Assembly: GCA_026025075.1 (NCBI GenBank) | Contig: JAPEUI010000023.1 | Location: 124,001 to 188,000 of the forward strand | Source: Vezdaea acicularis | Taxonomy: Eukaryota | Direction of reading: 5' to 3' | Length of the DNA stretch: 64,000 bases | In this document: positions 1 to 64,000 of the stretch, in pieces | Position numbering within the stretch: the first letter of the stretch is position 1 | How the letters are laid out: each line of letters starts with the position of its first letter | Notes under the pieces: model-generated | Database searches by the model: none | Seen by the model: the letters and a program-made list of their open reading frames with translations, nothing else | What the model was told of the DNA's origin: nothing | Program-made: the position numbers and the translations under genes

Positions 1-632
1 ATGTGGATTCGCCGTGATTTGAGCCATCGCTGCATTTCCAGAGGTCGAAGTAGAAGCAGTCTGCGTGCTCGATCCCTTGCCCGAAGCGGCCGTTCCAGTG
101 GTAGTAGTTCCCATCTTGGTAGAAGTGGAGCTCGAGTCTGTTGTGGTGGTGGTGGCCGCCGCAGAGTGTGTCTGACTGGCCGCAGCGCCATCGGTAACGA
201 TAATGGGGCTGAGGGAGACGTCTGTTGCACCGTAGGTTGCTACAGTTGCACCAGAGAAGTTGGCGCCGGGACCTCCGAAGGACTCGGAGCAGACGGCTGT
301 GGTGGTACCGCCAATAGAGCAATCGATGGTGCCTGAGAAATCTGGGATGCTAATCGCGTAGTGAATTGTAGAAGGATTTGCAGTGACCGTGACGGCGTAA
401 GGGTAGCCGCATTGGTCTCTGGAAACGCTGGGAGCACATGAAATGGCATATGCGGTTTCTTTTGGACCCTAATGGCGCTCTAGTCAGTAAAGATGAAGGC
501 TTCAGAAAGCGGCCATGGACGCACGGAGCTAATTATGGAAGCAACCAAATTCTGGGGATCGGTGTCCGGCAAGAAGAGTGACACGGTACTTTGCGCCAAG
601 CTAAGGCCAATTAAAACGGTGATTGCGAACAT
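1..632 (-). CDS. Secreted, Ser/Thr-rich, probably GPI-anchored cell-wall protein (3' end outside the window)
   Basis: ATG at 632 gives signal peptide MFAITVLIGLSLAQSTVSLFLP. Intron 524-469 (GTGCGT...CTGAC...TAG). Exon 2 reads GPKETAYAISC...C..IDCSIGGTTTAVCSESFGGPGANF, then a Thr/Ser tract and SGNAAMAQIT. Confidence 0.8.
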
Positions 633-2770
633 TATCTTGAGCAATTCAGAACTTCTAGATTGTTTTGAATTTGGTAGGACCAGCATATCAGAACACGTTG
701 AGGAGCTGGGTGCCCTCAAACCTTATAAAGAAAGAAGTAAAAGACAGACAGTGTCAAACGACGGTGGGAAAGCACGGACAGTGCTTCAAGGAAGTACGAG
801 TTGAAGAAAGGAACAGCCGTTTTCCTACGAGCCATGGAGAGTTTTATGTTCACATTACGGTCTAGGCTCCGTAAGCACGCCCAGACACTGAAACACGCTG
901 AAGTGACAAAGCGCCAACTTTCGATGAGAACCGAGGTTGCCCCTTGATTAGTGCCAGATCTCTCGCGTGGGTGGCGGAGCGGTGGATCCACAGTGAGTAG
1001 CGCGAGGAACGGCCAATGAGGTGAACAACTGGCTCTTTTTGGTGTAATGTCCTTTTAGCCTGTAAATTTCTAGGACTCTGCAGGCCAATGTCTGCTGACA
1101 GGCTGGACAAGAATACATTTCATCGCGAGTAATCAGATTACATCCCTCGCGGAACGGCTATGTCAGTGCTACTGTTACAGCACAGATGTGATCGGTTTAC
1201 CAGGTCGTCACGATTCCTCCGTATCTTTGGATGACGTTCTGGCTTTTCCATCCCCAGAACCGATTTTCTTGCATGTCTTTGTTTTTGCGAACAGCTCGTG
1301 GCCTCTGGACTTTGGAGGTATTGCTTGGGCATAAGATGGCGATCGACTCGAAATACAACTTGCCTCAACCAGTATGAGATGGACTTGCTCAACTTTAAAT
1401 GCAGCTCGTCAATGCAGCCAATATAGAGCATGCGCTCTATACGCTAGGGACACATGCACGTTCAGCTTTGCCACTGGAAGATATCCAAGGGAAAGCGCTC
1501 TGAATATCATCCTCTCCCTGCTATGATAGTATCAAGTCCGTTACAAGGCCAGCAGGCTTCATAGATACGCGACCTATGAAGGTGGACGAATAGAGATATG
1601 CCCCTAGACGCAACGGCTCCCGGATTGATCTATCACCTCGCATTGTGGCCAAATTTGGGTATCCCATACATCTGGCTTTGGTCCCTGGTCTCAAACACTG
1701 CTTTATTTGCTTCTAGTTACATCATACTATGATTCATATGAATAGTCCAACCTGCTGCAACAAAATCCATCACACCTAGCGAGTAATGAATCAATCGTAT
1801 GTTTCTTTCCGCAATGATCCCTTTGAGATCTCTCGCCAACTAGTCCTGCGACCACGGTGCAGCATGACTGGAGAATGAGGCATTTAGTGCGCCTATCGTC
1901 TTAGTACTATCATCCTGCGAGAGCTCATTATCAGATGTATACGAGCATTTGTACTCCGGTCTCAGAGTCACTTGACCGATACAAAAGATATTGCGTTCGA
2001 TATAAGATGTTGCCGTTCATTCTGTTGAAACTTCATCAGGTTCCTTTATTAGTTCATGCCATTCACGACTTCCTTTACAGGTACTTTTCAAGCATACACC
2101 TCTTCTCTTCTGCTCCTACTCTTAAGGTGCATCAATGCTGTTCTTCAGTCCCCAAACTTGCCCAACCCGTTACATCTAGGGAACTTCAGCTTCACAGTCT
2201 TGAGAATAAAGGCAAAAAACCGCAAATCTGGTTTTGAACGTTCTCTTGGACAATCAAATCTTTGGTTTCACATTCAAGCTTACAGCTGATGCTGGGCGCA
2301 CCGTACTCGTAGGCGTTCAGGATACCACGAATTACTAGTCTACATATGAACCATCCGTAGAGTAAGAGCTAGGCACCACTTTCATCTGCAAGTCTAGCAT
2401 TAATAGTCCATGATGGAAGACGGTCTCGCAAAAGCAAAGCAGTGCTTGCGTAACATGCGTCTGATGTTGCTCGAAGCTAGAATGTGGCTGTACCGAGAGT
2501 GCCTCACAATGGAAGAAATATGTTAAATTGCCCGTTCGGAGCAATGAACCGTGTAAATAGCGTGATTGGCTGGTCTCAAACTGCTGTGTAACGTGAACCA
2601 GCCTCGTCGCTATCTCTATGCAAACTCGAGCGGGGGTCGGCTGAACTCTGCCAACGTCCCAACCTCTCAAGTCTCAACTCACTTCTTTACTCTTAAAAGT
2701 ACTCAATTGCTTCATCGAAGCCCTGCGACGTCCTATAACATATTCATAAAGCTATAACAAATATCAAATC

Positions 2771-3459
2771 ATGTCTATCCTCTCAGCTCTTTTCGATTGC
2801 TTCTCCCAGCCTCTAAACGGGGTTAGCACCCGCGCCGGTTCATCAACTAGCGAAAAAAAGCTCGGCCTATACGACCACACCCACAGCAATGCCGAACCTT
2901 ATAGTGATGAAAAGCGGCCAGAGGAATTTAGGGCTGAAAAAGTTGCCACAGATGTGCTTTTCACCCTCCAGTCTGCTGAGAAGCCTGGTGTCGAGCTCCA
3001 GCAGTCTATAACCGGGATTGTGCACCAAGCTGGCGGATGGGACGAATGGATTGCGAAAGCCATCCTCAATGCCTTGACAAATGTGCTCAGAGCCGCAGAA
3101 AGGCTAGGCCCAGTATTGCAAGATACTTACGACAGAGCATGTGAGGAGGCAAAGAAGATCCCGGGGATTGTAAGGGACCACCCTTACTGGTCTATAGTGG
3201 TTGCATTGGGCATTCTTGCGATTCTGACGCCGTTGGTGATTTATGCTCTTGGATTCACTGCCGAGGGAGTTTTGGCAGGTAAATTTATAACCATGAAGGC
3301 CTTGAACAGTAGCTAACAATCACAGGTTCCTGGGCAGCAGCTTGGCAGTCCACTTACGGAGGCTTCGTTGAAGCGGGGTCTTTGTTCTCCTACTTGCAGA
3401 AGCTGGGAACGCTCTTATGGTATACTAGTATAACGGCTACAAGGCATAGTATATCCTAA
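2771..3459 (+). CDS. Membrane protein with a C-terminal IFI6/IFI27 (6-16)-like domain
   Basis: ORF 2771-3278, intron GTAAAT...CTAAC...CAG (3279-3326), exon 2 to TAA at 3459. Spliced C-terminus ALGFTAEGVLAGSWAAAWQSTYGGFVEAGSLFSYLQKLG resembles the GF..G...GS.AA..QS...G.V..GSLFS.LQ pattern. Confidence 0.75.
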
Positions 3460-4315
3460 AGGTGATGAGAATATAGACGCAGGACAGGTAAATTATGCTA
3501 GGTGAAAGACAATGAAAGGTAGTTCGTGTGCAGCATCTTGAATATGGGTCTGGCACGGCTCAACATGCAGTCAAACTCCTTAGAAGCCGGCACCTCTCTC
3601 GTCGCGGGAAATTTTAGATTAGAGCGGCTGTGAATTTAGCTGAGATATGTAGCGTTGAAACTTTGATTTAAGTCACTCACGCATCTCACACAATATCTCA
3701 GAGCCTTTTCAGCCTGTGACCACGCACCACCTCTTAGTATCGCCCTTGTAATTGTCGCTACGTTCTGGAAATCCAATATCGCAGCAGTCGAGTTCTTTTG
3801 TTCTCGAAGAAGTGATTTCACTGTTCCGAATTTCTAGCGTGTGAACATACGATGCCACCTGAGTTGGAAAATGATCCTCTGAGGCGCTTTCCTTTAGTTT
3901 TTGGTGAGATTAACCACTCAGATGTTTTCAAAAGGAACTCGCTGTTATACGCGTCACTCATGGAGATGGACTTCAGGGGGCGTCAGAACTCTAGGACATA
4001 TTAGCTTCTCTGGGTCTGCTGTAGAAGTAATTCGAAAATACTTACCCGTCTGTCACAGGTGGAAAGCCACTGCCCAGCAGGACATTATGCTGATCAAGCC
4101 TAGTCTATCCAACATAGGATTAAATGTCGACAGTTCAAGCTATGAGTTCAACGTCTGCCCAAGTTGGGAGAAAGCGCATTTCGGGTAGTAATGAGCCTGT
4201 GCAATTAGCCTTGTGGTTTGTTAAGTTGTATATGAACGATTGGGCACATTACTGTCTTTTAAGACAATTGACTTCGCCTTCTAAAACATCCGAGCACTCG
4301 TTATTTAGTATCATA

Positions 4316-4398
4316 CAGCGGAGGGGGGACAAAAGTCTGAATACACCTTAGCCTCGCTTCACGCGCTGAAGTGTATTCAGACTTCTGCCTCCCTACTG
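4316..4398. mobile_element. ~83-bp MITE, Tc1/mariner (impala/mimp-like), copy 1
   Basis: TA|CAGCGGAGGGGGGACAAAAGTCTGAATACAC...GTGTATTCAGACTTCTGCCTCCCTACTG|TA: imperfect ~28-bp terminal inverted repeats with TA on both sides. Confidence 0.75.
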
Positions 4399-4804
4399 TA
4401 CGAACGATAAGAAGGTGAAGAAGGAATCCAAACTCCCAATAATTTTTTGTTCACATGTAATGATTGAAATCTACTAAACTATATGTGTAACGCATTTCAA
4501 AGATATAATGTCCTTAGAAGCAGAGGCTAGTGAGGAATGTTAGAAGATCTATGAGATGTACCTGACATTGACAACGTACCATTTTTTTGAACCAGTGGCC
4601 GCTTTTGTTGCTAGAATTGGAACTGTAGGCCATTTGGCACCTCTTTTAGTGGGTGACACGCTTGCAGGTGGAGCGGAAGCTCCTAAAAGACCTCAGGGTG
4701 ACTAGTTCTCTTGGAACTGTAGGCTTTGTTCTTAGATCCTAAGAACAAACACAAAGGAGACATCTGAGTTGAGATCCTAGCTCGGGAGGTCGGTGGCTTT
4801 GTTA

Positions 4805-4885
4805 AAGTGGGGAGGCCAGAAATCTGAATACACTTCGACGCGTGAAGCGAGGCCAAGGTGTATTCAGACTTTTGTTCCCCTACTG
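4805..4885. mobile_element. ~81-bp MITE, copy 2, inverted relative to copy 1
   Basis: TA|AAGTGGGGAGGCCAGAAATCTGAATACAC...GTGTATTCAGACTTTTGTTCCCCTACTG|TA. Its reverse complement matches copy 1, including the internal spacer GCCTCGCTTCACGCG. Confidence 0.75.
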
Positions 4886-4887
4886 TA

Positions 4888-5490
4888 GCAGAGATCAGAA
4901 TAATCTAGACCACCAGCCGTCTGCGCTCCTACGGTAGAGTCGATGAGAGCAGTATTGTTGAAAGATTCAGCCACTGTGGTAAGATTGTATAGCAGAGGAC
5001 TGGGAAGCTGATCGATGGTGAAGAGCAGGCCGCCTTTGAAGGTGAGCTTACCCTCTATGATCACACTTTCGGCAGGATGGCCAGATTATCTTAGGGGTAA
5101 GCTCGTATTCGCTCGGAGAATCCCGCATATTGGTGGGGATTGTTAGTACCGTGGCTGAATCACTGCCTTCTTGTACAGCCTCCTTGATTGCGCCCCCTGG
5201 TATAGCCCTGGTCTCCAAGCAAATGAGCATGTATGAATAATAGAATGAGCTGACTGAGCTGTAACAGCGGGTTAGGTAGGTGTCGTATAGGTAGGTGTGG
5301 AGTAAGATCTGGCGAATCTTTGATAGGTCTGCGAAAGTATCTTGGCCAACAGTGGTGTTGGTGAAGGCCAAAAATGCCTCGTCTTTTGGCGTTAGCAAGT
5401 CGTGTTCTTTGTACGTAGCATATTGCAACTGGACTGTAATGTTTTAATCGAGAAACGCCGTCATGCTGCTGAGGTTGAAATCGAGCTCAT
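4888..5490 (-). pseudogene. Degraded fasciclin (FAS1)-domain gene
   Basis: Fragments in different frames: NLSSMTAFLD*, LLTPKDEAFLAF (resembles T.LAP.DEAF), IRQILLH, and IIEGKLTFKGGLLFTIDQL..PLLYNLTTVAESFN (resembles DL.F.GG..H.ID.VL). Contains an in-frame stop and a frameshift and is cut by MITE copy 2. Confidence 0.55.
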
Positions 5491-6723
5491 AACATCCACA
5501 ATACTCGGTGTATACTGGGCGCATACTTAGTGTAGCCACCCAGAGAATGACTAAATAGTTCAATAAAACGCAACTAAAAAGAGGAATCAAAGACCATACT
5601 CAAAATAGTAAAGTGAAATTCCTACAGCCAAGCTCCTCAGCTAGGTTACAGGAGAGAACAATTTATTTTTTACTCTCGAGATGGAGCAACAATCTCATAG
5701 AAGGATAGGCGCTATGAAAATGACAACAATGAAACTGGTAAAGAGTATCGGCAAGTCCAGTGTCCTCTCGGCCGCAGAGGATACCAAAAGTATCGCAGAC
5801 CTGGAAATAGTATTGAGCCCATTCTTGCTCAACGCGGATTTCTTAGTGATTGAACAATACGATTTGATACGATCAATCGCATATCAATGATTGAGTGGTT
5901 GCCCAAGTGACCATTCTTTGAATGGTTAAGAATTCCCGGCGCCTTCAAGCAGCTCGATCAAGCCCAAGCGTTGAAAAATGCCCCCCCCCCCCCTTGTTTA
6001 ACATGTCGGCATCTTAGGACAGATGGCGGAGCCAAGAGGCAGTGAATTCCCAATGAATGGCTCCAACTCCGTCAGACATGGTCAGCATCTGCGATAGATC
6101 AGAAGGACTATAGCACGGTTGTCCTGGGTCTTATCGAGCCGGCAAACGATCGAAAATCGAAGGGAAAAGCAAGAAGGTTTTCAAAAGGTAGAGCTGAAGA
6201 TAAATCCGAAATCTATCCTGTTAAGAGGCGTCGGAAATCTCCATCAGTGAGATTTTCGCGCACACAGCCTCGATCTGATACAGTCATCTGGAACATTGCC
6301 GTGATCCCAATCTAAGAAATGCTTTTTCGAAATGGATACGAAAAGGCATGGAGAACCTTATTCCCTAGTGATTACCCCGCCTTCCCCTGAACGGTCTAGG
6401 CCTTTGTAACCATAGCTACTGTCCGTAGTAGCCCAGCCCACTGAAGCTCGGCAAACGCTCTGCCCCTCCTTTTTAGCCCGCGGGGGGGAGAACCTACCTT
6501 TCTGGGCGCATTCTCGATGGCGTGATCCCCTGTGAAGCTGACGCATACGCTTTGATTCAAAGCTATTTGCAGTCATGATAGAGACATTTAAAACATATAT
6601 CTATATCGCGTTACAGCCGGATTGAAGGTCACCCAGCGGACAATTGTATAAAGTCAACTGTTTCACCCCCACCTCTGAGTTCTCAGACACCACCAATCTT
6701 AGATCCATAACTCTATAAGCATC

Positions 6724-8311
<1,588 letters not shown>

Positions 8312-8668
8312 ATGGATGAAAAGGACATATCGAGGGCCTGAATTTATATTCGTTGCCCAAAAGGCATGTGCTGTGCTTTGAAAAGCTTGAGATCCAAATA
8401 GGAGAGTATCTACCTTCACGTTGTCAGGCAGAGCAAGCGAAACTTCAGGGAATAAACCTTCCTATATCAGAGTACATAATCTAACAAACCGAGCTACGAG
8501 TTTTCAATCCTTAGTTTAGATATGAAATAATCCCTTCGCAACTTTTTTACGGCCCCATCGAATGGCAGAAACATTGTCATTCCGCCCCCAACTAACGAGC
8601 AAATGCGTTGCGCGTGCAAGCTCTCAGAAGCGAATCGGAGCAAGTGTTCCTCCAAATGCGAGAATGTG

Positions 8669-8674
8669 CCGAGG
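8669..8674. promoter_or_regulatory. Possible FarA/FarB (Ctf1) fatty-acid response element CCGAGG
   Basis: CCGAGG about 310 nt upstream of a peroxisomal acyl-CoA synthetase ATG. It is only a 6-mer, so it could be chance. Confidence 0.35.
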
Positions 8675-8985
8675 CTTAAACGAGCGCCACCACCACTCCT
8701 CGCTCGTCCACATTGTCCACGAGGCACCCGAACAACGACGACGACAAGCTGTGCTTGAGATGAACCTCCCACCTTACTGCTGCACGTATCTGTTTGCGAT
8801 ACCGTGGGATTGTTGAATTTATGCATTGAATACCTTCTGCTCGTATACAGAAATACTCGGATTCAACAACGTCGATTTACTTTTCAGTTAGTCCGTTGAC
8901 CGGCGAGCTCTTCAATTACTCCATTCGCACCACCACCCTCTGCTAGGTATAAATACCACCTCCCCGAGTGCACCAGAAAGCAACA

Positions 8986-11319
8986 ATGGCACCCAGCATG
9001 CCCGACCACCTGGTCAAAGCGCACGAACTCCGCGTCCCTCCGCCGCTCGGCCAGCCCTACAGTATCCCGCTCCCTGGGACAGAGAGGGAGGGCCGAACAC
9101 CCGTATACCGGCACTGGCGCTGCAAGGACGGGTTGTTACGGACCTTAGATCCCAAGGTATTGCCCTCAACCCCTCTTATTCCCGAGATGGCACTTTGAGG
9201 CTTCAGATGGGCTAATGTGTACTTGGACAGATCACCACCGCACACCAGATGTTCGAACAGACCCTCGCGCGCCAGCCCAAATCCGCCTGTCTAGGCCATC
9301 GGCCCTACGATGCGGCGACAAAGACGTATGGGCCCTACGTATGGATAGATTACGCGGGTGTAGCGGAGCGCCGTACGAATTTCGGCGTCGGGCTCGTAGA
9401 GCTGCATCGCAGGCTGGGGAAGGGTGGGAAGTTCGGGGTGGGGCTTTGGTGCCAGAATCGGCCGGAGTGGCAGATTACTGGTGAGTTTCTTGTTCCCGCA
9501 CGTGGACTGATTGAGGGTCGATGGTGGGTTAAGGGCTGTGCTGACGCAGAGACTAGATCTGGCGTGTATGTCGCAATCGCTCTTCAGCGTCTCGATCTAC
9601 GACACTCTTGGCCCCGAAGCGGCGGAGTATATCATCAACCACGTGGGTCTGACATGCGTCGTCACGAGCCTGGCACATCTTCCCGTCCTCTTGAAGTTGA
9701 AGCCCAGGCTGCCGAGTTTGAAGATCGTCGTCTGCCTCGACTCGCTGGATGAAGGGGAACCGGCGGGGATGAGCAAGAAAGCGCTGCTTGGGTCTTGGGC
9801 GAATGATCTGGGTGTCGAGCTGTATGCCATCACGGAGGTGGAGGAGCTGGGCAAGGCTAATCCGAGACCGCTCAATCCGCCAACGCCGGAGGATATCATC
9901 ACTATCAACTACACCTCCGGCACGACTGGTAATCCGAAAGGCGTCGTTCTGCTTCACCGAATGGCCGTGGCGGCTGCATCATGTAGTCAATTCACCGTCC
10001 CCATTCAACCGGGCGATGTGGGCTGCTCCTATCTCCCGCTGGCGCACATCTACGAGCGAGTCGGCGAGCACTCTGGTCTCTGGGCCGGCGCACAGATCGG
10101 TTATTTCCACGGCAACATACTGGAGCTGGTCGATGATCTGAAGTTGCTGCGACCCCACAGCCTCAACTCGGTGCCGAGGCTCTACAACCGCTTCGGCAGC
10201 GCCATCCGCACGGCTACTGTTGACCAGCCGGGCGTGAGAGGCGCGATGAGTAGACACATCGTCAGCAGCAAGCTCGCCGCGCTCAATAACCCAACCCCGG
10301 GCAAAGCCACGAACAAGCACGCTCTCTATGACCGCATCTGGAGCCGCAAAGTAACCGCAGCCATGGGCCTCGACCGCACCCGACAGATGGTAACCGGGGC
10401 CGCACCGCTCGACCCAAGCCTCCACCAATTCCTCCGCGTCGTCTTCGCGAACAACTTCATCCAAGGCTTCGGGATGACGGAGACGTATTCGGTAGGATTA
10501 GGCCAGCTTGTGGGTGACTACACCGCAGGTAATTGCGGCGCCGTCGGTCCCGTTATGGAGGCGTGTCTGGAGGACGTGCCGGACATGGACTATCTCTCGA
10601 CGGACAAGCCGTATCCGCGCGGCGAGATGCTGGTGCGGGGGACGACGCTGTTCAAGGAGTACTACCGCAGCCCGGAGGAGACGGCCAAGGCGATCGACGC
10701 CGATGGCTGGTTCAGAACGGGTGATATCGCGAGTATTGACGAGATGGGCCGTTTCACGATCATCGATCGACGTAAGAACGTGCTGAAGCTTGCACATGGT
10801 GAGTATATATCTCCCGAGCGCATCGAGAACGTGTATCTGAGCAACTGCTCGTGGATGGCGGTCGCGTATGTTCATGGTGAGGGGATGCACTCGTTCCTCG
10901 TCGGGTTGTTTGGAGTTAATCCTGAGGTGTTCGCACCGTGGGCGGGGAAGATACTGGGGAAGACCATTGATCCGCTTGACGTGGAAGCTGTGAAGGCCGC
11001 GTGTAGAGATGGGAAGGTGAGGGAAGCAGCATGCCAGGAGCTAGAGAAGGTCGGTAAGAAGAACAAGTTCAATTCGTGGGAGAAGGTGAAGAAGGTAGAG
11101 TTGATGGTCGATCCGTTTACGATTGAGAACGAGCTTCTGACGCCCACGTAAGTCTTTATGGTGCTGGGTAGCTACGAGTTCAAGGAAAGGTATACTAACG
11201 CTTTGAGTAGGTTGAAGTTGAAACGGCCGCAAACCGCGAAGAAGTACAAGGGGATCATTGACAGGTTGTATGAGGAGGGCTTCGAGGATGGCAAGGGCAA
11301 GCCGATAGCGAAGCTATAG
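8986..11319 (+). CDS. Long-chain fatty acyl-CoA synthetase, peroxisomal (Faa2-like)
   Basis: YTSGTTGNPKG AMP-binding motif, SYLPLAHIYER, GFGMTET, GWFRTGDI, IIDRRKNVLKLAHGEYISPERIE. Three introns. The last exon ends ...PIAKL* (PTS1). Confidence 0.95.
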
Positions 11320-11548
11320 TTTGTCTTTTCGTCACATTAGTGTCATGGCGCTTATGTATCATAGGAAGCAAAGCACTAAAGCAAAATATAAGCAGAATGA
11401 AAAATGAAAGAGTTCTACAAATCGAAGAGCTCCCGGAACGTCCGAAGACAGAGCGAGTGATTCTTCATCACCTCAAACAAAAAGAAAGACTAAGAAGCAA
11501 TCCGGATTATACGGAAACCTCACGGGATGAAGAGTACCGCTGATTCGC

Positions 11549-12525
11549 TCAGTTCTCGAGCTCGCTGTCATACTTCTTCTTATCGCGCTTTTTTTGGTTT
11601 TCCTCCTTATTGCTGCTCTCAAGGTCTTGGAGGATAAGGGTTTCGTTAGAATAGGCCACAAACTGGTCGATCGCTTGGGCAAAATGAGGATTATCTATCT
11701 CACCAGATTTATTGGCTTTGTGCAGGTCTCCCATCATGTCGTCGAACCACTTTTCTTCTTCCTCTCGAGTGAGCGAATTTGGCTTTATCCATTGGTTGAC
11801 GGGGTCTCCGACAATACGTGGATCACGGGATCGATCAATCACGGATCCACTCTCAGCACCTACAAACAGTGATCATGTCAGCATCCAACCTCCTTAGTCC
11901 TTGCTCAGTCGTCAAAGGACAATATACACACCATCGCCGATAGGGCCAGTGTTTCCAACATCAGAGGTCCCCCCATCGCCCGGGAGCATTCTCATACGCT
12001 CAAGAGCATCCTCGTATGGCTTTAGCTGCTCGGCCTGGATTTTGAGAAGATCGGCCTGCTTGGCAGCCATAGCAAGAATGAGCTTATAAATGAGCGTTTT
12101 CGCACGGCGAAGGATGTCATCGGCAATGGCTTGAAAGGGAGCGGGGAGAGGAGGGAGCGGGAACATTCCATCGTAGCTGGCGTAACGGCGGAACTCCTGT
12201 AGCGTCAAGGGAGCGGAGACATCCTGGAGCTCTTCAGACGTATTGGTGGAAGCAGAGGGGTCATGGCGGGTCGCGATGTCAGCGGAGAATGAGGAGAAGT
12301 TGGGTGGCGGCACAGAAGGCAAAAACGAAATTTTGCAGGAGCGCCAGTCAGCATTCTCAGAAATGCGGGCAACCTCCTGCGTCACACGCTTATCATACTC
12401 GGCATTGGCGGCACCGATTATTTCTGAGTACTTCGCCTTGGCAATGCTCGTGACATTTCTCCTGTAAAACAATGTTAACGCATGTAATTGAGGTCTTTAG
12501 ATAACGTATGAGGACAATTGCCCAT
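11549..12525 (-). CDS. Hypothetical protein (start uncertain)
   Basis: ORFs 11912-12472 and 11549-11842 can be joined by an intron GTGTGT...CTGAC...TAG. A further acceptor lies at ~12463. No recognised domain. Confidence 0.55.
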
Positions 12526-14959
12526 AATAAAGACTGCTAGATGATAAAGACCGCCCAATAACGAGGACCACCCTGTGACGGGGATAGCCCGGTAATGGTG
12601 ACCGTCTAATATGTAGAAAGCAAGAACATATGGAACAGTTCAGAGTATCGAAGGACTCTCGATGCGTGAACGGCATGACACTAGAAATGGACACCAGGCG
12701 AAAGGGGGCTATTTGTATCTTGTAAAATAAGCTTCAACTTACAAAATAGCCTTGTGGCGTTGTTTGAGGAGCTCAATCTGGATTTGAGCTTTTCTCTCGC
12801 GTGTCTCCAGCGCATATTTGGCGGGATCCACCCTGTTATTTGACAATTAGCCCTCATCACTGTACATTCATTGAAGAAGGATTGATGCAGACAGGATGAC
12901 AAAGGCTCAAAAACAACAAAATGGAGCTAGCCTGCGCTAGTGTTCATTATGTGGCGGGACTCTCACGCCATCAAAGAAACCTCAATGAGCACTGATAGAA
13001 GGAAAAGACGGAGATTAGAGAAGGCTATTTACGAAAATATGAGAATGAATTGGAAACTTTGTCACCTAATGGGACGGTAATATCATCCAGTCTACCCCTA
13101 TGTCACAAAAGACGTAGAGGCAAGATCTAGAGGCTCTCTCACGTTCTAAAGGGTGGCAGGAAGAGCATGTGAAGGGAGGAATGAAAGAGGAAGGCATGAG
13201 CCCATTCATAACAGTGGACGTCTCCCACGGGAGGTGCCAGCGGAATATATGAGCAATCTTTGAGTTTCGAAGGGAAGAAAGGAGGCTCAGACGGCTCTGC
13301 GGCCTTAAGGGCGATTCCCTTCGTCATCCACAAGGGCGTCTCCCTATGACGCTGATGGTGGATGGTCGCCATTCTTATGTGTACATATATGTACGACAAC
13401 GATAGCAATTCTCCGCGGAGCTGCCATCAAGGAGCGCTGGGCCTGCATATGCATCCATTGGACTCGGTGTGAATTGCATTACGGCCAATGCAAAAGGAAC
13501 AAGTGGTGTTCCCCATGTTGCATGCGATGGACGAGGCAAATGGTCAAATCATGTGGGATTTGCCTCGCCATGAAAGGCAACGTGAAGAGCATCTATTGAG
13601 AAAAGTAGGACGTATAAGAAACCATATAGCATACCAGTCGATATCGCCATTGGCCACGAATATCGCCGCGAAAAAGTTCACCTGTTGTGATCAGCTCACA
13701 TCCCAACTTTCACGCAGTGCCGACCGGCAACCCCCAAGACGACCAAACAGAATACTCACATCCTGAATCTTGTCCATGTTGGTATATAGAGACTGTCAAA
13801 ATCCACGACAGAGGGTAAGGTTGCTTGATGGTAAGTCAAACCCAAAAAACAGATGGTCTTCGTTGAGGTGCAGATGAGCGTGAAGAAAAGAAAGTGGTGA
13901 TAGACCGCCCCGGGAAGAAAAGCTTACACCGAAGCGAATGCGCTAAGGGTCTAAACCCTAGAGGGGGAACCAGAACGTAGGTAGACGTCGTAGGAGCGCT
14001 CTCGTTTTTGAACACATTGACTCTTGCACAATTCTGGCAATTACAACAGGCTAGAATACTATGATGAGAATAACCATCTAGTCGTCTGAAAATAAATTGA
14101 ACAAGGAGTTCGACAAATAACACTGAGAGTGGACGTGGGCGGGGGTTGTGAGCGTGGGCTTTCAAGCTCTGGATCGTGATGAGAAACGTTTCAAGGAAAT
14201 GCAAAGGAAAACGCTCAACATAATGAAAATTGTAGTCTTATACAAGACTCTACATCTATATCAAGACATGGAACCATTAATCTGAAGTGTGTAGGCATAG
14301 CAAACTGGAGAAGGTTATATACGCTTGATTACTTGATGCGTGAGTATTGTTGCCGTGATGTTGACTGCCCTCATGCGCATTTTCAGGGAGTTGCTCGGCG
14401 GAGCGGATTAACCATCCTTCCGAGGACGCTGATTGACATTCGCTTGTGGCTTTTATTGTCCAAACGGGTTGTCTCGGCTGTTTCACGTCTTATTGGCTGC
14501 TGGCGAATTTGCTGGTCCAAAAAGCAAAGACGAACGCCCAAATTGATATAGATAAGGAACTGCAACGCCGCCGCTACGTAAAAGCCAGTAAGCTCGAGAT
14601 TAAAAAGCTGGGGAGAGATCGGGGCAGGGAGGGTCCAATGAAAAGCTTTGAGGATGACTTGCACCGTCCCCCCTTCCTTGAAGCTGCTGTCCGTGAGGGC
14701 TGCGAAAATTCTGCTTACTGCACCCATTCGGTTTTTCCTACAACAGCACAGAGACGCATAATTTCCGAAGTCTTGCACCAGATGAAAGGATAGAAGTGAA
14801 GCCACTCAGGGTTCCGCGCAAGGTTCCGCATAGTCTCGTCTCCGCCGTTTCGCGCCGATCTGACCCGGGAGAGGTTTAAGCGGACACGTCTTCAGTCCTA
14901 CGGTCGGTCTACGGTTGCAAATTCACTAAACGTCATTATCGCGGACGGTTATCGGCATG

Positions 14960-14993
14960 GACCATAGACCATAGACCATAGACCATAGACCAT
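14960..14993. repeat. (GACCATA) x ~5 tandem repeat
   Basis: Read directly from the sequence. Confidence 0.9.
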
Positions 14994-16477
14994 TCCCGCG
15001 TAAGACTAGAGAACTTGGTGCTCAGCCTCGCAGCCACGACTCGCATAACCTCCAGTTCAGGGTCTGAGTGTTCCGAGAACCGGGTGAGGGACGTATCCGA
15101 AGTTGTCCAGGCCTGATCCTGGATGATGAGATCATGGAACCTTGGAACTCGCGCAAACCGCCTCATTGTGCCGCAGGCCTAACAAAGCAATCACCGCCCT
15201 GAGATCCGACATCGCGAATGGCGATTAGATGACCATGGCCAAGTTCTGGCCGCATCGAAGGTGTTGAATCATTCTCTTTGATGAGTCGTCTTGGCATGCA
15301 CGAGGGAACGAGAAGAGCAGGTGAGCACGCGATCCAAGCGTTTCCTTCCTCTCCGTCTGCCGAAGCTACGAGACCTTAATACGGATTTTTACATTGCTCG
15401 TGCGATCGCCTTCTGGTCCCACACCCCGCACAGGACATCTTCTTAGGTTCTACAGAAGGACTCCACAGCTGGCGGGTATCGTGTGAGGCTTCACACAGAA
15501 ACGCCAAGACGGCGATCGGGGATGCGCCGGCTTGGCAAACGGGCAGCGCGCAGTTGCCAAGCCCCGCAAATTGCGCAAAAAGGCGTTCGTCTCACCATTC
15601 TTAGTCTGAGGATGCGAGTGTGAGCAGCCCGAGCCGTGTCGCCTTCTCGCTTTTCGTTGCGATTGCGCATTCCTTTTTGTCGCCCTTCGCAGCGCGCACC
15701 TCGAATGACAAGGCCGTGGTGGAGGGAGCATTGAATGAGATTAACTAACGCCCCAGCCATCGCTTAGATATCATGCCGTCCGGGTTCGAGCTGCCGTGCA
15801 AGAGCGCGGCCAAAAGCCACCGCGAGCGGGCGTTGCCCAACCGCAGGGCCGGACTCCTGCAGCTAAAGGAGAGAACCGAATGAGCAGCGCGTGCCCCCTT
15901 GCGCTCCCTGGCCGTCCCCCTTGTTCTCCCCCACCGAAACCCTGCGAGATCTGGTCCGCCGTCCGCTGGTTCCAGAGCTCCAAAAGAAAGCGCACGCGAC
16001 ACCCTCCCCATCAGTCCCTCCCGCAATCCGGCTTTTCCTCCAATCCGTCCTCGTCCTTCCGCCTTCCACTCGCATTCTCTCCGCCGCATTGCCATTGGAG
16101 CGTCTGCCCGTCGCTGATAAGTTACTTGAACACCACGTCGGCCCACCCCCCTCGTAGCCTCCATCTTGAGCATATTCCTTTCGGCATCAAAAACAAGTCT
16201 GGCTCCAATCCTCACTCTGACGACGTGATGCTTATAAGCCGGCCTGCGCCTCGCCTTCCAAACCGCTCTTGCCATAAGTTATAGCGTTCCCCTTCGGCCA
16301 ATTAGGAAGACGACCGCGTCATCGCTCGCCCGCGTCTCACAAAGCGAACTGTAACACCACAGTGTCTGCTCGTGAGTTGAAACAAACGAACCTGAACTGC
16401 CTTGCTCTCTCCTTCATGGTCCTACCACCCTCGCTACGGGATGAACATTTGACCACGACTCTATCCTCTTATACAGC

Positions 16478-17702
16478 ATGCGCGGATGGAGGTTACTCGC
16501 GCTGCTGGCAGCAGCTACATCACTCATATCGACAGTTGCAGCCCTGCCCATGACAGACGAGGATGCTCAGAGAGCGGATGAACATTGGGTGTATAATGAG
16601 TCGGCCAAGTACTTTCGTGAGTGGCCGCCCTACCTCTGTTTCTCTTACTCTTACTGACATTTGTCCTCAGACGAGCCAGGGTTAGTCTAGAATCTTTTCC
16701 TTAGAAGAGACGTTCGACCTTGCCAAAGGGCGCTACAGCATAAAGTGCACCGCGTACTGACAATAGACCAGTGGTGATGACTACCTAGGCCATTATGACG
16801 CCCGATATTTCAAGAGAGTGGTGTCCTACGACGAGCGGAGTGACACTCTCCACCACTTGGTGCGATCGTATCTGCTCTGGTTCCGAGAGAAGGGTCTAGA
16901 GACCTGGATCGCGCATGGCACCTTGCTGGGCTGGTGGTGGAACGGCAAGGTAAGCGGCTGTCCCCATAATGACGGGCCACCTCTTGCTGACAGACCTTCC
17001 GTAGATTCTTCCATGGTACGCTGAAGACACCCAAGGATCATCTCCAGAAGACAGAATAGTGATACTAATGGGCAACTAGGGACTGGGATCTTGACGTCCA
17101 GGTATCCGGCGCGACGCTCGACTACCTCGGGAAATATGAGAACCGGACGACACATCATTACAAGTCAGAAGATGGGACTGTGCAAAGGGACTATCTATTA
17201 GATGTGAACCCTCATTACCAGCTGAGGGATAGAGGAGATGGAATGAATGTTATCGACGCTCGCTGGATTGACGTCCGAACTGGCCTATTCATTGATATCA
17301 CCGGCCTCAGCGAGACTCGCCCTGACTCACTCCCCGGGGTATGGCTTTGTAAGAACTACCATCGCTATCGGACAAGAGACCTGTTCCCTATGCGGGAGAG
17401 CACCTATGAAGGTGTTCCGGTGAAGATACCATATGACTACGATAAAATACTCATGGACGAGTACCAATCAAAAGCTATGGTTTTGACTGAATATGAAGGG
17501 TAAATCAATATTTTCAACGACCACATTGAACGCGCACTGACATTGAAATAGTCATCACTGGGATCCCGCCACTAAAGAATGGGTGCCAAACGAAGATAAT
17601 CGATACGACCACCCGATTGCACCTCACGTCCCTAACGCCGTCCAGCCTCAATCTTTAGAGCCGGGGATAGGGAACATATGGCGGTTATTACATCGATCCT
17701 GA
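16478..17702 (+). CDS. LicD/fukutin-family (Mnn4-like) phosphotransferase with signal peptide
   Basis: MRGWRLLALLAAATSL; KYFHEPG..GHYDARYF; ETWIAHGTLLGWWWNGKILPWDWDLDVQV; NVIDARWIDVRTGLFIDITGL; CKNYHRY. Five introns, including 10-nt and 11-nt microexons. Confidence 0.92.
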
Positions 17703-18814
17703 TTGCTCGCGCCAGAGCTCTTTTCCTTTTGTAGACTACATTGCTTTAGCGTAGCGGCATTCCGGAGCGGGGTTTTGATTTGCATTTTCAGGATTACTGG
17801 CAGTCTCGATATTGGACTACTACACGAGCAAAATGTCGACCTAATTTTTCTTCTCTTCAAGGAGACGGCTGGGAATACCCACTGGCACAATCTTCTAGCC
17901 GGGGCTGACTTCGTCGTTGGCTTAGGCGCGCACCAGGTGGTGCTGCATTGGAGGATCAGTAATGGCAGGGCCTTTGCACTATCAACTATATTCGGTCATT
18001 AGGGTACTACTGGTGTGAGATGAAACCGGCGTATATAGTGTATACACACAATTCATATACGTGACAATGGAAACTTTGATTGAGGTACAGAGCATGTACG
18101 ATCCTGGACTAAGAAGTTTGACTTCCCTGCAACCCTTCGTCGTCGCGCTTCCGCATATGCTGCAAGAGCGGGAAGCGCCACAAAATTCCTCACTGGCGGC
18201 AAAGCAGCAGTAGCAGTAGCAGGAGTAGCAGCAGGCGCATGAAAAAAGGGGGGCTTTTGGATTCCATCTCCCCCCGCGCACCGCATCGATCGCGCTCCCA
18301 GCAGGAAGGGCAATCGCCGTTCCCAGATCGCGCTTATCCCTATTGGGACGCGCGAGCCCCCGCGCCTGGGTGCCCCTTTGCCCGAAGAAGGGATGGCGCT
18401 TTTTCTCGGACCGCGCTTGATCCGTTCGATCGAACTCCTGGATCTAACCTCCGCAAAATCTCGATGCGCTTGCGGGCTGTGGATGCGGTGCCTGTTTAAT
18501 AGTGCATTTTGCCCCGTTCTGCGAAAATGTGTCCGAAGGACTCTGCAAGTTGAATGAACGATTGACTTGATGGGATCGTGTAATTAATTTTCTTCTTTTA
18601 TGATTCTTACTTGCGCATGAATCTTGTGGGACTTTGCCAGGCGGCTTGTTCTTGAGCTCGCTGCTGCATTCTTTCGGTTCCTTGACGACTTCCTCGGATG
18701 TTTGAGACGTCGTAGGAGACGCGCTGTTGCTCGTCATTGTACATTACACGGTGCTATCAATAGCTTCGACAATCGCAAGAGCACAGACGCGGGTTTCTGG
18801 GCGATACTGCTACC

Positions 18815-20353
18815 ATGGCGGCGGCTGTACCGATTGCGCCCGCTCAGCGGAAGCAGATCATCAAAGTCCTCTTCATCTCTCTTCTTCTCGACCTGGTAAG
18901 TTGCCGAAACCCTTATTGATCCTTCTCTCCGCTCTGCACTCGTATTCCAAGAGAAAGCTTTCTAACAAACGTCCTCTCACAGATCTCCTTCACATTCATC
19001 CTCCCCCTCTTCCCCGCCCTCCTGGCCTTCTACCGCGACCTCGAAGTCCCCTCCTCCCCCAACGCCTCGCCTTCCCTCCTCTCGCGCATCCTCACGACCC
19101 TCAACACCTACAAAAATGCCTTCTCGCGCCCCATCTCCTCGCGCTATGACATCGTCCTCCTCGGCGGCGCCCTCGGCAGCCTGTTCTCCCTCCTACAAGC
19201 CCTAGCCTCCCCTCTCATCGGCCGCCTCAGCGACACCCATGGCCGACGCACCGCCCTTCTCTGGAGCATGGCCGGGAACCTCCTCTCCGTCGCTCTCTGG
19301 GTAGCAGCCACAGACTTCCGGACCTTCCTCGCCTCGCGCGTCGTCGGCGGGCTCTCCGAAGGAAACGTGCAGCTCGCAACCGCAATAGCCACGGACATCA
19401 GCTCCGACGCCGAGCGCGGCGCCACCATGGCCCTCGTGGGCGCCTGCTTCTGCATCGCCTTCACCTTCGGCCCTGCCCTCGGCGCCGCCCTCGCCTCCTT
19501 CCGCCCCGTCAAAGCAAACCCCTTCGTCACCGCCGCGTCCTTCTCCCTCGCCCTCATCACAGTCGAGACCATCTACCTCTACCTCTACCTCCCCGAAACC
19601 CTCCCCTCGACACGCGCGCGCGCCCCCTCATCCCCCTCCAACAAGTCCCCCCCCACCACCACCCCTCCCCGCCGCACAAACTCCAAACTCCTCCTCAACG
19701 CCACCCACTTCTTCTTCATCCTCTTCTTCAGCGGCATTGAATTCTCGCTCCCCTTCCTAACCTACGATCTCTTCGGGTACAGCTCCTCCCAAACCGGGCG
19801 TCTCCTGGGCTTCATGGGCCTCATCGCCTCTCTCCTCCAAGCAAGCGCCACCCGCCGCCTCCACCCACTCACTAACGTCCGTCTCGGCGTCACTTGCTGC
19901 GCCCTCTCCTTCTTACTCCTCGGCGCCGTACAGACTCAACTTGCGCTCTATGTCGCCGCCGCGGTGCTCAGCGTTACCACCGCTACGGTCGTCACGGGTT
20001 TGAATGCGCTTAGTTCTTTCGAGGCGGCTGAGCATGAGCGAGGCGGTGTCCTCGGGAATCATCGCTCTTGGGGCCAGGTCGGGCGCAGTTGTGGACCGTT
20101 GGTGTTCTGTACGCTTTATTGGTGGGCGGGGAGGGAGGTGGCGTATGCGGTTGGGGGGGTAGGCATGTTGGGCGTGGTGGCGGTGGTGGGGGTGGGGTTG
20201 AGGAAACCGCCTGGGACGGAGGTTGTGCGGAAGGGGAGGGGGAAGCGGGGGGTGGCGCGAGAGGTCGAGAGTGAGAAGGAAGTGGTGAATGGGAAGGTTA
20301 ATGGACGGGCGAATGGACGGGTGAATGGGGGGAAGGCGGGGAAGGCGGGTTGA
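18815..20353 (+). CDS. MFS transporter (MFSD10 / tetracycline-efflux-like)
   Basis: KVLFISLLLDL|ISFTFILPLFP; IGRLSDTHGRR motif A; SRVVGGLSEGNVQLA. One intron at 18896-18982. Confidence 0.92.
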
Positions 20354-20601
20354 TTGGGATGGGATGGTTGGGTATCTACACTTCTATGTAAATCGTCTTA
20401 CATACTTCTCCTCATGTGCTATCTACAGTACTCGTACAATACCATTACAACCAGACACCCCCCCTTTACAATACACTACACCACAACCCCCCAAAACCCC
20501 CTCAAATGCCCACCTCGCCCGCAAACCTAACCCCGCCCAACCCATAGATAAAAAAACCAAAACGCCCTACCCCTCTCCCAAAACAACCTCCCCACACACC
20601 C

Positions 20602-21192
20602 TCACGGCCGAAGCACCAACCGCCACACCAATCTCTCCGCCGCCCGGCCCAACAACCCCAGCCAGCCCCCCAGCTGTCCCCACCTCCCCCCCACCAGCCC
20701 CAACACCGGCAACAAGAGCACCAGATCCAGAACCAACGCTCTCCCATCCCACTTCCTTGCTACAGCCGCCTCCAACCTCCCACTCAGACGGCTCAGCACA
20801 TCCCCGAGCTTCCCCGCCGCACGTTTAAGCCAGAGGATAAATGCCTCTCGAAAGCGTAAGCGCAGACGCATGCGTGTAAGCCAGGCGAGGCAGGCGAGGA
20901 ATCTGGCGCGGGTGCGGCGGTTGTTGAGGAGGTAGAAGAGAGCGAGGAGTAGGATGAGCGAGAGGGATTTGGCGAGAGTGGAGGGAGAGCCCCAGGGGGT
21001 GCGGCGGCGGGAGTGGGAGGCTTGTTCGCGCAGGGCGGAGACTTCGGTGGTTAGTTTTACGAGGGCGGATTCTACGCTGAGTCGCCAGATGTGGGTATGT
21101 GCTTCTGGGGCGGTGGGGGAGGGGCTGGCTGAGGAGGAGGGGGAGGAGGTGGGGAAGAGGTGAGGGGCGGATCTGGCGTTAGGTGTGTCCAT
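20602..21192 (-). CDS. Hypothetical membrane protein with a short coiled coil, resembling the C-terminal module of fungal ACBP-domain proteins
   Basis: ATG at 21192 (MDTPNAR...); WRLSVESALVKLTTEVSALREQ; two hydrophobic segments. No ACBP domain is visible. Confidence 0.55.
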   Translation of the reverse strand: MDTPNARSAPHLFPTSSPSSSASPSPTAPEAHTHIWRLSVESALVKLTTEVSALREQASHSRRRTPWGSPSTLAKSLSLILLLALFYLLNNRRTRARFLACLAWLTRMRLRLRFREAFILWLKRAAGKLGDVLSRLSGRLEAAVARKWDGRALVLDLVLLLPVLGLVGGRWGQLGGWLGLLGRAAERLVWRLVLRP

Positions 21193-21420
21193 AACGGATG
21201 GGGCTTCGGCGGCTACATTCACCTTGAAGGCCACCGATTGATTCCTTTCTAGGTTTAGAACAACAGAAATGCGGCAAGATGGCTGAAGATGAAGAAAACG
21301 CCTTATCATTCCAACAGCATTATGACTCCCTCAGATTGCTGGATGAAGAGAAGAATAAATTATTCCAGGTAAGCTATTGAACGCTTCAGACATCGATTTT
21401 TCTCTGGAATATGAACTGAT

Positions 21421-22750
21421 ATGAAGGCTCTAAAGAAACTTATTACTCGACTTGCAGTTTTGGAAAAGTCCGACCGGGAACATAGAGCGGACCTGGAATC
21501 TGAAAGAACAAGTCGTCGACGTCTCCAGACTGAAAACAATGCTGCTACCAAAGAGGCTAAGTCGATTCAAGTCAAGGTGGTAAGATACAACCACCTTGGA
21601 CTCTAGCTAAGGCCCTGAAATATAGTAGCGCTTACAAATTGTTGGAGATTTTCAGGATCGCAATGCATTTGCTATAGTGCTAATTGACGCCGATGCCGAT
21701 GGCTACATTGTGGGTTCTTACTTCCAACAAATGCCGAGTTTCTTGCTAGTAGAAGAAGATTGACAAGCATATGAATTGTAGTTTCGAGAGGACCTGTTGT
21801 CTAAAGGTGCTCAGGGGGGTAGACAGGCTGCTGATGAGCTTCTTGGCGCAATGAGAAAACATTTAGTAACCCATTTTGAGGAAAGTGTTGAGATTAAGAT
21901 ACTGGTTCACGCTTATGCAAGTATGAAAGACCTGGCTTCAGCTTGCGTCAAGTATAAAATCTTGGTCGACCCAAGGCAATTTGATGGATTTGTCCGCGGA
22001 TTCAACCAGCGTCATGCCATGTTCAACATTATTGACGTTGGGATTGGAAAAGAACGAGCAGATCATAAGGTTCGCGGTAAGATCATTCCTGCTTAGACAC
22101 GTCTGGCCGTCACTGACAAGAATATTGAGTTAGAGACTTTTCTTTTCTATAAGGATATCATTCAGTGCAAGTACATCTTTCTAGGTTGTGGCCATGACGC
22201 AGGATATGCTCCATTTCTTGAGCAGTTTGTCAAGGACGAACGTATTATCTTGATTGAAGGTACACCTATCGTATCAAGAATCAAGGAGCTGGGTTTCAAG
22301 ATCACCGTGAACTTTCCCACGGTGTTCAGGTCGTTGTATCTCAAAAACCCACCGCCATTCTCGAAAACTTGCAGCCCGATAAACATGGTCGATGACTTGA
22401 CCTCAAGTGTCTCTCTTGCCCCACAGGCTAATCCCTGGGCAGCTAAATTAGAATTTCGACGTAACATAAACGGCCAGCGCGTGGACCAGCAGTCAATCGT
22501 TTCGAAAGAGCTCGTGGAGGCTATGGGGCGCCGTAAATTGTGCCATCATCATTTCTTACTTGGAGATTGTAAAAAGAAATGTGGTTATCGGCATGAATCT
22601 TCGCCTCTCAGCGAAGAAGAACTTATGGCATTATTGCACGTTGCTCGTAAAGGGCGTTGTCGCCGAGGCGGTGCGTGTGTTGATAAACTATGCATTTATG
22701 GACATGGGTACTCGGAAATTCAACTAGTAGTTACTGATGAGAATATTTAG
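21421..22750 (+). CDS. Coiled-coil + NYN/PIN-like domain + tandem CCCH zinc-finger protein
   Basis: Spliced IVLIDADADGYIF, FVRGFNQ...IDVGIGKERADHKVRE, CKYIFLGCGHDAGY; fingers CHHHFLLGDCKKKCGYRH and CRRGGACVDKLCIYGH. Three introns. Confidence 0.85.
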
Positions 22751-23825
22751 ATATTTTGCCTGCCGTGCTATCAAGCACATCTAACTAATGACGAAGACGA
22801 TCTACAACCACCACCACTAAGGCTTCTTTAGGTTAGCAACAGCGCGTGCTTAGGATTCGCGGATGCATTTAGGTTTCATGGGATACATGGATGTAAAGAA
22901 GGCTGGTTTGGGATATACCGCTAAGGCGATTTTGAAGGGAAAGCTTTGACCTTCTGAGTTTGGGCATGCAAATTGATCACGGGATGGACGATGCAATTCT
23001 TTTACCAATCTTTTGTGTTGGAGTGCGTTGAGGCGTCACATGAGAGACGATGATCCATTACGGTCTTTTTTACAAAAATTCCGTATGGCGGAAATTCAAT
23101 AGGGGAGGAATTGATATGGAGCACAATATCAGTTGGAGTCTTTAGTATAGAAAATAGTCCAGCAGACAAGATTCTTCCAAATGGCAATTAAAGAAAACAC
23201 CTTATTAAGAATTTTGCTCTTGTCTGAATAAGCGCGCTAGTAGCCTTAATTGCTCGAGTTACGTAGGCTGCTCAAGGCTCTTTTGTTCATTGTACAACAT
23301 GAAATATCGTTATGATGAGTTAGAGATGAGTACATCTCACGATTGAGGAGAAATAGCCGAGAGTCATGGACGTTAGACAAAAGTTGAGGTTATCTTGTTC
23401 TGGAGGCCATTACACATGCGTAATTTAATCCATACGGGGTGAAATTTCTGACAGAGCAATTTGGAAGTGAGGGGTCGACGGCTCTGGACAAGATGCTCGA
23501 CGGGGTTGTAAAGAGGGGGAGGTGTACTGTAGTAGGTCAATCCCCCTACATACAATCTGCAGCCGGCTAATTCTCGGTTAAGTCCTATGGTGACTCAATC
23601 ATTCCTTCTTAGTGATCAAGCGGTACGTAGCACGTCAAGTTACGGCACTTCTATTGAGATGAGTGATGCGCACCTGATGGCGGAGGTGCTGGAGGGGTAA
23701 TCGGAAAATGCTTTGTTTTGATTTTGGCGAGCCGGCTCAAACACGCGAACTTTTCTCACCAGCGTCATTCAGGGTCCCGTAGCTCCGACCTCAACGTCAA
23801 CAACGACACCAATAAGCGAATTGCA

Positions 23826-25361
23826 ATGGTAAAGGCTTCCATGTCGCAACATTCTCGCAAATCAGTTCTTCTCTGGTTGACGAGTGTATCTTCACCAGAC
23901 GATGCTCCCGCGACTCCAAGAGGAAAGAAACGCAGAAGACGTCCTCTTGCGGAGCAGTCTTCAATCATGATGAACTCACTTCCTACGCGCACCCCATCGC
24001 CTTCTAAGAGACGGAAGCTTCAACAAGCAAATTTGGATGACGAAGTCGGCGAGGAGGATACTCCGCAGCCTCTGCGCTCAGTACAGTCTGCGCGGGGCAA
24101 CATCTCTCAGCAGTCCAGCTTTTCCCCACGCAGTCTTAATACATCGTCTCGGTCTCGAAGCCCCACTAAAGAGATGACCCGGATGCTTCTTGCTCCTCAA
24201 CCAATCCTGTACAAGCAATTCATGCTTCGCGCTCCTGATGAGTTCCCGGCTGAGCTGAACACTATCTTACAAACAATAGAACGACGGTTTTCGAGAGGCA
24301 TTGGTGTAGTTTCAGAAGCACATAGGGTACGAACTACTATGGAGAGCCCGTCAGGATACATGTATAACATAAATTGACTCGTTGTGAAAAGACTGAAATA
24401 GCGAAAATGTCAGACGACACCTTCGGCGCGATAGATGACTTCGCATTTACCCAGCTGAGCCAGCTGCCCGGCCCTTCGCCTACTCCTGAACAATGCGCAA
24501 AGGCTGTCTGGCTTGCCCTACGGTGCGAAGAAAACAGATGTTGTGAAGCAGCCTGGAATAGTAGCGTGCACAACTTCGTCCTTGACTTGGCGATACACCA
24601 TGCCGAGTTTCTAGAAAAGGTTTATTTCCTGAATTGGTGTGTCTGCTTTATGTCCAGCTGCCGCACCTCCCACTAACATAACGATTAGTACTTCTGCGCG
24701 TATTGAACCCCCCTCTCTCATCCCTTCTGGCAAGGCTGGTACGGCCTTAAACTCCAGGATGATTGATTTTGCTATCCATGCTGAACCCTCCGAGCGCTTC
24801 ATAAAGGCCGTCCGTGAACGCGCACAGCTAAGTACAGAAGACACGTCAGTAAATCACACCCTCCACGAACCCCTTTGCTGGCGTCCGATTGGCGTTAGCA
24901 TCGAGACAAAACATACAGGCCAGAACTGGGATGATGCAATGGTACAGGTCGGTATATGGACTGCAGCGCAATTCACAAAGCTTGAACAGTTAATAAAAGA
25001 GACCAACGAGATTTCAGGAAAGCATAGAAATCTCCAGGAAGAACCTGAAGGCCAACTGCCATTCCTTCCTATCATAATCGTTCAAGGGCATGACTGGAAC
25101 TTCCTTACAGCTGTGAGGAGTCCAGACAGACAGACTGTAAGATTTCCTTCACTGCCATCTCCTTGTAAAGTCTAATCCCTGGCTCTCGCGTAGTACCTAT
25201 ATCACAAAGTCACATTTGGTAGCACAGCATCTCCGCTCGGCGTGTATCAAGTGGTCGCAACAATTCAGCTCCTTGTCCGATGGGTTCGAGATTCGTTCGC
25301 GCCATGGTTCGAGAGATATTGCTTGAACATGTCCGAAGACACGATGCCAAGTACGGACTAG
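23826..25361 (+). CDS. Fungal PD-(D/E)xK nuclease-like protein
   Basis: EAAWNSSVH, RMIDFAI, SVNHT...PIGVSIETK, AMVQVGIW..AQF, LPIIIVQGHDWNF, FGSTAS.LGVYQVV. Three introns. Basic NLS-like RGKKRRRR near the N-terminus. Confidence 0.85.
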
Positions 25362-26893
25362 ACGAAAACCTCTCCTTGTGGCCGAAGAAAGATTGGCGGT
25401 AATAAATGATAGATTTGAGGAACTTATGAGAGCTCGGACGGTTACCGGCGCACGAATTGACGTGGTTTCAAGATGCAACATGATGTACTTCGATCGGTCT
25501 TGGGAATTCAGAGTACCAGTCTACCTAGAAACCCTCACTGACGGCCACCGAGACATGCTATATCAAATATAACTCGATCACCTGCCGTAAGAATACCCCG
25601 TGGTTCTGTTGTGCCTCTCCGGGTATTTTCTCTACCTCGTCTTTAACTTACATGCTCTCTTTCGGGTTGCTGACCCTTGTTATTTCTGCTGCTATTAAGT
25701 TCCTGACCTGGTCTCTTCGATCTCTAAGATCGCCCTTCAACTTCTCGCCCCCGTTGCTGTTGCTGCTACGCTTCGTACTGGTCTATTTGCCTCTTTCGCT
25801 CCTTCCCTGTTACCCGATCACATCTCTCCCGGTTCAACTACTACCCTCTCCTTGCATATTTTTAGTGCAACGATTTCGACTTAGCTCTCTGCACTGCTTG
25901 TATAGAAGAGTAAGGGACCTTGATCGATGCTTTCTAATTTTGTAGATGATCTCTCATCAGTTCTCCAACCTGGCAGCTCTGGGAGAGTGTACAATAATCG
26001 AAGCGTCAAGCGCGTGTCACTTTTTCCGTTTGAATGGAAAAAGTCGACTCTATCTCTAACAGCTTCCAATAGAGGAAAGCGTCGCATAAAATGGCTCGTC
26101 ACCTTAAAGTTGCCATTTCGTAGGTCAGATACTCCTTGAATTCATTGTGCCGCCGCTTGATGTTCGGGATCTTCCGCAAATAACTTGTCTTCACTATTCC
26201 TATGAGACATGGTGAAACTCGTGTATCATGTCAGCCCGAACGCAGCGTTGTTCGCATTCTTGCTACGATGGTGATGAAAATTGATCCGAGCATCAAACAC
26301 GAAAGCTATGTAAGGAAGGTGCGAGAAAAGATGTGATGACCTCCAGTTGAATCACAAAGATATGCAGTGCTAGAAACGAAGAGGCAAATTTCTGAAACGA
26401 GGCGAAAAGTATGGACCCCAAGAAGATGTTTGGGCGCAGGGCAATAAGGTGGCATCCGAGCTCTAAAGAGTTATACCTATCGAAGACTTAAGAATACAGG
26501 TTTCAGGATCTAGGATGTGAAGGATGTGATTGTGGCGTTCGATCCTGCGCGCAGACACCCTCAAAAGGTACAAACGCGCCATACATGGCACTTACCATGC
26601 TTTTTTAAGCACAGTGCTCGGAAAATATTCCCTTTCTTAAGAAATGATGGAAGCAATGTCTAGCAAATGGGGCACTTTTCAATTCAAAATTGAAATCAGC
26701 TTCCAATGTGCTGTCTCAAACGTACCTTGGGACGACACTCCGTTCTGAGAAGTTTATTGGATTCTGATTCTAGAGCAACATAATAACTATAAAAAATACC
26801 ATGGACTTGCTGCTCTTGTCTCGTTTTTGATTCTGTTTCTTATCATACAATAGTGCTCTACCTTTACTTTGGCAGCGGATAAAGCCTTACAAA

Positions 26894-27779
26894 ATGCTCA
26901 AATCATTTATTGCGCAGCTTTTTGCACTTTTCTTGCTTACTGCTTCTTTCTCTTCAGCCGGCTTTCTGGACGCAATAGTGAAGACTGTTGCGAAGGTATT
27001 GAAACCTAGCGGAAAGATCAGCAGTCATATCTCAACCGCGATCGAAAGTGCTCCAGGACATGTTGCAACCGCCATTGCTAATGGCGCTGGACTTGTTGTA
27101 ATAAGTAATGGTTTTACTTCAACCAGCACGCAAGATACATCCGCTCTGCCAACCGTTTCCGGCCCTGGCGCGCCAACTACTGTAGTCTCAACACTACTCA
27201 ACCCAGGGGTGCCAACTTCTACTGTAGTCGCAACACTACTCGATCCGGGGACGCCAACTTCTAACTTAGTTCAAACAGCAGCTTTCACTTCAAGCGCTCT
27301 CCAGGCTCTCCCGACCGATGCCGAACTGTATAAGACCGACATAATCTCTATAGGAGATTGGAACCAGGGTGCCGATGGACTTAGTTTCGATATCTCTGAC
27401 CCGGATGAGGGCGAAGGCAACGGCATATGTGACTATTATTATCAATATTACGATGGCGTACCGTACTACTATCGCAACACCCTCTATTCTTGCGACCCTC
27501 CAACATACGGATATGTATTCCTAGACTACCAATATCAAGAGGCTCTTGATGGTACGATAAGCGCATATCAGGTTATGGGCTTATTTCACGAGTAGGTCCT
27601 CGGTATCATCTTATTAAACATACTAATACCATTCAAATAGCATTCTTTTCGTGGATTCTACAGTAAGACGGTGGGCGTTGGCTTTGAGTCCAGGTGAAGA
27701 CTTGTCAACCCCCTTCACCGTATCAAATATTACTGCTGTCTATATAGGCAATCTCACCTTACCGAATGGTGGCCTTTGA
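26894..27779 (+). CDS. Secreted protein: signal peptide, Thr/Pro repeat linker, small acidic/aromatic C-terminal beta-domain
   Basis: MLKSFIAQLFALFLLTASFSSA; repeat PGxPT(S)TVVxTLLx at 27163-27262; FDISDPD...C...YSCDP. Intron GTAGGT...CTAAT...TAG (~27592-27640), exon 2 ends at TGA 27779. Confidence 0.8.
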
Positions 27780-29204
27780 GATTGAGATCCTTGCAAAGTC
27801 GTAAGCATCTGGAATCTTGTTAGAGTGCGGGAAAAGAGAAGTGCACAGTCGGAAAAATACTATGAGGTACAAAGCGCATACATGAAGGGAAGGGCCTGGC
27901 TAGAGGATCTCAGAAACAGTCTTTCATTCTTTATCATTAGACTCTATACTTTGTTTTTTTTTTCTTTTAAGACGCTCCTTTCGAATCATTAGGGCATTAT
28001 GCAAATCCGCTGCCTCGTTGACGTAATGATGCTGCCCCTTGAGCACTCGCTGTCCGCAATTTCTTCACCCATTCAAAGGTTTCCCCGCAACACTTTTTGC
28101 AGTGCAGCGATATCAAACTGCACCAATATGATATCCTAGCTACGTCTGATCATTGCCGATAAAACGTCACAGAAAGACGCGTTTATGATATTAAATCCAG
28201 ACACTACCCATGCGACGTTATACCTGGAGCATTTAGTGAGCCCCTTAGTACGCGGCAATGTGCGCGTCGGCAGTAATTCAAGGACTGTGACACCAGCTAC
28301 CGTACACACAATCTCAGCCCGTCCTCATTGGCAATACACTGTGGGAGCTTGCAGGCACATGGTTTTGTAGGTTTTGATTTTTTTCATGGGCTTAGTTATT
28401 GTGGGGGAACCCCTGCTTAATGCGCCATCAATTTTGTCTACAGCTTCGGAGGTTCACTAGGGCCCTTAACACGACAGGCTTTGCTAAGTTATGGTTCAAC
28501 ATATATTTGAGCAGGACCTGCTGTTGCAAGCCCGAAGCCTCGAGGCCGTGTACTCGTGAAGCTGAACCCTCAAAAGGTGGGCGAAGTCCCCCGCAGCCAA
28601 TCGAGGCGGAGACCGCTCGCTAAGGGAGGGCTGCGCCGAACACCTCCACCACCAAAACACCGACCCCACCCAATCGCAGTCCCTGCGCCTCGGGGATTTG
28701 TTCGACGAACGAGGCAAGCGATTCCAACGGCCCTCTCGCGCTCAGCTGCGCGCAGGGCGCGTCCTTCCTGGTCCTTTTCTTAGGATTAGGTTATGGCCTG
28801 CCTTGCGGTCCCGACTGTAGATGCGGTGTGTCTTATGCGGTGAAGGGCTAGGATATGGGCATTTGCCAGTGTGGGATACCCTTACTCAATGTTGCTATGC
28901 TCTGGACATGTTCTTTTCTGGGGACTGGAGCTTCCATTTTGTTACGAGATCGCATAGCTCCCATCTCTTAGGGCTAAGCCAACCCGCTAGCCTGCGGTTC
29001 ACTTTACATTGTATATGTACCATGGTAACGAAGATCACCTCAAGGTGCTCTCACGCTACTGTGATTTCTATCCCTTCAAGTTATCCATTGAGATGATCAT
29101 AAGGCCGCTTCTTGCACCAAGATCTATGCTTATTGAGTATAAGCATTGATATTGTTATTTCACCGTTCGTTACTATATATCTGTCTCCCGTTCCATCCGC
29201 AGCG

Positions 29205-29996
29205 ATGGCAACCATAGTCTCATCAGCAGCGTCGTCGGACGTTCTGACCGGCGCTTCTTCAACGCAGCAAACTGCCCCATCATCGACTGCAACATCAGGG
29301 CTGTCATCCTCGCCGCCGCCATCTTCATCCTCATCCCCGCTATCAGGGACGTCCTCTTCGCCATCTTCAAGCATCACTAGCAGCTCGACTTCAAGCGCAA
29401 CATCCTCCTCCTCAGCACAACGGAGCGGCATCTGCAGCACGCACGCATCATGCATCCCCGTCATAGTCTCAGTAGTAGTTATCGTCGTTGTAATCCTACT
29501 CGCCATAGCAGCCTACGTATGCGTTTCTCGGCGGCGTCGAAAGCTGCAAGAGGAAGTGTACTGGGCTCGCAGACGGCGTGACCGACGGTTATCAAACTCG
29601 TCCCCGCTTTTACAGGCACCGGATCGAACTCATTCGCCGCATTCTCATCGTTCTCATCATCATCACCGAGAGGAGAGTAGGGGGCGTGAGGGAGAGAAGT
29701 ATCTGAAGCCTTGGAGAGGCGAGGACATAGAGCTGGATGATGAGGGCTATCGCACCCCACGGGAGATGTCGAGGAGTCCGCCGCCAGAGTACGGAGCAAG
29801 AGAGAGAGAGGCAGAGCAAGAGAGGAGTAGGGGGCATTGCTGCAACGGAAATTGTGGTGGTGGTACGGGGTTCAACTGCGATTTTGGGGCGTGGCAGTGT
29901 GGGGAGTGTTGTGTGTGTCTTGGGGGTTGCTGTAGTAGTTTGGGGGATTGCTGTGGGAGTTGTGGTGACTGTGGGGGTTGTAGCTGCAGCTGCTAA
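29205..29996 (+). CDS. Single-pass membrane protein: Ser/Thr ectodomain, His patch, Cys-rich C-terminal tail
   Basis: Ser/Thr tract, TM IPVIVSVVVIVVVILLAIAAYVCV followed by SRRRRK, HSPHSHRSHHHH, and 17 Cys in the last 52 residues, ending CSC. Confidence 0.8.
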   Translation: MATIVSSAASSDVLTGASSTQQTAPSSTATSGLSSSPPPSSSSSPLSGTSSSPSSSITSSSTSSATSSSSAQRSGICSTHASCIPVIVSVVVIVVVILLAIAAYVCVSRRRRKLQEEVYWARRRRDRRLSNSSPLLQAPDRTHSPHSHRSHHHHREESRGREGEKYLKPWRGEDIELDDEGYRTPREMSRSPPPEYGAREREAEQERSRGHCCNGNCGGGTGFNCDFGAWQCGECCVCLGGCCSSLGDCCGSCGDCGGCSCSC

Positions 29997-30446
29997 AGGG
30001 TGGATCGCATCCGTCATTGTCATAGTGCCTTCGAGGTGGTAAAATAGGGGGTTGCCTGAGACTAGGGCCGGCGAAATAATCGTCGCTTGCTTTTAATCAC
30101 AAGTCATAATGTGACATGAAATGTAAAAGATCAAGTTACATATCAACAAGCTAAAGCTGAAGACGTAGATTACCAGAATGAAAAGGAAGACATGGTGACC
30201 GCCTGTTGCAGCATCGCATTGATTGCTACTTTCGCTAGGAGTCCAAGTTTCCCTCTCCCCTCTGCTTCGCAACCGCCATTAGACACATCAACCATCGACG
30301 CTCCATCACCAGCCTAATGAGAGTGCAACATGAGGATCGTCTATCGTAGGAATGCTCCCCCCATGCCAAACGACACCGGAGGGTTCGAAGGGCGCCGCCA
30401 TGCTACTTACGCCGTGTTGCCAATCTGATTTGTATTGTGTATCCAT

Positions 30447-31399
30447 CTAACAGCACCCGCCAGCAGCTCCTGATTGTACACCCTGTCCAGCACCAACTTG
30501 GACAGTTGGCTTGTTGTTGACTGTTGTGGTGCCCATCCGTTCTTTGATTTGCCGGGCCATGGTCAAGAAAGCTTGCTCGACATTTGATGCGTTCTTCGCT
30601 GAGGTCTCGAGGAAAGGGATGCCAATGCTGTCAGCAAATTCCTAGGTCGCGGCGTGTTAGCACAACCCTATACGTAGTATCCCCACATCAACCTTACTTT
30701 CGCTACGGTATACTCGACTTGCTTCTTATCCGACATATCACTCTTATTTCCTACGAGTAACTTATTCACACCTTCGGTAGCATAGCGATCGATCTCTTGC
30801 AGCCACTGCTTTACGCTGTTGAATGACTCCATATCCGTCACATCGTAGACAATGCAGATTCCATGAGCACCACGGTAATAGGATGAGGTGATGGTCCGGA
30901 ACCGTTCTTGACCCGCAGTGTCCCACTAGATAATGTCAGTAGCCGTGGTGGCGGAGCCAATTTAGCCGCAGAGCGAGCAAGAGCGACTCACGATTTGGAG
31001 CTTCACAGTCTTTCCATCTAACTCGATCGTTCGGATTTTCTGTCCCAACCTGTCAGCCTTACGTAGATACGTCCTACGTGTCGGGGCCCTACGAAATCAA
31101 CGCCGATTGTCGAGATATAGCTCTCGGTGTATGTGTCGTCAGCGAATCGAAGCAAAAGACATGACTTTCCTACACCGGAGTTTCCGATGAGGAGAAGCTT
31201 GAAGAGATAGTCGTATCTGTTGAGTAAAGACGTCAGCTCTGCGCCGCTCACGAAGGCCACTGTGGCTTGAATAGCCGCTTAGATATTCAAGTTTGATAAT
31301 TAAGCTAACTCTACAGATGGAGAAAGAGTCAGCAAGACGATCTAATCACATGTTGCCTAAAGGTAATTCTTCAAAGGATACGCACCACTCAGGATTCAT
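30447..31399 (-). CDS. YPT1: Rab1/Ypt1 small GTPase
   Basis: [51 protein letters not shown]-terminal GGCC*. Four intron positions. Confidence 0.97.
31217..31388 (-). other. Nested spliceosomal twin intron (stwintron, [D3,4]) in ypt1
   Basis: GA|GTG[GTGCGT..GCTGAC..TAG]AGT..GCTGAC..CAG|ATAC. The internal intron is 31385-31311 (75 nt); its removal creates the donor GTGAGT of a 97-nt external intron. Confidence 0.8.
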
Positions 31400-31998
31400 T
31401 ATGCTTGGTGGACAAAGGCGATGGCAAGTTTTGATGTAGATCTGAGCAGAGCTGGACTAGGTAGTTAAAGGAAGAAAAGGGATTTAGGGAAGCCTGAGGA
31501 GTTGATGAAGCAGGGGATTCAACGTGAATATGATGTGAATGTTGTAACTGTGAGAAAGTATGTTAATGGGCGTCAGTCGCCTTAGCGATTCAATGGCGGC
31601 GTTTGGCGCCACTAAACCCCTTTGGGATCACCAGCGAACCACGGCGTTCAACTATGTTTTCGCATCTAGTGGGGTAGAGAAGTATGGGCTTGATGCGCGA
31701 TTCGGGATGACTCCGCTGTCTTTTGGGGAGTGTATGAAGGTTCTATGGGGCGCTTTGTTGGTCCAAGATGTTCTTTTGTTTACGGCGCAAGCCCCGTGCG
31801 CAAAGGTTCAAACGGAAGCTGCACGCTACTGATCCTTAAATTAGGGACATCCGACCCCGCCAAATGTTTTGGTCCGAGCCATTGTTCACAACAAGCTTGC
31901 CCTAGGTTTCTTCGTGCAAGTAATTTGCTCCGCCCGGTTGTGACTTTTTGTCTCAACACCATTTCATAGCTTTCACCATCTTGCCCGCTAGAGGGTCC

Positions 31999-34900
31999 AT
32001 GAGCATGGCAACTTATGATCGAGATGTCCTGCCGGACACGTAAGTCAACTTGGGTGAAAAGTGATGGCAGCAGTTCATGATATGAGCGTTATAAATCATT
32101 CTGCAGCCTAGACTTAGTATTACCCTCTCAGGTTAGGGTTTGTGTTGACTCAAATACTAGGGTTAAGCCAACGAATTATGCAATTGACTTATTTGATGTG
32201 GAGCTTGGCGGAGCGTTCAGCTACAAAGGCTTCGTCAAGATTGATCTCAAGATCACGAAGGGGACCAATGAAGTTGTACTGAATGCGATAGATCTCAAAA
32301 TCCATGATGCTATGGTCCAAGTCGAACATACCAAAAGTAGGTCCACACACCCTTTCGAAGCATTGGAGCGGCACTCCTGTGCCACCACGTCCCGCAGTAG
32401 TCAGATACCACATGGAGGATCCCAGAGACTCTTCTCCTTTGCGAGATAGGCGCGCTCCTCAAGCTCTATCTCGGTCACTGGACTCAGAAGGTGGTCGAGT
32501 TCGTTGGCTCTGGGAAATGGCGGCTTCTCTGAGGGCGTTCAAAACCTGGATGCATCCCCAGAATGGAATCGATGAGATACGATTCTGGCTGCCAAAGGAT
32601 TATCACTGCCAAGGCGGGGCGTGGTGGCCTGCAAGCCTCATACATTTGGTGTGAAGCTTGACGCAAAAGAAGCTTATGTGCTCTGCAGCTCAGGAAACCT
32701 TCAAGGCATCAGAGATCAAGCATGACGAGAAGACTCAGCGAGTCCATCTAGTCTTCCCAGGGCAGCTTCCTGTATCTAATGGAAGTCTGTCCATTAATTT
32801 CACCGGGACGATCAATAATTCTATGGTAGGGTTTTACAGGTCAAAATACAAGCCTGTAGCCCCTCCTGTAGCATCTGTCCCAAAAGATGGTGACTCTCAC
32901 GTCATGTTTAGCACTCAGTTCGAGTCATCAGATGCTCGACGGGCCTTCCCTTGCTTTGATGAGCCAAACTTGAAGGCCACATTTGAGGTCACCATAGAAA
33001 TTCCACAAGATCAAGTTGCATTGAGCAATATGCCAGAGAAAGTCACCAAAGATGCCAAGAAGGCGGGTTTTAAGGTCGTAACATTTGAGAAAACTCCGAT
33101 TATGTCCACATATCTGTTGGCATGGGCTTTTGGTGATTTCGAATATGTTGAAGACTTCACGAGGCGAAAGTACAACGGCAAAAGTTTACCAGTTCGCGTA
33201 TATACGACCAAGGGCCTTAAAGAGCAAGGGAAGTTCGCCTTAGAGAATGCTCATCAGATTGTTGACTACTTCTCGGAGGTTTTTCGTATTGATTATCCGC
33301 TTCCAAAGGTAGACCTCCTAGCGGTACATGAATTCTCTCACGGTGCTATGGAGAATTGGGGCTTGATCACTTATCGAACAACGGCGGTGCTCTATGATGA
33401 AGCTGCATCTGATGAACGCTACAAGAATAGGGTTGCCTACGTGGTAGCCCATGGTGAGTATTGATCATCTGGACTCATGTAATCGAGTGCTCACTATTTT
33501 TAGAGCTTGCACATCAATGGTTTGGAAACCTCGTTACAATGGATTGGTAAGTCGGGAACACTATTTGAGAGCGCTCTCAAATCTGATGGTCGCAGGTGGA
33601 GTGAGCTATGGCTGAACGAAGGCTTTGCAACATGGGTGGGGTGGCTAGCAATTGATCACCTCTTTCCCCACTGGAATGTATGGGGGCAATTTATCGTACG
33701 TCGGAAATCGCGAGGCAAGCTTTTCTCATCCCAGAGCTGACTGGCGTTATAGACTGGAGGTTACGAAACAGCCTTCCAACTGGACTCATTACGAGGCTCT
33801 CATCCCATTGAAGTGCCGGTGAAGGATGCCCTCGAAATCGATCAGATCTTCGATCATATAAGCTATTTCAAGGGCAGCTCAGTTATTCGCATGCTTAGTG
33901 CTCATCTTGGAGAGGAGACATTCCTGCTTGGTGTCTCGAATTATTTAAAAACACATAAATATGGTAACGCTACAACGACTGATCTTTGGGCCGCCCTCAG
34001 TGATGCGTCAAAGCAAAACGTCAATGAGCTAATGGACAACTGGATAAGGAAAATTGGCTTCCCTGTCGTGACGGTGGCCGAAGAGCCTGGCCAGATAACG
34101 GTCCGACAGTCCCGGTTTCTCTCCACAGGTGACGTAGAGCCTCAAGAAGATCAAACTCTGTGGTGGATCCCCCTTGGGCTTCACCTTGGTGAAGAGGGTT
34201 CTAAGGGGCCGGCAGAAGTGCTCACCATAAAGGAAAATACGATTCGAGGGATCGATGACACTTTCTACAAGCTGAACGCCGGTCAGACTGGGTTTTATAG
34301 GACAAATTATCCCGCAGCGCGACTAGCTAAACTCGGGGCCATGAAGGACAAGCTCACAGTGGAGGACAAAATCGGTCTCATCGGCGACGCTGCCGCTCTG
34401 GCCTTGGCAGGTGAGGGAACCACAACCGGCCTGCTCGCATTCATCGAAGGCTTCTCGACCGAATCGAGCTACTTGGTCTGGTCACAAATCACCTCCTCCC
34501 TCGCCAACGTGCGCTCCATCTTCGCCGACGACGCCAAAGTAGCCGCCGGCCTCAAAAAGTTCACCCTCAAGCTCGTGACCCCCGCCGTCGAGAAAATCGG
34601 ATGGGAATTCCACCCTCACGACGACTTCCTGACCGGCCAACTCCGCGCCCTGCTCATCAACACCGCCGGCACCGCCGGCCACGAGGGCGTCATCTCCGAA
34701 GCCCAGCGCCGCTTCAAGTCCTACACGACCGGCGCCGACAAGCAAGCCATCCACCCCAACCTGCGCCTCGCCATCTTCCGCACCGTCATCGCCCACGGCG
34801 ACCGCGCCGAGTACGACGCCGTCAAGAATGAATACCTGCACACCACCTCCGTCGACGGCAAAGAGATCTGCCTCGCCTCCCTCGGCCGCGTCCAGTCCCC

Positions 34901-35282
34901 CACCCTACTTGACGACTTCCTCGACTTCGCCTTCTCCCCCGCCGTTTCCCCCCAAGACCTGCACACCTGCGGCGCCGCTTTGGCCCGCAACCCCTCCACG
35001 CGTCTCGGTCAATGGGAATATCTAAAAGCGCACTGGGACGCCGTCCACGCGAAACTAGGACACCCCCCGACCGTCCTCGACCGCTTTTTGAAATTCAGTC
35101 TGAATCAATTCGCCTCTTTTGAGCTCGAGCAGGACATTGCTACTTTCTTCGCGGATAAAGATACGAGAGCCTATGACCGCGGTCTCGCCGTCATCGCCGA
35201 TTCCGTCCGCGCCAATGCCCGGTATAGGGCTAGGGACGCCGGCGTTGTCGAGGAATGGCTCGCCGCGCATGGGTATTTGTGA
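31999..35282 (+). CDS. M1-family aminopeptidase (Ape2/puromycin-sensitive type)
   Basis: TQFESSDARRAFPCFDEP, GAMENWGL, spliced [40 protein letters not shown]. Five introns. Confidence 0.96.
32350..32647 (+). ncRNA. Candidate intron-encoded H/ACA snoRNA or other structured RNA
   Basis: Lies in a 352-nt intron (32337-32688). Stems CCCAGAG/CTCTGGG and CGAGATAG/CTATCTCG, H-box-like ATACGA at 32577-32582, a 3' hairpin, and ACA at 32642-32644 just upstream of the branch region. The 5' end is uncertain. Confidence 0.45.
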
Positions 35283-35941
35283 TGGATTGTGGGGTTGGGG
35301 AGCTCATCACTTCTCACGGTATCACGGTATCACGGTATCACAAATATACGCGCGCGCACACGAGACATGTAACCCCAGTAATGAAAACCGGCAGCGGGAA
35401 TAAATGATGGGGTTTAGGTAAAGCGGGGGGAGGGGGAAATGGATCAAAGCTAGGAGAGTAGGTATTTGTAAGTAGGTAGAACTAAGGTATGGTACGGTAA
35501 GGTGTATGAAAGACAGGAATATAAGATTTCTTCGATTTAATTCAATTCAACCCAATCAATCAAGCACTCCCTTCTCTCTCTCTCCAACACCGCCGGAGAT
35601 GAAAAAGAAGAAGAAAAGGAGAAAATTGAAAAGAAAAAAAGTGACCCCTGAAAAAAAGTTCTTGTGCCAATGTGATCATTCGCAGTTTGGGGGTTCAGAT
35701 AGATCGCATTCTTTCGCTTTCGCTGCCCCATCGCCGTGACTGATTGGATTCTGTGCTCGTTCTACTCGTGCTGGTGGAAGATTTGAAGTGAAAAAAAGCC
35801 GGAGCTGGAGGACGCTGATTGGCAATTTCCATTACGCTTCCACCTCTCTCCCTTCCAGACAACAACTCCCTCCCTCCACCCCTATTACCCCCCTCTACCC
35901 CCCTCTGATACACCCCTACCTTTCCCCGCAACGCATCCGCC

Positions 35942-38900
35942 TCACGTCCTATACAACCGAATCACACTGACCACCTCGCGTCTACAAACGGGACAACTCC
36001 CGACCTGACGCGCACAAGCGAGACAAGCACACATATGCCCACACTCATTGAAGACAGCATTCATCTCCTCCTCATAGCAGATGGAACAAGTATCCATTTC
36101 CTCGTCGGCAACCTCATAATGCATAGTTCCGCGGCCAAAGCGCTTATCCTTCTTGAAGCCGCCAAGATAAAAGTTGCCCGTCTTCTTGAAAGAGAATTTT
36201 CCCTGGCCGTGCATGTAGCCGTCGGCCCAGTCGCCGTCGTAGACGTCGCCGTTGGCAAAGGTCATGACGCCGCGCCCGTGCCGCGCGTCCGAGGCGAACC
36301 ATCCGCTGTAGACGTCGCCGTTGACGTAGATGTGCGTCCCGGCGCCGTGGAGGCGCCCGTTGATCACAGAGCCGGTGTAGGATTCGCCGCCGAAGAAGGA
36401 GGTCGTGTAGCTGGGCCGCGCGATGCGGTCGGGGAAGTTCGCCTTGAGTGCGAGGTATTCGAGGTACTCTGCGGGCGTGGCAGCCGTGCCGCGTTCCTGC
36501 ATGCGACGCTGGCTGTGGCATGGAATCAGTCTGGGATTGTCAAGGGGGGTGTTTGGGGAAAAGGGGGGTGGGTCGGCAACGTACTCGTCTTCTGAGACTT
36601 TAGGGGCGAATATGATGATGACCCCTGCGACAAGACCTTCTTGCTGGAAGGTACGGTTCATGCTGATGGGGCGGGCTTCGCCGAGCTTGACTTCTTCCCA
36701 CAGTGAACACTCGTTGGCGACACGACCGTCACGGAAGACGAGCTTGGAGATCACGGTGGTGACGGGGCAGCTGACGCAGAGGACGCCTTTGAGCGTTTGG
36801 GTGGCCGGGTCAAATTCTTTGAAGAGGGCATGGATTATGGCGGGCTTGGGAGGTTCAACGACTGGGGCTGGTGGAGGGGGCATGGTGAAGGGTGGTGGTG
36901 CCTCTGTGCGAGCCATCTCGGGCGGTGGTGGAGGAGGCGCGGCGTCCTCTTGTGTGCCGCCCATTTCCGTGTCTCCATCCGCAGGGGGAGCAGGTGCAGC
37001 CAGCTCTAGTGGTGTAATCGCACTGTTGACGATATCGTTGACCACCGCAGTCACAACCTCTGTCGCGGAGGCTTCACTCATCACGACGTCCTCGCTGGGT
37101 GTTTCGTCTGGGGTAGCGGCCACTTGTTGCACCTGTTCTATTGGCTCCGCTGCTGGGGGTTGCTCACTTGGCTCCTCCGATTGAGGCGCCTCTGCCATCG
37201 GTTGATCCAGTTCCGGGGGCGGAGCTTGTTCAGAAGCGGGCTCTGGGACGGGCTCAGGACCGGGCTCTCTAGCAGCCTCTGCTGGTGGAACCTCGACCTT
37301 GACTTCTGGTTTCTCAGGCTTTTCGATATCTAGTTTAAGAACATGAGACCACAGTTGGATGGTGGGGTACTTGCGCCTGATCTTTGCAATAGACAAAGAA
37401 TCATATAGAAGCTTGCGAGGTCGATCATTAATCATAAGCCATAGTTGGATTTGCTCATCTTCTTTTAGACCGGGATCTCGTCGACGAAGCTCTTTGTTGA
37501 GATCACCCACGGTCGACTTGGGTCCCATCTCTAGGCTGAGGACAGAATCAGCCGCCGGAAGATTGCCAACGTCAAGCACCCCAGCTCCTGTATAGCTGCA
37601 GAATTCTGAAGCTCTAACGACCTTCACCGGGATGGGTTGGTCGCGATCTGTTGGCGTTGAGTCACCAACCCCGGCTTCAGTACCTGTCTTGGGGGTCTCC
37701 GCTACTTCCATGGCATCAGGCGTCTCCTTGTGTTTGGTCGGCTCTTCTGGCGTGCCCTTCAGGACCTCTCCAATGACATCACTTCGGACATACATGACAA
37801 TGTATGCAACCTTGTCTGAGCCGGACGACTTAGACGCGGAGCCGCCTTGATTGGCTTCCATTGCCTTCTTCTTCGTCAATGCAACGACTTTTCCGTTATT
37901 CCTCTCGTCCATGTACGTGATCCATTTGGTTCCTGGCCCGCTTGGACGAAGCACAGGTTGATAATTTCCAGATCGAAGGTGGCCTTCGTGTGAGATGAAT
38001 CCATAGAGAGTATATTGGGAGTTTACCCCGGTGGCATCGTCTGCTACCCATTTGTCCAGTTCAAGAGTTTCGCTTAGATCCAATTTCCTACTAAGCTTAA
38101 CCCACTTCCTCTCGACCTCGTCGAATTTTTGACGTCTCAATTCGATCGTTAAGAATTTGGGAAGTTCTTGCTTGATAGCATACGTCTTCGGGAGAGCACT
38201 CTCAAGCGCTCCCTGTATATCCTTGAAATCTCCCTCGACCGGTACTTGACATACATCTTGAAGTTGATACCCAGGGAGACTTTGCTCCTTAGAGGAAGAA
38301 GCCGACGGGCTTTCGTGGAAGAACAAGAATTTGTTCAAGTCCAAAGTCCCCTCATTCTCACATTCATGAATTAGCTTGCGTCGGAGGATGGTCCAGAATT
38401 CCATCACGTCCATCTTATCACTAAGCTTGATCCCATACGACTCCATCGCGTCTACAAAGCCTCGAAGGGATATTGTATAGTTAGGCGGATTGTCTTTGGT
38501 GTTGAGGTTGTGGATGAGAGTTTGGAGGGCGGAGAAGATTGGTCTTCTTGGCCCGAGGGGGAATTTCTTTGCGTCGACCTGGGGAGGGTTATAGATGAAG
38601 TCCCGGAAAGGCGTAAGTAGCAGCCAGCTCGATAGGCCAGCTACGATATATCCCCGCCCAGTACCTTCGGACCCTAAACCACGAAGGCCAGTCTTTGCCA
38701 AGCTGTTCCACTCACTTTCTGAAGGATGGTCCCAGAGTGCTTTGGTCTCGTCCTTGACCGTACGAACATAAGCAGTGAACGCGAGCGTGTCGTTGCGAAG
38801 TAGTGCCTGACGCTGGCCTCTAAACCGCTTGTGAATCTCGTTATGCGGTCCGTGGAAGCGAGTCCAGCCCCAATCGGGTGCGACGGCGCAGAACAAATGA

Positions 38901-40378
38901 TGGTTTCCATGACATACACTGACTCGAGGCTCGGCTGGGTTGTACAAGACAACGCCGAACTGAGCGGCGGTACCCCAGCTGTGATCGATCTTGTTCAAAT
39001 CTGGGGAAGGTGACGGATCATCATCAGTCTCATCCGACATGTCGTCGTCATCGTCTAGAATCTCATCGTCCTCTTCACCATCATTCGCTTCGTCAGCTGG
39101 AGGTGGAGGCGGGGGTGGTGCCTGGCCTTCTGCGAGAGCGCTAATCACATTGGCGGTCAGGATTGGCGGGGCGGCGGCAGGTGCAGGTACAAAAGCTTCT
39201 GGCGCAGATGGTTGCTTGGTTGAAGGCTTCTCTTCGGGCTCGTCCCCCAGCGGGGTGCCAGGTTTATTACACTCGAGGTAGATACTAATCTGTGAGGTAT
39301 TATTGCCTTTGGGATAGTACTTGATGTTCCAATCCAAATCTCCGATTCTCACTGGAGGAGATCGCATCACACGTTCCTTATTTGGATTCTTCCATGTGCC
39401 GTGCACGCCTTTGACCACCCAGTCGATACGGCCGGTTGCTGATGGTACATATTCGGGGTCGTCGAGCTCCTTGAAGAACCGCTTCTCGTAGTACGCATGG
39501 TCAAGGGCGTTCTTCTCGTTCGATGCCTCAATCTCCTTGAGCTCCTCCTCATCAGGCGAAGAAGTGTCCTCCTTGATCTCAACCCGGTCTTCATCGTCCT
39601 CATCGTCTGAAGTCGAGTTTTCCGACGCTGGATACTGGATAGGAGCGGGCGGAGGAACGGCTGCATCAGCCAGAGGTGGTTGAGGTATTGGGTCTAATTC
39701 AGGCTGTGGCGGTTGAGGTATTGGGTCTAATTCAGGCTGTGGCATTTGAGGTATTGGGTCTAACTCAGGCGGTGGCGGTTGGGGTGTTAGGTCTAACCAA
39801 AGCTCGGACTGCGGTTGAGGTTCATCGATCGCTGGTTGTACCGCACCTGTTGGAGTATCGGGGACATGCCAAAAACTGGCACCCGTCGCCCCCGTTCCAT
39901 CCATGACTCCTGAGGGCGTCACTGGGGCCGGCTGCTCGGTCACCGGCTCTGGAGAATTTGGGGGCTCAGGATCCGGAGGGGTGGAATTTTCAAGACCATT
40001 GGTTTGATCGGGAGGTGGCTGATCGGGGGCTGTATCCATCGCCTCGCCATCCTGCTGCCGGACTTCTGGAGTCTCTTCCGCAGGCTCTGGAGCAATAGCA
40101 TGTCCATTCGGCAGGCTTTCCTCCGTCTCCATGTGTTGCTCCTGCTCTGCAGGTTGAGGTTGCAGTGCTGGCTCCGGCTCAGGTAGTGAGGCCGCCGAAG
40201 CGCTAAGATCCATTTCCACGGGCGGTGCGGGTGAGGAAGGAGCGTCCGGTGGATCTTGCGTGTGTTGTGAAAGATGGCGGGGGGAAGACATTTGAGGTTC
40301 AGGATTTATGGGTGTCGGTGGACGCGGACCGAACAGTAACGGCGGTGGCTCGATCTGTGAGCTGGTTGCGACGTCCAT
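35942..40378 (-). CDS. MATH + USP-like (degenerate) + MORN repeats + C-terminal RING protein
   Basis: WNIKYYPKGN...DWGWTRF (MATH); LPKFLTIELRRQKFD and YTLYGFISHEG (USP fold); YxGxxxxxxxHGxG repeats (MORN); CSICYEE..VFNECGHMCACLACA....CPVCR (C3HC4). In-frame intron at ~36511-36583. Confidence 0.9.
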   Translation of the reverse strand: MDVATSSQIEPPPLLFGPRPPTPINPEPQMSSPRHLSQHTQDPPDAPSSPAPPVEMDLSASAASLPEPEPALQPQPAEQEQHMETEESLPNGHAIAPEPAEETPEVRQQDGEAMDTAPDQPPPDQTNGLENSTPPDPEPPNSPEPVTEQPAPVTPSGVMDGTGATGASFWHVPDTPTGAVQPAIDEPQPQSELWLDLTPQPPPPELDPIPQMPQPELDPIPQPPQPELDPIPQPPLADAAVPPPAPIQYPASENSTSDDEDDEDRVEIKEDTSSPDEEELKEIEASNEKNALDHAYYEKRFFKELDDPEYVPSATGRIDWVVKGVHGTWKNPNKERVMRSPPVRIGDLDWNIKYYPKGNNTSQISIYLECNKPGTPLGDEPEEKPSTKQPSAPEAFVPAPAAAPPILTANVISALAEGQAPPPPPPPADEANDGEEDDEILDDDDDMSDETDDDPSPSPDLNKIDHSWGTAAQFGVVLYNPAEPRVSVCHGNHHLFCAVAPDWGWTRFHGPHNEIHKRFRGQRQALLRNDTLAFTAYVRTVKDETKALWDHPSESEWNSLAKTGLRGLGSEGTGRGYIVAGLSSWLLLTPFRDFIYNPPQVDAKKFPLGPRRPIFSALQTLIHNLNTKDNPPNYTISLRGFVDAMESYGIKLSDKMDVMEFWTILRRKLIHECENEGTLDLNKFLFFHESPSASSSKEQSLPGYQLQDVCQVPVEGDFKDIQGALESALPKTYAIKQELPKFLTIELRRQKFDEVERKWVKLSRKLDLSETLELDKWVADDATGVNSQYTLYGFISHEGHLRSGNYQPVLRPSGPGTKWITYMDERNNGKVVALTKKKAMEANQGGSASKSSGSDKVAYIVMYVRSDVIGEVLKGTPEEPTKHKETPDAMEVAETPKTGTEAGVGDSTPTDRDQPIPVKVVRASEFCSYTGAGVLDVGNLPAADSVLSLEMGPKSTVGDLNKELRRRDPGLKEDEQIQLWLMINDRPRKLLYDSLSIAKIRRKYPTIQLWSHVLKLDIEKPEKPEVKVEVPPAEAAREPGPEPVPEPASEQAPPPELDQPMAEAPQSEEPSEQPPAAEPIEQVQQVAATPDETPSEDVVMSEASATEVVTAVVNDIVNSAITPLELAAPAPPADGDTEMGGTQEDAAPPPPPPEMARTEAPPPFTMPPPPAPVVEPPKPAIIHALFKEFDPATQTLKGVLCVSCPVTTVISKLVFRDGRVANECSLWEEVKLGEARPISMNRTFQQEGLVAGVIIIFAPKVSEDEYVADPPPFSPNTPLDNPRLIPCHSQRRMQERGTAATPAEYLEYLALKANFPDRIARPSYTTSFFGGESYTGSVINGRLHGAGTHIYVNGDVYSGWFASDARHGRGVMTFANGDVYDGDWADGYMHGQGKFSFKKTGNFYLGGFKKDKRFGRGTMHYEVADEEMDTCSICYEEEMNAVFNECGHMCACLACARQVGSCPVCRREVVSVIRLYRT
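39678..39797. repeat. 33-bp coding tandem repeat x ~3.5 (PQPELDPIPQP)
   Basis: GGTTGAGGTATTGGGTCTAATTCAGGCTGTGGC repeated in tandem. Confidence 0.9.
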
Positions 40379-41394
40379 CTCAACGGGACGCGGGGACAGT
40401 GAATACGATTGTCCGATGGCAAATTCGAAAGTGAAGATTCGGAATGATGAGTAAAAGGGCGAACGGGGGAAAAGAAAGCGGATGCTGTTTGATCCAGGCG
40501 GTGAGACGGCAGCACGGTTTTATGCAGTGGCTGTCAGGTACAAGCTTGCCTATCGCCGAGAGCTAGCCGATTATGAATATCAAAAGTGCACCGAGCTCGG
40601 AGGCGAGAGGGCGGTGGTCTGGCTCCGCGGTGCATGAACTGAAGTGGAAGTCAACGCCCGCGATGCAGGAATGCAGCAAACGTGATGTTGATGAGATATC
40701 AATGAGGTTGATTGGGGTGGGAAGGATGGAGAGGGAGGAGGAGGAGGAGGAGGAGGAAAGAAGTGGAGCTGGTGAGAGAGCGCAGGCGTCGAGAGGTGAT
40801 TCAGGCTTCCGTTTATCCCCTTCGCGCGGTGACTAGGACGCCGCAGAGCTACAAGGCTGCCGCAGCCGCAGATCGATGCAGCCTACGGTAGAGGACGAAA
40901 GGGCCCGCTTGGACGACGCAGCTTACGCACAGACAAAGGAGCGCTCGACTACGGGTGCATTGACGTCCGTGACCAGGACCAGCGTGTTTGTTCGAAACAT
41001 CGCACTTTGCACAAATTATCTACAGATGGTTTCTTGGGGGGCAGTCAAGAACAGCGGTGGAAGGCGGTGGGCGTCTCCATACATCGGGAGGCTTCGCATG
41101 CTGGCCAGACCCTTTCGTCGTTGGCGCTTTAGCTACGGCGGCCGAGTGCCTTCGCCCCATTCTTCGGTGGCTCCGACTGGCTCCATCCACAGCCGCGACC
41201 GCGACCGCCGACCCCCCATCAGCGTCGCGCGACGAGGGACGAACCCTGACCGACGCCCTGACCATTCATCCCCCCCGTCCAGAGCCCCCCAACCGAATAC
41301 TGCCGCAATGAGGCTCAGTTCCGGCTGGGGAGAGCCCCAGGCAGCAGCTGCGGAAGATGTAGGAAGAGATAGTACTGTGATGGCAATGGCAGCA

Positions 41395-41832
41395 TCAGCA
41401 AGAAGGGTCTTTCTCCGTCATAGCAGTCACGCGAAACGAGTCCTGCCCTGACTCATCCGACTTGGCGTCATCGGCCCCCGCCTCGTCAGCTTCGACGGGT
41501 ATCGCATCTCCTCCAGCGCCGTGGCAGTTGTTGTCGTCGTCGTCGTCGTACTTGTGGACGACAGGCGTTCCATCTGTCAACCGGCGATTGGCAGGCTGCG
41601 CTCCTTCTCCCCGTCGACTCCCACGCGTTGGGGATGCACGAAATGGTTGCAGGAGGGCCGCCGTGGCTCGGTGGGGAGGCAAAAGGTGGGGGGACCAGTG
41701 AGGAGGGATAGGTCGATTGGCCTGCAATAGCGACGAGACGACATCCCAGGCCAATTCATACGTCGGATCAGTGGTCACGGGACGAGCGAGCGGAAGGGGA
41801 AAAAGTCCCTCGCTGTCCACTTTGTATGACAT
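41395..41832 (-). CDS. Possible small hypothetical protein
   Basis: 145-codon ATG-started ORF with an acidic patch. No recognised domain. Confidence 0.25.
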   Translation of the reverse strand: MSYKVDSEGLFPLPLARPVTTDPTYELAWDVVSSLLQANRPIPPHWSPHLLPPHRATAALLQPFRASPTRGSRRGEGAQPANRRLTDGTPVVHKYDDDDDNNCHGAGGDAIPVEADEAGADDAKSDESGQDSFRVTAMTEKDPSC

Positions 41833-42027
41833 TGACTATTCTCCCAATGCAGCGTCGAATTCTTCCACTGCTGCGTTTCTCCGAACTTCGCTAAAAAAAT
41901 ACATGAAGACGCCATCCCGACCCTCCGTCCGAATCGCTACAATAGATGCATCGTGACTACGCTCTCGTAAAGGTATCAGAATGAAACAAGCAGATATGCC
42001 TCCCACCACTTTCCGGCCATGACTCTA

Positions 42028-45000
42028 TCAACGCTCGTAGCCCCTTGCTGGATCGTAGCCAGGTCGCGGTGGGTATTGTTGTTGTTGTTGCTGCTGCTGC
42101 TGTTGCTGATGGTGCTGTTGCTGTTGTTGGATTTGCTGTTCGTACAAGATCCGTGCATCGGCGGCTCCGTGAGGCCCTTGCGCCGTAGGTAGTGCCCCGC
42201 GTATGTGAGGCTGGCTTCCGTGGTGCTGGTGATGGTATTGGTGATGCAGTGACGGGTGCCTTTCGTGGCCGGAGACGCCACCTGGAGGTGGCCCTTGTGA
42301 AGGCGGCAATGGCGGCCGAGAGCCGTCTTGTAAAACACCCTCCATTCCTCCTCCGGGCCGCTCGGAGAAGGACGGTCGCTGTGTGTGGCCATACGGAGGC
42401 GGTGGGGGAGGGGACGCGTTCTGGCCAGCCCGATATCCTGGCGGCGGTTGGGAGTACATAGGTTGAGATGGTGGATCGCTAAGTTGCTGCGGATGCCGTT
42501 GGTAAGGGGGTGGATGGTTTGAATACCAGTGGGAGTGAGGAGCAGGCGGAGCCGGGCTGACGACGGGCGACCCACTTCGGTGAAGTTCAGGTAAAGTTCG
42601 AGGTGGCTGACTCGCAGACATATATGGCGGACGATAGCCTTGAGATGAAGGGATATATCGCTGGTCTGATCGGGGATCGCGGCTTGGATTGTGCTGCTGT
42701 AGAGATTGCGGGTTTGGCGGCACCGAATACCTTGGCGAACGCGGTGGAGGTGTTGGCGCTAAAGCGACTTGCTCGGCCAAACGTCTCCGAGGTATAGGCT
42801 CCTCCGAGTCATTGTTCAAGAGAGCGGCAATGCTCGAGGTCTTCTTGATCGTCTCAGCTGGCCGTGAAGGGGGTACCGAGGGAGGCGTAGAGATCGATAC
42901 CGGCCTCGTCGGCTCGCTCGAGAAAGTGGTGGACGTAGGTCTTTGCCCAGCTTGATGAGGTACTCCGGGCATGCCATACACCGGCTGAGTCTGTGGCTCA
43001 ATCAGGGTTTTCAAACCAGACTGGTGTTGAGTATGATGGTTTATTTGCGAATTTGATGCAGAAGACTTTGTCTCTAGGGTTGCAGGTTCATGCTGAGTTG
43101 ACCTTGATGGTGTTGGGCCAGTTTGAGGGGAGACATGCTGTTGATAGGCTCTTAGCTCTATTGGTACAGGACCCCCTCCGGTACTTAAAGCTTGGTACTT
43201 GGTATGTATCTGCTGCTGGCCGGGCTGAGGCTGGGCATACTGCGGTCGGTTCGACTGAGCAGGGTAATCACGTTGCACCTGCGCCACTAGCTGCGGAGGA
43301 GCAATTTGCTGTTGTGTTTGATGGGTCGACTGCATTGGGGTCTGTTGTTGCTGGGGCTGAGGCTGTGGTTGCGGATGTTGTTGTTGTGGTTGCGGCTGCT
43401 GTTGCTGTTGCTGAGGTGGCGGTTGCTGCGGCTGCTGTTGATGCTGCTGCTGCTGCTGCTGCTGCTGTGGGGCTGTAGCAGTTGGCACCACTTGTCGTAC
43501 ATCGGCCGTGAAATATCCTGCACGAGGAGCATGTGGATGCTGAGGGCCCCGCACTTGCTGCGGCTGAGTAATGACTGTTGGAGATATTTGGGGTTGTGAA
43601 AGCGTCTGCGGCTTGCTCTGTGGTGATCGTGCCTGTGCGAGCGGCGCGTATCTCGAAGCATGCCCATACTGGGGTGACATGGACTGAGCCTGAAGGTGCC
43701 CCCCGGATCTTGATCCGATCGATTCGCCCATTTCTGCACCTTCAACACTAGGAGCTAGTAGGCGGTTTGAGGATGTTGCCTGGGGTGTATCATATCGTCT
43801 TTTCGGGACGGCCTGTACGGCAGGCGGGGCTCCCAGATCTTCACCTCGAGCTCTGCTGTCCATTGCTCTCCTAGATATATCCTCAAACTCACGATAACCC
43901 GCCTGCACTTTTCGCGAATAATAATTCTTGATCTGGTCAAAAAGAATTAGCACATGACACTTTCTCATCTAGGACAGCTCACCATTATTGCAGATTTAGA
44001 AGTCATATGTTCAGCAAACTCTTCCCAGTTTGTGCCGTAGTAGGCTAAAAGCCTTGGAAAGTCCTGCTGTTCAGGCACAGACCAGTAGCTTGAGCTGGCC
44101 GTATCCTTATGATTGGACTGTTTGGCGATCTTGGTTACATCCTGGATTCTCGAAGCAGGGGCGGATGCAGCTCGTTCTTCTACAGCAGGTACGACTGGCT
44201 CAGAGGGAGCTTGAAGAGGTCGACTACTCGCCTGGAGATTGGTTAGCAAGGCCGCGCTCTCTCGGTCCTTGTTCCACGGAACCTCCTCTGGTCTGGGCAA
44301 TTCTTCCAACGTAGGCTCCGGTTCTGTAACTTTTTCCACTTTCTGGGGAGATGGAGTTGGTGCTGCTACTAGCGGCGGATTTCTCGCGCGCTTTTGGCTC
44401 TTTTCGCGTGTCGATGTTGTCTTGCTCCGCTTCGCAACTCGCTCTGGCGGCGCATCGGGGGTGTGATCATTGCGTACAGCTGAGAGGTTTCTTCTTCCTT
44501 GCGCAACAGCGGAAGCATCAGTCTCAACGGGCACGTCTCCGAATACCGGGGCAGCAGCGCGCTTTGGTCGTCCAGTGTCTGTAACCGGCAGAACGGGGTT
44601 CTCTTCTTCGTTATCAAACTCCCCTTGGCCACGCATGTTTGCCATCAGAGCGTTAGAGGTCTTCGCGCGACCTTGTCCAACGGTACGACGACCTTTCTTG
44701 CGCCCGCCACGTTTGCTTAGCTTCTGCTTATACCTCTCCTGGTCCTTGGTCGAATAATAATGCCGAATACATTCGGGGTAAGTGCGACCAGGAAGCTTCT
44801 CTGCGATTGCGCCGAAGCGTTTAGGGTCATACATATACGCTTTAGTGAAGATCTCTTGCTCCTCCTCAGTGAACTGCCGGAATGGAGCGTTGTATTCGAA
44901 AACGCCCGGTACATCATCTATGGGTATCAGGTTGCTAATGTCTTGAAAGATGATGGCTTTCCTCTGTATCTGATTTAGCATAGGAGGTATGATCGCCTCC

Positions 45001-47582
45001 TTAGCCAGATCAAGCTTTTCCTGATTCGCCTGCTCCTTTTTCCTTTGCTGTTCTATTGCGTCTAATTCCGACTCTCTCAAAGCTCGTTGGAAATCGAGCT
45101 CGCTCTGAAATTTGCCACCCCGACGGCCATCAATAGGGAGTGGGAGCGCTGCGGCTTCTGAGAGCTCTGCTCCACGGGTTGTTTCCGTTTGATCGGGTAG
45201 TGCATCTTTAGAGTGTTGGTCCAGCTTGTCGCAATTCTGCCTCCAGAGTGTGTAGGTTTTTTGGTACCACCTCATGATCTCGGATTCTTCATGAGCAAGC
45301 TTGACACGCTGCTCTACAATCCTTGCTTGTATCGCGTCTTTAAGGGACTGGTGGAGGTCGGCATTAACCTGCAAAATGTCTATCTCTGAGAAGGGTGGAG
45401 GAGGGTTGGTCAAAAAGGGGAGCCTTTCTATTGGAGGGGTGTTTATACGCGGCGGCGAAATGGCTTGCAAAGCTTGGCTGATGTCGTCCATCTCCAGATC
45501 AGCTGTCTCTTTCTCGGCGTTTTCGAAAGGTATCAATTGATCCACAGGAGGCTCCACATCCATCTCGTCTTTAACGCTTTCAGGACCTTCTTCCCGGAGC
45601 TCATCGCCGTGCCTGCTAAGGATAACTTTGACGCACTCGATGTGCATCGCCTGTGATCTTAGATCCCGTATCTCCGCTTGAATCTTAGCGTGCAAGATCT
45701 TCAGTTTCTTGATGTGTTTGTCGTCTTCCTTTTCGAACAATTGTATGTTATCGGCAGGATCATCATCATCCATTTCCTCATCCACATCCATATCATACGA
45801 GCTGGAGTTTAGAGTGTTAGCTGAGAGCATACTACGAGAGTCGTGGCTGCGTCCAATATGGCTACCATCCATCTCGATGTCTTTAGTGGCGGAAGGTCTC
45901 GCAGCGTTTATGTCGACGGTCGCAAGCGGCTTCTGTTCATCTTCCCGGAGGCCTCTGGATGATTCAGTCAACTGCTTTCGCGCCGAATCAAAATCTTTCA
46001 CCGGGGGTTCCAAAGAATGCCCTAAATCGCTATTTCCCCGACCTGCACTTATAGCTCGTGAGTTTTCATCTCCATGTGAATATGGTTTGCCCATGGAGTG
46101 AGCATTGCCACGCCCGGTAAGGTAAGTAGATCCACCTCGAAGCCACGAATTTGATTTGCCCCTCCCTGCCCGATCCAGGCGCGGGCCCGTGGGTATACTA
46201 ACCCCAGCGAGCGTCGGAGAAGTCTTGAAAGCCGCCGGACGAATTGGTGTTGCCTGAGAAGGCTGACTTGGTGTTACTGCAAATCTAGCAGCATCTTCAG
46301 GTCGAGAGGTGCCATGCCCAGACGAGCTAGGCCGAGACGGAGTAGTACTAGGCCCCAAGGGAAGTGCTCGAGGCCTGCTTGGGGGGGACACTTCGGAAGT
46401 ATGCGGTATGTGCTGTGTAGTAGAAGTCGCCTGTGGTCTCCCAAGCATTGATATAGCCGGCCGGTGCGTAGAATCGCCATCTCTGGGGTCTCTGCTAGTA
46501 AAGGTTGTAGCACGATCTGCTTTCGGACCGGTTGGAGGTTGATGAGGAGTAAGGGCTTTTGGTCCGCTAGGAACAGCTTTAGGACCTTGGGGAGCGCTGA
46601 GTGGTACTTGGCTTGAAGGGTTCGGTGAAGGCGCTTTCCATACATTGGAGGTTGGAGTTGATATAATGGTTGGGCGACTGGAAACTGAACCAAACGCTGG
46701 TACCTGAGGGGCTTGGGGTGGTGATGCTGCTCGGAGAACTTGACGATCTCTGGATGCTTCGGACCGAAGAGGTGGGACGGTATCAGGTCGTTCATTACGA
46801 GAGTCTCGCGCCACCGATGAGAGAGATATGCTGGAAGGGCGTCGGCCAGAACTGGGATCGCGGGTCAAGTCAACGGAAGGGCGACTATCTGCACTACCAG
46901 GATGCGGCGCAGTAGACTGTGGTCTTGGGGTTGTAGGTGTCAGACTGGATTGTGGATCCATGCGACGTTTGTATCTCTCAGCCGCTTGCTCTCTCTCTTC
47001 TCGTCCTGACCGTCTGATGTCGAAGTCTCGGTCTCGGTCCCACTCCCACCGACGATCCCGAGAACGGCTCCTGGGTGCGAAACCCACGCGATCATCACCA
47101 TAGCCCCCTCGACCTCTCCCACGATAGTCTGCTTCTCCGCGACCGCGGCCTCTTCCATAACCGCCTCGTCCAGTGAACGCTTGCGCTGTATTTCCTATGG
47201 GCTCGGAGGATATTGAGTTAGCTGACAATGGTCCATCTCGCGAGTTTCGCCGAGAACGATCGACCTCTGCTTCTCTTGAGTATTCTCTAGACTCTCGAAC
47301 TGGTGATCTTCGTGATGGTGGAGGCGAGCGGCGCCGGTCCCTGTCAAACTCCCTTTCCCTAGGACCCCAATCCCTATCGCGTTCTCGTCCAAATGCAGGG
47401 CTATCTCTCTCATCCCGGCCATCTCTAAAGTCGCGATCACGGTAATCATCTCTCCCTGCAAAGCCACTTCGGTCTCGTGGCCCTGCAGGAAGGGGATTGC
47501 CCCCTCCTGGTGGAGGTCCTCGTGGTGGATCGACTAGCGCCTTTGGGCCCCGAGGAGGCTCTCGGCCTTGAGGATCGCGCAT
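42028..47582 (-). CDS. SNT1: Snt1/NCoR-like double-SANT subunit of the Set3/HDAC complex
   Basis: EAIIPPML; SANT1 FTEEEQEIF..AYM..PKRFGAIAEKLPGRTYPECIRHYY..K; SANT2 SSYWSVPEQQDF..LLAYYGTNW...A..M.SKS.IM|IKNYY (intron 43981-43933). RD-rich N-terminus and Gln-rich C-terminus. Confidence 0.88.
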
Positions 47583-48575
47583 ATTATGTCTGCATGTGAA
47601 ATGGAGAAATTGAGACAAGTCAGTAACAAGTGATGGAAACGCGTCATCCGAATTCTCTACTAAGATACGTGTGTAACGCTCTGAGGATGGATTTCGGACA
47701 CGTAGAATTACCGCTTTCGAATCTTCAGATGAGTACGCGGATCGGCTCAAGGTTGCGCTAGGAAGAGCGCTAACCTTCTCTCAGGCACAGCGCCGGGTGC
47801 CAAGATCTGCTGCCCTGGTTTCGCCTGACGGTTTCAACCACGCGAGCTTTTGTGTAAGTTTCGGTGCCTTGTTTCGAAACCGCGTGGAATGAGTGCAGGA
47901 ATACCCCAACCAAAAACGACTCCCTTGACTTTTACTGGGATTTGACGACCTCCGATACCCGCCTAAGGCCCAGGAGTAGAGAGGTGAAAGGGGGGGTGGT
48001 AGTATTGCACGCTCATTGCCATCTCTAGCCTACCTAGCTAGTGTCAATTGCCCGTAGTTGTACATTCAAAGGATTCACTATGTATTTCTCCCGGTATTCA
48101 TGGCTACTTTTCGTCAGCTATGGACATGCAATCAGCTTAGATCAAACCAAAAAAGTGTGATGGAAAATTACAAACGATTCAGGACCTTGCCTCACTATCA
48201 TGATTCAATCATCGATGTAAATATACAATGGCAGTAGAAGCTTCACTTAAAGGAAATCTGAGAATACCTTCCATATATTCCGACTGCCTCAGGATACTTT
48301 CTTTCCTAATCGTCATGTTGTTGTATTGAAGGCTTTTAGAATCCGGCCTAGAGTGCATGGCTTGTTGGTGAAAACCTACCGGGGTTGAAATGCGTATTTT
48401 AGGGCGAAACAACATCACTACCTTTGAGCATGCTCTAATTGGAAAGGCGTCCATAGATTAGCTATTGTAGCAGCCTCAAAAAAATGTGCATTAGCGGAAC
48501 CAGTCTTCATCACTCAGAAATCCGCGATTACTAGGGGTTTAACCTTGGGAAAGCGCAGATTCCCTGGTGGATTAA

Positions 48576-49862
48576 ATGGCGGTATCAAGGGATCAAGGCC
48601 ACTTTTTCCAGACTTCGTAAGCTGCCACGGCTTTTGGCTTCTAGCAAATCTAATATGCCTATCATCCAAACAGTTCGGCTCTAGACGAGATCACCCGCAG
48701 GGAGAAAAAATCCAAAAATACCCATGGGAACCCTATCGATCTTTCCGCTAAACTTTCCGCTTTAATTCGAGACCCACATAATGATTCCGCCGTCTATGTC
48801 TCTACAGGCTCAGGTGAACTCCGACATGTTGATATTGATGTAGGTGAGAGATATCCCACGACATTCACAATATCAAGATGTATAAATCTAATTGGAGTCG
48901 AATAGACGGGCCACATAGGCAAGCCGTACATTGGATCCAAAGGCCCGTTGACAAGCATCGCTATTTCCCAGCATAATCTATTCGGTGGTAGCTGGGATAA
49001 GAACATATACAGTTGGCGCCTGGACCAAAGAAACCCGCACAATATACTTATAGGGCATAGAGATTTCGTCAAAGCGCTCCTTCTAATCAGCCGTAGTTCT
49101 TCTACCATCCTCATATCTGGCTCCGCCGATGGAACCATAATGATCTGGGACGGCCAGACTGGCTCAAGGCTTCATGTCCTCAAAACGGAGGGGCGCGGCA
49201 TATTGTCATTGGCTCTCGATCCCATAGCCAGCGACACTGTAGGTTATCAAGCGGCTGCTACCTCAATAACATTCTTTAGCGGCAGTTCAGACCGCGTAAT
49301 ACAACCTTGGACTCTTCACGCCGAAGATGGGTGGAAGAACGACTCTGTAAATCCTCAAACTCCAATCATCCGCCATGAGACAGGCATCGAAGCCTTGGTA
49401 TTTGATGACGATGGAGACCTGTGGACCGCTTCGTTCGACAAAACAGCCAAGTGTCTCAATCGAGAGAGGGACTGGGCCTGCGATACGGAGCTAGTACATC
49501 CGGATTACGTACGGGCAATCTGCATTGACGAGGAGGGCGGCTACGTCGCAACTGCTTGCAGAGACGAGGAGGTCAGGCTTTGGGACAAGAGCTCTGGTGA
49601 ACTTATCCACATCTTCTCAGGTCACTATGATGAGGTCGTTGCCCTTGTCTTTCTCGACCGCCTCCGACTTATTGTTAGTGCAAGCATTGATGGGACGGTT
49701 CGAACATGGTCAACCCATCCTCAGGACATTGAGAAGGCGAAATTAGAAGTCCTGGAAGCAAATGACCCAGATAGAGGCGAGATAGTCGAGACTCTAAATG
49801 CAGGGGCGATCCTGAGCGTTGAGGAGGAAAAGGAGCTAGAGGATCTAATGGCAGATGACTGA
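48576..49862 (+). CDS. WD40-repeat protein
   Basis: MAVSRDQGHFFQTS|SALDEITRREKKSKN..; GHRDFVKAL, SGSADGTIMIWD, GHYDEV, SASIDGTVRTW. Two introns. Confidence 0.9.
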
Positions 49863-50691
49863 ATATGAACCACCTTATAGCACACAGGGAGATTTAGTAT
49901 GACATGTCCAAACATTTGAGGCGCTGGCTTCGGCTGGAAGGAGAAATTCCTTGAAGTGCGAGGTTTCATTGTCTTCCACAGAGAATATGCCCTGATTAGG
50001 AAATTTTATGGCGAACGGAAAAATGCTTCTCCGCTTCCGCTCGCTCGCATGGAAAAGTGTGGGGAAAGGTCCGGCACATCAACAATGACATAAGGGTGGC
50101 AAGCGACAGCTTCCGTAGCTTTACCCCTCCCACAATGCCCATAGATCTGAATTTACTCGTTCCCTATCGGTAGCGGGGATTTTAAGCGCGGTTCAAGGCC
50201 CGTGTATCCTCCTATAGAGACATCAGTCTCAGATGAGCTCTTGGGCTCTTGAGCTCCAGCTTGGGCATTCCGGTTCTGCCTGAAATATTATGGAAGGTGT
50301 GTTACAGATCTAGTTTCTGCAATTTGACTTTGTCTTCAAAAACACTGCAATTCCTCGTGCTTTTGAACAAGATGCACGGCATCTAAATCCATTGCCGAAG
50401 GGTCACATGCAATAGGAGGTCATGTGGCAAATGGCGGGGAAGATCGGCTCATGGGGGCTATATGTCTTGACTCCCATCTGCAGCTTCAAAAGAAACGTAA
50501 AGGCTCACTTTTTGAACCCTAGCGCTCTAAGGCGAACCTCATCGATGCCAAAATACTGTCTTCACGACTGCCACTATTTCTACCGCAGCGCTTTGCGCCA
50601 TCTTAACATTAGCACATCAGTGTGCCCGCTTTATGCCTAGAGGGTTCAGTCACTCTTGCACGTTAATTAATCATTGTTTATAGGCTAGAGG

Positions 50692-53279
50692 ATGGCACAC
50701 GGTGTGACCGACACTCTGGCTGCGGCCAACAGCGAAGATGGTACCGTTCAAAAGGGCACGAATGATCCCCAACGCTCTGCCGAAGCTGCTAAGGAATCCA
50801 CAAAAGCCCTCTCCGAAGCTCAGAAAGACCCATTGACGAACGGCAAATCGCACCAAAAAGCTGGCGTCACGTTTGCTGCTCAGGACAAGCTTCCGAAACT
50901 TCCAATCCCTGATCTCGATAGTTCCTGCAAGAAATATCTCGAAGCATTGGAGCCGCTGCAGACAAACGGCGAGCACGAAGATACGGTAAACTCAGTGAAC
51001 GAGTTTCTCAAGGGAGAGGGCCCAGAACTACAAGATAAACTGAAGAAATATGCTACAGATAAGTCTAGCTATATCGAACAGTTCTGTGTGTCCTTGGGTC
51101 TTGGAGTCGTAATATGATATGGGCTAAATCCTTGTCTTAGGGTATGACTCGTACTTGAACTACGATGAATCTGTTGTGCTTAACTTGAATCCGTTCTTCC
51201 TTCTCGAGGATGATCCGACTCCGGCTCGTAATAACCAAGTTACTCGCGCCGCATCCCTGGTCATATCTGCCCTTTCATTCGTCCGAGCAGTCCGCAGGGA
51301 AGAGCTTCCGCCTGACACCATACGCGGGGCCCCTCTCTGCATGTTTCAATACTCCCGTATTTTTGGCACTGCTCGCATTCCCACTGATCATGGATGCCAA
51401 ATCGGGCAAGATGATGGCGCGAAGCATATGGTGGTCTTGTGCAGGGGACAGTTCTACTGGTTCGACGTGCTGGACGACAATTCCGACTTGATCATGACAG
51501 AAAAGGACCTTGCCGTCAACCTTCAGGTCGTGGTAGATGACGCGGCGCAAACACCTATCCATGAAGCAGCTAAAGGTGCTCTCGGTGTTCTTTCCACGGA
51601 GAATCGCAAAACTTGGGCTGGGCTGAGAGACGTCTTGACACAGGAGAAAGGATCAAATAACGCCGAGTGCCTTGGAATCGTTGACTCGGCGTTGTTCATT
51701 CTGTGTCTGGACTATACTTCCCCATCGCCGGGGGCGGACCTTTGCATGAACATGCTTTGCGGCAGCAGCGAAGTAGTCAAAGGAGTTCAAGTTGGCACCT
51801 GTACAAACCGTTGGTACGACAAACTACAAATAATAGTCTGCGAGAACGGCTCCGCTGGAATCAACTTTGAGCACACGGGCGTCGATGGGCATACAGTCCT
51901 GCGAATGACCAGCGACGTGTACACCGATACCATCCTGCGTTTTGCAAAGACGATCAACGGGCAAGCCCCTTCTCTGTGGGCATCCACTTCACCCGACCCC
52001 TCGAAGCGCGACCCCGAGAGCTTTGGCGACGTGAGCACCACCCCCCACAAGCTCGAGTGGGACATGCAGCCCGAGCTACAGACGGCCCTACGTTTCGCCG
52101 AGACCCGGCTCGCAGACCTAATCCAGCAGAACGAATTCGCCACTCTGGATTTCGGCGGATACGGCAAGAACTTCATGACCAGCATGGGCTTCTCGCCCGA
52201 TGCGTTCGTGCAGATGGCCTTCCAAGCCGCGTATTACGGGCTCTACGGCCGCGTCGAATGTGTGTATGAACCCGCCATGACGAAGATCTTCCTGCACGGC
52301 CGCACGGAAGCCATCCGCGCCGTGACCAACGAGTCCGTCGACTTCGTCAAGACGTTCTGGGGCGAGAACCCGCCGGCGCAAAAGGTCGAGAAGCTGAAAA
52401 AAGCGTGCTTGAATCACACCCGCATCACGAAAGAGTGTAGTAAGGCCCAAGGCCAGGATCGGCATCTCTACGCTCTCTACTGCGTCTGGCAGCGCGTGAT
52501 GGACGGCCGCATCCCCGACGATGCCGAACAGAGCCCTCCCAATGGCGGCGCTTCAAGATCAGATACCGAGCCGGAGAAAGCCTCACACGAACGCTCCACC
52601 TCCAGCACCTCCGATGAGCGCGCCGCGAAACCCAAGAAAAAGCCAGACCAAGCATCAGTGATGCCCCTCATCTTCGCGGACGCGGGCTGGGCTCGCCTGA
52701 ACAACACCATCCTCTCGACGTCCAACTGCGGCAACCCGTCCCTGCGCCAATTCGGCTTCGGCCCCACCTCCCCCGACGGCTTCGGCATCGGCTACATCAT
52801 CAAAGACGACAGCGTCAGCATCTGCGCCAGCAGCAAACATCGCCAGACCAAGCGCTTTGTCGATGCCATCGAGGCGTATTTCAGTGAGATCAGGAGACTG
52901 CTCAAGATGACGACGAAGGGGAGTAGGCTTAAGAGTAGTCGCGCGAGGGAAGTGGAGACGCAGCGGTTGGGCAGGAGAGTAGGCGGGGAGAAGGAGAGGG
53001 TGCAGGAGAGTGAGGAGAGTGAGGAGGAAGAGGATGATGGGCTTGGTGGTTGTAAGTTCTCTTTCACTTTCTCTCTCTCTTGCTGTTCACGAACCGTATA
53101 TCGTGTAGTGGTGATCTGAGGGAGCTGACTTTTATCAAATCGTAGATGGCTTCTTCGATACCGGAACCCTTCGCGCCGCCCTCAAGTCCGGCGAGGACGC
53201 GAAGCAGAAACCTAGCGAGCGAGCGGCTGTTAATGCGCGGAGGCAAGTGGGGAAGAAGCTCCGTCTCGACGAGTACTGA
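50692..53279 (+). CDS. facC: Carnitine O-acetyltransferase (cytosolic FacC/Yat1 type)
   Basis: LPKLPIPDL, NRWYDKLQIIV, catalytic NFEHTGVDG, SPDAFVQMAFQ, HGRTEAIR, STSNCG..FGFGP..PDGFGIGY; C-terminus GKKLRLDEY*. Two introns. Confidence 0.93.
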
Positions 53280-53533
53280 GGAAAGGGGGGTTTTGATTCG
53301 CGGGCTAGTCACGTGGAGGAATGGGGGGAAAGGGGGGCCAGATATGATATGTATGATTGTATGTATGTATGTGACGATGTGACTATATTTGGGGATGCCG
53401 TCCGCTTGTCCCCGTGGGGTGTTTATCCTGAACGCCTCTTACAGTAAATAGAGAAATTCCCGCTTATTCATTTGCACGTCCGCCTCGCGCTCAACCTTTG
53501 CTCCCGGCCTCCCCGTCCCCCACTCCTCCCACC

Positions 53534-55081
53534 TCACAAACTCGCCTTACCCCGCGGCTCAAACGGGAGAATGATAGCCAAAAGGCCGGCGGCGATGAAC
53601 AGGGCGCCGCTGACGTAGACGGGGGCGGCGGAGTTGAGATTGGCGTAGATGGCGATAATAGGGGCCATGATGCCGAAGATGCGATTGGCCATGGCGGTGA
53701 GGGCGTTGCCGGTGCCGCGGTCCTTGGTGGGGAAGATCTCGGGGGTGTAGGCGTAGAGGACGGCATACATGATATTGCTCATGAAGTTATAGGCGCAGTT
53801 CCAGCCGAGGAGAGAGTTGCTGGTGGTGGCGGTGGTGCTGCAGAAGAGGAAGACGCCGGTGAGGGCGGTGGAGGTGGCGAGGGCGCCTTTGCGGCCGAAG
53901 CGGGGGAGTTGGACGAGGATGCCGCCGAGGAGGGCGCCGGGGACGCCGAGGACGGCGATGATGAGTAGGTTGCGGTAGGTGAGGTAGGTGGAGGAGTCGC
54001 CGAATTTGAGGCCGCGCGTGGCTTGGATGTAGGGCAGGAAGGCGTTGTAGAGGGGGAAGCCGAGGCCGATGAAGGCCCAGATGAGCATGATGAGGGAGGT
54101 GGAGTAGGCGAGTTTGGGGGAGGCGAAGAGGGCGCGGACGTGGGTGAGGTTGATCTTTTCGAGTTTGCGGCGGAGCGCGGCGGCGGCGTCGGTGCCCTGC
54201 GCGGAGTGTCCCGCCAGGCCGTTGTGTAGCTCGAGGTCGGCGAGGGTGAGGGAGGAGACCTTGCCGTTGCGGCGGGCGACCTCGTGCACGACCTGGACGG
54301 CGTCGGCGTCGCGGCCTTTGCCCATGAGGTACTTGGGCGACTCGTACAGGGTGAAGACGACGAAGCGGAGGATGAACATGACCATGGCGAGGCCGCCCAT
54401 GGTGAGCATGAAGTAGCGCCAGCCGCGGTTGTCGTGGCGGGTGCAGACCTTGGCGCCCTCCTGGCAGGTGAAGTTGCCGAGGAGGGGCCAGGCGACGAGG
54501 GTAGCGATGACCTGGGCAAAGGCCCAGAAGATGGAGAGGACGGTGAGGAGGTACTGGTGGGAGCCGGGGAGGAATTCGAGGAAGACGGCGGAGTCGACGG
54601 GGAGGTTGCCGCCGACGCCGACGCTCCACAGAGCCGCGAAGACGCCGATGGCGGCGAAGTTGGGGCTGCCCGCCGCGATGAGGCCAAAGACGGAGGTGAC
54701 GCCGATGGTGAGGTTGAAGGCCCAGCGCCGGCCGAAGACGTCGCAGCCGAAGCCCCAGAAGACGGCGCCGACGAGGAGGCCGATGTTCTGTGAGAGCGAG
54801 AGGAGCGGCGGCTTCGTCGGGTGGAACTCGTTCGTGATGGGCGTGAGGATGAGCGAGGTCACGATCGGCCAGAGGTTGTCGCTGCCCCAGCCGAAGCCGA
54901 CCAGGACGAAGAGCTGCCATTGGTACCGGCCCATGCCGATTTGCTGGATGGCATTGTTGAGGGTGATGGCTTTGGCTTCGTAGACGGGGTCGATGGTGCC
55001 CTTGGGAATGGCGGGGGCGGGGGCGTCTTCGAGCAAGCTGGGCGCGACGACCGACTCGTCCTTCTCTTTGGCGTCCGCCAT
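53534..55081 (-). CDS. MFS transporter (SV2/sugar-porter-related)
   Basis: 515-aa ORF with about 12 hydrophobic segments, DVFGRR, GGNLPVDSAVFLEFLP, PEIFPTKDRGTG. Confidence 0.93.
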   Translation of the reverse strand: MADAKEKDESVVAPSLLEDAPAPAIPKGTIDPVYEAKAITLNNAIQQIGMGRYQWQLFVLVGFGWGSDNLWPIVTSLILTPITNEFHPTKPPLLSLSQNIGLLVGAVFWGFGCDVFGRRWAFNLTIGVTSVFGLIAAGSPNFAAIGVFAALWSVGVGGNLPVDSAVFLEFLPGSHQYLLTVLSIFWAFAQVIATLVAWPLLGNFTCQEGAKVCTRHDNRGWRYFMLTMGGLAMVMFILRFVVFTLYESPKYLMGKGRDADAVQVVHEVARRNGKVSSLTLADLELHNGLAGHSAQGTDAAAALRRKLEKINLTHVRALFASPKLAYSTSLIMLIWAFIGLGFPLYNAFLPYIQATRGLKFGDSSTYLTYRNLLIIAVLGVPGALLGGILVQLPRFGRKGALATSTALTGVFLFCSTTATTSNSLLGWNCAYNFMSNIMYAVLYAYTPEIFPTKDRGTGNALTAMANRIFGIMAPIIAIYANLNSAAPVYVSGALFIAAGLLAIILPFEPRGKASL

Positions 55082-55110
55082 GTTTTGTCCGTTTCACCAA
55101 GCCACGAGGC

Positions 55111-55205
55111 TTGTTGTTGTTGTGGTTGTTGTTGTCGTCGCTGCTGCTGCTGCTGGTGCTATTGCTGCTGCATCAATCGACGCTGCTAACGCTGCTGCTG
55201 CTGCT
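55111..55205. repeat. Compound (TTG)/(GCT) microsatellite in the MFS 5' leader
   Basis: Read directly from the sequence. Confidence 0.8.
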
Positions 55206-56059
55206 TCAATCGTCGTTGCTCGTATCAAGTCTACGACCTGAACCCTTCATCAGCCAAACACCGAAACTAGAGACTCGAGCGTCGAGGAACGTGGGTCGTA
55301 GATCTACTTTGTACCAACCCCCCTCACGCCCGTTGCGCCATCCGGTGGCCCTCGCTCGTGATGTTTAAACGAAACGACATATCCAGGGTATCATTGCATC
55401 ATTTCCGCGTCTCTTCCCCGTGTGTACTACGTAGTAGCGTGTCCCGTACCAAAAGCAAAAAAAAAGCCCCCCCCGCGGCCGTTCGCAAAAAGGCGTTCAG
55501 TAGAACAAACGGTGCGGGATCTACGCACAAAAATAAGCGTGATTGGGCCTCGCATCCCGCGATTGCGAAAATCTGATAGGGCCGTGAAAGGTGTTTTGTG
55601 GGTGGGTGGTGGGGTTGTTGCGAGATGGATTGTCGTGCAAAGAGTTGCTTATTGCCGCATGCCGATAGCTTTACGTTATCGCACCCAATCAGACATGGCG
55701 GGGGCGCCGCGGATCGGCAAGCCTTCTGCACCACCAACCCAACCACGCCAACCACCACCACCAGTTCGCGAATGGATGCCGCAGCGCCTCCGGCAGCACT
55801 TGCGCAGCGCATCGTCGGATAACCCCAACGCAAAAACCTTGTGCTCACGTGATCAGATGGGAAATCCACGTGACGGGGTGCTTTCTGTGTTGCGTTTGAA
55901 AAAAAGAGGATTTTCATGAAAATCTACCACAATATCCAACCGCCTCCCTGCCATCCTCCTTTTCCCCTCTCCGTCTCTCCATCTTCCCTCCCCTCTCATC
56001 CCCCTTCCATCCCCTCTTTCCTCCCCTCCCCGTTCCCAAAACAGCCCAAAACCCACACT

Positions 56060-59000
56060 CTACCTTGGCACCAAAACCCCCACCTCCCTCTCCTCCACCC
56101 TCGGCAGGGCCTCCCGCAACTTCTCCAACCTGAGCCTCTCCTCCGCCACCAAGTCCAACTTGCGACAAACACCTCTAGGTTCGCAGAGCCAGATACCCTT
56201 CTCTTTGCCCCCCTGCGGGTGGAGCTGGGATAGCCACTGTGCGTCTTCATCTTGTTCTGTCTGCTTACTCGCGCTGGGGGCTTCGCTGGATGCTTCGCTG
56301 GATGCTTCAGCAGCACGAGAAGAAATCCACACCAACGTCTCCCCCACGCGAACACCCGCGCGCCACCGAGCGATCCAGTCAACAACCAATGGATCGCGGC
56401 CGCGGGCGAGGTATGCGTATCCCGCGATTTTAGACGAAGGAGAGAGAGTAGGCGCGCTCATGGACGAAACGACGATACCTTCCATGCACCCCGGAAAGAG
56501 GCCGGGGTGTTGGGCGATCTCGACTTCGAAGGCGGCGAGGGTTGAGAGGGCGAGGGTTGTGTATGTTGCTGCTGGCGGGGCTTGGGCAGCTGTGCCGGTG
56601 TTGGTGTGGATAGCTTCGTTGTTGCTGCTTTTGCTGCTGGTGCTGGATGGAGAAGCGGAGGAGTGCCCGAGGAGGTTCGACAAGCGGAATAAGTTTAGGA
56701 CGGAGAGGGCGTTGGGAGAGGGTTCGGTGGTGTCCATGCCTGGTTTCAGGCGGAGGAGGGAGAGGAGTTGAGGCGTGTGTGTTTGGAGGTGGGGGGAGGT
56801 GGAGTAGTAGCCGCCGCTGCTGGGGGCGGGGTGGGAGGGAAGGGGGGAGGTGGGATGGAAGGGGTCGATGAAGGGGGAGGAGGGCGCGCCGCCGGTAAGT
56901 GGTTGTGAGGAGGGGGCGAGGAAGTAGTTGTTTTGGAGGTCTGGATGGGGGGGATGGTTAGTTTGTGGAACGTTGGGTAGGGGACGTAAAGAGGAAAGGG
57001 GAAGCCGAAGAACAGACTTGCTCCACGAGAAAGGGCAAAGAAAGTAGCGGGGGAGAAAATTTCCCCAAACGATTGAACAACGAAAAAGGGATAAATAAGA
57101 CAGAGCACCCACCCATCAACTCGCCCGCCCAGCGCAACCACTCCGCCTCAGCCGTCGCATGATACAGCTCGATACAGCCATGCACCACCGCCGCATAATC
57201 ATCCAAAAAGCCCTCCGTCTCGCCGAGCTTGCCCCCCTGCCACACGCGATAGAGGATCTTCCTGTCAGGACTCCACATCTCCGTCTTCAGGAACCTTGCG
57301 GCGCCCTTCGCCGCCTTGATCCAGGCCCGGCTTTTGTCCTCATCAACACCCTTCAACGCGCCGCCCGCGCGCGCGAGCGAGGCGATCGCGAGCCCGTTCC
57401 ACGCCGCGACGACCTTGTCGTCCAAGCCGGGCAAGGGACGATTGCGGGCGCGCCAGTCGCGGATGGCGTGGCGGGCGGCGCGTAGCGTGGCGACGATGTC
57501 TTTCTCGTCGATGCCGAGGTCCTTGGCGAGGTGGGAGGGCGTGCGTACGATGTGCAGCACGTTCTGCGAGAGGAGGTCGTCGTGCGGGTCGTGCTCGGAG
57601 GGGATATTTCCGTTTGGAGAGATGTTGTAGAAGGTGCTGACGACTTCGAGGGCGGAGGAGGACGAGAGCGGGATGGCAGGGGGAGGAGAGTTTGGTGGGG
57701 GCGGAGGGGCGGAGGAGAGGATCGTAGAGAGGGTCTTGTAGGTTAGCACGTAGAAGGCGCCTTCGCGCTTGAGGTCGTCCGTGGGTGTGGGGAGCGAGTC
57801 GGCGTCCTCGCTCGAGTAGAATGCGCCTTCAGGGGAATGGAGGCGGGATGTGAGGAGGTAGCTGGCGGTAGAGTAGACGGCGCCGAGCATTTCAGGGTCG
57901 CCGCCGAGGAGGAACGCGTCCAGGTAGCATCCCAACAGCTGCGCGTTGTCGACGAGCATCTTCTCAAAGTGCGGGAGCGCCCAGTCAGCCGTGACGCTGT
58001 ACCGGTGGAAACCGCCCCCTATGTGATCGTGAATGCCGCCGCGCGCCATCGCACGAAGCGTATGCGTCGCCATAGCGAGCGCATTTGCAACTTCGGTGGG
58101 CCCGACAATGTCGTGTGCGGCGGCGGGGAAGGCGGAGAGGCGCAGGAGAAAAGACAGGTTGGGCGGCGTGGGGAATTTAGGGGCGAGGCTGAAGCCGCCG
58201 TGCTCGCTGTCGAAACGTGTGCTAAAGTGCTGGTATGCCTCTTCGAGGAGGTCGAGCTCGAGTACTTCTTCACCGCTGTGGCCATTGCCATTGCCGTCCC
58301 AGCGGTCTGCACCACCCAGCGTCCCTTCTTCGGCGAAGCTGCGCAGCTGGTCCAGAATCTCCTTTGCGGATTGTCTGCATCGACCTTCCTGTTCTATCCA
58401 CACATCGCGTATTTTCTTGAGCACGTCCAAGAAACCCACTTGTTCGCCCACGGCGCCGACAAGCGTGTGCGGCATGTTGCTATTCGGCCCCGGCCAGTAC
58501 GTACCGCCAAACACAGGCTCGAGGTCGGGGGTGACGAAGACATTGAGAGGCCAGCCGCCGGTGCCCGTCGTGGCTTGGACGTAGTTCATGTAGATCCTGT
58601 CGACGTCGGGGCGCTCTTCGCGGTCGACCTTGATGGGGATGAAGTGGTTGTTGAGGAGAGAAGCGATCGAGGCGTCGTTGAAGGATTCACGCTCCATGAC
58701 ATGACACCCTGAGACAGCATCGTCAGACGGCAAGCTCAGTATAAAAAGGAAGGAAAAGTGAATTTGTATTCTCATTCGTACAGTGGCATGCTGCGTAGCC
58801 GATACTAAGGAAGATCAGGCGGTTGTGCTTCTTGGCCAGCGATATGGCTTCGTCCCCCCACATCTGCCATGCCACCGGGTTGTTCATATGCCCCCGTACC
58901 TACGATCATGAGCGATCAGCAAATATTCTATAATCCAAGGGTCTCCATGAGTGACTTACATAGGGACTGCGACTCTCCGCTAGCTTGTTCGTCAGGTGAA

Positions 59001-59064
59001 GCTTCTTCGACGTTGCCGCCGCGCCATCCCCGCGGCCCCCTCTGTGCGGCGTGATGCTCGCCAT
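56060..59064 (-). CDS. SPATA20/YyaL (DUF255 thioredoxin-like + six-hairpin glycosidase-like) protein
   Basis: [84 protein letters not shown]. Three introns. Confidence 0.93.
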
Positions 59065-59973
59065 GCGGTTCAGATCACGATCAGGCCGGCGTCGTTGGCG
59101 AAGTAAAGCGTAACGAGGCTCGAAGGCGCTACGTCGTGGAATGACGCGAGGCTTAATCTCTACGTTGGAGGGGAGGTTCACGATGAGCAGCAGAGCCATC
59201 CCACAACGGGAATAGGGCGCTTCAAGTGGGGAGTGGGGTGCGCACGGGGGGAAATAAGGCTTAGGCTCGTCTAAGAATATCAACCTTGTCATGCAGGCAG
59301 AACCTCAAAAGACCGGTCATCACAAAATATCAGATCGAACGACATCGCAATTTCATGTATTCCAATTTCATGTGCTAAAGAGTGTGTATTGCGTCTCGAG
59401 GATGACCTAGTGCCATCCCCCGACCGTAACCCGAACGATTCAATGTCAAGCCTCAGACCCATTCGAAGCTGAAGCCATCTCAGATATACTGATCGTACCC
59501 TTATCGTACGTCATACAAAACGCCATAGGCACTACGCTCGCTTTGCGTGGCCCTTGGGGGGGTATCAGAGTGGAGTGAGGAAAAAAACGGAGTAGCCGAT
59601 CCAATGCACACCATGTACCGTGGCCGGTATCAGTATCCAGTCTCTGTATGAAAAACGCCTGTTCCCCTTGCCCCTTGCCACCGTAACCCCAACCGGCCCG
59701 TACCCACTGCGAATGCTTTACTGTAAGCCGAACGGCCGAAAAGAGACCGTGATATGCATGCAAAGACCATCATCCGGTGATGGCTGCGAAAGACGTCCAA
59801 AAACATCCAATCCAAACAAAAAAACAAAACGCCAGCAGTCGTGGTTGTGCTCGTGAATCTGATCTTAATATCAGAAAAAAAATTCGTCAATTTGTGAATA
59901 TCAATGGCCGTTATGAGTAATGAGTCGTATGAGTCATGTAGAGTAACAAGACGATTAGGTGGCGAAAGGTGAT

Positions 59974-61125
59974 TCAGACAATGTGCTGCCGAAAGTATTC
60001 CGCTCGAAACCAGCCGACCTTCTCGTACGCGGTCCATAGCTTGCTCGCCTTGTTGACATCAATCTTGCAGGCCTGTTGACTGTCCGTCTTCCGGAATTCC
60101 TTGCCGATCCGAAGAGCGTCGAGACGGGCTTGGAAGATGCGCCGTTTGCTGCATAGGTAGGTGGCGCAGGAAAGGCGGAGCGTTGCGGCGAGTTTCACCT
60201 CCGCCTCGTGAAGTAAATGTCGGTGAGGGTCGTTTGAAAGATCGAGCATTTGGCCTCGCCAGTCTGCCTTGAGCGCGTTGGAGTTGTTGGGCAGTGTCGA
60301 GAGCGGAGGGCAGTAGTCCGGAAGGGCATCGAAATCGGTATCCTCACGGCTGGCACCAATGATCCGAGGCCCCGCTTGTCTCGCGGGCGTCTTGACACTG
60401 GTGAATGAATCGTAGACTTTTGAGCGAGGCGTGGCGCGCGGCGATCGAACATTGCGACTACGAGGCGTACTGATCTTCTTGACTCCGTTCGGTGGCGCTG
60501 GGGCAATGGCGACGAGCTTGTTGTTCCGTACCCGCCTCATGCCCGGATATCGCTCTTGTAGAATCCGGCTCTCCTCCCTGTACCAAGCGTGTGGGTCCTT
60601 ATTATACCGTTGTAGGACATCGGACCTGCACACCAGAGCCAAGAGGTATTCCTGCTTCGTCGGCCGCCTCGCGGATGTCGACAAGAAATTGATCGACGAA
60701 TTGGCAATGTGATTTTCGACAATGGCGTCAAGCTTCGGATCGATGACTTCGGTCGGCGGGAAGAGAGGCTCGTCAAGAGGAATTGCCGTCTCCGAGTCGG
60801 TCTGGGAGAACAACGGAGGATCGCGAGGGGCATTGCTCTGCGATGAGACTGGCCGCCCCTCCGACTTTCGAGTTGAAGCACCCCATGGTGAAATTGGAGG
60901 TGAAGGTAGTGCCTCTCTCGACCGAGATTGATTGCTTCGAATGGGTGGCAAAGTGTTGTGCGACATGATGGAATCCGTCTGCGAATCCGCGCCACCGACC
61001 ATTGCGAGGTCAATTGATTCAATAAAGCTATCGAAAGATTTTGCTTCCGGTGGAGAGATGAGAATTGAGATGCCAGGCAGTCGGTCCTGGTATTGAGGAT
61101 CAAGTGCCGGACCCATTGTCAGCAT
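59974..61125 (-). CDS. SWIRM-domain protein (Fun19-like)
   Basis: LSNDPHRHLLHEAEVKLAATLRL....YLCSKRRIF...FRKTDSQQACKIDVNKASKLW..YEKVGW. Confidence 0.9.
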   Translation of the reverse strand: MLTMGPALDPQYQDRLPGISILISPPEAKSFDSFIESIDLAMVGGADSQTDSIMSHNTLPPIRSNQSRSREALPSPPISPWGASTRKSEGRPVSSQSNAPRDPPLFSQTDSETAIPLDEPLFPPTEVIDPKLDAIVENHIANSSINFLSTSARRPTKQEYLLALVCRSDVLQRYNKDPHAWYREESRILQERYPGMRRVRNNKLVAIAPAPPNGVKKISTPRSRNVRSPRATPRSKVYDSFTSVKTPARQAGPRIIGASREDTDFDALPDYCPPLSTLPNNSNALKADWRGQMLDLSNDPHRHLLHEAEVKLAATLRLSCATYLCSKRRIFQARLDALRIGKEFRKTDSQQACKIDVNKASKLWTAYEKVGWFRAEYFRQHIV

Positions 61126-64000
61126 CGGTGAATGATTGAGGGTGAATTGATGGGGGTGGGGAGAGAGCTGTCGCGAGCCGCAAGCAATACGGGGGTGACG
61201 GTCTGGTTATATCAAGCGACGTTGTAGAAGTAGGTGGAAGGCTGCAGCAGTAAACGCCGTGGATTTGTCAGATCTTGTTTGCGTAAGTCCGAGCGGTTTG
61301 GTGTGGCGGTGATTTCGGGTTTAAATAGGCAACGCCGTGACGTACCGCGCTGAGGGGTGCACGGCGAGTTTATACTGCGAGTTGCGCTTCGTCCACCGTC
61401 GCTGCAATTATCGTCCGACCATGAGTCAATGGTTCGTCAATGGATTAGGCCCCGCTCCGCAAGGGCTTTCTTCGTCGCGATTGACGGCAGGGCGGATTGA
61501 TGACTGGGTGTCTGGTAAAGTGGACAAAGCGGACACAGGGCTGCCTGGTATTTAAGAATGGAGCCAGCGCACACAGGCCAGGCTGCGTGAATGAGCAGGA
61601 GAGTTCCGTTTGGAGGCCGCGGGCAGGTAGGCAGCAGCAGCAGCGGTGCAGTGGTGAAGAACGAATGGAGGGGGGAACGATGACTGGGCATCAATAAGAA
61701 AGGTCGCGGGCGCAACTGAGGCAGAGAGCGGTGGTGGGCAGGAGGACAAAGGAAGGCTGTCAATCGGGGTTCATCTGGGACCATCCCCCCATTCCCATGA
61801 TCTTCCGCCGGTCTGTAAGGGGTGGACCGTGAGCCGTGGGAGACTTGTTTGGCCGCCTTGATGAAAGGGAGGAGAGGATGGGGGAGAAGGGGGGGGGGTG
61901 TGCGCGTGAGGGTCCATGGCTGGAGGTTGGAGGCCGCGGTGGGCGCGGAGTAAGCGCTGCTGCGCACGCCGCGAACAGGACACCGGACGCTGATAGTGGA
62001 CAGATGGAGGCCGGTGGAGGCCTTGATTTGAAAGAGGGAGGAGCGTCGGACCCTCCTCGACGAATTAGGAGGGTGCGCGAGAAGGGTCGCAGCCCCTCGA
62101 AACACGCGGCGGCCGGTCAGCTGATTGGCCAATGGGGGGGGTATGGCCAACGAGGAAGGGGGGGGCCGTTGCAACGGGACCATCCAGGCCGCAAGCACCG
62201 CGCTCCCTCTCGAACACGGCCACGGACGGATTGGAGGGATTCGTCGAGGACGGGCAATGCTCGCCTTGGGGGCGGATGGCGGAGGGCGGGCGGCGGGGGC
62301 CAGAAAGCCGTGACCGCGGCCATGGCAGAGTCGAGACATGCGGCGAGTTTCCGGGAAGAGAAGAGAAGAGCACCAAATGCCAGATGCCAGATGCCAGATG
62401 CCAGCGCGGTGCTAGAGCCAAGTGCGGGTGTGGAGTTTCGCGCAGGCGCTGATCAGGCGAGGCCAAGTGAGTCATCGGCCGCGTTCGTGGCGGGCGTGTC
62501 TCGGGGCCGCCCCTGCTGCTTCGGTCGTCGCTTCTGGAGTCGGTCGGTGCCTTCCATGGGGCCACCCCCTCGCGCCTTCCCCCTTCGCCGGCAGCCTTGG
62601 CAGGCACGCTAAGCCGCTTCCGGCCGCCCACCCAGACGTCTCCTCCCGTGACACGCACCACCTCCACCACATCCCTCCGTCCGTTTGCCCGTCGCGGTCG
62701 ATCTCGCGGTCAAGCACCATCGGGCCAGGGCGTCGACGACGACTCTATTTCATCTGCAGCTCCGTCCTGAACCGTCCGCCGTATGCATCCGAAGCCTCTT
62801 CCCACCCATCTCGCACCACCTCTCCATCTCCATATCGTATCAATCTGATCATCTGGGCAGCCCCGCCCCGATGCAACGGACCATCCTGAGAGCGGACGCC
62901 TGCCTCGCCAATGCCTCCGGATGGGAAGGCCGAGGCGCGCTCCAGAGTCAATTGACGTCAGCTGCGGAAACTCTACGTAAAGTGGCGATGGACGGAGGAG
63001 CCAGATGGGCCAGTCGGACATCATCTGGCTGCACTCTCCTGCTTGGCACCGCCCGTCGGTCAAGACAATGGCAGCATCGTCGTTCAGCGGCAGGATCCCG
63101 ATGGCCAACACGTGTGCGACTGCCGACCATGGAAAGTCAATGGCCCCTCGGATCGACCCACCGCCGTCGCCCGTAGTAGCATCAATCAGGATCCATGAGG
63201 AGTCGGGCTGGGCGGACAGGCTGACATGGTGGTCATATTCGCCGCGCAACTCCAATCAATCACGCTCAATCGCACCATGTATCGCCATCGGTTCGAAGTC
63301 GGCCTCGGGGACGTGCCCTAGTTTGCCTTTTCCAGCGGCGGCTCTCACCGGCAAAGGCTCGTCATATCATGTCGACGGTGTCAGAAAGATTGGGGGCCCT
63401 GTCTCTTGTTCGTCCGTCCGTCCGCTCTTTCGCCCGTCACATCGCCGCAATCGACGGAGTTTGCGCAGCATCAAAAGAAACAAATGCCAATTGCCCCCTG
63501 CAGGACGTGCCAAGCTTGCTCGAAGCCCGCTCGAAGCCCGCTCGAAGTCTGGCCGACCTCCGACTGCCCGACTGACCGACGTTGACCTTCTACAATCAAC
63601 CGCGTCTATGCTCGTTAAAGCAAAGCAGATGATGGATGATTACGAGCGCACTCGGACCACGGGCTGAATCAACGTCCGACGGCTTCCTCCGCACGGAGAT
63701 GACGACGAGACACCCCCCTCCATCCGCCATTCGAGCATTGAACAATGGAGATGCAGTGTCGAGCAGATGGCGAAAGAAGGGCTGATGATGACCTTGACCA
63801 ATATATGCTCTGGCCATCTCGAGTCGTGCGTAGTACGCGGGCGACCAGTGGGACGGGATCGGCTGATGGTGCCGTCGGGTGATGGGAGCGGTCATCTTTT
63901 GGCGACCACATGACCCGCCCGATTCGTCACCACTCAGATGTCGATGATGTCCATACAATACACGCCTCGCACGACTGACTGCTGAGCCCGCCCTCAGCTA

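Follow-up and report, generated by a model that had tools for sequence, protein, structure and literature searches.

The first intron of the ypt1 gene in the window (the whole 64-kb stretch of DNA that was analysed) is very probably a spliceosomal twin intron (stwintron) with a disrupted donor, of type [D3,4], which would be removed by two consecutive U2-type reactions, from the inside out. An earlier note on this DNA had proposed that an intron splits the outer donor between its third and fourth nucleotides, and had suggested aligning ypt1 intron 1 across Pezizomycotina in search of a layout GTR[GT..AG]AGT; a nested layout, GTR|[GTRNGY..YAG]|NGY, is kept in 41 of the 42 ypt1 intron-1 sequences that we compared, which strongly supports the proposed [D3,4] arrangement. 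Judging from sequence, ypt1 probably needs two ordered splicing steps, the order of which we infer.

The ypt1 gene lies on the minus strand (31399-30447), and its five exons splice to a 201-aa Ypt1/Rab1 GTPase (MNPEYDYLFK...GGCC), the start of which, MNPEYDYLFK, requires GA to be joined to A-TAC. On re-reading the minus strand, we found the coordinates, lengths, and motifs given for intron 1 in the earlier note to be right to the base. The features of the gene, with the parts of intron 1 named as predicted, are as follows.

31389-31399, minus strand: ypt1 coding exon 1, ATGAATCCTGA, with its ATG at 31399-31397, coding for Met-Asn-Pro-Gl.., phase 2
31388-31217, minus strand: ypt1 intron 1, 172 nt, with the opening letters GTGGTGCGT
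31386-31388, minus strand: predicted split donor of the external intron, 5′ half, GTG
31311-31385, minus strand: predicted internal intron, 75 nt, with the donor GTGCGT at 31385-31380
31333-31328, minus strand: predicted internal branch element GCTGAC, with branch A 31329, 18 nt before the acceptor G
31313-31311, minus strand: predicted internal acceptor TAG, with AGTTAG directly after it
31308-31310, minus strand: predicted split donor of the external intron, 3′ half, AGT (GTG and AGT together make GTGAGT)
31217-31310, minus strand: predicted remainder of the external intron, 94 nt long, or 97 nt when GTG is counted
31237-31232, minus strand: predicted external branch element GCTGAC, with branch A 31233, 16 nt before the acceptor G
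31219-31217, minus strand: predicted external acceptor CAG
31093-31216, minus strand: ypt1 exon 2, with the first bases A TAC GAC and the end ...GVDF
31092-31040, minus strand: ypt1 intron 2, 53 nt, donor GTAGGG
31039-30992, minus strand: ypt1 exon 3
30991-30926, minus strand: ypt1 intron 3, 66 nt, donor GTGAGT
30925-30698, minus strand: ypt1 exon 4
30697-30642, minus strand: ypt1 intron 4, 56 nt, donor GTAAGG
30641-30447, minus strand: ypt1 exon 5, including the stop codon

Both units of intron 1 contain a complete donor and a branch site 16-18 nt upstream of the first AG that comes after the branch (in the internal unit there is no further AG between branch A 31329 and the TAG), and their sizes of 75 and 97 nt are inside the range of the control introns described below (49-108 nt). 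Excising the 75-nt unit turns the non-consensus GTGGTG at the exon border into GTGAGT. In the first step of the proposed mechanism, U1 would recognise the strong donor GTGCGT (31385) under intron definition, and this donor would pair with the nearest branch A (31329) and the TAG at 31311, so that the 75-nt unit is excised. Ligation of GTG to AGT would then give the canonical donor GA|GTGAGT for the second step, in which it would pair with branch A 31233 and the CAG at 31217; the remaining 97 nt would leave, and GA would be joined to A-TAC, giving MNPEYDYLFK. Of the features of a [D] stwintron, the sequence has an internal branch site with an HAG acceptor, a disrupted outer donor, a donor that would be rebuilt, and a workable external unit. 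The layout agrees with the definition of [D] stwintrons and with the inside-out excision described for them (PMC7138796, PMC5639578). We also considered a second internal acceptor at 31239 (GCAG|AGC), and rejected it because the outer unit left behind would be 25 nt long and without a branch site. Among the AGs listed as alternative acceptors for the inner donor, none, by our reading, brings back the reading frame.

To put numbers on the donors, we took the second and third introns of ypt1 from the 42 loci of the comparison as controls (n = 80), in place of genome-wide splice statistics, and built the donor score matrix from these 80 control donors. The earlier note had called the genomic donor GTGGTG non-consensus, and so it proved: it mismatches GURWGY at +4, +5, and +6, and scores −5.2 bits, against 7.8 bits for the inner donor GTGCGT and 6.5 bits for the rebuilt donor GTGAGT in the window (control donors have a minimum of 2.1 and a median of 8.2 bits). 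The same holds across the loci: in 41 of the 42 the genomic outer donor falls below the weakest control donor, which happens with a single one of the 42 rebuilt donors and with none of the inner donors. G at +5 is found in all 80 control introns and is always absent from the genomic outer donor of intron 1. The C at +4 of the inner donor GTGCGT misses the strict GURWGY consensus, and 40 of the 80 control donors likewise have C at this position. Intron 1 also exceeds the controls about threefold in length, with a median of 179 nt (145-313 nt) against 57 nt (49-108 nt), the median inner and outer units being 87.5 and 99.5 nt.

Relatives of ypt1 were found by searching metagenome contigs with the translated last exon of the gene, and 80 of the 338 relatives were kept as loci. 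Exon 2 is present in 65 of the 80 loci (in the other 15 it is absent from the fetched stretch), and 47 loci have a complete intron 1 behind ATG-NNN-CCN-GA, making 48 sequences with the window. We removed six near-duplicates (more than 85% alike; L005, L009, L030, L043, L058, and L062), which left 42 sequences including the window; this comparison set consists of metagenome contigs that share descent. Among the other loci with exon 2, eight (L022, L034, L039, L052, L060, L066, L075, and L077) have ORFs of 200-204 aa without intron interruption, sit on contigs of 1.2-2.1 kb, and are most likely transcripts. Four contigs end inside intron 1 (L015, L048, L059, and L064) with the internal YAG|AGT still visible; L010, L031, and L051 are too short to judge intron 1; and L057, L073, and L080 have a different N-terminus, with the intron absent from the site of ypt1 intron 1. 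The earlier note had named a different first exon supplying MNPE as an outcome that would speak against its reading, and this is not what we found, as ATG-NNN-CCN-GA abuts the intron in 48 of 48 complete sequences.

For the strict parse of the nested layout we asked for a donor GURWGY, a branch RYURAY 8-40 nt before YAG, and at least 45 nt in both units, following the consensus given in the available text of the stwintron authors (donor GURWGY, branch RYURAY/DYURAY, acceptor YAG/HAG); expected counts came from 300 dinucleotide-preserving shuffles per intron. The strict [D3,4] parse was obtained in 35 of 42 introns (0.83 expected by shuffling), and the relaxed parse GTR|[GTRNGY..branch..YAG]|NGY in 41 of 42 (4.8 expected). 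Seven introns are outside the strict parse: L001 by its branch motif; L007 (GTGGGT), L045 (GTAGGT), L023 (GTAAGA), L041 (GTCAGT), and L050 (GTACGT) by their rebuilt donors; and L053, the sole locus that is also outside the relaxed parse. Intron 1 of L053 opens with GTGTGAGT, and may be an ordinary intron with the donor GTGTGA, or a [D2,3] form.

The 41 [D3,4] sequences open with G T R G T R N G Y. Bases 1-3 are G in 41, T in 41, and A in 25, G in 15, or C in 1; the inner donor that follows has G in 41, T in 41, A in 29, G in 11, or T in 1, then any base, G in 41, and T in 34, C in 4, or A in 3, so that the four G/T positions and the G at +8 of the intron are invariant. The internal branch element is present in 41 of 41, at a distance of 8-28 nt (median 15) from an acceptor that reads CAG in 34 sequences and TAG in the other 7. 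The three bases after the internal YAG are A in 36 of 41, G in 41 of 41, and T in 33, C in 7, or A in 1. Across the 42 loci the rebuilt donors are GTAAGT (15), GTGAGT (12), GTAAGC (5), GTATGT (3), GTGAGC (2), and five others found once each. The intron bodies show nothing of this constancy: median pairwise identity is 0.48 for the inner bodies (0.47 when shuffled) and 0.49 for the outer bodies (0.49 when shuffled; 861 pairs each), and when we looked for conserved elements beyond the splice signals in the intron bodies of the relatives, none was seen. Since the intron bodies are at background similarity, the motifs would be held by selection, and not by recent shared descent; on this comparison, selection has maintained both halves of the split donor and the 3′ signals of the internal unit, while the remaining intron has drifted. 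We also looked for a trace of donor duplication, and found bases 1-3 to be the same as bases 4-6 in 22 of 41 loci, with about 22 expected from base frequencies.

The breadth of the layout was judged from the likeness of the 64-aa C-terminal exon to named proteins, which is a weak assignment; the whole Ypt1 protein is too conserved for taxonomic placement, and the C-terminal exon gives a weak hint. By this exon, many loci with the layout are nearest to Lecanoromycetes (95-100%); others are nearest to Leotiomycetes (L013, L028, L033, and L036), Dothideomycetes (L014, L019, and L055), Sordariales (L044-L050 and L054), and Aspergillus (L046, 98%), and one locus each is Hypocreales-like (L025) and Glomerellales/Xylariales-like (L024). 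The layout is present in the more divergent L027 and L048, too. As for the window itself, the C-terminal exons and the RNA contigs described below make a lichen-forming lecanoromycete its probable source. This suggests that the [D3,4] layout spans several classes of filamentous ascomycetes, and the ypt1 structure appears, from these likenesses, to be old and widespread among them.

RNA contigs were available from two runs, X1 and X2 (with 5-6% of words), and were fitted to the window at 80% likeness; the fit leaves out 31240-31900, placing exon 1 and intron 1 outside its coverage. X1, which is labelled as a lichen metagenome (RNA), gave a 205-nt contig with three other letters, in which intron 4 is spliced out. 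X2 contains relatives only (40 of 43 contigs are less than 90% alike to the window), and in the contigs of these relatives introns 2 and 3 are skipped at the predicted borders. Across the X1 and X2 contigs, joints of 53, 66, and 56 nt are found at the sites of introns 2, 3, and 4. In five X2 contigs the fit stops at 31216, and the loose end, reverse-complemented, reads ...ATGAATCCCGA. In these five contigs and in the eight intron-free loci, ATGAAYCCNGA is followed directly by ATACGA; the exon-2 border and the mature junction are supported in relatives.

Within the window, the full strict pattern has a single match on both strands, exactly at ypt1 intron 1, and 0 matches were found in 30 shuffled windows. 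When the body of the window intron was shuffled with the first 9 and the last 45 nt of intron 1 held constant, a strict nested parse came up in 475 of 20,000 shuffles (2.4%). An intronic small RNA (e.g., a snoRNA) was considered as a cause of the length of intron 1, and was ruled out by an Rfam search of 30300-31800 that gave 0 matches with E up to 1. As for the surroundings, a divergent M1 aminopeptidase gene begins near 32081 (plus strand), and a large UCH/MATH/RING ORF is located at 35942-40519 (minus strand); the neighbours of ypt1 in the window are ordinary genes.

The twin-intron reading has to be weighed against other ways of accounting for these signals. If the 172 nt were an ordinary long intron that merely happens to hold intron-like signals, the window alone would be little embarrassment, given the 2.4% of shuffles that yield a strict parse and the thousands of introns per genome that would yield a few such cases; the layout recurs, however, in 35 (strict) or 41 (relaxed) of 42 loci against 0.83 and 4.8 expected, and the pattern has no second match in the 64-kb window and none in its 30 shuffled versions, which makes chance resemblance a very remote prospect. 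The intron could instead be removed in one step, all 172 nt being cut at GA|GTGGTG, with U1 on GTGCGT 3 nt downstream, catalysis at the upstream GT, and the internal branch and acceptor unused for productive mRNA. The outer unit does open with a genuine GT, the one used in the mature junction, and a strong U1 site is 3 nt away in every locus, but the upstream site is without the +5 G that every one of the 80 control donors has. One-step removal also gives no account of an internal branch element 8-28 nt (median 15) before YAG in 41 of 41 sequences, of the NG after this YAG in 41 of 41 (AG in 36) amid unconserved sequence, or of an intron about three times the normal length. With neither the tripled length nor the conservation of the internal branch-YAG-AG explained by it, we consider one-step removal unlikely.

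Other readings turn on the stop codon. The earlier note had stated that MNPE* is read in two cases, when the inner intron alone is removed and when the inner donor is spliced to the distal CAG, and we confirmed both products. It had also called this a built-in stop for mis-splicing, but we see no special device in it: a phase-2 intron starting with GTRA reads NNG TRA and therefore has a stop there, whatever the intron. The immediate stop is present in the predicted intermediate of 36 of 41 relatives, and absent with the rebuilt donors GTATGT, GTACGT, GTGGGT, and GTCAGT; on the sequences compared, the stop simply comes along with the donor consensus, and nothing in them speaks for a control point. 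Regulated unproductive splicing, which the earlier note had raised as a possible NMD-coupled control point and in which the inner donor picks either the near acceptor (productive) or the far one (MNPE*) and so sets the level of Ypt1 via nonsense-mediated decay, could appeal to the stop that the product of inner donor and distal acceptor has in the window and 40 of 41 relatives, and to the one-step mis-splicing reported for [D1,2] stwintrons (PMC12403724). Yet the stop follows automatically from phase 2 and GTR, the same product stays in frame in L041 (GTC), and the intron bodies are without a conserved element beyond the splice signals, so we think this kind of regulation quite improbable. A broader proposal is that a [D3,4] stwintron ancestral to the filamentous ascomycetes tunes the dose of an essential ER-Golgi Rab with splicing or growth state, by competition at the inner donor between a near, productive acceptor and a far one whose MNPE* product is degraded; if true, a twin intron would here serve a conserved form of regulated unproductive splicing, and we give this only a slim chance. 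Most likely, the [D3,4] arrangement in ypt1 is not a regulator but an old structure that selection has frozen in place. The gene is essential, and loss of any internal site would therefore block correct removal; loss of the intron via reverse-transcribed mRNA should be rare, because it is the 5′-most intron and lies behind a coding exon of 11 nt.

Two better-known arrangements share parts of this layout. In recursive splicing, found in Drosophila and vertebrates, the upstream exon is spliced to a ratchet point (YAG|GTRAGT), where a donor is regenerated. As proposed here, ypt1 intron 1 would likewise be removed stepwise, with a donor remade after the first ligation; unlike at a ratchet point, the first step would be the excision of a self-contained internal intron. 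We ruled out a ratchet point, as AGTTAG comes after the internal TAG in the window and GT follows the internal YAG in 0 of 41 loci. Tandem GYNGYN donors are alternative 5′ splice sites 3 nt apart that give two in-frame isoforms. ypt1 resembles them in having two GT dinucleotides 3 nt apart at the exon end, and differs from them in its conserved internal acceptor; a tandem donor was ruled out, as the downstream donor joined to CAG 31217 reads MNPE*, with a stop in 40 of 41 relatives.

Among stwintrons, the closest likeness is to rtnA, which encodes a reticulon-like protein in Pezizomycotina and carries a [D5,6] stwintron with units of 75 and 76 nt in A. nidulans; it is reported across nine classes of Pezizomycotina and called the most ancient stwintron known (PMC6616335). 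Like it, ypt1 intron 1 is donor-disrupted and 5′-most, has units of similar size, and has an outer unit that opens with GT. The two differ in the position of the split (nucleotides 5/6 in rtnA, 3/4 in ypt1) and in their setting: the rtnA stwintron is found where the N-terminus of the protein is disordered and poorly conserved (PMC6616335), and that of ypt1 comes after coding base 11 of an essential GTPase that is very conserved. In addition, the rtnA intermediate has been shown by RT-PCR (PMC6616335), whereas the ypt1 intermediate is a predicted one. The [D2,3] stwintron of bioDA (Sordariomycetes) and the [D1,2] stwintron of lipS (Leotiomyceta) are described as conserved class-wide in well-conserved genes, and are said to persist in evolution since a stwintron that loses an internal site is no longer removed correctly (PMC5639578). 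The probable ypt1 stwintron resembles these in being a conserved [D] stwintron in a well-conserved gene, with the donor split at a different position. In a [D1,2] stwintron the outer unit is without a GT start in the genome, and one-step removal leads to a frameshift (PMC5639578), whereas ypt1 has its upstream GT.

The rtn gene of the yeast Lipomyces lipofer has a [D4,5] stwintron, which is reported from this single species and lacks wide conservation (PMC7138796). Like that of ypt1, it is a rare donor split other than [D1,2]; it differs in lying one base further 3′. The same publication proposes a model of "stwintronisation", in which partial duplication of the donor and new internal 3′ sites arise in a long host intron (PMC7138796); this could explain the GTR-GTRNGY of ypt1, where no trace of duplication remains. 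The types demonstrated in the papers examined are [D1,2], [D2,3], [D4,5], [D5,6], and [A2,3], and in 2025 almost all known stwintrons were said, by the group that had defined them, to be [D1,2], with other types rarely met (PMC12403724). We found no description of a [D3,4] type or of a twin intron in ypt1 in the searchable literature, that is, in main texts, where the bracketed type name is not searchable as a string; in the main texts of seven stwintron papers, ypt (for two of them, ypt1) and GTPase have 0 occurrences, as has Rab in five of the seven. A [D3,4] stwintron in ypt1 is likely to be absent from print.

The nested intron may help explain wrong N-termini in public gene models of ypt1: 8 of 98 among the models listed start with MNPEYDYLFK, a proportion that is unfair as an error rate, as many of them are fragments from metagenome gene callers. 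The outer GT would give a clean test of the use of a donor without the +5 G and with a strong donor 3 nt off. Stwintrons serve as models for the origin, persistence, and loss of spliceosomal introns, and a [D3,4] case would supply the donor position still missing from the series. The ypt1 stwintron would belong to an essential gene that is among the best conserved and best studied in fungi, and obligatory two-step splicing could be tested in model moulds, with lethality or slow growth as the read-out. If its breadth holds in named genomes, it would be the second very old, widely conserved stwintron.

Divergent from ypt1 in the window lies an M1 aminopeptidase gene, about 680 nt from the ypt1 ATG, with a long open reading frame beyond it; a shorter frame lies directly downstream of ypt1 on the opposite strand:

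32,081-35,282, plus strand: M1 aminopeptidase gene, in at least three ORF pieces (Peptidase_M1_N, Peptidase_M1, ERAP1_C)
35,942-40,519, minus strand: ORF of 1525 aa (UCH, MATH, USP7-binding, MORN, and RING domains)
29,103-29,996, plus strand: open frame of 297 aa

The 297-aa frame is Ser/Thr-rich, ends in a Cys/Gly-rich stretch, and had no Pfam match.

The P-loop of the window's Ypt1 reads GNSGVGKS, its asparagine encoded by AAC at 31,180-31,182 (minus strand). Aspartate, a one-base change away, is found instead (GDSGVGKS) in all 67 metagenome loci carrying the P-loop motif, and the base giving aspartate is present at 31,182 in nine out of nine contigs of X2, the RNA run whose contigs come from relatives of the window's organism. 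Ypt1 of baker's yeast also has asparagine at this position. The window's asparagine reflects either a change particular to this species or a mistake in the assembly.

The N-termini of public ypt1 models are often wrong: among 98 models (P0023-P0120), 8 have the MNPEYDYLFK start and 19 read through the 3′ end of intron 1 (..R-YDYLFK), although these counts are not an error rate, since many of the entries are metagenome gene-caller fragments. Several lichen-fungus models are fusions with a neighbouring gene (394-662 aa).

The divergent metagenome locus L053 has an intron 1 of 286 nt that starts with GTGTGAGT rather than GTRGTRNGY. Judged from its sequence, it may be read either as an ordinary intron with the donor GTGTGA (2.9 bits) or as a [D2,3] form, in which removal of an internal intron (GTGAGT..CAG) from between GT and ATGT would give GTATGT. 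L053 may represent the ancestral arrangement, or one in which the internal intron has moved by a single base.

In another metagenome locus, L041, the first triplet of intron 1 is GTC, so that its rebuilt donor is GTCAGT, the only rebuilt donor below the control minimum (2.1 bits; 80 donors from ypt1 introns 2 and 3); joining its inner donor to the distal acceptor is predicted to give an in-frame product with one additional residue. The position-2 intron (after GVDF) is missing in L041, as it is in L035, L038, and L040, and all four loci have the twin structure in intron 1. These sequences indicate that some lineages have lost ordinary ypt1 introns and retained the putative nested one.
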